Part shown: positions 1-32,000 of the stretch, piece after piece
Numbering within the stretch: the first letter of the stretch is position 1
Layout of the letters: every line of letters begins with the position of its first letter
Source of the DNA: Desulfobulbus propionicus DSM 2032
GTDB lineage: Bacteria > Desulfobacterota > Desulfobulbia > Desulfobulbales > Desulfobulbaceae
Direction of reading: 5' to 3'
NCBI RefSeq assembly: GCF_000186885.1
Contig: NC_014972.1
Span: 1-32,000, forward strand
DNA: 32,000 nt
The notes under the pieces: model-generated
The model's input: only the letters and a program-made list of their open reading frames with translations
Databases searched by the model: none
What the model was told of the DNA's origin: nothing
Program-made: the position numbers and the translations under genes

Positions 1-32
1 AAAAAGCAAGAGAACTGTTCACTGGGAAGCGA

Positions 33-47
33 GAGTATAGTATACTC
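33..47. promoter_or_regulatory. 15-bp perfect palindrome GAGTATA-G-TATACTC just upstream of parA; contains two -10-like hexamers (TATAGT, TATACT)
   Basis: Read directly: gagtatagtatactc at 33-47, ending 5 nt before the ATG at 53. A role as operator or -10 element is inference only. Confidence 0.3.
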
Positions 48-52
48 CCCGA

Positions 53-868
53 ATGTTTCATCAACAAAGAGTTGTCGGGAGAATATTTACCTTGGATACA
101 CACATCATCGCCCTTGCCAACCAGAAGGGCGGCGTCGGCAAGACCACCACTGCGTTGAACCTGGCGGCCGTACTGGCCGACAAGGGGAAGAAAGTACTGC
201 TGGTGGATTCCGATCCGCAGGGGAATGCTTCCAGCGGGGTCGGACTGTTCAATACCAATGAGGACAAGAATATCTACAGCTGCTACACCGGCGCCAAGGA
301 GGCCGTCGACTGCATTTTGCCCACCAAACAGAAGAATCTCTCCATCCTCCCGGCTTCCATTGATCTGGTCGGGGTCGAGGTGGAGTTGATCAGTCAGGAG
401 AATCGGGAGAAACGGCTTAAAGCCCTGCTTCGCCCGGTGCGGGAACAGTTCCACTACATTTTGATCGACTGCCCCCCTTCCCTGGGCATGCTCACCATCA
501 ACAGTCTTACCGCCGCCGACTCGGTGCTGATCCCCATGCAGTGTGAATATTTCGCCATGGAAGGACTGGCCCAGTTGATCCAGACCATCCGCAAGGTGAA
601 AAAGACCCTGAATCGCGAACTGTATGTCGAGGGGCTGTTGCTCACCATGTACGACCGTCGCAATCGGTTGACCCATTCGGTGGCCAGCGAGATTCAAAAG
701 CACTTTGGCGACCAGGTCTACAAGACCGTCATTCCACGTAATGTCCGGCTGAGTGAAAGCCCCAGCCACGGACAGACGATCATCGAATACGATCCCGGCA
801 GTACCGGGGCCAAGGCCTACCGGCAGCTGGGCGGCGAATTCCTCAAACGAACCAAGGCGAGGGCCTGA
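53..868 (+). CDS. parA: ParA/Soj chromosome partitioning ATPase
   Basis: 271-aa ORF. Deviant Walker A NQKGGVGKTTTALNLA, plus LLVDSDPQGNAS and ILIDCPPSLG. parB follows after a 2-nt gap. An alternative TTG start at 92 would give MDTHIIALANQKGGVGKTT. Confidence 0.92.
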   Translation: MFHQQRVVGRIFTLDTHIIALANQKGGVGKTTTALNLAAVLADKGKKVLLVDSDPQGNASSGVGLFNTNEDKNIYSCYTGAKEAVDCILPTKQKNLSILPASIDLVGVEVELISQENREKRLKALLRPVREQFHYILIDCPPSLGMLTINSLTAADSVLIPMQCEYFAMEGLAQLIQTIRKVKKTLNRELYVEGLLLTMYDRRNRLTHSVASEIQKHFGDQVYKTVIPRNVRLSESPSHGQTIIEYDPGSTGAKAYRQLGGEFLKRTKARA

Positions 869-870
869 GC

Positions 871-1749
871 ATGGGCAAGAACCCCTTGGGCCGGGGCGTG
901 GGCGCCCTGCTGCCCGAAGATGACCTGGTCGCGGAAGATAAGTATTTTATGTGTGATATCGATAAAATATCGCCAAACCCTAATCAGCCGCGCAGCCATT
1001 TCGATGCCGACAAGCTGCAACAGTTGGCCGATTCTATCCGGGAGAAAGGTGTGATCCAGCCGCTGCTGGTCGTCAGGGGGGGCGGCAACCGGTATACCCT
1101 GGTTGCCGGCGAGCGGCGGCTGCGGGCCGCCAAGCTGGCAGGGCGCGACGAGGTTCCCGTGGTAGTCATGGACGAGGCCAGCGACAACGAGAGCCTGGAG
1201 CTGGCCCTGATCGAAAACATCCAGCGCCACGACCTCAACCCCATCGAGGAGGCCATGGCCTATGCCCGGTTGATGGAGGAATTTCATCTCACCCAGGAGG
1301 AGGTGGCGAAAAAGGTCGGCCGCCAGCGCTCCACCATCACCAATGTGCTGCGCCTCCTCCAGCTGCCGCAGCCCTTGCAGGACGATGTGGTCCAGGGGGT
1401 GATCAGCGAAGGGCATGCTCGCGTGCTGCTACGGGTCAAGGATCAGCCGGAACAGCTGCGCCAGATCCGCGACCGGATCGTCAACGAGGAACTGTCGGTG
1501 CGGGCGGCGGAGCGGCTGTGCGGCAAAAAGTCGCAGGCGCCGGCCACCGACAAGACCGGTGAAGCTACGGCTCCCAAGCCGCCGGCGGAAGAGCTCCCTC
1601 CGGCGTACTGCGCCGCCGTGGTCAATCAGTTGACCAATCAGCTGCACACCAAGGTGCGCATTGTCCAGCAGGGCAAGCGCGGCAAGCTGGAGATCGAATA
1701 CTACTCCAGCGATGACCTGGATCGGTTGACCAGTCTGCTGTTACGCTAA
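871..1749 (+). CDS. parB: ParB/Spo0J partition protein
   Basis: 292-aa ORF. N-terminal GRGVGALL, ParB box LVAGERRLRAAKLAG, and HTH-like LTQEEVAKKVGRQRSTITNVLRLLQLP. Confidence 0.92.
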   Translation: MGKNPLGRGVGALLPEDDLVAEDKYFMCDIDKISPNPNQPRSHFDADKLQQLADSIREKGVIQPLLVVRGGGNRYTLVAGERRLRAAKLAGRDEVPVVVMDEASDNESLELALIENIQRHDLNPIEEAMAYARLMEEFHLTQEEVAKKVGRQRSTITNVLRLLQLPQPLQDDVVQGVISEGHARVLLRVKDQPEQLRQIRDRIVNEELSVRAAERLCGKKSQAPATDKTGEATAPKPPAEELPPAYCAAVVNQLTNQLHTKVRIVQQGKRGKLEIEYYSSDDLDRLTSLLLR

Positions 1750-1766
1750 CGACCTTGGGAACCGGC

Positions 1767-1940
1767 ATGGCACCGCGGCGATCACCAGGCCCGAGCAAGG
1801 AGCGGCAAAGGCGCATTGCCCCCTTGGTGGTGATCGGTTTTTTTCTACTTCTGCTGCTGATCGGCATTGCCGTCGATGAGCCGACGCGGGTGCTCGAACA
1901 GGCCCGTGCCATCTGCCTGGGCTGCATCGGGATCGGGTGA
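1767..1940 (+). CDS. Small membrane protein with C-terminal CXXC motif (resembles the CD1871A-type CXXC miniproteins found next to NapH-like polyferredoxins)
   Basis: 57 aa from ATG 1767 (the ORF-track entry starts at TTG 1755). One hydrophobic helix IAPLVVIGFFLLLLLIGIAV and a C-terminal ICLGCIGIG. Its stop overlaps the next gene's GTG start (GTGA at 1937-1940). No clear SD. Confidence 0.45.
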   Translation: MAPRRSPGPSKERQRRIAPLVVIGFFLLLLLIGIAVDEPTRVLEQARAICLGCIGIG

Positions 1941-2857
1941 ACGGGCTGGACATGGAAACCCTGCGCAGATGGATCCAGATCCTGTGGCTGTTCCTGTCCA
2001 ATGGCTATTGGGGATTTCCTTGGAGCGGCACGCTCTATCAGGGACCGCTGAAAGTGCTCTGCTCGCCCGGCCTCAACTGCTATTCCTGCCCGGCCTCGAC
2101 CACCTTTTGCCCCATCGGCAGTCTTCAACAGTTGCTGCTGGGGGTGCGGATGTCGCTCCAGGCCGGGCAATACCATCTCGGCACCTATGTACTGGGCAGC
2201 ATGGGCTTGCTCGGTGCCCTATTCGGGCGGTTGCTCTGCGGTTGGGCCTGCCCCTTCGGCCTAGTGCAAGAGTGGCTGCACCGCATCCCCTCACCCACAT
2301 TCGCTGTGCCACGGGTGCTGGGCTGGGGCAAGTATCTGGTGTTGCTGCTGCTGGTGCTTGTGCTGCCGCTGGTAGTGGTCGATGAGTTCGGCATGGGCAA
2401 ACCCTGGTTCTGCACCTATCTCTGCCCGGCCGGCACCCTGGAGGCAGGCATTCCCATGCTGCTCCTCAGCCCGGATCTGCGGCCCGCCGCCGGCCTGCTC
2501 TATGGCTACAAACTGGCTCTCCTGGCGTCTCTCCTCCTGTGGAGCATCGTCGCTTCCCGGCCATTTTGCCGCACCCTCTGCCCCCTGGGCGCTTTTTACG
2601 GCCTGTTGAACCGGTACAGCCTGATTCAGTTGAAATTTACTGCCGATGCCTGTACAAAGTGCGGTGCGTGCCATCGGGTGTGCCCGGTGGGCGTTCGCGT
2701 TGACGAATCGCCGAACAGTGCCGAATGCATCCGCTGCCTGCGTTGCTGCACCGAGTGCCGTCAGCAGGCGCTGTCCCTGGACATTGCCGGGCACACGCTT
2801 TCGTTGGCGGCGAGGACATCGCCCGATCCATCCTGCAATCAAGGAGCCCGGTCATGA
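1937..2857 (+). CDS. NapH/MauN-like integral membrane 4Fe-4S polyferredoxin
   Basis: 306 aa. Hydrophobic segments interleaved with CxxCP-type motifs (CYSCPAST, CGWACPFG, CTYLCPAG, CRTLCPLG). Two C-terminal ferredoxin motifs (CTKCGACHRVCP, CIRCLRCCTEC). The start could be ATG 1952 instead of GTG 1937. Confidence 0.75.
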   Translation: MNGLDMETLRRWIQILWLFLSNGYWGFPWSGTLYQGPLKVLCSPGLNCYSCPASTTFCPIGSLQQLLLGVRMSLQAGQYHLGTYVLGSMGLLGALFGRLLCGWACPFGLVQEWLHRIPSPTFAVPRVLGWGKYLVLLLLVLVLPLVVVDEFGMGKPWFCTYLCPAGTLEAGIPMLLLSPDLRPAAGLLYGYKLALLASLLLWSIVASRPFCRTLCPLGAFYGLLNRYSLIQLKFTADACTKCGACHRVCPVGVRVDESPNSAECIRCLRCCTECRQQALSLDIAGHTLSLAARTSPDPSCNQGARS

Positions 2858-3315
2858 CCTTGCGACGTGCTCTGTTTGCCTGCACTGTTTCGCTGTTGCT
2901 GCTGGTCCGTTCCGTTGCTGCGGCCGAGATGGTATCCATTGCCGGCGAGGAGATCAACATGCGCTCCGGTCCAGGCACCGAGCATGAGGTGTTGTGGAAA
3001 ATCAGCGACGGATTCCCGCTCGAGGTGCTCGCCACCAAGGGCGACTGGTTGCAGGTCCAGGATTTTGAGGGCAGCAGCGGGTGGGTGCACAAGAAAACCA
3101 CCCGGGCCACGCCGCACATGATCGTCAAGGCCAACCGCGGCACCGCGCAGCAGATCAACGTGCGCCGCGAACCGAGCACCAAGGCCGCGGTGGTGGCAAC
3201 GGCCAGTTACGGTGTGGTGTTCAAGACCCTGGAACGTCAAGGCACCTGGGTCAAGGTCGAGCACGGCCAAGGGGTAACCGGGTGGGTTGAAGGCAGCCTG
3301 CTTTGGGGGTTCTAG
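2854..3315 (+). CDS. Secreted protein with two bacterial SH3 (SH3b) domains
   Basis: ATG 2854 with AAGGAG 7 nt upstream; ATGA overlap with the stop of the preceding gene. Signal peptide MTLRRALFACTVSLLLLVRSVAAAE. Two SH3b-like segments (INMRSGPG...GDWLQVQ...GWVH and INVRREPS...GTWVKVE...GWVE). The ORF-track start at 2725 was rejected as an upstream extension. Confidence 0.7.
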   Translation: MTLRRALFACTVSLLLLVRSVAAAEMVSIAGEEINMRSGPGTEHEVLWKISDGFPLEVLATKGDWLQVQDFEGSSGWVHKKTTRATPHMIVKANRGTAQQINVRREPSTKAAVVATASYGVVFKTLERQGTWVKVEHGQGVTGWVEGSLLWGF

Positions 3316-3417
3316 GCCCGAGTTTCGCAGCGAAAGTCAGCGTCCCGTTTTTTCATCGTTCCCATCCTTCCGCTTCGGCACGGTATCAGCTCCGTTGGGT
3401 TGCGAGGTTTTGGAAAT

Positions 3418-4236
3418 ATGTACGACGTAACCCGATCGATCCCGATGATTCCCGACAAGAAACTGATCAAACTCCGGTTCGAGCAGGCCGCCGCCACCTA
3501 CGAACAGCAGGCAACGGTGCAGCATCGAGTGGCTGACCGCCTCCTGGGCTTGCTGAACGACAGCGCCCCCGGGGTGACCCCGGAACAGATTCTCGAGATC
3601 GGCTGCTGCACGGGACTGCTCACCGAAAAGGTGCTGGAGCGCTACCCGTCGATCCAGCAGCTGACGGTCAGCGACCTGGTGGCCGCCTTCGAACAGTGCG
3701 TGTGCCGCAAGGCTGGTCTCCGGGTCGACAATATCACCTTCTTGGCTGGGGATATCGAAACGATTCGGCTGCCGGCACGCTATGATTTGATCATTTCCTC
3801 GTCCACCCTGCACTGGGTGCATGATCTGCCGGCGTTGTGCGCCAAACTGCATCGTCACCTGCAGCCCCAGGGCACCCTGGCGTTTTCCCTCTACGGCAAG
3901 GACAATCTGGCCGAGATTCGCGCCGTGACCGGCGTGGGGCTGGCCTATCGCAATCTGGATCAGCTGCGGACAGTGGTGGCGGAACGGTTCGACATTCTGG
4001 CCGCCGAGGAGACACGGGAAACCCTGTGGTATCCGGACCCGATCGCCGTGCTCCAGCACCTGCGGGCCACCGGCGTCAATTCGATCGGTCAACGCCCCTG
4101 GACCAGACGCCAGGTTAACGCCTTCAGCCACGCGTACAGAGATCGGTTCTCCGGCCAGCAGGGCGTCCGTCTGACCTATCATCCGATGTTCATTGTGGCC
4201 CGCCCCCGGTACCAGGCAGAGGGACGGATCGGTTAG
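3418..4236 (+). CDS. bioC: Malonyl-ACP O-methyltransferase BioC-like SAM-dependent methyltransferase
   Basis: BioC-like N-terminus (KKLIKLRFEQAAATYEQQATVQHRVADRL), SAM-binding motif ILEIGCCTG, LIISSSTLHW, and adjacency to bioD. The start is ambiguous (ATG 3418 or ATG 3445; the ORF track uses TTG 3400). Confidence 0.7.
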   Translation: MYDVTRSIPMIPDKKLIKLRFEQAAATYEQQATVQHRVADRLLGLLNDSAPGVTPEQILEIGCCTGLLTEKVLERYPSIQQLTVSDLVAAFEQCVCRKAGLRVDNITFLAGDIETIRLPARYDLIISSSTLHWVHDLPALCAKLHRHLQPQGTLAFSLYGKDNLAEIRAVTGVGLAYRNLDQLRTVVAERFDILAAEETRETLWYPDPIAVLQHLRATGVNSIGQRPWTRRQVNAFSHAYRDRFSGQQGVRLTYHPMFIVARPRYQAEGRIG

Positions 4237-4261
4237 TCTTCATCCTCCGCGAGGAATACGC

Positions 4262-4966
4262 ATGACCGCAGCGCACGTCACCATTGCCGTGGGCGGCATC
4301 GATACCGATGTCGGCAAGAGTTATGTGACCGGGTTGTTCGCCCGGTATCTCATCCAGCAGGGGCACAAGGTCACCACCCTCAAACTGGTGCAGACCGGCT
4401 GCGCCGAAACGTCTGATGATATTCGCCTTCACCGGCAGCTGATGGGCCAGCCGTTGTCCGCGTTTGACCGCGATGGCACCACCTGTCCGTACGTCTTTCC
4501 CTATCCGGCCTCGCCGCTGCTGTCGGCCCGCATGGTCGGCCGGGTGATCGAGGCCCAGGTTTTGGACCGGGCCATGGCCACCCTACAGGAGCACCATGAC
4601 TGGCTCTTGGTGGAGGGAGCCGGTGGTCTGCTGGTGCCGCTCAACCCGGAGCTGCTGCTGCTCGACTATTTTGCCGCGAGGCAGCTGCCGATGCTCCTTG
4701 TCTGCTCGCCCCGCCTTGGGTCGATCAATCATACCCGGCTCAGCCTCGAGGCGATCAAGGCACGCCGCATTCCCTTGTTGGGATTGGTTTATAATCTGTT
4801 TGGCAATCACCCCCGCGAAATCGTCCAGGACACCCTGCTCGAATGCCGCAAGGCCCTGCGCGATTACGGCTTTGCCGAAACCCTGGTGATCGTCCCCGAT
4901 GCCAGGGAAAGCACCTCCGCCGCCTGGCAGACCTTGGTCACTGCCGCCCAACAGCTGCGTTCATAA
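4262..4966 (+). CDS. bioD: Dethiobiotin synthase
   Basis: ATG 4262 preceded by GAGGA. P-loop VGGIDTDVGKSYVTG, LVEGAGGLLVPL, and GSINHTRLS typical of BioD. Confidence 0.8.
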   Translation: MTAAHVTIAVGGIDTDVGKSYVTGLFARYLIQQGHKVTTLKLVQTGCAETSDDIRLHRQLMGQPLSAFDRDGTTCPYVFPYPASPLLSARMVGRVIEAQVLDRAMATLQEHHDWLLVEGAGGLLVPLNPELLLLDYFAARQLPMLLVCSPRLGSINHTRLSLEAIKARRIPLLGLVYNLFGNHPREIVQDTLLECRKALRDYGFAETLVIVPDARESTSAAWQTLVTAAQQLRS

Positions 4967-5423
4967 CCAGGCCAGCGCGGCTGGCCCTCCCCCCTTGTTC
5001 ATCGCTGTTTGCCAGCACAAACGGCGGGTGAACGATTGTCTCCCGCACGTCTTCACGCTACCGCCACGCATCTTTTCGCCCCCGGTTGACCGTTTTCTTC
5101 CCTGCTCGTTTTGCTCCTTCGTGTTTCGTGATCCTGCGCTGCATCGCATCGGCGCAGTGGGGCATGTCCCGCCCGCATGGGCTGTCCATTGAGGTAGAAG
5201 GAGGATTTTGTGCGTAATGGGCGATTATCGCCGCAACAAAAAAAGCGAGAGGCCGACAAAAAACGGGCAACAAGCAATCCCCTTGCGCTGCGAGTATTGG
5301 CGATCAGGGAGAGGAGAAGACAGTTTTGAAAAATAATAATTTCCGCTTATTGGCAACCATGTGGAGGGGTTCTGGGGCTACCAATGAATCAACTTGTGCG
5401 ATATGTGCAAAATAGAAAATATA

Positions 5424-5452
5424 TTGCGAAGAATGGCCGCCTTTTCTATAGA
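5424..5452 (+). promoter_or_regulatory. Candidate sigma70-type promoter for the hdr-mvh operon (TTGCGA - 17 bp - TATAGA)
   Basis: Hexamers and spacing read directly, in the AT-rich part of the hdrA upstream gap. Several other AT-rich hexamer pairs nearby are equally possible. Confidence 0.25.
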
Positions 5453-5480
5453 AAGGGCACCTGTGTGATCGCCGGGACAG

Positions 5481-5504
5481 TTTTCAGTAAAATAGAACTG
5501 AAAA
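5481..5504. promoter_or_regulatory. Perfect inverted repeat TTTTCAGT-N8-ACTGAAAA, candidate operator upstream of hdrA
   Basis: Read directly: ttttcagt (5481-5488), aaaataga, actgaaaa (5497-5504). It ends 100 nt upstream of the hdrA ATG. Binding of a regulator is inference. Confidence 0.3.
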
Positions 5505-5604
5505 ATCAATAAAATATATGTCAAAACCGGTGACAGCAGAAAAGGCCAGCTGGCCTGTGGGCGCGAATTCGCGGAGACCTATTATTTGAGAGAAGGAGGC
5601 CTGT

Positions 5605-7614
5605 ATGGCGAAAGTCGGAGTGTACGTCTGTCATTGCGGTTCCAACATTGCCGGCGTCATCGACGTGGCGGCGGTCCGCGACTTTGCGGAAACGCTTCCC
5701 GATGTGGTGATTGCGCGCAAGGATCTGTTCATGTGCTCGGATTCAGGGCAGGAGATGGTCAAGCAGGATGTCCGCGACGGCGTGGTGGACCGGGTCGTGG
5801 TCGCTGCCTGTACGCCGCGAACCCACGAGCCGATCTTCCGCGCGGCCGTCGAAAAGGCCGGGCTCAACAAGTACCTGTTCGAGATGGCCAATATCCGTGA
5901 CCAGGACAGCTGGGTCCATGCCCACGATCACGAGGGTGCCACCGAGAAAGCCAAGCAGATTGTGGCTTCGGCCGTGGCCAAGGCCCGCAATCTCGAACCG
6001 CTGGAAGACAAGTTTGTGCCGGTCACCGACGCGGCCCTGGTCATTGGCGCGGGCATCGGCGGCATCAGCGCCGCCCTGGAACTGGCCAACATGGGCCACA
6101 AGACCTATCTGGTCGAAAAACGCCCCTCCATTGGAGGTGTGATGGCCCAACTCGACAAGACCTTTCCCACCAACGACTGCTCGGCCTGTATCCTCACGCC
6201 GATGATGGTCGAGGCCTATAACCACCCCAACATCGAAACCATGACCTATTCGGAGGTGGACGATGTCAGCGGCTATATCGGCAACTTCAAGGTCAAGGTG
6301 CGGCGCAAGCAGACCTATGTCGACTGGAACAAGTGCACCGGCTGCGGCGACTGCGCCTCCAAGTGCCCCGCCAAGACCCCGGACGAGTTCAATGCCGGCC
6401 TCTCCGACCGCCGGGCCGCCTTCATCATGTTCCCGCAGGCGGTGCCGAAAAAGGCGGTGATCGACATCGACCATTGCATCAACTGCGCTGGCCGCGAAAT
6501 CGGCACCCAGCCGAAAAGCAACCAGAAGACCGGCCGGCCGATCCTCGCGCCCTGCGAACGCGCCTGTCCGGCCGAGGCCATCAACCGCTCCCTTGCCCAT
6601 GACCCGAACGGAACGATCCGCGAGATCGAGGTCGGCTCCATCGTCGTCGCCACCGGCTATCAGGTGATGGACAAGGACTGGTTCAAGGAAATGGCCCCAG
6701 CCTCGCCCAATGTCATCACCGCCTTGCAGCTGGAGCGCATCATCTCCGCCACCGGGCCGACCGAGGGCAAGCTGCTGCGGCCCTCGGATCACGAAAAGCC
6801 GCACACCATCACCTTTGTCTCCTGCATGGGCTCGCGCGACGAGCACTTCCACTCCTACTGTTCGCGTTTCTGCTGCATGTACATGATCAAGCAGGCCCGC
6901 CTGATCAAGGAGAAGTACCCACAGATCACCATCAACATGCACTTCATCGATGTGCGCGCCTTTGGCAAGGGCTACGAGGAGTACTACACCGGCGCCCGCA
7001 AGATGGGGATCAACTTCTTCAAAGGCAAGGTCGGCGGGCTGGAGATGCTGCCCGGCGACAAGTTGCGCGTGCTCGCCTACGACATGGAGGCCGCCACCCC
7101 GATCGAGTACGCGTCCGACCTGGTGGTTCTGGCCACGGCGGTCGAGTTGCCCAAGGATGCGGTGGGCCTGGCGCAGAAGCTTGGCCTCCAGTTCTGCGGC
7201 TCCAACTTCTTCCGCGAACTGCATCCCAAACTGGGACCGGTCGAAACCGCGGTCGAAGGCCTGTTCGTGGCCGGCTGCTGTCAGGGGCCCAAGGATATCC
7301 CCGACACCGTGGCCCAGGCCAAGGGGGCTGCCGCTGCCGCTGCCGTGCCCCTGGCCCAGGGCAAGGTCAAGATCGAGCCGATCATCTCCGAGGTGCATCA
7401 GGAGATCTGCTCCGGTTGCGGCATCTGCGTGCCGCTCTGTCCCTACCACGCCATCAGCATGCAACCCTCTGACAATGGCCCTAGAGCCCGGATCGAGATG
7501 AGTGCCTGCAAGGGCTGCGGCGTCTGCACCTCGGCCTGCCCGTCTGGCGCCATTGTCCTGCACGGCTATGAAGAAGCGCAGATTTTCGCCCAGATCGAGG
7601 CGCTGACCGCCTGA
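5605..7614 (+). CDS. hdrA: Heterodisulfide reductase subunit A (FAD- and Fe-S-containing, HdrA)
   Basis: 669 aa, with SD GAAGGAGG upstream. N-terminal Cys domain VYVCHCGSNIAG, FAD fold ALVIGAGIGGISAALELA, and two C-terminal ferredoxin motifs (CSGCGICVPLCP, CKGCGVCTSACP). hdrC, hdrB and mvhDGA follow. Confidence 0.9.
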   Translation: MAKVGVYVCHCGSNIAGVIDVAAVRDFAETLPDVVIARKDLFMCSDSGQEMVKQDVRDGVVDRVVVAACTPRTHEPIFRAAVEKAGLNKYLFEMANIRDQDSWVHAHDHEGATEKAKQIVASAVAKARNLEPLEDKFVPVTDAALVIGAGIGGISAALELANMGHKTYLVEKRPSIGGVMAQLDKTFPTNDCSACILTPMMVEAYNHPNIETMTYSEVDDVSGYIGNFKVKVRRKQTYVDWNKCTGCGDCASKCPAKTPDEFNAGLSDRRAAFIMFPQAVPKKAVIDIDHCINCAGREIGTQPKSNQKTGRPILAPCERACPAEAINRSLAHDPNGTIREIEVGSIVVATGYQVMDKDWFKEMAPASPNVITALQLERIISATGPTEGKLLRPSDHEKPHTITFVSCMGSRDEHFHSYCSRFCCMYMIKQARLIKEKYPQITINMHFIDVRAFGKGYEEYYTGARKMGINFFKGKVGGLEMLPGDKLRVLAYDMEAATPIEYASDLVVLATAVELPKDAVGLAQKLGLQFCGSNFFRELHPKLGPVETAVEGLFVAGCCQGPKDIPDTVAQAKGAAAAAAVPLAQGKVKIEPIISEVHQEICSGCGICVPLCPYHAISMQPSDNGPRARIEMSACKGCGVCTSACPSGAIVLHGYEEAQIFAQIEALTA

Positions 7615-7628
7615 GAGGAGAGACCATC

Positions 7629-8132
7629 ATGATTATCGACCAAAGCAAAATCGACGAGGCCATCGCTACCATTATCGGCTACGGCGGCCACAACATCCTC
7701 AACTGCATCCAATGCGGCGCCTGTTCGGCGGTCTGTCCCGGGGTCCGCGCCGGATTCCCCCTGCTGTGCCGCACCCTGATCCGTCACCTGCAGAGCGGCG
7801 AGCTGGAGGAGATCATCGAAGACGCCTCCAGTTGGGGCTGCCAGGCCTGCAACCGCTGCACCGAGGTCTGCCCGCGCGACGTGCGCCCGCAGGAGGTGGT
7901 GTTTGCCTTTCGCCGCTACCAGGCCAATCAGCTGGCCTTTTCGACCTCCTCGGTCACCAGCCAGATGAACCTGTTCGAGACCGGGCACGCGGTGTACACC
8001 GACCCCCGCGAGCTGCGCACGCGGGTGGGGCTGCCGGCCCAGACGCCGACCTCCGCCTTTGACGACCAGGCCAAGCAGGAAATCCAGACCCTGATCAACA
8101 ACAGCCCCATGGGCGAGTTGGGACTCTTTTAA
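7629..8132 (+). CDS. hdrC: Heterodisulfide reductase subunit C
   Basis: 167 aa. Two 4Fe-4S motifs, CIQCGACSAVCP and CQACNRCTEVCP, in the HdrC arrangement. SD GAGAGGAGAG upstream. Confidence 0.85.
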   Translation: MIIDQSKIDEAIATIIGYGGHNILNCIQCGACSAVCPGVRAGFPLLCRTLIRHLQSGELEEIIEDASSWGCQACNRCTEVCPRDVRPQEVVFAFRRYQANQLAFSTSSVTSQMNLFETGHAVYTDPRELRTRVGLPAQTPTSAFDDQAKQEIQTLINNSPMGELGLF

Positions 8133-8241
8133 CCAGCAGAGTTGGACCAGATTGCCCAACCGCACAACGAACAATGAATAAGGAGTCTTGGCAGAGGAGC
8201 TTTTTCGCCCCGGGACTCTTTTCATAGACAAGGTGAAACTC

Positions 8242-9159
8242 ATGGAAAAAATCGGATTATATCTCGGCTGCAACATCCCGCTGAAAGCGCCGGACATCGA
8301 GCAGTCCATCCGCAAGATCCTGCCGGTGCTCGGCATCGAGCCGGTTGACCTGCAGGGCGCCTCCTGTTGCCCGGCCTGGGGCACGGCCCCCTCATTCGAC
8401 CTCAACACCTGGTGCGCCATCTCCAGCCGCAACATCACCATCGCCGAAGCCCAGGGCGTGGACATCATGACCGGCTGCAACTCCTGCTTTGGCGTGCTCT
8501 CCGAGGCCAAGCACTTTCTCGATGACCCGGCGCGACGCAAGGCGGTCAATCAGAGCCTCGCCGCCATCAACCGCGAGTTCAAGGGCACCTCGGACATCTA
8601 CCATGTCGCCCATGTGCTCCATCGCAAGGTGGGCGTGGAGAAGATCCGCGAGAATCTTAAGTACTCCCTTGGTGGACTGAAAATTGCGGTGCAGACCGGT
8701 TGCCACACCCTCTGGCCCTCGGATGTCTACAAGATCAAGGAGGACAACCCTTACTATCCGACCATCCTCCGCGATCTTTGCGAGGCCACCGGCGCCACCG
8801 TGCCGCATTATTCCCGTTTGGAGAGCTGTTGCGGCATGGGCGGCATGCGTTCCACCGACGTGGAGAAATCGCTGAAGCTGTTCCGCGACAAACTGCTGTC
8901 GATCAAGGAGGAAACCGACGCCGACCTGATCGTCACCACCTGTTCGTCCTGCTTCCTCCAGTTCGACATGTCCCAGCCGATCCTCAAGGAGCGCGGCCTG
9001 ATCGACTTCGAACCGATTCCGACCTTTTACTATACCCAGTTGCTGGCTCTGGCCATGGGATGTGATCCCGCCCAGGTGGCCGCCCTCTCGCAGATCGACC
9101 GCAGCGGTATCATCAGCGAGATCCAAAGCGAACAACGTCTGATCAAGGAGGTGGCCTGA
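8242..9159 (+). CDS. hdrB: Heterodisulfide reductase subunit B (CCG-domain protein)
   Basis: Two CCG-type cysteine-rich regions (GASCCPAWG; ESCCGMGGM ... TTCSSCFLQ). ATG 8242 has AAGGTGA 5 nt upstream. The ORF-track TTG at 8188 lies only 2 nt after its SD and is less likely. Confidence 0.85.
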   Translation: MEKIGLYLGCNIPLKAPDIEQSIRKILPVLGIEPVDLQGASCCPAWGTAPSFDLNTWCAISSRNITIAEAQGVDIMTGCNSCFGVLSEAKHFLDDPARRKAVNQSLAAINREFKGTSDIYHVAHVLHRKVGVEKIRENLKYSLGGLKIAVQTGCHTLWPSDVYKIKEDNPYYPTILRDLCEATGATVPHYSRLESCCGMGGMRSTDVEKSLKLFRDKLLSIKEETDADLIVTTCSSCFLQFDMSQPILKERGLIDFEPIPTFYYTQLLALAMGCDPAQVAALSQIDRSGIISEIQSEQRLIKEVA

Positions 9160-9584
9160 TGTCCTTTCTACCCAATATCGTTGGCTTTGCCTGCCAGTGG
9201 TGCACCTATGCCGGCGCGGACCTGGCCGGTAACCTGCGGGCCAAATACCCGCCCTCGATCAAGCTGATCAAGGTACCCTGCTCCGGCCGGGTGGAGCCAG
9301 AGCATGTCATGGAAGCCCTGGCCAACGGCGCCGACGGCGTGCTGGTCGGCGGTTGTCACTTTGGCGATTGCCATTACAAGACCGGCAACTACAAAACCGC
9401 CAACAGGATGAAAATATTGAAACAACTGCTTGAGGACAGCGGTTTTGATTCCCGCCGCTTCCGTCTGGAATGGATCTCCGGTGCCGAGGGCTACCGGTTC
9501 GCCGAGGTGGTGGAGGAGTTTACCAAGGAGTTGCAGGAGCTGGGTCCCAACCCGCTCAAAGGAGGAAATGGTCATGGCAAATAA
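9159..9584 (+). CDS. mvhD: Methyl-viologen-reducing hydrogenase delta subunit (MvhD/FlpD family)
   Basis: 141 aa. NIVGFACQWCTYAGADLAG, VPCSGRV and GGCHFGDCHY are typical of MvhD. The start overlaps the hdrB stop (TGATG at 9157-9161), with AAGGAGG upstream. Confidence 0.88.
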   Translation: MSFLPNIVGFACQWCTYAGADLAGNLRAKYPPSIKLIKVPCSGRVEPEHVMEALANGADGVLVGGCHFGDCHYKTGNYKTANRMKILKQLLEDSGFDSRRFRLEWISGAEGYRFAEVVEEFTKELQELGPNPLKGGNGHGK

Positions 9585-10566
9585 ACTGAAGACCGCCTTT
9601 CTGCTGGCCGGCGGCTGCGCGGGCTGCGAGATGAGCGTGGTCGACCTCTCGGAAAAACTGGTCGATGCCCTGGAGCACCTGGAAATCGTCTTCTGGGCGC
9701 CAACCGTGGCCGACGTCAAGTATCAGGACCTGGAAGATATGCCGGATAAATCCATCGACCTGGCCTTTGTCGACGGCATGATCCGCAACACCGAAAACCT
9801 GCACACCGTCCAGGTGTTGCGGGCCAAATCCAAGGTGCTGGTGGCCTTCGGCGCCTGTGCCACCCTGGGCGGTATCGCCGCGCTTGGCGACCTGCATACC
9901 AAGGAGGAGCTGTTCCGCCAGGCCTACAAGGATTCCTTTTCCACTGACAACCCGGAAGGCGTCTATCCCGAACCGGAGTACCTGCTCGACGGCAAGTACA
10001 ACCTGACCATCCCCGCCATCCTCGACACCTGTTCGACCATCGATCAGGTGGTGGCTGTGGATTACTATGTCGGCGGCTGCCCGCCCCATCCCTCGTTCGT
10101 CGGCAAACTGGTCGGCGCCATTGTTGCCGGCGACCTGCCCCCGGCGGGTTCCTGGCTCACCGGCGGCAAGGCGGTCTGCGACACCTGCAAGCGCAATCCG
10201 GCCCTCACCGGCCAGGAACGGCTGCCCATCGGTGAGATCAAACGCACCATCGACGACCGGCCCGACCCCAACATCTGCCTGCTGCAACAGGGCTACATGT
10301 GCTTTGGCCCGGTGACCCAGGGCGACTGCGGTGCCTCCTGCCTCAACGTCAACATCCCCTGTCGCGGTTGCGGCGGCCCGATCCCCGGTATCAAGGATTT
10401 CGGTGCCCGTTGCGTCTCCACCTTGGCCTCCAGCATGGCCAGCGAGGCCGTTGCCGAACAGTTCATTGAAAAATACAACGATATGGCCAAGATGTTTTAT
10501 CGCTACAGCCATACGGCCTCGAAACTCAACCATCGGGTCGCCGAGCAGAAGGAGAACGCAGCATGA
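9574..10566 (+). CDS. mvhG: [NiFe] hydrogenase small subunit, F420-non-reducing type (MvhG)
   Basis: MANKLKTAFLLAGGCAGCEMS N-terminus, later GGCPP, and a C-terminal Fe-S cysteine cluster (CxxGPxxxGxCGASC, CRGCGGP). ATG 9574 is 7 nt after GGAGGA and overlaps the mvhD end. The ORF-track start at 9430 was rejected. Confidence 0.85.
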   Translation: MANKLKTAFLLAGGCAGCEMSVVDLSEKLVDALEHLEIVFWAPTVADVKYQDLEDMPDKSIDLAFVDGMIRNTENLHTVQVLRAKSKVLVAFGACATLGGIAALGDLHTKEELFRQAYKDSFSTDNPEGVYPEPEYLLDGKYNLTIPAILDTCSTIDQVVAVDYYVGGCPPHPSFVGKLVGAIVAGDLPPAGSWLTGGKAVCDTCKRNPALTGQERLPIGEIKRTIDDRPDPNICLLQQGYMCFGPVTQGDCGASCLNVNIPCRGCGGPIPGIKDFGARCVSTLASSMASEAVAEQFIEKYNDMAKMFYRYSHTASKLNHRVAEQKENAA

Positions 10567-12029
10567 AAAAAATCGAAATCAGCCCGATCACCCGTCTTGA
10601 GGGCCATGGCAAGATTGCCATTTTCCTGGATGATGCCGGCAATGTGGACGACGCCTTTTTCCAGACCGTGGAATTCCGAGGCTTTGAAAAATTCCTCCAG
10701 GGCATGCCCATGGAGGAGGTACCGCGCACCGTGTCCACTGTCTGCGGTGTCTGTCGCGGCGTCCATTTCACCGCCTCGATGAAGGCCTCGGACGGCGTCT
10801 TCGGCGTCACCCCGCCGCCGGCCGGCCGCAAGCTGCGCGAACTGTTCTTCAACGCCCACTATGTCGAGGACCACTCGGTGATCCTCTATGCCCTGGGGCT
10901 GCCGGACTTTGTCGTCGGGCCGGAGGCCAATCCCGCGGTGCGCAACGTGGTTGGCCTGATCAACGCCGTGGGCGCGGAAACCGGCCGTGAGGTCCTGCGC
11001 CGTCGGGGTCTGGCAGTGAAGATTTTTGAACTGCTCGGTGGCAAGCCCAATCATCCGGTGGCGGCCATCCCCGGCGGCTGGTCCAAGCAGCTGAGCGAGG
11101 AGGAGCGCAAGCAGATCGAGGAGTGGTCCCAGGAGCTGGTGGGGTTGGGCGAGCTGACCCTCAAGGTCTTTGAGGATGTGGTGCTGAAAAACGACAAGTA
11201 TATGGAGCTGGTCACCGGCGATATGTACAAGGTCGAGGTCGGCTACATGGGCTCGGTGGACGAGAACGACAATATCACCTACTACGACGGCACCCAGAAG
11301 ATCATCGACTCGGCCGGCAACCCGGTGGGCAGCTTCAACGGCAAGGAATACCTCGATTTTATCTCCGAGCGCGTCCAGCCGTGGACCTATCTGAAATTCC
11401 CCTACCAGAAGAAGATCGGCCCCTGGAAGGGCATTGTCGAAGGGCCGGGCACCAACATCTACGCGGTTGGCCCGCTGGCGCGGATGAACATCGTGGGGGG
11501 CATGGACACGCCGCTGGCGCAGCAGCATTTCGAGAAATTCCACGCCACCTTCGGCGCGCGGCCGGTGCATAACGTCCTGGCCTACCACTGGGCCCGGGCG
11601 ATCGAGCTGCTCAACGCCGCCGAGAAGTGCCTCCAACTCTCCCGTGACCCCGAGATCACCAGCAAGGACACCTGGACCAAGCCGACCTCCTGTCCGGGCG
11701 AGGGCGTGGGCATCATCGAGGCGCCGCGCGGCACCCTGATCCACCACTACACCACCGACGAGCGGGGCATCGTCACCAACGCCAACCTGATCGTGGCCAC
11801 CACCCACAACAACGCCCCGATCAACCTGGCGGTGAAGAAGGCGGCCAAGCACTTCATCAAAAATGGCGATGTGTCGCCGGCCATGCTCAACTACGTGGAA
11901 ATGGCCTTCCGCCCCTACGACCTCTGCCTGGCCTGCGCCACCCACACCGTGACCGGCGGCCAATCGCCGCTGTTGGTGGAAATCTTTGACAACAACGGCA
12001 CCCTCTACAAGACGTTGAAGAATTTTTAA
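10563..12029 (+). CDS. mvhA: [NiFe] hydrogenase large subunit, F420-non-reducing type (MvhA)
   Basis: 488 aa. N-terminal Ni-binding motif RTVSTVCGVCRGVH and C-terminal YDLCLACATH, followed by a 27-aa extension (the maturation-protease substrate). ATGA overlap with mvhG. Confidence 0.9.
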   Translation: MKKIEISPITRLEGHGKIAIFLDDAGNVDDAFFQTVEFRGFEKFLQGMPMEEVPRTVSTVCGVCRGVHFTASMKASDGVFGVTPPPAGRKLRELFFNAHYVEDHSVILYALGLPDFVVGPEANPAVRNVVGLINAVGAETGREVLRRRGLAVKIFELLGGKPNHPVAAIPGGWSKQLSEEERKQIEEWSQELVGLGELTLKVFEDVVLKNDKYMELVTGDMYKVEVGYMGSVDENDNITYYDGTQKIIDSAGNPVGSFNGKEYLDFISERVQPWTYLKFPYQKKIGPWKGIVEGPGTNIYAVGPLARMNIVGGMDTPLAQQHFEKFHATFGARPVHNVLAYHWARAIELLNAAEKCLQLSRDPEITSKDTWTKPTSCPGEGVGIIEAPRGTLIHHYTTDERGIVTNANLIVATTHNNAPINLAVKKAAKHFIKNGDVSPAMLNYVEMAFRPYDLCLACATHTVTGGQSPLLVEIFDNNGTLYKTLKNF

Positions 12030-12047
12030 GTAGGCGTTGAGCCTGTG

Positions 12048-12087
12048 AGTCTGTAGTCTTTTTGGGGGGGCCAAGGGGCTACAGACT
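12048..12087 (+). other. Intercistronic stem-loop: 9-bp perfect stem AGTCTGTAG/CTACAGACT with a 22-nt loop containing a G7 run
   Basis: Read directly between the mvhA stop (12029) and the protease start (12120). No downstream T tract, so it does not look like a classic terminator. Confidence 0.4.
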
Positions 12088-12119
12088 TAACATCCATAAC
12101 TTTTTTCCGCCGGAGTGGC

Positions 12120-12626
12120 ATGCAAACACAATGCGTCGTGATCGGTATCGGCAATCCCTATCTTCAGGATGACCGCGCCGGGGTGGTGGTGGTGGAACGG
12201 CTGGAGCAGGAAGGGATTCCCTGCCGGACGGAGGTGGTTTTTACCGTGGGGTTTGAGGTGATGGACAAGATCCGCGGCTGTGATCAGGCGATCATCGTCG
12301 ATGCCTGCATGCTCGGCAACGAACCGGGTTCCATTCTCGAAGTCGGGGTGGACGACATCTTCACCACCCATGCCCTGGTCAATTCCCATGCCGTCACCCT
12401 GGGCACGACCCTCAAGACCGGCTATGTCTGTTTTCCCGAGGAGATGCCCGCCGATATCCGCATCCTCTTGATCGAGGTCAAGGAAATCAAGGAGTTCACC
12501 CAGCAGATGTCGTCCGAGGTGGAGGCGGCCGTGGACGTGGTGGTGGAACGGATCAAGGGAATGGTCGCCGCCAGGGAAGCGGGACCGCCCAGCCGCACAA
12601 GCGGGGCTACTGCTTGGGAGCAATAG
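12120..12626 (+). CDS. Hydrogenase maturation endopeptidase (HyaD/HybD/FrhD family)
   Basis: 168 aa. VIGIGNPYLQDDRAG and IIVDA motifs typical of the family, located directly after the large subunit gene. Confidence 0.85.
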   Translation: MQTQCVVIGIGNPYLQDDRAGVVVVERLEQEGIPCRTEVVFTVGFEVMDKIRGCDQAIIVDACMLGNEPGSILEVGVDDIFTTHALVNSHAVTLGTTLKTGYVCFPEEMPADIRILLIEVKEIKEFTQQMSSEVEAAVDVVVERIKGMVAAREAGPPSRTSGATAWEQ

Positions 12627-14265
12627 CCACCGAATAGCCGCATTCCCCCTCGGCGCCAACAAGGCGCAGGGTGTAGGTGTCTGTCTTGGCGACGGTGAAG
12701 GGCATCACCGTGGTCTCCGATCCGCCGATCCGTTTGTAGGGATTGCGGTATACCGGGGTGCCCCGGGAATCGACAATCTCCACGGCATAACTGCCCCCAT
12801 CACCCGTCGCTGAAAAGGACAGGCGCACCGGGACGAATTCCTCCAGCTCAAAGCGGTATTCGGCCACCGCGTCCTTGGCGATGGCGCCGCTCACCCCGCT
12901 GTCCCCGATCTTGAGCACATTGGCCTCGCCGCGCAGCTGCGCATCGAAGGCAATGGATTGGACAGTGAGGGTGTATTTTCCTTCCTCGCCCGTTCCCAGC
13001 ACCCGCAGCAGGTAGGTGTCGTTTTTGTCCGGGGTGAAGGGCAGGCGGACATGCTGCGTATCGAACCCGTGCCGGTACTGCTTGCGCAACACAATTTTCC
13101 CACTCGAATCAGAGAGTTCCACGGTGTATTGAAAATTCTCGTCCAGCGAGGAAAAATTGAGGCGGACCGGGCTGTTCTGATAGAGCCGCACCTTGTATTC
13201 CGCGATCGCGTTTTTCACCAGCACCGCGGAAAACTCCTCGCCATCGATCTGCAACACGTGGGCTTCGCTCCGCAGCGCGGCATCGGTGACGATGGGAGTG
13301 GTGCGGATTTTGTACCGTCCTTCGCCCTCGGTGCCGGTAACCCTGAAGGAAAAGGTGTCGGTCTTCAAGGGGGTGCAGGGAAAGCTGACCGCCTCCTTGC
13401 CAAGCGGCTTGCCGAGCGAGTAGCGGCACGAGACCCTGTTGGTCGAGTCCATCACATCGATGGCGTACCTGACCCGATCTCCAGTGGGCAGGAGGTGGAT
13501 GCGAATCGGGCTGTTTTCCTTGAGGTTGACCCGATGGTCCTGGAAACTGTTGAGGACCACGGTGCCGGTCAACTCCTGTTCCTGCGCCGTGGGCGGTTGA
13601 GGCGGCGCTTGTGCCGTGGCGCTGGCCTCGGGCGGCGATGGTTCGCCTCTGCTTTCCGTGTCCTCGAAAAACAGCGACAGGGCGGTGGCCAGGGCATCCT
13701 GGCGCAGGACATTGCCGATGTTGTCGGTCACCGAAACGAGCATCCCGGCCCATTGTCCGCCGATGTACAGGGTGCTGCCGCTCATCCCCTTGGTGATGGT
13801 GTCGTCCTGATTCACCGGGCGGACATTGATATGGCGGTATTTATCGTAGCCGACGACATCCACCGGCGTTTTGCGGATGCTGCCGTCGGCCAGCATGGTG
13901 TGGAGTTCGCCCTGCTTTTCGGTGCCGAGAAGGGCGGTCAGGCGGTTGTGCTGCGGCCAGAGGGTGCCACGGCAGGAGACCGGCGTGTCCTTGTCCAGGC
14001 GAACGACCGCGATGTCCCCGGGGAAAACGTCGACCAGTTCAGCCTGGCGGCGCGATCTGTCCACGGTGGTCACCTCGATCTTGAAGGCGTTTTCCACCAC
14101 ATGGGCAGGGGTGATCAGCAGACATTCGTTCTGCCGTGGGCGGAGAATGCCCTGGCCGGTTTCATTGTCGTCGACCTTGAGGTAGGCATCGGACGCATGG
14201 CTCGGCCCGGAGACAACCTGGGCCAGGAAAAACAGGGTAAGGAAGAGGGGCTGTTTGACGTTCAT
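12607..14265 (-). CDS. Secreted trypsin-fold (S1/HtrA-like) serine protease with a Pro-rich linker and three tandem PPC-like beta-domain repeats
   Basis: 552 aa. Signal peptide MNVKQPLFLTLFFLAQVVSGPSHA. H-D-S triad in the chymotrypsin order: TPAHVV (H55), GDIAVVRL (D84), GMSGST (S162). Linker EPSPPEASATAQAPPQPPTAQEQE, then three ~100-113-aa repeats. Confidence 0.75.
   Translation of the reverse strand: MNVKQPLFLTLFFLAQVVSGPSHASDAYLKVDDNETGQGILRPRQNECLLITPAHVVENAFKIEVTTVDRSRRQAELVDVFPGDIAVVRLDKDTPVSCRGTLWPQHNRLTALLGTEKQGELHTMLADGSIRKTPVDVVGYDKYRHINVRPVNQDDTITKGMSGSTLYIGGQWAGMLVSVTDNIGNVLRQDALATALSLFFEDTESRGEPSPPEASATAQAPPQPPTAQEQELTGTVVLNSFQDHRVNLKENSPIRIHLLPTGDRVRYAIDVMDSTNRVSCRYSLGKPLGKEAVSFPCTPLKTDTFSFRVTGTEGEGRYKIRTTPIVTDAALRSEAHVLQIDGEEFSAVLVKNAIAEYKVRLYQNSPVRLNFSSLDENFQYTVELSDSSGKIVLRKQYRHGFDTQHVRLPFTPDKNDTYLLRVLGTGEEGKYTLTVQSIAFDAQLRGEANVLKIGDSGVSGAIAKDAVAEYRFELEEFVPVRLSFSATGDGGSYAVEIVDSRGTPVYRNPYKRIGGSETTVMPFTVAKTDTYTLRLVGAEGECGYSVAIAPKQ
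12610..13575 (-). repeat. Three tandem protein-level repeats (approx. aa 231-343, 344-456, 457-552) inside the protease gene
   Basis: Recurring pattern: A(I/V)AEY(K/R)(V/F).L....PVRL.FS ... Y(A/T)VE..DS.G ... PFT....DTY.LR(V/L).G..GE(G/C).Y...(V/I). The fold assignment (pre-peptidase C-terminal/PPC-like) is inferred from this pattern. Confidence 0.65.
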
Positions 14266-14289
14266 TGGTGGGTTGCGGCGGGTTGCGAG

Positions 14290-15330
14290 CTAGCAATCAT
14301 GGCTGCTCTGTTCGTTTTTCAATTTCATCTCGGAATGGAAATAGAGCAGGCGGATGAAGAAGACGATCGATCCCGGAACCGCGAGCATGATCGCCCAGGT
14401 AATCACCAGTTCTTCATCTTTTCCCATCTTGGACCACAGATTGTTGCGGATTTTCAGTTTCGTGCCCCGGAATTTGTTGATCGTGGCCGAATTGGCCTCG
14501 ACGATGGTCACGATCTGCAGGCCGCGATCCAGGTCGAAGGTGATCATGCCGCTGGTTTTCGGCTCCGTGGGCGTGAATTGCAGGCCATCGCCCAACTGCA
14601 ACTTGTACGGATCCACCTTGTAATGATTGCCGGACAGCAGCTGTTTGGCGATCATGTGGATTTCACCGTCGAGCAACAGGCCGTTTTGCTGGTAGGCGTC
14701 GTAGGTGGGCACCCTTCCGACGATAACCGGGCCATCGACGGTGTATTTCCAGGTCACGCCCTGGGCGATCATGGCGGCCGGATCGTTCAGCACGAGATCA
14801 ACGACCTCCGGCAGGGTGCAGAGGAGCTGATCGTTGTCGTCATACAGGCTGTTCTTGTCGGTGCTTCGGATCTTGACATGGACCGGTCCCTTGGCGATCC
14901 GTGAAAAGATGACCGCTGCTTTTCCATGGATTTGCAGGGATCCCGCGCCCTTGTGGGACACCGATTTCAACTTGGCCGATTCAGGTGCCAGGGGATCGAA
15001 GACCTCCGAACCCACCTCCTCCCAATACACGGTCGCATTGTGAAACGGTATGCGAGGCGGATCGATGCTTTCGGGCTGATATTCCACCTGCTCCGTCCGT
15101 GCCGAGACGATGAAGCTACCGGGGTTTAAAGTGTTGATGGCGATCTTGGCCACCAGAAACAGGAGAAAAACAAGGTAGATGTAGAAAAAGAAGACAATGC
15201 AGTGCAGCGACCTCGGATATTGCCGGGAAATGTTGTGAAAGACCTTTTTTTCCGGCTCGGAAACAACAGAGGCGAGCAGGACGTCTCTGGTGATGACAAC
15301 AAATTTCCGGAAAATTTTTTTGAACCACAC
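14290..15330 (-). CDS. Bitopic membrane protein of unknown function (two TM helices flanking a ~240-aa extracytoplasmic domain)
   Basis: 346 aa, GTG start 3 nt after the upstream gene's stop. Basic N-terminus MWFKKIFRKF. TM1 ~aa 44-65 (CIVFFFYIYLVFLLFLVAKIAI) and TM2 ~aa 308-331 (LVITWAIMLAVPGSIVFFIRLLYF). I recognised no catalytic or family motif. Confidence 0.6.
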   Translation of the reverse strand: MWFKKIFRKFVVITRDVLLASVVSEPEKKVFHNISRQYPRSLHCIVFFFYIYLVFLLFLVAKIAINTLNPGSFIVSARTEQVEYQPESIDPPRIPFHNATVYWEEVGSEVFDPLAPESAKLKSVSHKGAGSLQIHGKAAVIFSRIAKGPVHVKIRSTDKNSLYDDNDQLLCTLPEVVDLVLNDPAAMIAQGVTWKYTVDGPVIVGRVPTYDAYQQNGLLLDGEIHMIAKQLLSGNHYKVDPYKLQLGDGLQFTPTEPKTSGMITFDLDRGLQIVTIVEANSATINKFRGTKLKIRNNLWSKMGKDEELVITWAIMLAVPGSIVFFIRLLYFHSEMKLKNEQSSHDC

Positions 15331-15333
15331 GAA

Positions 15334-16122
15334 TTATCTTACCGGAAATTCGACGTTTGGCAATCTGTTGCCAAAATTTTTCCGCAACAGGTAGATGCTT
15401 TTCGGCTCGAGGAGCAGCTCCCGTTTGAGCACGCATTGGGTATCATAGGCGATGGCGTTGTCGGCGGCGATCCTGGTGCACGGAATCCGCTCCTTGGCGC
15501 CGGGAATGCCGATTTCCGTGTCCGTGTTGCTGGAATTGACATACAAGACATAATCATCGGCGGTGTCGGCGCCCCAGCTTGCCGGAACGTAGCGCATCTC
15601 CGGGGACAAACAGTCCTTGCGGGCGATGCCGGCAAGCACCGCCAGGGCGTCGGGCGTGTAGGCGGCAAGCTGCTCCTGATATTTCGAGGGCATGTTGACC
15701 GCGATGGGGCCGGGCGGCTGTTTGCCCAGCGCGTACTGCCAGGAGGCGGTATAGCGGCCGTCGCGGCTGACCATGTTCACGCAGAGCATGGCATCCTCCT
15801 CGTCCACAGGCCGTTGCAGATGGATGGAGAGCGCCTGCAGGTCAACGTGCGGCAGGGTGCTCCGCTGCATGAATCCGGCGCGCACCCCTCCTGAAACCGT
15901 GACTTTTTCCAGATAGGATTCCTTGAACTGGGCATCGCTCAAGACGATGTTGCGCGGTTGTTGCGCCATGGCGGAAGGGGGACCGCACAGCACGACCGCC
16001 ACCCACAGCCAGGTGTGCCCGGCCCGTGCTCCCCTGAGGAGGGCGTGGCGCGGCGGCTTGCCTGCAGGTGTTGTGTGCTGGTCGTGGCGGCCGGGGTTGG
16101 CGGCGAAACACTGTTCGATCAT
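15334..16122 (-). CDS. Exported or signal-anchored protein of unknown function
   Basis: 262 aa. ATG 16122 has AAGAGGA 6 nt upstream. The hydrophobic segment HTWLWVAVVLCGPPSAMA-QQ follows a ~35-aa basic N-region. Four Cys in the mature part. No recognisable motif. Confidence 0.6.
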   Translation of the reverse strand: MIEQCFAANPGRHDQHTTPAGKPPRHALLRGARAGHTWLWVAVVLCGPPSAMAQQPRNIVLSDAQFKESYLEKVTVSGGVRAGFMQRSTLPHVDLQALSIHLQRPVDEEDAMLCVNMVSRDGRYTASWQYALGKQPPGPIAVNMPSKYQEQLAAYTPDALAVLAGIARKDCLSPEMRYVPASWGADTADDYVLYVNSSNTDTEIGIPGAKERIPCTRIAADNAIAYDTQCVLKRELLLEPKSIYLLRKNFGNRLPNVEFPVR

Positions 16123-16552
16123 CGTTGGTCCTCTTGCTGTTTTCTTCAGTGAACCGTGGGGCGGCTAGGCCGTGGAAACGCCGTCGCCCGGACACAAAAC
16201 CGGTCCCAAGCCGCTCTTCCCGTGTGCGTCATTGCCCTTGCCGGTCGCTTGCGCAACGGGTTTAATAGGGACTGGCCTGGGGCGTCCAGCCCGGCGGCGG
16301 GCAAGGGCGGTCTGGCGGCCGGTTGCCGGGCCCGTCGGCTGGGCTCCTTTGAGCGGTTTCACTCTAACCATCTCCCGACACCTTTTCCATGCGAATTCAC
16401 CGCGCTTGCATAATTTTCCCCGTAACCCTCCAGGGGCAACCGCCTGTGCTCAGCTGGTTCACTCCGCTCTCGGCAGGATGGCTCTTCGTCCGTGTGGCGG
16501 GGCGCGCCAACGCGCACCAATCCGATCTGCCTGCCCGTGAGGGCGTTCTGCC

Positions 16553-16906
16553 ATGAACGAGAAGACCTCGTCCTTGCGCTGTGACAGTCTTGAGCAATTG
16601 GCGCTGGAACTGCGTCACTTTGCCGCCGAGCGCCATTGGGAGGCCTATCACACGCCGAAAAATCTGGCGACCGCCTTAATGGTCGAGGCCGCCGAACTGC
16701 TCGAGCATTTCCAGTGGCTCACCCCCGAACAGAGCCAAACGCTCCCGCCGGAGGTGCAAACCGAGGTGGCCCACGAGGTCGCCGATGTGCTCATCTACCT
16801 CACCCGCCTGGCCGATCGGCTGGGAATCGACATGCTGGCCGCGGTTCGGGAAAAGATGACGCTCAATGCCCGCAAGTATCCGGCTGTTGCCGATCGTTCC
16901 GCCTGA
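16553..16906 (+). CDS. MazG-like nucleotide pyrophosphohydrolase (small all-alpha NTP-PPase)
   Basis: 117 aa. FAAERHWEAYHTPKNLATALMVEAAELLEHFQW and EVAHEVADVLIYLTRLADRLGID match the MazG/dCTPase-type EExxE...D pattern. Confidence 0.8.
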   Translation: MNEKTSSLRCDSLEQLALELRHFAAERHWEAYHTPKNLATALMVEAAELLEHFQWLTPEQSQTLPPEVQTEVAHEVADVLIYLTRLADRLGIDMLAAVREKMTLNARKYPAVADRSA

Positions 16907-16919
16907 CGCCGTTTCGCCC

Positions 16920-17981
16920 ATGGACCCTTGCTTCGCCTTGACCTTTTTTCTTCCGGACCGGCGGGTCGACAGCCTGCATCCGCTTGGTCACGGCAACATC
17001 AACGACACCTGGCGGGTGGTGCTGGCTGACGGCACCCGGCTGGTGCTCCAGCGGCTGCGTCCCGAGATCTTTGCCGATCCGGCGGCGGTGATGGCCAATA
17101 TGCGGCTGGTGACCGAACACCTCGGCCGCCTCCCCGAACACGGTAACGCCTTTTTCCGCCTGGTCGCCAATCCCCAGGGCCTGGACTATCTGCTGGATGC
17201 ATCGGGGTGCTGCTGGCGGCTGCTGACCCATATCGACCACACCCGGACCCTGGCCCGCCTGAACACGACCACCCAAGCCCGCGAGATCGGAACGCTGCTC
17301 GGGCGCTTCCATCTGCTGACCGCAGACCTTGATTGCCGCTCCCTGGCCGATCCCCTGCCGGGCTTTCACTGCACGCCCCGCTATCTCGAACAGTTCGACG
17401 CCGTCAAAGGAGCGGGGCCGCCGGCGAACGACGACGAGGCCTGGTGCTGCGACCTGATCGAACAGCTGCGGCCGCTGGCTGCCGTCCTGGAGGAGGCCAA
17501 ACACAGGTTGAGTCAACGGGTGATCCACGGCGATCCCAAGGCGGCCAATTTTCTCTTCGCCGTGGATGCCGACCGGGCGGTCGGTCTGATCGATTTTGAC
17601 ACTGTCAAGCCGGGGCTGCTGCTGTATGACCTGGGCGACTGCCTCCGCTCCTGTTGCAACCCACTCGGCGAGGCCCATCCTGTCCCGGACGACACGGTCT
17701 TTGATCCGGAGCTGTTCGCGGCCTTGATGGACGGGTACCTGGGCCAGGCCGGCCACCTGCTGTCACCCGCCGACCGGGAGCTGCTGGTTACCTCGGCAGC
17801 GGTGATCAGCTTTGAGCTCGGCGTGCGGTTCTTCACCGACCATCTCGACGGCGACCGGTATTTCAAGGTCAGCCAGCCGGGGCAGAACCTGCATCGGGCC
17901 CTGATCCAGTTGCACCTCAATCGATCCATCCGCGCGCAGCAGCAGACGCTGGAGCGGCTGCTGGCCGCCCTCCTGGCCTGA
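16920..17981 (+). CDS. APH-superfamily phosphotransferase resembling N-acetylhexosamine 1-kinase (NahK/LnpB family)
   Basis: GHGNINDTWRV nucleotide loop, catalytic VIHGDPKAANFLF, LIDFDTVKPGLLLYDLGDCLR, and C-terminal FELGVRFFTDHLDGDRYF. These align by eye with my recollection of Bifidobacterium NahK. ATG 16920 is chosen because the ORF-track start at 16866 overlaps mazG by 41 nt. Confidence 0.6.
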   Translation: MDPCFALTFFLPDRRVDSLHPLGHGNINDTWRVVLADGTRLVLQRLRPEIFADPAAVMANMRLVTEHLGRLPEHGNAFFRLVANPQGLDYLLDASGCCWRLLTHIDHTRTLARLNTTTQAREIGTLLGRFHLLTADLDCRSLADPLPGFHCTPRYLEQFDAVKGAGPPANDDEAWCCDLIEQLRPLAAVLEEAKHRLSQRVIHGDPKAANFLFAVDADRAVGLIDFDTVKPGLLLYDLGDCLRSCCNPLGEAHPVPDDTVFDPELFAALMDGYLGQAGHLLSPADRELLVTSAAVISFELGVRFFTDHLDGDRYFKVSQPGQNLHRALIQLHLNRSIRAQQQTLERLLAALLA

Positions 17982-18100
17982 AAACAGGCGCAACCACGCC
18001 ATGTTTGCGCTTCTGTTCCATAGACCATCCTTGCAATTGTCAGCCGGGCGGTTTATAGCTGTGCCCACGCCGCTTGTGCCGTGTGGCGCGAAACGCGGTC

Positions 18101-18133
18101 ACCGGAACGGATCCCGCCGTCCGGTTCTTTTTT
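18101..18133 (+). terminator. Terminator-like hairpin (9 bp with a one-nucleotide bulge, loop ATCCCG) followed by TCTTTTTT
   Basis: accggaacgg / ccgtccggt arms read directly. It starts 120 nt after the stop of the kinase-like gene, and its T tract ends 15 nt before the slyD ATG. Confidence 0.5.
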
Positions 18134-18148
18134 CCCAACGAGGACAGC

Positions 18149-19721
<1,573 letters not shown>

Positions 19722-19736
19722 CTGGAGGATTCTTTG

Positions 19737-20078
19737 ATGACCGGAGTTGCCTGGGCCGCTGACGCTGCAGCGGCGCCCACGGGATTGGCCAGCGTTGCCC
19801 AATTTGTCCCGCTGATTCTCATTTTCATCGTTTTTTACTTTCTTCTCATCCGGCCGCAGCAGAAAAAGGCCAAGGAACACCAAAACTACCTGGCCAACCT
19901 GAAGAAGGGCGATAAGGTCATCACCGGCGGCGGCATTCATGGCCAGATCGTCGGCCTGACCGACACCGTGGCCACTCTGGAGATCGCCGAGAACGTGCGC
20001 ATCAAGGTCAACCGCGCCGCCATTGCCGGTTCGGCCGCCGACGCGGACAAGCCGGCTCCGGCCAAGGCTGGTGGCTGA
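19737..20078 (+). CDS. yajC: Preprotein translocase subunit YajC
   Basis: FVPLILIFIVFYFLLIRPQQKKAKEH and LKKGDKVITGGGIHGQIVGL. GGAGGA lies 7 nt upstream of ATG 19737. Position directly after tgt. Confidence 0.9.
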   Translation: MTGVAWAADAAAAPTGLASVAQFVPLILIFIVFYFLLIRPQQKKAKEHQNYLANLKKGDKVITGGGIHGQIVGLTDTVATLEIAENVRIKVNRAAIAGSAADADKPAPAKAGG

Positions 20079-20215
20079 GGGCTCAAGGGCTGCAGCTGAT
20101 TTTCATCGTGCATGAAAAAAACTGAACCAGCGCTCGCGCTTTCCTGAACATTCGCCTCGCCCAGAACGCGCGCTTGTTTCCTGTTCCGCAAGGCACGGGT
20201 GAGCAAAACCAACCG

Positions 20216-20253
20216 GCCGCACAGCTGATTCGTTCAGCCGTGCGGCTTTTTTT
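20216..20253 (+). terminator. Rho-independent terminator (13-bp stem with one mismatch, 5-nt loop, T7 tract)
   Basis: gccgcacagctga-ttcgt-tcagccgtgcggc followed by ttttttt, read directly. Confidence 0.8.
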
Positions 20254-20266
20254 GTCTCGGTGATCT

Positions 20267-21052
20267 GTGGTGGAACAATTGGTGTTCAGCGGTCATACCG
20301 GCCACCATCCGGTGCGTGTCAGCGATGCGGGCACGCTACGCACCCTTCGCTTCGGCACCGAGGAACGGCAAAGCTGCATCGATCTGCGCAACCCGCACAT
20401 CCTGCAACTCGCCTATACCCGGTGGATGAGCACCGCCCTGCTGCTTCCCCCCCGTTTGGACAAATTTCTTGTCCTCGGCCTGGGCGGCGGCGCCCTGCCG
20501 CATTTCCTTCTCCACCATCACCCGCAATCCTCGATCGACGTGGTGGAAAAGGAACGGCTGGTGATCGAGGTGGCCTACGGCTATTTCCGCCTTCCACTCC
20601 ACCCGGGGGTGCGCATGATTCCCCAGGATGCCCTATCCTTTCTCCGTACCCCCTCTTCCTGCGGATACGACGTCGCCTTCCTCGACATCTTCGGACCAGG
20701 AACCATGGCCCCGGCGCTGTTCGATCCGGAACTGTACCGACGGCTCCTCGAGCGGCTCCATCCGGAGGGTGTTTTGGCGATCAACCTGTGGAGCGGCGAC
20801 AAACCCTTGTACCAGCAGGCGATGGAGGCTGCGTATCGGGCCAGCGACGGTCGGTTGGTGCAGATGCAGGTCAAAAGGCGGAGCAACGTGATTGTGCTGC
20901 TTTTTCCCGAGGAGATCCCGCACAGGGCGATCAAGAAGGCGCGGAAACACAGCGTGGAGCACCAGCAACGCTATGATCTCGATTTCCCCCAATATCTCAA
21001 GCGGCTGTGCCGCGCCAACCGCTTCTCATTGCTGGCCTCCCTGCTTCGTTGA
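20267..21052 (+). CDS. Spermidine-synthase-like SAM-dependent transferase
   Basis: 261 aa. LRFGTEERQSCIDLRNP.ILQLAYTRWM, SAM-binding motif VLGLGGGALP, and DVAFLDIF are typical of spermidine synthase family proteins. GTG start. Confidence 0.65.
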   Translation: MVEQLVFSGHTGHHPVRVSDAGTLRTLRFGTEERQSCIDLRNPHILQLAYTRWMSTALLLPPRLDKFLVLGLGGGALPHFLLHHHPQSSIDVVEKERLVIEVAYGYFRLPLHPGVRMIPQDALSFLRTPSSCGYDVAFLDIFGPGTMAPALFDPELYRRLLERLHPEGVLAINLWSGDKPLYQQAMEAAYRASDGRLVQMQVKRRSNVIVLLFPEEIPHRAIKKARKHSVEHQQRYDLDFPQYLKRLCRANRFSLLASLLR

Positions 21053-21991
21053 CCCGGCCGCCGGCGTGCGCTGTCCCTGCCATATCCCTCGTTCGACCAT
21101 TCTCTGCTGAAGCCTGGCGCTGAGTGCAGCGGCATGACAGTGCCATCGCGGCGCGACCAACAGGTGGGGATGGGCCGTGGACCAGAGGCGGTGGAGGGTG
21201 AGGGCGGCCGGGATGTGTGGCACAAGGCGGAGCAGTAACTCCAGATAGGCCTCCTGATTCCACACGGGCACCTGCCCCTGTGTGTACAAACGATGCAGGG
21301 GCGTGTCGCGGATGACCTGCAGATGATGCAGCTTCAAATGCTGGAGGGGCAGGGCGCAGACGGTCCGCACCGTGGCCAGCATCTCTGCCTCCGATTCGCC
21401 GGGGATGCCGAGAATGAGATGGGCGCCGATCTCGATGCGCTGAACGGCGTGCAGCCGGTCGACCGCGGCGAGAAAGTCGGCAAAGCAGTGGTTGCGGTTG
21501 AGCAGGCGAAGACTTCTGTCGTGGATCGACTGCACTCCCAGCTCAACCAGGCACGCCTTGCCGGTCTTCTGTATCAGATCCGCAAGAGCCGCCGGCAGGT
21601 CAGCGGCGATGGTATCGGGCCGGGTGGAGAGAATCAGGCCCAGGCAATCGGGATCGGAGAGCATGCGTTGCAGATGGGGGAGGAGGTCGATGGTGGCTAG
21701 GGCGGTGGGGGTTTCTTGCTGAAAATAGGCGAAATAACGTGTGAATCGCCCGGCGAGCAACGAGGCCTTGCCGCGGCTGATCTGCTCGGCGAGCGGATCG
21801 GCGGCCCGCAGGAAGGCGGGGGTAAAACTGGCCGGCTGGCAATACAGACACCCGCCGCGCGCACGGTTGGGGCAAGGGATGCCCAGATCGAGGGGAATTT
21901 TGCCGACCGTCTGGCCGTATCGCTCGCGGCAGTGGACGCTGAAGGTCCGGATACGCGGTCGGTGCATGGCGGGCAAGCGAAGACCGGTCAA
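21026..21991 (-). CDS. Radical SAM protein, TIGR01212 (YhcC-like) family
   Basis: 321 aa. N-terminal cluster motif GIPCPNRARGGCLYCQ, then a TIM-barrel-like pattern (ELGVQSIHDRSL, HLILGIPGES). Alternative start at ATG 21967. Confidence 0.75.
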   Translation of the reverse strand: MTGLRLPAMHRPRIRTFSVHCRERYGQTVGKIPLDLGIPCPNRARGGCLYCQPASFTPAFLRAADPLAEQISRGKASLLAGRFTRYFAYFQQETPTALATIDLLPHLQRMLSDPDCLGLILSTRPDTIAADLPAALADLIQKTGKACLVELGVQSIHDRSLRLLNRNHCFADFLAAVDRLHAVQRIEIGAHLILGIPGESEAEMLATVRTVCALPLQHLKLHHLQVIRDTPLHRLYTQGQVPVWNQEAYLELLLRLVPHIPAALTLHRLWSTAHPHLLVAPRWHCHAAALSARLQQRMVERGIWQGQRTPAAGSTKQGGQQ

Positions 21992-22021
21992 GGAAACAGG
22001 CGGTTGGCGGATGCGGAGCGC

Positions 22022-22621
22022 TCAGGTTTGCTTGGGCGCTTCTATCACATGGTAATACCGTTCTCCGGCGCAGGCGCGGCAGAGTATCTTGCTGTTGACC
22101 TCCACCTCCCGGCAGTCCTGCACCCAGTCGCCGCACAGCTGGCACTGGACCCGGCGGAGCGGCCTGCCCGGCATGTCGCAGTCGTTGAGCTGGACGCTGA
22201 CCTCCTGGAAAAAGAACAATTCCTCCAGCGGCATGACCTTGTAGGCCTCCAGCTGCCGCTGGTATTTATCCATGATTTCGGGGCAATAGGATTCAGACAG
22301 GGTCCGTGCCTCCTCCCGGGCGGTGGCCCGGATGGCGCGACCGCTTTCCAGGTTGACGAAGGTGGCCGCCATGATGCCGAAATCGAGCCAGCGCAGCGAA
22401 CGCTTGCCAAGACTGCACCCAGTGACCGATTGAATGGCATCGGTGGCGCAGCGGTCGATCTCGACCAGCACGTAGAGCTTCTTCCGGTCCGCGCCCTTGG
22501 GATCGCTGATCCCGATTCGTTCCAGCGCCGCCATGGCCATGCGCACGCCGATCACCTGACCGGCGCAGATGTGGCCGTGAATCCTGGTCGACTCCGCCAG
22601 CAACTGCTCAAATGTCTCCAT
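22022..22621 (-). CDS. FmdE-family protein with C-terminal zinc ribbon
   Basis: 200 aa from ATG 22621. HGHICAGQVIGVRMA and RCATDAIQSVTGCSLGKR are typical of the FmdE domain. C-terminal CQLCGDW...CRACAG. The ORF-track start at 22843 overlaps the upstream gene and was rejected. Confidence 0.7.
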   Translation of the reverse strand: METFEQLLAESTRIHGHICAGQVIGVRMAMAALERIGISDPKGADRKKLYVLVEIDRCATDAIQSVTGCSLGKRSLRWLDFGIMAATFVNLESGRAIRATAREEARTLSESYCPEIMDKYQRQLEAYKVMPLEELFFFQEVSVQLNDCDMPGRPLRRVQCQLCGDWVQDCREVEVNSKILCRACAGERYYHVIEAPKQT

Positions 22622-22737
22622 GCTCTCCGCCGCCAATGCCTCTGTGTCCAGAGCCTCGGGTTCGTCTTTCCCACCCGCGGTCACCAACCCGCCTGGGTGA
22701 GCGGTTCCGAGGAACTTACTCCTGCCTATCGGCCCTG

Positions 22738-23811
22738 TCAATCGGCAGTCGCGCGCTGATCCCGGATCACCAGGGGAAGGGGACGGCTGATGGAGTCGAA
22801 CAGCTCCTTGCAGAACCCGCAGTGATCGCAGCGGTTGTCGCATTGGGAGAGCATGTTGGCGAAGTCAAAGGAGAGCATGCGGTTGTCGACGTAGAGGCGG
22901 TTCGCCAGCCAGGAGAGGGCGTCCATCAAGTCGAGCAGGTTGCCCTCATAACGGCGGGCACGGTAGGCGCTGATGGCGTTGATCAGAAAATCGGCTCCCA
23001 GGGTGCGACCGCAGAGTTTGATCGTATCCACATGGAACAGGTAGAGGTCGAGATCCTCCGGGCGGATGAAGGGCGACTGCAACAGCCGGTGGGGCTGCTC
23101 GTCCAGCAGTCGTATGCAGCCGATGTCGCAGTTGATGACATGGGTTTGATTGCGGCCGTCGATGTTGGCCAGGGCGATGTAGGAATCGTGGGAGAGCTTG
23201 AAGGGGCAGTAGGGCAGGCAGCCTTCATTGGCCAATACCTCGATGTTTATCGTCGGGAATTGGTGATGGATCTTCAGGGCGATGGCGGCCAGCTGGTCCA
23301 GGTTGCGGTTGAGGGAACGGTCGAGGATGATCTTGCCGGGCAACTTGAAGCCGGTCTCGCTGATATAGGAGAGCTGTGCCTCGATTTTGTGGCAGGAATC
23401 GAGCATGGTGTTGGCGCTGGGCACCGCCTCCAACTGGGCGGCGATATCCGGGCCTTCGTCGGCCAGCACCTGGAGCAGGTAGTGATCGCAGTAGACGATT
23501 CCGTCGATGACCCCTCGCTGCAGGCAGTGTTCCAACACGCGAAGGACGGGTTGGATGGTGGTGTGATCGGTGAGCAGTTCCGGGGTGTAGAAACGGCTGT
23601 TGAGCAGGGCGTATTTTTTCGGGCCCCGCAGGCGCGCCAGTCCGGAAAGGGTGTCTTCCTGGGCGGAAAGCGGCTCGATGCGGATGCGGCTGTCAAGGGC
23701 GCGGCCGTGCACCAGGCTGAAATGAACGCTGTCCAGATCTTTCGCGCAGGAACCGAGAAAATCGATATACCTTTCCTCGGGGAGGAAAGGGACATTAAGA
23801 AAAGGTTTCAT
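22738..23811 (-). CDS. Divergent peptidase-U32-family protein (paralogue B)
   Basis: 357 aa. U32-like core EVLANEGCLPYCPFKLSHD...VINCDIGC and VDTIKLCGR. Extra C-terminal CDNRCDHCGFC. Starts 6 nt after the stop of paralogue A. Confidence 0.55.
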   Translation of the reverse strand: MKPFLNVPFLPEERYIDFLGSCAKDLDSVHFSLVHGRALDSRIRIEPLSAQEDTLSGLARLRGPKKYALLNSRFYTPELLTDHTTIQPVLRVLEHCLQRGVIDGIVYCDHYLLQVLADEGPDIAAQLEAVPSANTMLDSCHKIEAQLSYISETGFKLPGKIILDRSLNRNLDQLAAIALKIHHQFPTINIEVLANEGCLPYCPFKLSHDSYIALANIDGRNQTHVINCDIGCIRLLDEQPHRLLQSPFIRPEDLDLYLFHVDTIKLCGRTLGADFLINAISAYRARRYEGNLLDLMDALSWLANRLYVDNRMLSFDFANMLSQCDNRCDHCGFCKELFDSISRPLPLVIRDQRATAD

Positions 23812-23817
23812 GACTAC

Positions 23818-25080
23818 TCATAGATGTTTGCGCAACAGCGCGTGCGGTTCAACGTGGCGGAGGGGCGGGTCGGTCCGGACCACCACCAGGTTTCCGGGAT
23901 TAGCCCGGCTCATTGGCGTGCCGTCTTCCAGGTGCATGGCGCTGACCGTCACCGTGTCCGGTTCGATGCTTGGCCCCAGGTACTCGATGTGGTCGCCACA
24001 GTTGAGCACATGCCGGGTTTCGATCAGCAGCGGCTCCACCGCGCGGACGATGCCCACCGGCACGAATTTTTGCTCAAACCTCATTCTATCATACAACATG
24101 TCCGCGGATGAAGGCCTGGCACGGAAAAAGTTTTCTGTCTGGCCACGGGTGCCGATCTTGCTTAATTCGTTATCAAAAGCTTCGGGCAGGGTAAGGCTAA
24201 CCGCTGGTTGACCTGAAAGAAGCTGCTCCCGGATCCACTCCAGGGCCAGACGGTAGAGACGGACTACCGCTCCCACATAGCCGACGGATTTCATCCGCCC
24301 CTCGATCTTGATCGCATCCACGCCGGCATCGACCAGGGACGGTAGATGGTGAAGCAGGCAGAGGTCACGGGAGTTGAAAATATAGGTGCCCCGCTCATCC
24401 TCTTCCACTGGAAAATAGTGTCCCGGACGTTTTTCTTCAACCACAGCGTAGGAGTAACGGCAGGGATGGGCACAGTCACCCAGGTTAGCGTTGCGGCCGG
24501 TGAAGTAGTTGCTCAACATGCAGCGGCCGGAGTAGGAAATGCACAGGGCGCCGTGGACGAACACCTCCAGCTCGACGCCGGTGGCGGCGCGGATGGCGCG
24601 AATCTCCTCGAGGCCGAGTTCACGGGCCAGGTTGAGCCGGCACACCCCCTGCTCGGCCCAAAAGCGGGCGCTGGCCCTGTTGGTGACGTTGGCCTGAGTG
24701 GAGAGATGCAGGGGCAGGTCCGGGACAATCCGTCGGGCTAGGGCAAGAATGCCGGGATCGCTGACGATCAGGCCGTCGGCCTGGAGGTCGCGGAGCATGC
24801 GCAGATAGGGCTCCAACCCCTCAAGGTCGCGGTTGTGGGCAAAGATGTTGACCGTGACATAGACCTTGACCCCGTGCGCGTGGGCGTAGGCAACGGCCTG
24901 GCGCAGACCGTCTTCGTCGAAATTGCCGGCCCGGGCACGGAGGCTGAAGGTCTTGCCGCCGAGATACACGGCGTCGGCGCCGTAATGGACGGCGGTCACC
25001 AGTTTGTCAAAGCTGCCGGCCGGCGCCAGGAGTTCGGGCAGCCGGGGGCCACGGTCCGTGGCTGGAGGGAAAGGAGGCAT
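23818..25080 (-). CDS. Peptidase U32 family protein (TrhP/YegQ/YrrO-like Fe-S enzyme)
   Basis: 420 aa. ELLAPAGSFDKLVTAVHYGADAVYLGG, and FVHGALCISYSGRCMLSNYFTGRNANLGDCAHPCRY (C-x6-C-x15-C-x3-C at aa 180-207). IKIEGRMK motif. Confidence 0.8.
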   Translation of the reverse strand: MPPFPPATDRGPRLPELLAPAGSFDKLVTAVHYGADAVYLGGKTFSLRARAGNFDEDGLRQAVAYAHAHGVKVYVTVNIFAHNRDLEGLEPYLRMLRDLQADGLIVSDPGILALARRIVPDLPLHLSTQANVTNRASARFWAEQGVCRLNLARELGLEEIRAIRAATGVELEVFVHGALCISYSGRCMLSNYFTGRNANLGDCAHPCRYSYAVVEEKRPGHYFPVEEDERGTYIFNSRDLCLLHHLPSLVDAGVDAIKIEGRMKSVGYVGAVVRLYRLALEWIREQLLSGQPAVSLTLPEAFDNELSKIGTRGQTENFFRARPSSADMLYDRMRFEQKFVPVGIVRAVEPLLIETRHVLNCGDHIEYLGPSIEPDTVTVSAMHLEDGTPMSRANPGNLVVVRTDPPLRHVEPHALLRKHL

Positions 25081-25399
25081 GGGCGTCTTGAGAGGTACGG
25101 GAAAACCGGAATGGGATCAAAAGGAACGAGAGAATGAAGGAGCGAAAACGTGCATGGGGTTTTAAAGAAGATGATGGCGGCCGTCAAGCCAAAGCAAGCG
25201 AATCAGGCGGTATCGACCAAAGCGGCAGGCAACGGCCCGCCGTTTTGGTCGTTCAACGCTTCTTGTCCCTCATCGATCACGGAACGGACGGCGAGATAGT
25301 GCTTGCCCGGGCGCTTTGCCTCATTTACATTGAATAACCATATGTTGAACAGCATTCCGGTCTGAAGTGTATTCGCCTTTTCCAGGCAAGGAGCAGTGT

Positions 25400-25696
25400 A
25401 TGCTGAAAAAAAGTTATTCCAAAACCGGCGCGGCCTGTCGCGTCACCTTTAAATACGAAAACGAGGAGCAGGCGGAAACCGCCGTCCTGGCCGGCGACTT
25501 CAACGATTGGTCGCTTCAGGCGACCCCGATGAAAAAACTCAAGGATGGCAGTTTTTCCGCCACTCTTTCCCTGCCGGCCGGGCAGAACTATCGCTTTCGG
25601 TATGTGCTCGACGGCGGAGTGTGGGTCAACGACACGGCGGCCGACGGTTATGCCCCCAACGAGTTCGGCGAGGCCAACTCGGTGCTGGCCCTCTGA
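25400..25696 (+). CDS. CBM48 / glycogen-binding (isoamylase early-set) domain protein
   Basis: 98 aa from ATG 25400 (AAGGAG 6 nt upstream). VTFKYENE...AVLAGDFNDWS...PMKKLKDGSFSATLSLPAGQNYRFRYVLDG.WVND. Confidence 0.7.
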   Translation: MLKKSYSKTGAACRVTFKYENEEQAETAVLAGDFNDWSLQATPMKKLKDGSFSATLSLPAGQNYRFRYVLDGGVWVNDTAADGYAPNEFGEANSVLAL

Positions 25697-25730
25697 GCCG
25701 ACCGCCGCCGACCCACTGAGGCGCGTTGGC

Positions 25731-26285
25731 TTAAAAGCAGTCACCCACCCTGGCCCGATGATACTCGTTTTTCAGGTCCACGTATCGCCGCCATGAAGCC
25801 TGCATTTCCCGCACTTGGGCATCACTGACCTCCCGAACCACCTTGGCCGGGGTACCCATGATCAGGGAGCGCGGCGGGAACTGTTTGCCGGGGGTGACCA
25901 CCGAGCCGGCGCCGACGATCGATTCCCGGCCGATGACCGCGCCGTCAAGAATGATCGCCCCCATGCCGATCAGGCAGAGATCCCCCACCGTGCAGCCATG
26001 GAGAATGGCGCGGTGACCAACGGTGACATCGCAGCCGATGATCGTCGGATGGCCGTCCTGGTCGCTGCGCTCCGCGCCCTCGTGCTGGGTGATGTGGAGC
26101 AGGCTGAGGTCCTGGATGTTGGTCCGCGCGCCGATGCGAATGCGGTGGACGTCGCCACGGACAATGACGCCGAACCACAGGGACACATCCTCGCCCAGCA
26201 CCGCATCGCCGATGAGGGTGGCGTTGGGCGCCACCCAGCCGCCCTTGCCGACCTGCGGTTGATAGTCACGATACGATAAAATCAT
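25731..26285 (-). CDS. Gamma-carbonic-anhydrase-family hexapeptide-repeat protein
   Basis: 184 aa. VAPNATLIGDAVLGEDVSLWFGVIVRGDVHRIRIGARTNIQD, then HPTIIGCDVTVGHRAILHGCTVGD. Confidence 0.85.
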   Translation of the reverse strand: MILSYRDYQPQVGKGGWVAPNATLIGDAVLGEDVSLWFGVIVRGDVHRIRIGARTNIQDLSLLHITQHEGAERSDQDGHPTIIGCDVTVGHRAILHGCTVGDLCLIGMGAIILDGAVIGRESIVGAGSVVTPGKQFPPRSLIMGTPAKVVREVSDAQVREMQASWRRYVDLKNEYHRARVGDCF

Positions 26286-26487
26286 CTTTCCCTCCTGTTG
26301 TTGAAGTTGCAGCGGCCGTTGTTCCGGCTCCGGCCGATCCCCACGCCTGGGGCAGGCGCGGGAGTCGATGCATCAAAAATAAGGATGGTGTCCTGGCTGC
26401 ACAAGCGCTTGAGGCCGTGTCACCGCCGCTTCCTCCCCTGGACAGCTTCGCCGCTCGCCGCAGGGGTGATCCGCAGATGGCAGAGGT

Positions 26488-27870
26488 TCATTGAAAGCTG
26501 ATTTGCTGGCGGAAAAAATCGCGGAACTCGTCCGGACGGTGGCTGACGTAGAGCATGGTGGCCAGTTCCTCTTCGGCGATACCGGCCAGAAAATCGAGCA
26601 AGGCCAACCGGTTGGATTCGTCCAGTCCTTGGGTGGGTTCGTCGAGAATCAAAAGCCGCGGCACCTTGATCAGGGCTCGGGCAAGCAGGAGCAGACGCTG
26701 CTCGCCGTAGCTCAGACGACGAAAGGGCTGGCCGGCCTTGGACTCCAGGCCGAGCCGCGCCAGCCACCGGCGGCCGAGCTGTTCCTGGGCGCTGTTTGGC
26801 CGGGTGTAGAGACCGATCGAGTCGAACAGCCCCGACACCACGATCGCCAGCGCGCTGCCGGCGATGCGGTGGTTGCGGTGCAGATCGGCACTGACGATCC
26901 CCATCTGCCGCTTGATCTCCCAGATCGACTCGCCGCTGCCCCGCCGCCGGCCGAACAGGGACAGGTCGTTGCTGTAACACAGCGGGTGATCGCCGGTGAT
27001 GATCTGCAACAAGGTGGACTTGCCACAGCCGTTGGGGCCGGTGATCAGGGTATGGTCGCCGCGGTTGATGGTCAGCTCAAGACCGCTGAAGACCTCGATC
27101 TCGCCATAGCGGGCAAAGCCGCGGCGCAGGGTGACCAGATTGTCGCAGCCGTTGCCATCCATCTGCCGCTCGTCGCGCAGTTCCGCCACCGAGACCCGAA
27201 ACAGCGGCGGTTGCCGGCGCAGCAGTTCCCTGACCTCGTCCAGCACCTGTGCGCGAGGCCCCTGGACCACCAGGGCGCCCGCGTGCAACCCGCCGACATG
27301 GGTGCACCAGTCCGGGATGTCGGCGGTGTTGTTGACCAGGAGGAGCAGGCCCATCCCCTGGACGCGCAATCCGGCCAACACCCGGTTCAGCTCCCGGCAG
27401 CTGGCCTGGTCAAGGCCTTCGTAAGGCGTTTCCAGCACCAGGAAGGACACCCCCCGGGTGATCTGCTGCAGCAGGCAGAGCTTGCGCGCCTGGCCGGAAC
27501 TGAGCTGGCGGTAGCCCCGGTCGAGCAGCGCATCCAGGGCAAAAAGCTTGATCAGCTCCCGGTGCGCGTCCACATCGGTGAGGAAGGCGCGGGCCGGGGT
27601 GCCGGGATCGAGGCGGTTGAGGAAGTCGGTGTCGTCCTTGCGCAGTTCTTCCTCGAAGATCGATTGCTGGCCCTTGAACGAGAGCAGACCCAGCTCCGGA
27701 GGCAGGCGTAGGGCTTCGGCCCGGTACGCACGGCTCTCCCCGGCCAGCAGGTCGCACAGCTTCTCCAGGCCCGAAGCGTTGGAGCCAACCAGGCACCAGG
27801 CCTCGCCCGGCCTGGCGCGGAAATGGTCGATGCGCAAGCCCTCGGCCGTCAGGCGATCAATGACCAGCAT
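26488..27870 (-). CDS. modF: ModF-like tandem ABC ATPase (no membrane domain)
   Basis: 460 aa. The second NBD is canonical (ITGPNGCGKSTLLQIITGDHP, LSYGEQRLLLLARAL, LLILDEPTQGLD). YSNDLSLFGRRRGSGESIWEIK matches my recollection of E. coli ModF closely. The first NBD is degenerate. Confidence 0.7.
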   Translation of the reverse strand: MLVIDRLTAEGLRIDHFRARPGEAWCLVGSNASGLEKLCDLLAGESRAYRAEALRLPPELGLLSFKGQQSIFEEELRKDDTDFLNRLDPGTPARAFLTDVDAHRELIKLFALDALLDRGYRQLSSGQARKLCLLQQITRGVSFLVLETPYEGLDQASCRELNRVLAGLRVQGMGLLLLVNNTADIPDWCTHVGGLHAGALVVQGPRAQVLDEVRELLRRQPPLFRVSVAELRDERQMDGNGCDNLVTLRRGFARYGEIEVFSGLELTINRGDHTLITGPNGCGKSTLLQIITGDHPLCYSNDLSLFGRRRGSGESIWEIKRQMGIVSADLHRNHRIAGSALAIVVSGLFDSIGLYTRPNSAQEQLGRRWLARLGLESKAGQPFRRLSYGEQRLLLLARALIKVPRLLILDEPTQGLDESNRLALLDFLAGIAEEELATMLYVSHRPDEFRDFFRQQISFQ

Positions 27871-27882
27871 GCGGTGGCGCCG

Positions 27883-28836
27883 TTATTCGTCCCAGATGGC
27901 GCTGAGGGTGTAGGGCGAACCGGAGCCGGTGAAAAAAGCGCCGTCGACAAAGCGGTAGCCCCGGTCCAGAGCGCCGATGTCGGCCATGTCCTGGGCGTCG
28001 AGCACCAGATCGGCGGCCGCCAGGTTCTGTCGCAGCCGTTCCGGGTTGACCGATTTGGGGATGACCACGGTCTTGCGGCCAAGGCCCCAGGCCAGCAGCA
28101 CCTGGGCCGGGGTGATCCCGTGCTTGGCCGCGATCCGTAGGATAACCGGATGGTCGAGCAGGGTCGGCTCGTCGCTCTTCTTCATGCCTGTGGGCCGGTC
28201 GCCCGAACCGAGCGGCGAATAGGCGGTAACCAGGATGCCGCGCTCCCGGCAGAAGGCGAGCATGGCCTCCTGCTGCAGATAGGGATGGAGCTCGATCTGG
28301 TTCATTGCCGGCTGGATGGTGGCAGCGTTGCAGAGGGCCTGGAGTTTTTTGAGACTGAAGTTGCACACCCCGATATTGCGCGTCAGCCCCTTGGCCACGC
28401 AAGCCTCCAGCGCTTTCCAGGTGGCGCTGATCGGCAGGTCGTCGAGAGCGACGTACTCGTCGCTGCGGCGGGGGAACATGACCCCTGGCTTGAAGTGCAC
28501 TGGCCAATGAATGAGATAGAGGTCGAGCGAGTCGACGCGAAGATCGGCCAGTGTTTTTTCCAGGGCCGGTTGCACCTGCTCCGGCGCATGGGCATCGTTC
28601 CACAGCTTGGAGGTCAGCCATAGGTCGGCCCGGCTGACCACGCCGGCGGCAATGGCTTCGGCCACCGCTTGGCCGATCTCGGGCTCGTTCTGGTAGATCG
28701 GAGCGCAGTCGATGTGGCGGTACCCGGCGGTCAGGGCATCCTTGACCGCGCCATAGACGGCGCCGGGCGCCGCTTTCCAGGTGCCGAGGCCCAGGACGGG
28801 AAGGCGGTCGCCGCTGTTGAGCGCATACGTTTGCAT
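27883..28836 (-). CDS. Aldo/keto reductase (AKR, aldose-reductase-like)
   Basis: 317 aa from ATG 28836 (GAGGAG upstream). LPVLGLGTWK, HIDCAPIYQNE, TSKLW, LYLIHWP (D-Y-K-H tetrad). The ORF-track start at 29163 was rejected as a 109-aa non-homologous extension. Confidence 0.88.
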   Translation of the reverse strand: MQTYALNSGDRLPVLGLGTWKAAPGAVYGAVKDALTAGYRHIDCAPIYQNEPEIGQAVAEAIAAGVVSRADLWLTSKLWNDAHAPEQVQPALEKTLADLRVDSLDLYLIHWPVHFKPGVMFPRRSDEYVALDDLPISATWKALEACVAKGLTRNIGVCNFSLKKLQALCNAATIQPAMNQIELHPYLQQEAMLAFCRERGILVTAYSPLGSGDRPTGMKKSDEPTLLDHPVILRIAAKHGITPAQVLLAWGLGRKTVVIPKSVNPERLRQNLAAADLVLDAQDMADIGALDRGYRFVDGAFFTGSGSPYTLSAIWDE

Positions 28837-29096
28837 GGTGTTCTCCTCTAACTGTTTCTCGGCGTGGCGGCAGGGAAAAAGAAGCCCGCGCGCAATCGTT
28901 TTGCCGAATTGAACGTTGCGAAAATTTACTGTAAAGAGCAGGTACGTATCCGTCAAATAAATTACAGCAGGCCTGAAGGCGGCGGCCGTAGCGAGGGAAA
29001 AGGGCGATCCGGGACTTTTTCGTTGCCGCGGTGGTCTTTTTCCCCGCGCGCGAAGTTGGCGCCGCCTAATCTGCACAGCACGCAAGCAGGGACGCG

Positions 29097-30482
29097 GTGT
29101 CGGAAATGAACCGAAGATCAGCGCACAATGAACATCTGCCGACACAATCAACCACGCGGCCACAAACCGTGGTGGTGGCGGACGACAGCGTCACCATGCG
29201 GACCATCATCCAGAAGGAGCTGGAGGCATCCGGGTTTACGGTCGTCACCTGCAGCGATGGACTGGAAACCCTGATGTCGCTGCGCGGGATGGAGACGCCG
29301 CCGGATCTGATCACCCTGGATATCGACATGCCGCGGATGGACGGCTTTGCCTGCTGCGAACAACTCCGGGCACTGGAGCGGCAGGGGCTGTTCGGCAATC
29401 CCGAGGCCCAGATTCCGGTGCTGTTTGTCAGCGCCAACGATACCTTTGAAAATCGCAGTCGCGGTTTTCACCTCGGCAGCCTGGAATTTATCTCCAAACC
29501 TTTTGACCGGGGCGATATCGCGGCCGCGGTCTGCAAGGTGTTGCGGCCGCAATCCATTTTTTCCGGCATGACCGCCCTGGTGGTCGACGACAACCAGAGC
29601 GTGCGCAAAATGGTCGGCGCCTGTCTCGAACGGATCGGCCTGTCGATCATTGAAGCGGTCAATGGCAGGCAGGCCTATGCTCGGATGCAGGAACATGTCG
29701 ACCGCATCGATCTGGCCATTGTCGATTTCGACATGCCGATCATGTGCGGGGATGAATTCATCCATCTCAGCCGCCAGCTTCCGGAAACCGAGCATTTGCC
29801 CATGCTGTCGCTCAGCGGTTCGGGCGACGCCAACGCGGTGTTGCGGATGTTCCGCGCTGGGGCCACCGATTATCTGGTCAAGCCGTTCATTGCCGAGGAA
29901 CTGCTGGCCAGGGTGCAGGTGCATCTGCAGCTCAGGCGTCACATGCGCCGCCTGGAGGAAATGAACAGGAATCTGTATGACAAGGCGGTGAACGATGCAC
30001 TGACCGGCCTGCGCAACAAACGCTATTTTCAGGAAGCCTTTGAGGAGGCCTTTGCCAGGGCCCAGCGTATCGGTATCGACGTCAGCTGCCTGTTTTTCGA
30101 CCTGGACCATTTCAAGCAGGTGAATGATACCTGTGGACACGGTTTTGGCGATTATGTCCTGAAAACCGTGGGCGCTTTGATCAAGGAAACGGTGCGCCGC
30201 GGTGACTTGGCCGCCCGATTCGGCGGTGAGGAATTCGTCGTTGCCCTGCCCAATACCGATCTGGGCCAGGCCAAATGCGTGGCCGAGAAGATTCGCCGGT
30301 TGATCGCCGCCCATCCCTTTCGCGACCAGGGGCTCCAGTGGCGGGTGACGGTGAGTATCGGCGTGGCTTCGCTCCTGAGCGCCCGGCCCTCCTCGGCGTG
30401 CGGCCTGCTGCAACTGGCCGATCAGGCGCTTTATCGTGCCAAGAGAGCCGGCCGCGACCGGGTGGAGACGGCTGAAAGCTGA
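29097..30482 (+). CDS. PleD-like response regulator: REC-REC-GGDEF diguanylate cyclase
   Basis: 461 aa. REC1: VVVADDS...LITLDIDMP...FISKPF. REC2: ALVVDDN...LAIVDFDMP...YLVKPF. GGDEF domain with DALTGLRNKRYF, active site GGEEF, and an RxxD I-site (RRGD) ending 5 residues upstream. The start may be ATG 29106. Confidence 0.88.
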   Translation: MSEMNRRSAHNEHLPTQSTTRPQTVVVADDSVTMRTIIQKELEASGFTVVTCSDGLETLMSLRGMETPPDLITLDIDMPRMDGFACCEQLRALERQGLFGNPEAQIPVLFVSANDTFENRSRGFHLGSLEFISKPFDRGDIAAAVCKVLRPQSIFSGMTALVVDDNQSVRKMVGACLERIGLSIIEAVNGRQAYARMQEHVDRIDLAIVDFDMPIMCGDEFIHLSRQLPETEHLPMLSLSGSGDANAVLRMFRAGATDYLVKPFIAEELLARVQVHLQLRRHMRRLEEMNRNLYDKAVNDALTGLRNKRYFQEAFEEAFARAQRIGIDVSCLFFDLDHFKQVNDTCGHGFGDYVLKTVGALIKETVRRGDLAARFGGEEFVVALPNTDLGQAKCVAEKIRRLIAAHPFRDQGLQWRVTVSIGVASLLSARPSSACGLLQLADQALYRAKRAGRDRVETAES

Positions 30483-30496
30483 TCCAACGCCCGCGG

Positions 30497-31423
30497 TCAC
30501 TCCTGCGGGTCGTTGCCGCCCACCGGGTGGTAGTGGACATAGACCCGCCGGAGAAATTCGATGCGCGCCAGCAGGATGTCCTCCACCTGGGTGGCGATCC
30601 GGTCGCCCGCCCTGACGCTGAGATTGCCGTCGACTCCGATGGTGAGGTTGACCACCAGGTAGGGGCCGAAGCGATGGGCGTGCACTTCCTCGATATCCTC
30701 CACCCCGTTCACCTCGTGCAGGGCGGTGCGGATCTCCTGGGCCAGTTCGCGTCCGGGCAGGGTGTCCATGAGGTCATCGCTGGCCGACCGCAGGATCTCG
30801 ACGCCGGTGTGGAGGATGATGAGCGAGACGACCGCACCGGCCAGCGGATCGACCCATGGGAAGCCGAAGCGGCTGAACACGATGCCGATTGCCGCCGCCG
30901 ATGAGGCAAAGATGTCGTTGCGGTGGTCCTGGGCCAGGGCCAGGACGGCGACGTTGCCGGTGCGGCGGCTGATGCCGTAGGTCCAGAGAGTGAGGCCGCC
31001 TTTGAGCAGCACGGCGAACAGGGCAATCCACAAGGCGAGGAGGCTGGCTCCGGAGGCGTCCGTGCGCACGGTCAGCAGCTCATAGGCCGTATCCACCGAA
31101 TGCCAGAAGATGGCGATGGCGGTGGTGACGACAAAGGCCCCGACCACCACCGCGGCGATGCTTTCCAGCTGGTCGTGGCCGTAGGGATGTTCCCGGTCCG
31201 CCGGCTTACCGGACAGGCGGACAAAGATGGAGACCACGACGCCGTAGGCCACGTCCGAGGTCGAGTTGATGCCGTCGGCCAGCAGGGCCGGACTCTGGCC
31301 GACCACGCCGACCACGGCCTTGAGCACGGCCAGCAGGATGTTGGCGGCCAGCCCCACCTGGACCGCGAGCATGCTTGTGTGACGTCGCTGTTCCTCTGGA
31401 TTCAAATGCGGATGTTGCTGCAT
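30497..31423 (-). CDS. Cation diffusion facilitator (CDF) family transporter
   Basis: 308 aa. Six hydrophobic segments, [12 protein letters not shown] and [11 protein letters not shown] metal-site motifs, and a C-terminal cytoplasmic domain ([17 protein letters not shown]). Confidence 0.85.
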
Positions 31424-31635
31424 GCAGCATGCTCCCGTGCCAGCCGTGTTTTTCCCGTCCCGGTCCCAATGTTGACGACCGATGCAATTTGCTGTCTTAT
31501 ACCCAAATCCACAGCGGAAGTAATGAGTTTTTCACCGATGAACCGGGTGGGCTGCCGCGGCATATCCGCGAACACACCGTTGTGCCGGCTGAGAGGTCCA
31601 CGGCAATGGGGCAACACCACATGCGGAGGAATGAG

Positions 31636-32000
31636 ATGGAGTATCGCATCGAACAGGACACCATGGGCACGATCGAGGTTCCGGCCGATCGCCTCTGGGG
31701 CGCGCAGACCGAGCGCAGCCGCCGCAACTTCAACATCGGCGACGAGCGGATGCCGCTGGCGCTGGTGGACAGCCTGGTTCGCCTGAAACGGGCCTGCGCG
31801 GAGGTCAACCATCAGAAAGGCAAACTGCCGGCCGCGATCCGTGATCTGATTGTTCGCGCCTGCGACGAGATTCTCTCCGGGCAGCATGACCATGAATTTC
31901 CCCTTGCCGTCTGGCAGACCGGCAGCGGCACCCAGAGCAACATGAACGTCAACGAAGTGATCGCCAACCGGGCCGCCATCCTCGCCACCGGCAGCCTGGA
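31636..32000 (+). CDS. fumC: Class II fumarate hydratase, N-terminal part (runs off the window)
   Basis: Not in the ORF track because it has no stop in the window. My translation from ATG 31636 (GGAGGA upstream) gives [28 protein letters not shown]...[32 protein letters not shown]. This matches the FumC N-terminus and the GSGTQSNMN motif. Confidence 0.88.

What the first reader, a model, noticed from the sequence alone, without database searches (positions are those of the whole stretch)
12607..16122. Compact three-gene envelope operon with no recognisable function: exported protein + bitopic membrane protein + secreted repeat-bearing trypsin-fold protease
Three minus-strand genes are packed with 3-nt and 24-nt gaps, which suggests co-transcription.
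- A (262 aa): a hydrophobic export or anchor segment ending in an AMA-QQ cleavage-like site, with 4 Cys in the mature part.
- B (346 aa): two TM helices bracketing a ~240-aa extracytoplasmic domain, with essentially no cytoplasmic output domain.
- C (552 aa): a signal peptide, a minimal H55/D84/S162 chymotrypsin-fold protease, a Pro-rich linker and three PPC-like repeats.

I recognise no family motif in A or B, and I know of no described system with this trio. The cluster sits between core operons (hdr-mvh and mazG) and converges on the hydrogenase operon, so it looks like an accessory insertion.

One hypothesis, which is inference only, is an envelope proteolytic module. In it, the membrane protein and the periplasmic partner would tether, present substrate to, or inhibit the protease.
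Basis: partly seen in the sequence, partly recalled or inferred. Interest (0 to 1): 0.7.

Follow-up and report, generated by a model that had tools for sequence, protein, structure and literature searches.

The report
Conserved three-protein envelope protease module
Three tightly packed genes of Desulfobulbus propionicus (a secreted serine protease, a two-pass membrane protein and an exported disulfide-bonded partner) are an uncharacterised module that recurs, reshuffled or fused, in distant bacteria, so the three almost certainly work together, although their biological role is still unknown.

Summary
Three minus-strand genes lie 3 and 24 nt apart: A (15334-16122), B (14290-15330) and C (12607-14265). 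The window is from Desulfobulbus propionicus DSM 2032 (A = Despr_0017, B = Despr_0016).

- C is a secreted S1 (Trypsin_2, distantly HtrA-like) protease. H55, D84 and S162 are invariant. It has no PDZ domain, a Pro-rich linker and three ~113-aa PPC-like repeats.
- A (signal peptide, two beta-sandwiches, four invariant Cys) and B (TM, ~240-aa beta-rich periplasmic domain, TM) match nothing in Pfam, NCBIfam, PADLOC, PDB sequences or PDB folds.

New evidence shows the trio is a real unit:
- It is syntenic in 8 of 8 Desulfobulbales loci, in differing flanks.
- It recurs in Aliiglaciecola, Thalassotalea, Vibrio tubiashii, Vibrio sp. 09022, Pseudoalteromonas and a marine metagenome. Gene order there is C-A-B or A-B-C.
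- In other lineages the B domain is fused N-terminally to the C-type protease.
- Only the protease's C-terminal modules vary.

Best reading: a membrane-tethered periplasmic protease complex. The mechanism is inferred. The biological role is open: envelope processing, or a conflict function as the gammaproteobacterial neighbourhoods hint. The "accessory insertion" idea is not supported. Some relatives carry a fourth gene, a small lipoprotein, which is absent here.

The parts
15334..16122 (-). Gene A (Despr_0017), 262 aa. An exported protein with two predicted beta-sandwich domains and four invariant Cys. It is a core component of the module.
   Evidence: ORF. There are 86 homologues, all unnamed or hypothetical. 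AlphaFold model: pLDDT 80.7, all-beta. No significant PDB fold hit. No Pfam, NCBIfam, PADLOC or PDB-sequence hit. Distant homologues lie next to B and C in L009-L012, L014 and L015.
15967..16122 (-). A residues 1-52: a non-conserved n-region plus the short hydrophobic segment WLWVAVVLCGPPSAMA, ending in an AMA|QQ cleavage-like site. This is the predicted Sec signal peptide.
   Evidence: Homologues have ordinary 20-25 aa signal peptides ending A-x-A|Q. No signal-peptide predictor was available, so cleavage is inferred.
14290..15330 (-). Gene B (Despr_0016), 346 aa. An inner-membrane protein with the layout N-in, TM1, ~240-aa beta-rich periplasmic domain, TM2, C-in. It is a core component.
   Evidence: AlphaFold model: pLDDT 68.8. 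No PDB fold hit. No family hit. An exhaustive profile search finds 179 cluster representatives at E<=1e-3, including fusions to the protease.
15133..15201 (-). B transmembrane helix 1 (residues 44-66).
   Evidence: Kyte-Doolittle scan. Helix 39-68 in the model.
14410..15132 (-). B periplasmic domain (residues 67-307). Residues about 205-250 form the segment most conserved across the superfamily (GRVP...LLLDGE..M.AKQLLSGNHYKV.PYKLQLGD). That segment is the least confidently modelled part.
   Evidence: Alignments A2 and A4. pLDDT is below 50 for residues 206-241.
14344..14409 (-). B transmembrane helix 2 (residues 308-329).
12607..14265 (-). Gene C, 552 aa (presumably Despr_0015; inferred from the numbering of A and B, no source names it). 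A secreted S1 serine protease with three C-terminal beta-sandwich repeats. The protease domain is a core component.
14194..14265 (-). C signal peptide (residues 1-24, ...SHA|SD).
   Evidence: Hydrophobic window 7-19. A conserved A-S-D junction in homologues. Cleavage is inferred.
13666..14193 (-). C protease domain (residues 25-200). The catalytic codons are H55 at 14101-14103, D84 at 14014-14016 and S162 at 13780-13782. C48 and C98 form a conserved Cys pair.
   Evidence: The triad is invariant. There are weak but specific matches to the His/Asp and GxSGxP regions of DegP/HtrA. Trypsin_2 hits 16 of 27 homologues. Codons were checked.
13573..13665 (-). Pro/Ala/Gln-rich linker (residues 201-231).
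   Evidence: Its length and sequence vary among homologues.
12610..13572 (-). Three PPC-like beta-sandwich repeats: R1 13267-13572, R2 12949-13266, R3 12610-12948. This is a variable accessory part of the module.
   Evidence: Repeat alignment. DNA repeat remnants spaced 339 nt apart (D1 and D5). Weak PPC, Por_Secre_tail and FlgD_ig hits in homologues. Relatives carry 2-6 repeats, or other C-terminal domains instead.
16123..16552 (.). A 430-bp G+C-rich intergenic region between A and the divergent mazG-like gene. It presumably holds the promoter. It occupies the position where other Desulfobulbus lineages carry a ~90-aa lipoprotein gene.
   Evidence: Sequence. tblastn finds no lipoprotein gene in the window. 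No Rfam hit. No sigma-70-like site was found there.

Best explanation
A, B and C are the three components of a self-contained extracytoplasmic protease module.

- C is exported by a signal peptide. It is an active S1 serine endopeptidase: it has a His-Asp-Ser triad and a compact ~175-aa domain, is distantly HtrA-like and has no PDZ domain. Its C-terminal beta-sandwich repeats most likely bind the target or a cell-envelope polymer.
- B sits in the inner membrane with both ends in the cytoplasm. It displays a ~240-aa beta-rich domain on the periplasmic face. This domain most likely binds the protease domain and holds or gates it at the membrane surface. It could act as scaffold, foldase or inhibitor, much as an N-terminal pro-region does.
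- A is a soluble, disulfide-bonded periplasmic protein with two beta-sandwiches. It completes the complex, as adaptor, regulator or inhibitor.

Shown: the genes exist, their predicted topology, the conserved triad, the conserved three-way linkage across phyla, and the B-C fusions.

Inferred: physical interaction, the individual roles of A and B, co-transcription, and the substrate. The biological role is not determined. It could be envelope protein processing or quality control, or a conflict-related function.
For: (1) Linkage within the order. A, B and C are adjacent and in the same order in all 8 related Desulfobulbales loci, although the flanking genes differ. At least 30 contig lengths are shared between the three homologue lists.

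(2) Linkage across phyla. Homologues of all three proteins are adjacent in:
- Aliiglaciecola, order C-A-B;
- Thalassotalea marina, order C-C-A-B;
- Vibrio tubiashii pFP31, order C-A-B;
- a marine metagenome, order A-B-C;
- Vibrio sp. 09022 plasmid and a Pseudoalteromonas chromid, order A-B-C.
Pairwise E-values to the window proteins run from 1e-18 to 1e-84. Gaps are small or the genes overlap in every case.

(3) Rosetta-stone fusions. P0299, P0326, P0338 and P0319 carry the B domain N-terminal to a C-type protease with the same motifs. Three of them (P0326, P0338, P0319) have a clear third hydrophobic segment between the two, which would place both domains outside the cytoplasm; in P0299 that segment fell below the hydropathy threshold.

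(4) Catalytic competence. H, D and S are invariant in 27 close homologues and in all distant or fused ones.

(5) Periplasmic location. Evidence is the signal peptides, the invariant Cys pairs in A (four Cys) and C (C48, C98), and the K/R-rich cytoplasmic tails of B.

(6) The core is A + B + the protease domain. The modules C-terminal to the protease vary: 2-6 PPC-like repeats, an FGE-sulfatase domain, or other unassigned domains. This fits a targeting role for them.
Against: - No experiment or complex prediction was possible, so interaction and enzymatic activity are unproven.
- A and B give no clue from family or fold.
- The B model is only moderately confident (pLDDT 68.8). Its most conserved segment is modelled worst.
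- The window's own C does not reach any Pfam threshold; only its homologues do.
- B and C have no obvious Shine-Dalgarno sequence. No promoter or terminator was detected that would delimit an operon.
- No candidate substrate gene is linked to the trio.
- Whether A accompanies the fused B-C forms could not be checked.
Confidence: 0.55

Rival explanations
1. Conflict or defence module. The variable C-terminal domains of the protease sense a foreign entity in the periplasm, such as a phage part, a toxin or a competitor's protein. The protease then acts on it, or on B, or on A. On this reading the trio is an extracytoplasmic surveillance or competition system and not housekeeping.
For: - In Gammaproteobacteria the trio is patchy and sits in accessory DNA. 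It is on a V. tubiashii megaplasmid near a T6SS cluster. It is on a 31-kb Vibrio plasmid between recombinase genes and next to an HNH_2 nuclease.
- Elsewhere it lies next to HNH and DEAD/DEAH helicase genes in Pseudoalteromonas, a DUF2357 restriction-associated gene in Thalassotalea, and RelE/ParE-like and MalT-type STAND genes in Aliiglaciecola.
- B homologues occur in some V. vulnificus records.
- Repeat arrays expand by recent duplication, giving near-identical units in L009, L010 and L014.
- One fusion ends in an FGE-sulfatase (C-type-lectin-like) domain. That domain class is proposed as an antigen sensor in conflict systems (PMC7159879, PMC10907252).
Against: - PADLOC gives no credible match for any component, including 50 members of the B superfamily and the distant A and C proteins.
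- There is no NTPase, Trypco or EAD adaptor, or NucA partner.
- No relatives were found in viral contigs or phage records.
- In Desulfobulbales the trio is widespread and strongly conserved, with mean column identity of 52-71% for A and B and a fixed three repeats. It lies among housekeeping genes.
- The neighbouring defence-like genes differ from locus to locus, and the two HNH genes are unrelated.
Confidence: 0.2
2. Regulated-proteolysis signalling, analogous to DegS-RseA-RseB or SpoIVB-BofC-SpoIVFA. B would be the membrane substrate, A its periplasmic protector and C the site-1 protease. Cleavage of B would pass an envelope signal to the cytoplasm.
For: - The cast is the same: a periplasmic S1 protease, a membrane protein with a large periplasmic domain, and a soluble periplasmic partner.
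- The short cytoplasmic N-terminus of B is conserved within Desulfobulbales (RDVLLAAVVSEPEKKVF) and, in a different form, within the gammaproteobacterial group (FLLSIFVATDDIPYSAxEF).
- RseB and LolB appear among the non-significant fold hits of B.
Against: - No sigma factor, regulator or site-2 protease gene is linked in any of the 15 loci.
- The cytoplasmic parts of B are only 43 and 17 aa and match no family.
- Many members of the largest B subfamily begin directly at TM1 with no cytoplasmic tail.
- The RseB/LolB fold hits have probability <= 0.06.
Confidence: 0.12
3. Dedicated maturation or export helpers. The periplasmic domain of B, with A or instead of it, acts in trans as a folding catalyst and temporary inhibitor for C. 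The comparisons are the pro-region of alpha-lytic protease and the membrane-anchored lipase foldase Lif. C would then be released to act outside the cell through its PPC-like repeats.
For: - C starts its mature chain directly at the protease domain, with no pro-region.
- In the fusions the B domain lies N-terminal to the protease, where pro-regions sit.
- From general knowledge of Pfam PF04151, PPC-type domains are typical of secreted proteases.
- The tight 1:1:1 gene linkage fits this reading.
Against: - In the fusions the protease would stay tethered to the inner membrane by TM segments, which argues against release.
- No outer-membrane export component is linked.
- There is no sequence or fold similarity to known pro-regions or foldases.
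Confidence: 0.1
4. The three genes are unrelated neighbours, or mis-called ORFs, that happen to be adjacent.
For: The only support is the lack of functional annotation and of detected promoter and terminator signals.
Against: - Each ORF has dozens of homologues.
- The three-way adjacency is kept in 15 loci from at least seven lineages, in three different gene orders.
- B-C gene fusions exist.
Confidence: 0.02

Closest known systems
HtrA/DegP/DegS family (MEROPS S1C) periplasmic serine proteases
   Same: - Chymotrypsin-fold protease exported to the periplasm.
- The His and Asp region and the GxSG(S/G)P serine motif of C align with DegP/DegQ/HtrA. The matches are TIGR02037 at E 5e-5 and PDB DegP at E 2e-4.
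- Some homologues are labelled "S1C family serine protease" by NCBI.
   Different: - No PDZ domain in any member.
- Scores are far below family cut-offs: 22 bits against 416.
- The catalytic domain is compact, about 175 aa, and has a conserved Cys pair.
- The C-terminus carries PPC-like repeats or other binding modules.
- It has obligate partners, A and B, that HtrA proteins lack.
DegS-RseA-RseB (sigma-E) and AlgW-MucA-MucB envelope-stress proteolysis
   Same: A three-part cast in the envelope: an S1 protease, a membrane protein with a periplasmic domain, and a soluble periplasmic partner.
   Different: - No linked sigma factor or site-2 protease.
- B has two TM helices and almost no cytoplasmic domain.
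- A and B are unrelated in sequence and fold to RseB and RseA.
- The protease itself is not membrane-anchored, except in the fusions.
Adaptor-controlled periplasmic proteases Prc-NlpI and CtpA-LbcA
   Same: The concept is shared: a periplasmic protease whose activity or targeting depends on a dedicated partner protein. In some Desulfobulbus relatives an extra small lipoprotein is encoded with the trio.
   Different: Those proteases belong to family S41 and have PDZ domains, and their adaptors are TPR lipoproteins (established knowledge). None of these domains is present here.
Trypsin-like peptidase effectors of NTP-dependent conflict systems (Kaur et al. 2020, PMC7159879; Dore et al. 2024, PMC10907252)
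   Same: - Trypsin-fold peptidases with previously unknown co-occurring partner domains.
- Some are fused to TM segments.
- FGE-sulfatase/CLec domains serve as variable sensor modules, as in fusion P0338.
- Patchy, accessory distribution in Gammaproteobacteria.
   Different: - No STAND or MoxR NTPase, vWA, Trypco1/2, EAD or NucA component in any locus.
- Here the domains are predicted to be extracytoplasmic.
- Not represented in PADLOC.
Secreted proteases with PPC (pre-peptidase C-terminal, PF04151) domains
   Same: C-terminal beta-sandwich modules after a Pro-rich linker. Nine of 27 C homologues hit PF04151 weakly.
   Different: - The repeats are tandem (2-6 copies) and diverge from PF04151. 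The window's own protein scores below every reporting threshold.
- They equally resemble Por_Secre_tail and FlgD_ig.
- They are dispensable in some members of the module.

Membership tests
HtrA/DegP (S1C) | Chymotrypsin-fold domain with a His-Asp-Ser catalytic triad | tested here: met
   H55, D84 and S162 are invariant. His/Asp and Ser motifs align with DegP. The fold itself was not modelled.
HtrA/DegP (S1C) | At least one C-terminal PDZ domain | tested here: not met
   No PDZ hit in C or in any of 27 homologues.
HtrA/DegP (S1C) | Score above the curated family threshold (TIGR02037, NF041521) | tested here: not met
   22.4 bits against a cut-off of 416. 14.9 bits against a cut-off of 450.
Pfam Trypsin_2 (PF13365), clan PA | Significant match to the profile | tested here: inconclusive
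   The window protein has no hit at E<=1. Sixteen of 27 homologues hit, best E 3.8e-10. Membership therefore holds at family level through homologues.
PPC domain (PF04151) | Match of the C-terminal repeats to the profile | tested here: inconclusive
   Nine of 27 homologues hit, best E 4.2e-5. Hits of similar strength go to Por_Secre_tail and FlgD_ig. The window protein has none.
DegS-RseA-RseB type regulated proteolysis | Membrane component is an anti-sigma factor with a cytoplasmic sigma-binding domain, with a linked ECF sigma gene | tested here: not met
   B has a 43-aa cytoplasmic tail and no family hit. No sigma gene lies in any of 15 loci.
DegS-RseA-RseB type regulated proteolysis | Periplasmic partner with an RseB/LolA-like fold | tested here: not met
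   The A model is two Ig-like beta-sandwiches with no significant PDB hit.
Known or candidate anti-phage defence systems (PADLOC v2.0.0) | Any component matches a PADLOC model | tested here: not met
   The only matches are weak trypsin-like or spurious ones, at E>=2e-4.
NTP-dependent conflict systems with trypsin effectors (Kaur et al. 2020) | Linked STAND/MoxR NTPase, vWA, and a Trypco or EAD adaptor, or a NucA nuclease | tested here: not met
   None is present in the window or in the Desulfobulbales loci. A MalT-type STAND gene lies next to the trio only in Aliiglaciecola.
The A-B-C module itself (proposed new grouping) | An A-type, a B-type and a C-type protease gene adjacent to each other, or B fused to C | tested here: met
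   The window plus 15 loci and four fusions.
The A-B-C module itself (proposed new grouping) | Physical complex of the three proteins, with A/B-dependent protease activity | not testable with these tools
   The structure-prediction quota allowed only the two monomer models. No complex prediction or experiment was possible.

The most novel reading that the evidence does not exclude
The trio is the founding example of a previously undescribed, widely scattered extracytoplasmic system. A ligand-sensing serine protease is held on a dedicated membrane platform (B) together with a periplasmic partner (A). It acts as a periplasmic surveillance, defence or competition device. This would be a periplasmic counterpart of the cytoplasmic protease-based conflict systems, built from two protein families new to the databases.
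Probability: 0.2. Interest if true: 0.8.

Novelty: new variant of a known kind. Interest (0 to 1): 0.55.

Why it matters
- **Two new families.** A and B are absent from Pfam, NCBIfam and PADLOC, and no solved structure resembles them. Here they are tied by synteny and gene fusion to a distinct clade of S1 proteases. That clade spans Desulfobacterota, Gammaproteobacteria (including Vibrio vulnificus and V. tubiashii) and a MAG labelled Nitrospirae.
- **A concrete, testable module.** About 180 "hypothetical protein" clusters become a defined system. Culturable carriers such as Vibrio, Pseudoalteromonas and Thalassotalea make experiments conceivable; I did not check their genetic tractability.
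- **Possible payoffs.** If B tethers or gates the protease, this is a new way of controlling periplasmic proteolysis. If the conflict reading is right, it would extend protease-based immunity to the periplasm.
- **For D. propionicus.** It gives a provisional annotation to Despr_0016 and Despr_0017, and to gene C (presumably Despr_0015).

Tried and rejected
- **Family scans.** Pfam, NCBIfam and PADLOC scans of A and B found nothing. This covered the window proteins and all 21 + 26 aligned homologues.
- **Solved structures by sequence.** PDB sequence-profile searches with A and B gave no hit even at E<=10.
- **Internal relatedness.** hhalign of A against B and of A against C shows no relationship.
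- **RNA and signals.** Rfam found nothing in the window. The promoter/terminator scan was no better than shuffled sequence.
- **Insertion signs.** There are no tRNA genes or flanking repeats that would indicate an insertion.
- **Fourth gene.** A search of the window for the small lipoprotein gene found it absent.
- **Collection scans with broad alignments.** The metagenome scan with fusion P0319 found nothing.
- **Phage origin.** Scans of viral contigs and phage records found no relatives.
- **Literature.** The locus tags appear in no paper. The nearest described systems are the trypsin + Trypco/NTPase ternary systems and the trypsin + NucA \"System 3\" of Kaur et al. 2020. They lack A and B and require components that are absent here.
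- **HNH genes.** I considered and rejected the idea that the HNH genes next to two gammaproteobacterial trios belong to the module. They are unrelated to each other.

Full report
**1. What is in the window**

One search confirms three minus-strand ORFs at the stated coordinates:
- A, 15334-16122, 262 aa
- B, 14290-15330, 346 aa, GTG start
- C, 12607-14265, 552 aa

The gaps are 3 nt and 24 nt. The exact-match homologues identify the source as Desulfobulbus propionicus DSM 2032: A is Despr_0017 and B is Despr_0016, both "hypothetical protein". C is presumably Despr_0015; no source names it.

Upstream on the + strand are HdrA, a Fer4 protein, HdrB (CCG domain), the NiFe hydrogenase small and large subunits and a HycI maturation protease. 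The 3' end of hycI overlaps the 3' end of C by 20 nt. On the other side are a divergent MazG-like gene and an APH-family gene.

**2. Anatomy of the three proteins**

*Protein A*
- It has a non-conserved N-terminal stretch, then a short hydrophobic segment ending AMA|QQ.
- Most homologues are about 233 aa, with ordinary signal peptides ending A-x-A|Q.
- The mature ~210 residues are well conserved. The four Cys (C114, C171, C215, C230) are invariant even in relatives with 27% identity.
- The AlphaFold model (pLDDT 80.7) is all-beta and looks like two tandem sandwiches.

*Protein B*
- It has two strong hydrophobic helices, 44-66 and 308-329.
- The N-tail is K/R-rich (43 aa) and the C-tail is 17 aa.
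- Between the helices lies a 241-aa beta-rich domain.

*Protein C*
- A signal segment ends SHA|SD.
- A compact protease domain (residues 25-200) follows, with H55, D84 and S162 invariant in 27 homologues.
- Then come a Pro-rich linker and three ~113-aa repeats. The repeats are still traceable as 339-nt-spaced DNA remnants.

**3. Family assignment**

*C.* It is a clan-PA serine protease.
- Sixteen of 27 homologues hit Pfam Trypsin_2, best E 3.8e-10.
- The profile aligns its His/Asp region and its GxSGSP motif to DegP, DegQ and HtrA structures, E 2e-4.
- It has no PDZ domain and scores far below the HtrA family cut-offs. I therefore do not file it as an HtrA.
- The repeats hit PPC, Por_Secre_tail and FlgD_ig weakly. 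They are generic beta-sandwich binding modules of the PPC type.

*A and B.* Both are orphans.
- Pfam, NCBIfam and PADLOC found nothing for the window proteins or for any aligned homologue.
- PDB sequence profiles found nothing.
- Foldseek against PDB gave nothing significant.
- A is unrelated to B and to C.

**4. Is the trio a unit?**

Yes. This is the main new result.

(a) *Within Desulfobulbales.* The three homologue lists are similar in size (86, 60 and 66 clusters) and share at least 30 contig lengths. All eight loci fetched show A-B-C adjacent in the same order, with gaps of a few nt or 4-nt overlaps. The flanking genes differ from locus to locus.

(b) *Beyond Desulfobulbales.* An exhaustive profile search with B found 179 cluster representatives at E<=1e-3. 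This is a much wider superfamily of ~270-400-aa proteins with the same TM, beta domain, TM layout.

(c) *Gene fusions.* Four of the longer hits are fusions (P0299, P0326, P0338, P0319).
- The B domain comes first. In P0326, P0338 and P0319 a clear third hydrophobic segment follows; in P0299 that segment is weaker and fell below the hydropathy threshold.
- A protease follows that carries the same signature motifs as C: VFIK..GQG.L....EC.V.TP.HV, then D(L/I)A(L/I), then KGxSGS.
- The layout places both domains on the periplasmic side.

(d) *Full trios in distant lineages.* Loci for distant B homologues all carry the complete trio.

| Locus | Organism or record | Gene order | C protein |
|---|---|---|---|
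| L009 | Aliiglaciecola sp. 3_MG-2023 | C-A-B | 743 aa, five repeats |
| L010 | Thalassotalea marina | C-C-A-B | two paralogues |
| L011 | Vibrio tubiashii megaplasmid pFP31 | C-A-B | 846 aa, six repeats |
| L012/L013 | high-G+C marine metagenome contigs | A-B-C | no PPC repeats |
| L014 | Vibrio sp. 09022 plasmid p09022A | A-B-C | four near-identical repeats |
| L015 | Pseudoalteromonas shioyasakiensis chromid | A-B-C | a different C-terminal domain |

E-values to the window proteins or their profiles range from 1e-18 to 1e-84. The trio thus survives three gene orders, fusions and spread across phyla. This is classical evidence for a functional, probably physical, partnership.

The conserved core is A + B + the protease domain. 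What follows the protease is variable: PPC-like repeats (2-6 copies), FGE-sulfatase, or other domains.

**5. A fourth gene, missing here**

In six of the eight Desulfobulbales loci a ~90-aa lipoprotein gene precedes A. It has an L(T/A)GC lipobox and a conserved C-terminal YCL...KWK.DGKTPDGQTIW...PCR motif.

tblastn finds no trace of it in the window or in the two closest loci, L006 and L007. In its place the window has a 430-bp G+C-rich spacer (16123-16552) with no Rfam match.

**6. "Accessory insertion"?**

This is not supported.
- There are no tRNA genes or flanking repeats. No mobility gene turned up among the neighbouring ORFs that I scanned; the rest of the window was not scanned.
- G+C falls only to ~0.55-0.57 over B, against 0.60-0.65 around it.
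- A related MAG (L007) keeps the same mazG-APH-FKBP-TGT-YajC side but has different genes on the other side.
- Other lineages have the trio next to Ham1-like, sigma-54 activator or formate dehydrogenase genes.

The trio is therefore an old, widely retained module in this group whose position has shifted. It is not a recent insertion. In Gammaproteobacteria, by contrast, it is clearly accessory: it sits on plasmids, is found in some V. vulnificus records, and has defence-island-like neighbours.

**7. How it most likely works**

*Shown:*
- the export signals and membrane topology;
- a catalytically complete S1 protease;
- invariant Cys pairs, which suit an oxidising compartment;
- obligate three-way linkage;
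- B-protease fusions.

*Inferred:*
- C is an active periplasmic endopeptidase.
- The periplasmic domain of B binds it and holds or gates it at the outer face of the inner membrane. The N-terminal position of B in the fusions recalls a pro-region or foldase.
- A is a soluble partner, acting as adaptor, regulator or inhibitor.
- The variable C-terminal modules choose the target.

The segment of B most conserved across the superfamily (residues ~205-250) is the one AlphaFold models worst. That would fit a segment that orders only on binding a partner, but this is speculation.

I give this membrane-tethered protease complex reading 0.55.

*Rivals:*
- **A conflict or defence role (0.2).** It is suggested by the gammaproteobacterial contexts, the repeat expansion and the FGE-sulfatase fusion. 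Against it are the PADLOC and viral negatives and the stable conservation in Desulfobulbales.
- **DegS/RseA/RseB-like signalling (0.12).** Against it are the absence of any linked regulator and the B homologues that have no cytoplasmic tail.
- **A dedicated foldase or export helper (0.1).**
- **Chance adjacency (0.02).** This is effectively refuted.

**8. Comparison with what is known**

The module works most like partner-controlled periplasmic proteases: DegS-RseA-RseB, Prc-NlpI and CtpA-LbcA. It is a member of none of them, because their defining domains were tested and not found (PDZ, anti-sigma domain, RseB fold, S41 protease, TPR adaptor).

It shares themes with the trypsin-effector conflict systems of Kaur et al. 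2020 and Dore et al. 2024. It lacks their NTPase, vWA, Trypco, EAD and NucA cores, and it is extracytoplasmic.

No paper mentions the locus tags.

**9. Verdict**

The exceptions are the insertion claim and the view of the PPC repeats as part of the core.
- Novelty: a new variant of a known kind (a partner-dependent envelope protease), built from two undescribed protein families.
- Interest is moderate to good (0.55). This is a real, conserved, cross-phylum module that can be tested in culturable Vibrio and Pseudoalteromonas strains, but its function is still inferred.

Noticed in passing
L004:6985-7254, L001:4587-4862, L003:5474-5746, L008:6978-7268 (absent from window 16123-16552, L006 and L007): A ~90-aa lipoprotein gene precedes A in six of eight Desulfobulbales loci. 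It has an L(T/A)GC lipobox and a conserved YCL..KWK.DGKTPDGQTIW..PCR tail, and it has no Pfam hit. It is missing in the D. propionicus clade. It may be an optional fourth component.
   Followed up: partly
window 12607-12626: The 3' end of gene C and the 3' end of the convergent hycI-like hydrogenase maturation protease gene (12120-12626) overlap by 20 nt. No terminator-like structure was detected between them.
   Followed up: partly
window 16123-16552: A 430-bp spacer with ~64% G+C lies between A and the divergent mazG-like gene. It has no Rfam family, no sigma-70-like site and no ORF with homologues. It may be the remnant of the position where the lipoprotein gene sits in other lineages.
   Followed up: partly
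L010:3325-4950 and 4965-6281; L009:4049-6280; L014:4974-6974: In Gammaproteobacteria the protease gene is duplicated in Thalassotalea. The repeat arrays contain near-identical units, which indicates recent tandem duplication. The three repeats of the Desulfobulbus proteins, by contrast, are old and diverged.
   Followed up: partly
L012:7217-8161 and 8158-9213: In the marine-metagenome trio the protease has a different ~130-aa C-terminal domain instead of PPC repeats. It is followed by a 351-aa lipoprotein (LLSACATG lipobox) and a 608-aa Cys-rich secreted protein. None of these has a Pfam hit.
   Followed up: partly
L009:8333-10978 (-), L009:3486-3767; L010:831-2672; L015:1-3150; L014:2646-3251, 7170-8674; L011:12638-16612: The gammaproteobacterial trios sit beside accessory or defence-island-type genes. 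These include a MalT-type AAA_16-TPR-LuxR protein, a RelE/ParE-like toxin, a DUF2357 protein, HNH nucleases (unrelated to each other), a DEAD/DEAH helicase, recombinases and a T6SS cluster.
   Followed up: partly
P0338 (Nitrospirae bacterium YQR-1, MEO5358325.1): This single polypeptide joins a B domain, a C-type protease and an FGE-sulfatase (C-type-lectin-like) domain. NCBI annotates it only as a "formylglycine-generating enzyme family protein". Its genomic context could not be fetched.
   Followed up: no
window 16866-17981: The APH-family phosphotransferase gene overlaps the end of the mazG-like gene by 41 nt. It gives a sub-threshold hit to TCAD9 (ternary-complex-associated domain 9, E 6e-5, 22.8 bits against a cut-off of 40). 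This is probably just kinase-fold similarity.
   Followed up: no
window 14290-15330, residues 206-241 of B: The segment of B most conserved across the whole superfamily is the only long stretch that AlphaFold models with pLDDT below 50.
   Followed up: no

Follow-up and report, generated by a model that had tools for sequence, protein, structure and literature searches.

A TrhP-type U32 gene and a divergent putative U32 relative in a four-gene row of Desulfobulbus propionicus

Results

Four co-directional genes

We analyzed a window of 32,000 nucleotides at the start of the assembled chromosome of Desulfobulbus propionicus DSM 2032 (NC_014972.1). Re-reading of the open reading frames located four minus-strand genes (Table 1), in agreement with the preliminary description of this DNA, which had reported four co-directional, tightly spaced genes at the same positions. 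The longest form of the third ORF covers 22022-22843 (minus strand). Its codon-position GC was 0.61/0.42/0.82 over 22022-22621, which is coding-like, and 0.73/0.59/0.59 over 22622-22843, which is non-coding-like, and the FmdE domain begins 14 aa past the ATG at 22621. This ATG is the biological start of the FmdE gene, giving 200 codons, and the intergenic gaps are therefore 6, 116, and 30 nt.

Table 1. Genes and non-coding features of the four-gene row in the window
Feature	Coordinates	Strand	Description
U32A (gene 1) ORF	23818..25080	-	420 aa; predicted TrhP-type U32 Fe-S hydroxylase; U32 domain + U32 C-terminal domain
U32B (gene 2) ORF	22738..23811	-	357 aa; putative divergent U32-superfamily TIM-barrel protein
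FmdE-domain protein (gene 3)	22022..22621	-	199 aa; C-terminal zinc ribbon
MnmL/YtqA/YhcC-type radical SAM enzyme (gene 4), predicted	21026..21991	-	321 aa; TTG start; TIGR01212
U32A/U32B junction	23812..23817	-	6-nt spacer; both ORFs in same frame
U32B-FmdE spacer	22622..22737	-	116 nt
Non-coding region upstream of U32A	25081..25324	-	244 nt; likely promoter region of the cluster

U32A is a predicted TrhP orthologue

U32A matched PF01136 (E 1.3e-89) and PF16325 (U32_C; E 3e-09) in Pfam, and thus has the same architecture of a U32 and a U32 C-terminal domain as E. coli TrhP (YegQ). TrhP is an O2-independent, prephenate-dependent C5-hydroxylase of tRNA U34 and provides ho5U for cmo5U. The top NCBIfam model for U32A was TrhP at 328 bits, although this score misses the equivalog cut-off of 534. 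With the same HMM, the other two canonical U32 genes of the genome scored 214 and 173 bits. E. coli TrhP and U32A were reciprocal best hits (35% identity over 419 aa) and grouped together in the tree with moderate support (83/81). The RlhA orthologue is a separate gene at 3.46 Mb (tree support 100/100), and the UbiU and UbiV HMM scores of the window proteins were far under their NCBIfam cut-offs. The genome also resembles E. coli in that cmoA and cmoB are present elsewhere, both scoring above curated cut-offs, and U32A carries the motif C180x6C187x15C203x3C207, which corresponds to the canonical CX6CX15CX3C (bioRxiv 10.1101/587956) of E. coli TrhP. On this comparative evidence, U32A is assigned as the genome's TrhP orthologue, a predicted prephenate-dependent tRNA U34 hydroxylase. 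The earlier statement that U32 proteins are Fe-S enzymes performing O2-independent hydroxylations was correct.

U32B is a remote relative of the U32 proteins

Genes 1 and 2 had been described as two U32 paralogues. This applies to gene 1 through its PF01136 match, whereas U32B gave no Pfam or NCBIfam match even at E 10 and only E > 0.1 against other U32 proteins by BLASTP. Its link to U32 appeared at the profile and fold level. With E < 1e-30 as the limit, the U32B family counts 94 clusters at 50% identity. Its profile matched a U32 entry of the PDB (5d88; E 1.8e-4), and hhalign of U32B against canonical U32 gave 93.9% probability (E 1.6e-7). The AF2 model of U32B (pLDDT 94) had the same entry as its top Foldseek match (E 1.8e-8, TM 0.68 on the target). 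This entry, MK0906, is the U32 peptidase-domain structure from Methanopyrus kandleri; it is the best profile and fold match of U32B but shares only 18% identity with it and lacks both the NEGCx3C motif and the extra C-terminal Cx3Cx2Cx2C segment. In the tree, U32B formed a separate clade (support 100/98) on a long branch.

The family retains a complete barrel, invariant polar residues of its own, and seven invariant cysteines (NEGC198x3C202, C232, and the C-terminal C324x3C328x2C331x2C334), which may make up two sites for a metal or an Fe-S cluster. The profile and model comparisons identify U32B as a putative remote member of the U32 superfamily, that is, a previously undescribed and very divergent candidate iron-sulfur relative of the U32 hydroxylases.

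U32A and U32B are predicted to be translationally coupled

Read-through translation of the junction in the window gave TGA-GTA-GTC-ATG in frame. In relatives, the stop of U32A overlaps the start of U32B by 4 nt (ATGA) in 40 of 64 loci and by 17 nt in four of the 64, and 1-nt overlaps also occur. The pair is retained in Electronema and Electrothrix despite different flanks; none of the probed flanking genes was found there beside the U32A-U32B(-FmdE) unit. We conclude that U32A and U32B are probably translationally coupled in Desulfobulbaceae, and it is as such a couple that the U32 pair of the preliminary description stands.

Tandem U32 genes are known from other systems. E. coli UbiU and UbiV form a heterodimer (bioRxiv 10.1101/587956), and both TrhP1 and TrhP2 (YrrO/YrrN) are required for ho5U in B. 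subtilis (PMC6599085). The ubiU-ubiV genes are 8 nt apart, comparable to the 6 nt of the Desulfobulbus pair or the ATGA of its relatives, and one partner, UbiV, has a non-standard cysteine pattern, as does U32B. However, UbiU/UbiV and TrhP1/TrhP2 are canonical PF01136 members and nearly always co-occur, whereas U32B falls outside PF01136 on its long separate branch and accompanies U32A in only 21 of 121 genomes. Since about 100 of these 121 genomes have U32A without U32B, U32B is no obligate partner. E. coli trhP lacks a coupled second U32-fold gene.

The FmdE protein

Gene 3, the only FmdE gene of the genome, matched PF02663 (E 7.9e-33, 113.8 bits). Its nearest solved structure was 2gvi (E 7e-7), with the HGHxC motif and the C-terminal CxxC...C aligned; it shares the domain order, the HGHxC site, and the C-terminal cysteines of the two-domain, treble-clef zinc-finger form of the family (2gvi, 3d00). 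No formylmethanofuran dehydrogenase genes lie close to the Desulfobulbus gene. A strong FmdE match was found in about 82 of the 121 genomes of the order (hand count; best E under 1e-50, with identities mostly of 65-84%). In sister families the gene adjoins a MoeA-like gene encoding a PF00994 protein, which recalls the known FmdE-PF00994 fusions (PMC2954224), while in Desulfobulbaceae it is relocated beside trhP/U32B. It comes after the U32A-U32B pair in about 59 loci and directly behind U32A in three congeners that lack U32B, and locus L119 retains U32B-FmdE without U32A.

Gene 4 is of the MnmL/YhcC kind

Gene 4 scored 201.9 bits against the NCBIfam equivalog TIGR01212 and so passed the cut-off of 180. 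Like MnmL (YtqA) of B. subtilis and YhcC of E. coli, it combines Radical_SAM and Radical_SAM_C domains with a three-cysteine motif, here C40x7C48x2C51, and its nearest solved structures were Elp3 radical SAM domains. TIGR01212/YhcC proteins had been regarded in the preliminary description as having no defined function, but this is outdated: NCBIfam now names them MnmL/YhcC, and they perform the anaerobic demodification of cmnm5s2U34 to nm5s2U34 (bioRxiv 10.1101/2023.12.21.572861; 10.64898/2026.05.18.725915). Gene 4 is accordingly classed with them as a predicted enzyme of this reaction. It differs in its setting: mnmM is not adjacent, and the genome yielded no MnmC2 domain.

Spacers and RNA-library contigs

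The U32B-FmdE spacer is mostly 80-130 nt in relatives, and its conservation is poor except in a GGGTAAGGT-like motif that lies some 20 nt past the U32B stop. A scan of the 116-nt spacer gave no promoter or terminator match, and a comparison with Rfam gave no match. The 244-nt region upstream of U32A is a probable promoter region for the cluster: it holds TTGACG and TTAAAA, separated by about 16-17 nt and lying about 100 nt ahead of the start codon, a site to which the consensus promoter scan gave no score. RNA-library contigs from three studies span the U32A/U32B/FmdE junctions, including the 116-nt spacer, and contigs also cross the FmdE-MnmL gap, but such contigs may contain DNA and cannot show one single transcript. 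In three studies the contigs break within the MnmL gene, and depth is 3.5-17 times lower past the break.

Distribution in the order

In the 121-genome sample of the order, U32A/TrhP was present in 120 genomes, U32B in 21, and MnmL in 19; U32B and MnmL occurred together in only five, all of one family. The TrhP-U32B-FmdE core is restricted to Desulfobulbaceae. The same four genes recur in the same order at 28 of the 80 related genome loci. MnmL adjoins FmdE only in Desulfobulbus, Desulfogranum, and Desulfobulbaceae MAGs. At 13 loci its slot is without it, and one congener has an HNH gene in its place. In other families having MnmL, it was unlinked to U32A or FmdE in the cases compared by contig and coordinate. 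Linkage to the U32 pair is thus not conserved beyond close relatives for MnmL and is conserved in part for FmdE. In Desulfobulbus the synteny extends over 10 kb, from an ABC ATPase gene to slyD-tgt-yajC, and adjacency there is therefore weak evidence; gene order inside one family is no independent evidence.

In sister families U32A lies divergently beside mnmA-mtaB-cinA-recA. For the U32B family, an adjacent U32A was missing at 16 of the 80 genome loci and, among metagenomes, at about 55 of 80 loci. In two further families of the order and elsewhere in the Desulfobacterota, the U32B orthologues are distant from U32A and have unrelated neighbours, among them genes for an epimerase, a flavin reductase, a class-V aminotransferase, CobO, and a xanthine-dehydrogenase-type enzyme. 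In the distant genome G390, U32B lies behind mnmA-mtaB, the sister-family neighbours of trhP.

Discussion

We favor, with somewhat better than even confidence, the explanation that the row was put together within Desulfobulbaceae from separate parts and does not form a single pathway, with a TrhP core and a coupled U32B accessory, FmdE behind them, and mnmL as a separate element. The core would be trhP, a housekeeping ho5U34 enzyme translationally coupled to U32B, and in this family U32B would assist TrhP as an accessory subunit, adding a second barrel that handles electrons or substrate. This role is modelled on UbiV beside UbiU or TrhP2 beside TrhP1 and would involve physical interaction of U32A and U32B. 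FmdE, predicted to bind Zn and carrying a zinc ribbon, is probably transcribed together with the two U32 genes ahead of it. Elsewhere in the order it is ancestrally partnered with the MoeA-like molybdenum-cofactor-domain protein; here it may be a chaperone for a metal or a cofactor, or an adaptor. The mnmL gene would occupy a 3'-terminal position whose content varies, sharing the theme of anaerobic wobble-uridine modification, not the pathway.

It is less probable, though worth serious consideration, that U32B is an independent O2-independent hydroxylase or other Fe-S enzyme that was inserted behind trhP in Desulfobulbaceae, the coupling reflecting shared regulation without a complex. It could act on a substrate of its own, such as a further RNA position, a corrinoid or quinone, or some other cofactor. 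The family indeed stands alone in most lineages, where it is coupled to genes of other kinds (it overlaps an NAD-epimerase/dehydratase gene by 4 nt and, in L119, a CobO gene; other examples are an Aminotran_5 gene that ends 9 nt upstream and a flavin reductase gene downstream). The congeners with U32A-FmdE but no U32B, and the complete barrel with its own polar residues, are also in line with this. However, the stop/start overlap with trhP is kept in more than 40 loci of several genera, and the other contexts have no single common theme that names another substrate. The position of U32B in G390 points to tRNA work rather than to an unrelated substrate.

We regard as improbable that the genes have no functional relation and came to lie side by side when this DNA, close to the beginning of the assembled chromosome, was rearranged, their order being conserved only through close kinship. 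The synteny of the whole 10-kb region and the different conserved neighbours of FmdE and U32A elsewhere would fit this, but stop/start overlaps are kept across genera, the U32A-U32B(-FmdE) unit persists in Electronema and Electrothrix away from the probed flanks, and U32B-FmdE is kept in L119, which has no U32A there.

Least probable of all is the earlier proposal of one uncharacterised anaerobic pathway in which the U32 pair, FmdE, and the radical SAM enzyme act on one substrate: the co-directional genes and short gaps, the recurrent four-gene order, the contigs across the FmdE-MnmL gap, and tRNA position 34 as the target of both enzyme kinds support it in part, but the defined reaction of MnmL concerns cmnm5s2U tRNAs, distinct from the xo5U tRNAs of TrhP, and against it stand the sparse and mostly separate occurrence of U32B and MnmL, the missing or replaced MnmL genes, its lack of linkage outside close relatives, and the break of the RNA contigs inside it.

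The row thus holds TrhP and MnmL, two enzymes of known kinds that act on the tRNA wobble uridine independently of O2. What is new here is the U32B family together with its coupling to TrhP, in which U32B may function as a partner in tRNA hydroxylation.

U32A is a predicted orthologue of TrhP

U32A, the 420-aa product of the first of the four minus-strand genes, matched PF01136 at 299.9 bits (cut-off 22.4; E 1.3e-89) and U32_C at 37.4 bits. Its cysteines C180, C187, C203, and C207 are spaced by exactly 6, 15, and 3 residues; the four-cysteine motif CX6CX15CX3/4C binds a [4Fe-4S] cluster in the U32 family (bioRxiv 10.1101/587956). The genome, a single contig of 3.85 Mb whose first 32 kb are the window, contains three canonical U32 genes, and U32A ranked first among their products on the TrhP model (328 bits vs 214 and 173), a score under the NCBIfam TrhP equivalog cut-off (NF011996) of 534 bits. 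By NCBIfam, U32A is neither UbiU (193 bits, cut-off 440) nor UbiV (44 bits, cut-off 275). U32A and E. coli TrhP were reciprocal best hits genome-wide, and a maximum-likelihood tree with E. coli proteins (TrhP, RlhA, UbiU, UbiV) as references joined the U32A clade to TrhP with moderate support (83/81). E. coli RlhA mapped to a different gene, at 3.46 Mb (45% identity, E 9e-151), which encodes a 704-aa U32+DUF3656 protein that joined RlhA in the tree at 100/100. These relationships firmly assign U32A as the predicted product of trhP, orthologous to E. coli TrhP.

The genome also carries cmoA (250 bits, cut-off 193) and cmoB (370 bits, cut-off 275), so that this strict anaerobe must obtain its ho5U34 by a route that does not use O2. 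Of 121 genomes sampled from the order Desulfobulbales, 120 contain a U32A orthologue, with 51-81% identity. At 5 of 8 loci from sister families (compared loci L139-L142 and L146), mnmA is divergent from U32A and is followed by mtaB, cinA, and recA; the mnmA adjoining U32A scored 357 bits (cut-off 284). This neighborhood is a second, independent tie of U32A to wobble-uridine modification. Remnants of mnmA-mtaB were observed ~6-7 kb upstream in some Desulfobulbaceae loci (L076, L083, L090). The third U32 paralogue of the genome is a 751-aa protein that falls loosely on the RlhA branch (90/89); its U32 domain occupies residues 87-309, and the ~440 residues that follow have no Pfam match.

U32B belongs to a novel, divergent U32 family

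U32B, the 357-aa product of the second gene, gave zero Pfam or NCBIfam matches at E values up to 10, including none to the UbiU/UbiV models, and BLASTP detected no significant similarity to any canonical U32 protein. The top match of the U32B family profile was PDB 5d88, which was also the best Foldseek match (E 1.8e-8) of the AF2 model of U32B (pLDDT 94). An hhalign comparison of U32B with canonical U32 covered 265 columns at 93.9% probability (E 1.6e-7), and a bridging family of ~420 aa had matches to U32B as well as to canonical U32 proteins. U32B is a separate clade in the tree (100/98), sister to the bridging family, on a long branch apart from TrhP, RlhA, UbiU, and UbiV. Family profile, hhalign, fold, bridging family, and the PF01136 matches of 2 of 48 family members together establish U32B as a remote member of the U32 superfamily; the family is novel. 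The bridging family occurs in other Desulfobacterota (L015-L033), often as tandem pairs ~1.2 kb apart.

Relatives of U32B gave 628 matches in a 90%-identity collection, some sources labeling them 'collagenase-like PrtC'. At E < 1e-30 the family comprises 94 clusters (50% identity), nearly all of about 350 aa, and PF01136 matched just 2 of 48 members. It is mainly restricted to Desulfobacterota; the ESM Atlas search placed it mainly in Thermodesulfobacteriota and yielded only the family's own clusters. The published classification into 12 U32 subfamilies started from Pfam hits (PMC5727448; bioRxiv 10.1101/587956) and so would presumably have missed the U32B family.

The cysteine complement of U32B differs from, and is richer than, that of canonical U32 proteins. 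The canonical CX6CX15CX3/4C motif is absent, and CX3C (C198, C202) alone is left at a comparable place. Invariant residues are N195-E196-G197-C198, C202, C232, P247, P251, C324, C328, C331, and C334, of which C232 and the cluster C324x3C328x2C331x2C334 are specific to the family. Family members from five further taxonomic families within the phylum retain both cysteine motifs.

Coupling and linkage of the four genes

The real start of the third gene, FmdE, is the ATG at 22621, as judged from codon-position GC and from where its Pfam domain begins. Because FmdE starts there and not at 22843, the four genes are separated by 6, 116, and 30 nt, in agreement with the preliminary description.

Coordinates of the features discussed (L numbers are compared loci)
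Feature	Coordinates	Strand	Remarks
U32A	23818-25080	-	gene 1
U32B	22738-23811	-	gene 2
FmdE, ORF as called	22022-22843	-	gene 3
FmdE, corrected start	22022-22621	-	199 aa
MnmL	21026-21991	-	gene 4, 321 aa
U32A stop/U32B start junction	23809-23823	-	TGA, then GTA GTC, then ATG, all in frame
GGGTAAGGT-like motif	about 22705-22725	-	~20 nt past U32B stop
Convergent spermidine-synthase-like gene	20267-21052	+	261 aa, methyltransferase fold; 27-nt coding overlap with mnmL
Contig ends in mnmL	21577-21820		metatranscriptome contigs
MoeA-like orthologue, own genome	3244107-3245126		orthologue of the 346-aa protein of sister families
Third U32 paralogue, own genome	about 3260733-3262988		L003 172-2427
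Tandem pair of bridging family	L029 1195-3404		example
HNH-endonuclease gene, one congener	L034 9988-10836		282 aa; same as L064
CobO-U32B-FmdE locus, one MAG	L119 128-3332

The U32A and U32B ORFs of the window lie in the same frame, and read-through of the TGA at their junction would yield a 780-aa fusion. The in-frame junction looks incidental, since the junctions of the relatives are out of frame. An ATGA stop/start overlap, the usual signature of translational coupling, was present at 40 of 64 loci, and a 17-nt overlap at 4 more. We conclude that U32B is translationally coupled to trhP where the two adjoin. A GGGTAAGGT-like motif shortly after the U32B stop occurs in the same place in L044-L097; it is kept across Desulfobulbus loci, and the remainder of the U32B-FmdE spacer is not conserved. 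An Rfam scan of 20000-26500 gave a sole match at chance level (RNaseP-T, E 0.65). Promoter and terminator predictions were as numerous as expected from shuffled sequence, and none fell within the cluster on the minus strand.

The public loci closest to the window all come from Desulfobulbus. Among 80 genome loci encoding U32B relatives, U32A and U32B are adjacent at 64, which belong to Desulfobulbus, Desulfogranum, Candidatus Electronema, and Candidatus Electrothrix, and FmdE comes next after the pair at about 59. Electronema keeps U32A-U32B-FmdE with none of the probed flanking genes nearby, and Electrothrix keeps U32A-U32B without FmdE. Across the 121 genomes of the order, the two U32 genes are not obligate partners: U32A is nearly universal, whereas U32B occurs in 21 genomes from three families and its adjacency to U32A is confined to one family. 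Strong FmdE matches (best E < 1e-50, with identity mostly 65-84%) were counted by hand in about 82 genomes, and MnmL was found in 19. In three congeners without U32B, U32A and FmdE directly adjoin. The U32B genes of two other families are on another contig than U32A and FmdE, or megabases off, and MnmL in other families adjoins neither U32A nor FmdE in the cases compared by contig and coordinate. The preliminary description had proposed one anaerobic modification pathway spanning all four genes; such a pathway is highly improbable, and the array is a family-specific composite.

Gene 4 is a predicted mnmL

The product of gene 4 passes the TIGR01212 equivalog at 201.9 bits (cut-off 180) and has the radical SAM triad C40x7C48x2C51. 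The present NCBI name of this model is 'tRNA modification radical SAM protein MnmL/YtqA'. MnmL/YtqA converts cmnm5s2U34 to nm5s2U34 in B. subtilis and S. mutans (bioRxiv 10.1101/2023.12.21.572861), and the same conversion was found in anaerobic E. coli and in vitro (bioRxiv 10.64898/2026.05.18.725915). The earlier statement that the family has no defined function is thus outdated by these two papers, and gene 4 is confidently predicted to be mnmL, encoding a known kind of enzyme.

A Pfam search of the genome did not find MnmC2 (PF05430). The convergent spermidine-synthase-like gene stays beside the cluster in relatives; it was considered as an MnmC2/MnmM equivalent and dropped, as its matches were weak and only to Spermine_synth/PRK04457. 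MnmL follows FmdE at 28 of the 80 U32B-encoding loci, and at 13 the slot is empty and FmdE abuts the next conserved gene. One congener carries an HNH-endonuclease gene of low GC (third-position 0.41) in the mnmL slot, and a genome-wide search of this congener did not find TIGR01212.

FmdE has a conserved MoeA-like neighbor in sister families

FmdE consists of a PF02663 core (113.8 bits) and a C-terminal zinc ribbon, and in its alignment to the closest structure, PDB 2gvi, both HGHxC and the C-terminal CxxC...C are aligned. The genome has no other FmdE gene. The neighbors of FmdE are U32B and MnmL; no fmd/fwd catalytic subunit gene adjoins it. At 8 of 12 loci of the sister families (L127-L137), FmdE lies immediately upstream of a gene for a PF00994/MoeA-like protein of 346 aa, an arrangement that echoes the known FmdE-PF00994 fusions (PMC2954224). 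The orthologue of this protein in D. propionicus is encoded at 3.24 Mb, 3.2 Mb from FmdE. The conserved MoeA-like partner is the best lead for the role of FmdE, a member of an orphan family.

Metatranscriptome contigs across the cluster

In each of three independent metatranscriptome studies, a single assembled contig, which may include DNA and cannot show a transcript, spans the U32A/U32B junction and the 116-nt and 30-nt gaps. All three contigs end in the 5' third of mnmL, and the sequence past this break is covered by contigs of 3.5-17 times lower depth; depth gaps were not counted as evidence of absence. These contigs weakly hint that U32A, U32B, and FmdE are co-expressed and mnmL less so. 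The break could be a transcript end or an attenuation point; no terminator-like hairpin was found at the contig ends.

Possible role of U32B

The contexts of U32B across genome and metagenome loci are heterogeneous, and no one theme points to a substrate. In a distant genome (G390) the order is mnmA-mtaB-unknown-U32B. At 8 metagenome loci U32B is followed by an NAD-epimerase/dehydratase (4-nt overlap), a HEAT/receiver protein, and a RimK-like ligase; at 8 loci the order is hydrolase, U32B, flavin reductase, and NlpC/P60; and at 4 loci a class-V aminotransferase precedes U32B. A 35%-identical member lies upstream of a xanthine-dehydrogenase-type enzyme. A solitary U32B of a sister family has genes for a histidine-kinase-like ATPase, an RsmI-like methylase, CrcB, DUF190, and TauE nearby, without a functional theme. 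One MAG (L119) has a tetrapyrrole-methylase-fold gene, CobO (4-nt overlap with U32B), U32B, and FmdE, with no U32A; this context may connect U32B and FmdE with corrinoids.

We lean towards U32B acting as an accessory or second subunit of TrhP. Alternatively, U32B may work independently as an enzyme of its own and have no more than an operon in common with trhP; the varied contexts and the separate locations in two families stand on the side of this reading and the translational coupling to trhP on the other, and we consider it rather unlikely. A further, more novel reading is that TrhP of Desulfobulbaceae is a multi-component enzyme, in which U32B and the zinc protein FmdE would serve as the electron-acceptor or oxidant branch of the prephenate-dependent hydroxylation, or would retarget it to a second RNA substrate. 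In this scheme the U32B barrel would have shed CX6C, one half of the usual cluster site, and acquired the C-terminal four-cysteine site. We regard the multi-component scheme as speculative and improbable.

The annotation of the 420-aa gene can be corrected to trhP-like and that of the TIGR01212 gene to mnmL. The U32 hydroxylations are the only ones known in which the oxygen comes from an organic donor, prephenate, and the U32 enzymes have no in vitro assay and an unidentified oxidant or electron acceptor (PMC10990095). Because U32B has the U32 fold, is invisible to Pfam, is richer in cysteines, and is coupled to trhP in one family, it is a concrete candidate for either a partner in U32 chemistry or a variant of it, a candidacy that is simple to test through co-expression. 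If TrhP is indeed multi-component, U32B would represent a thirteenth functional U32 subfamily, missed by the Pfam-based classifications, and would open a way into the redox half of the U32 reaction, which is still unsolved.
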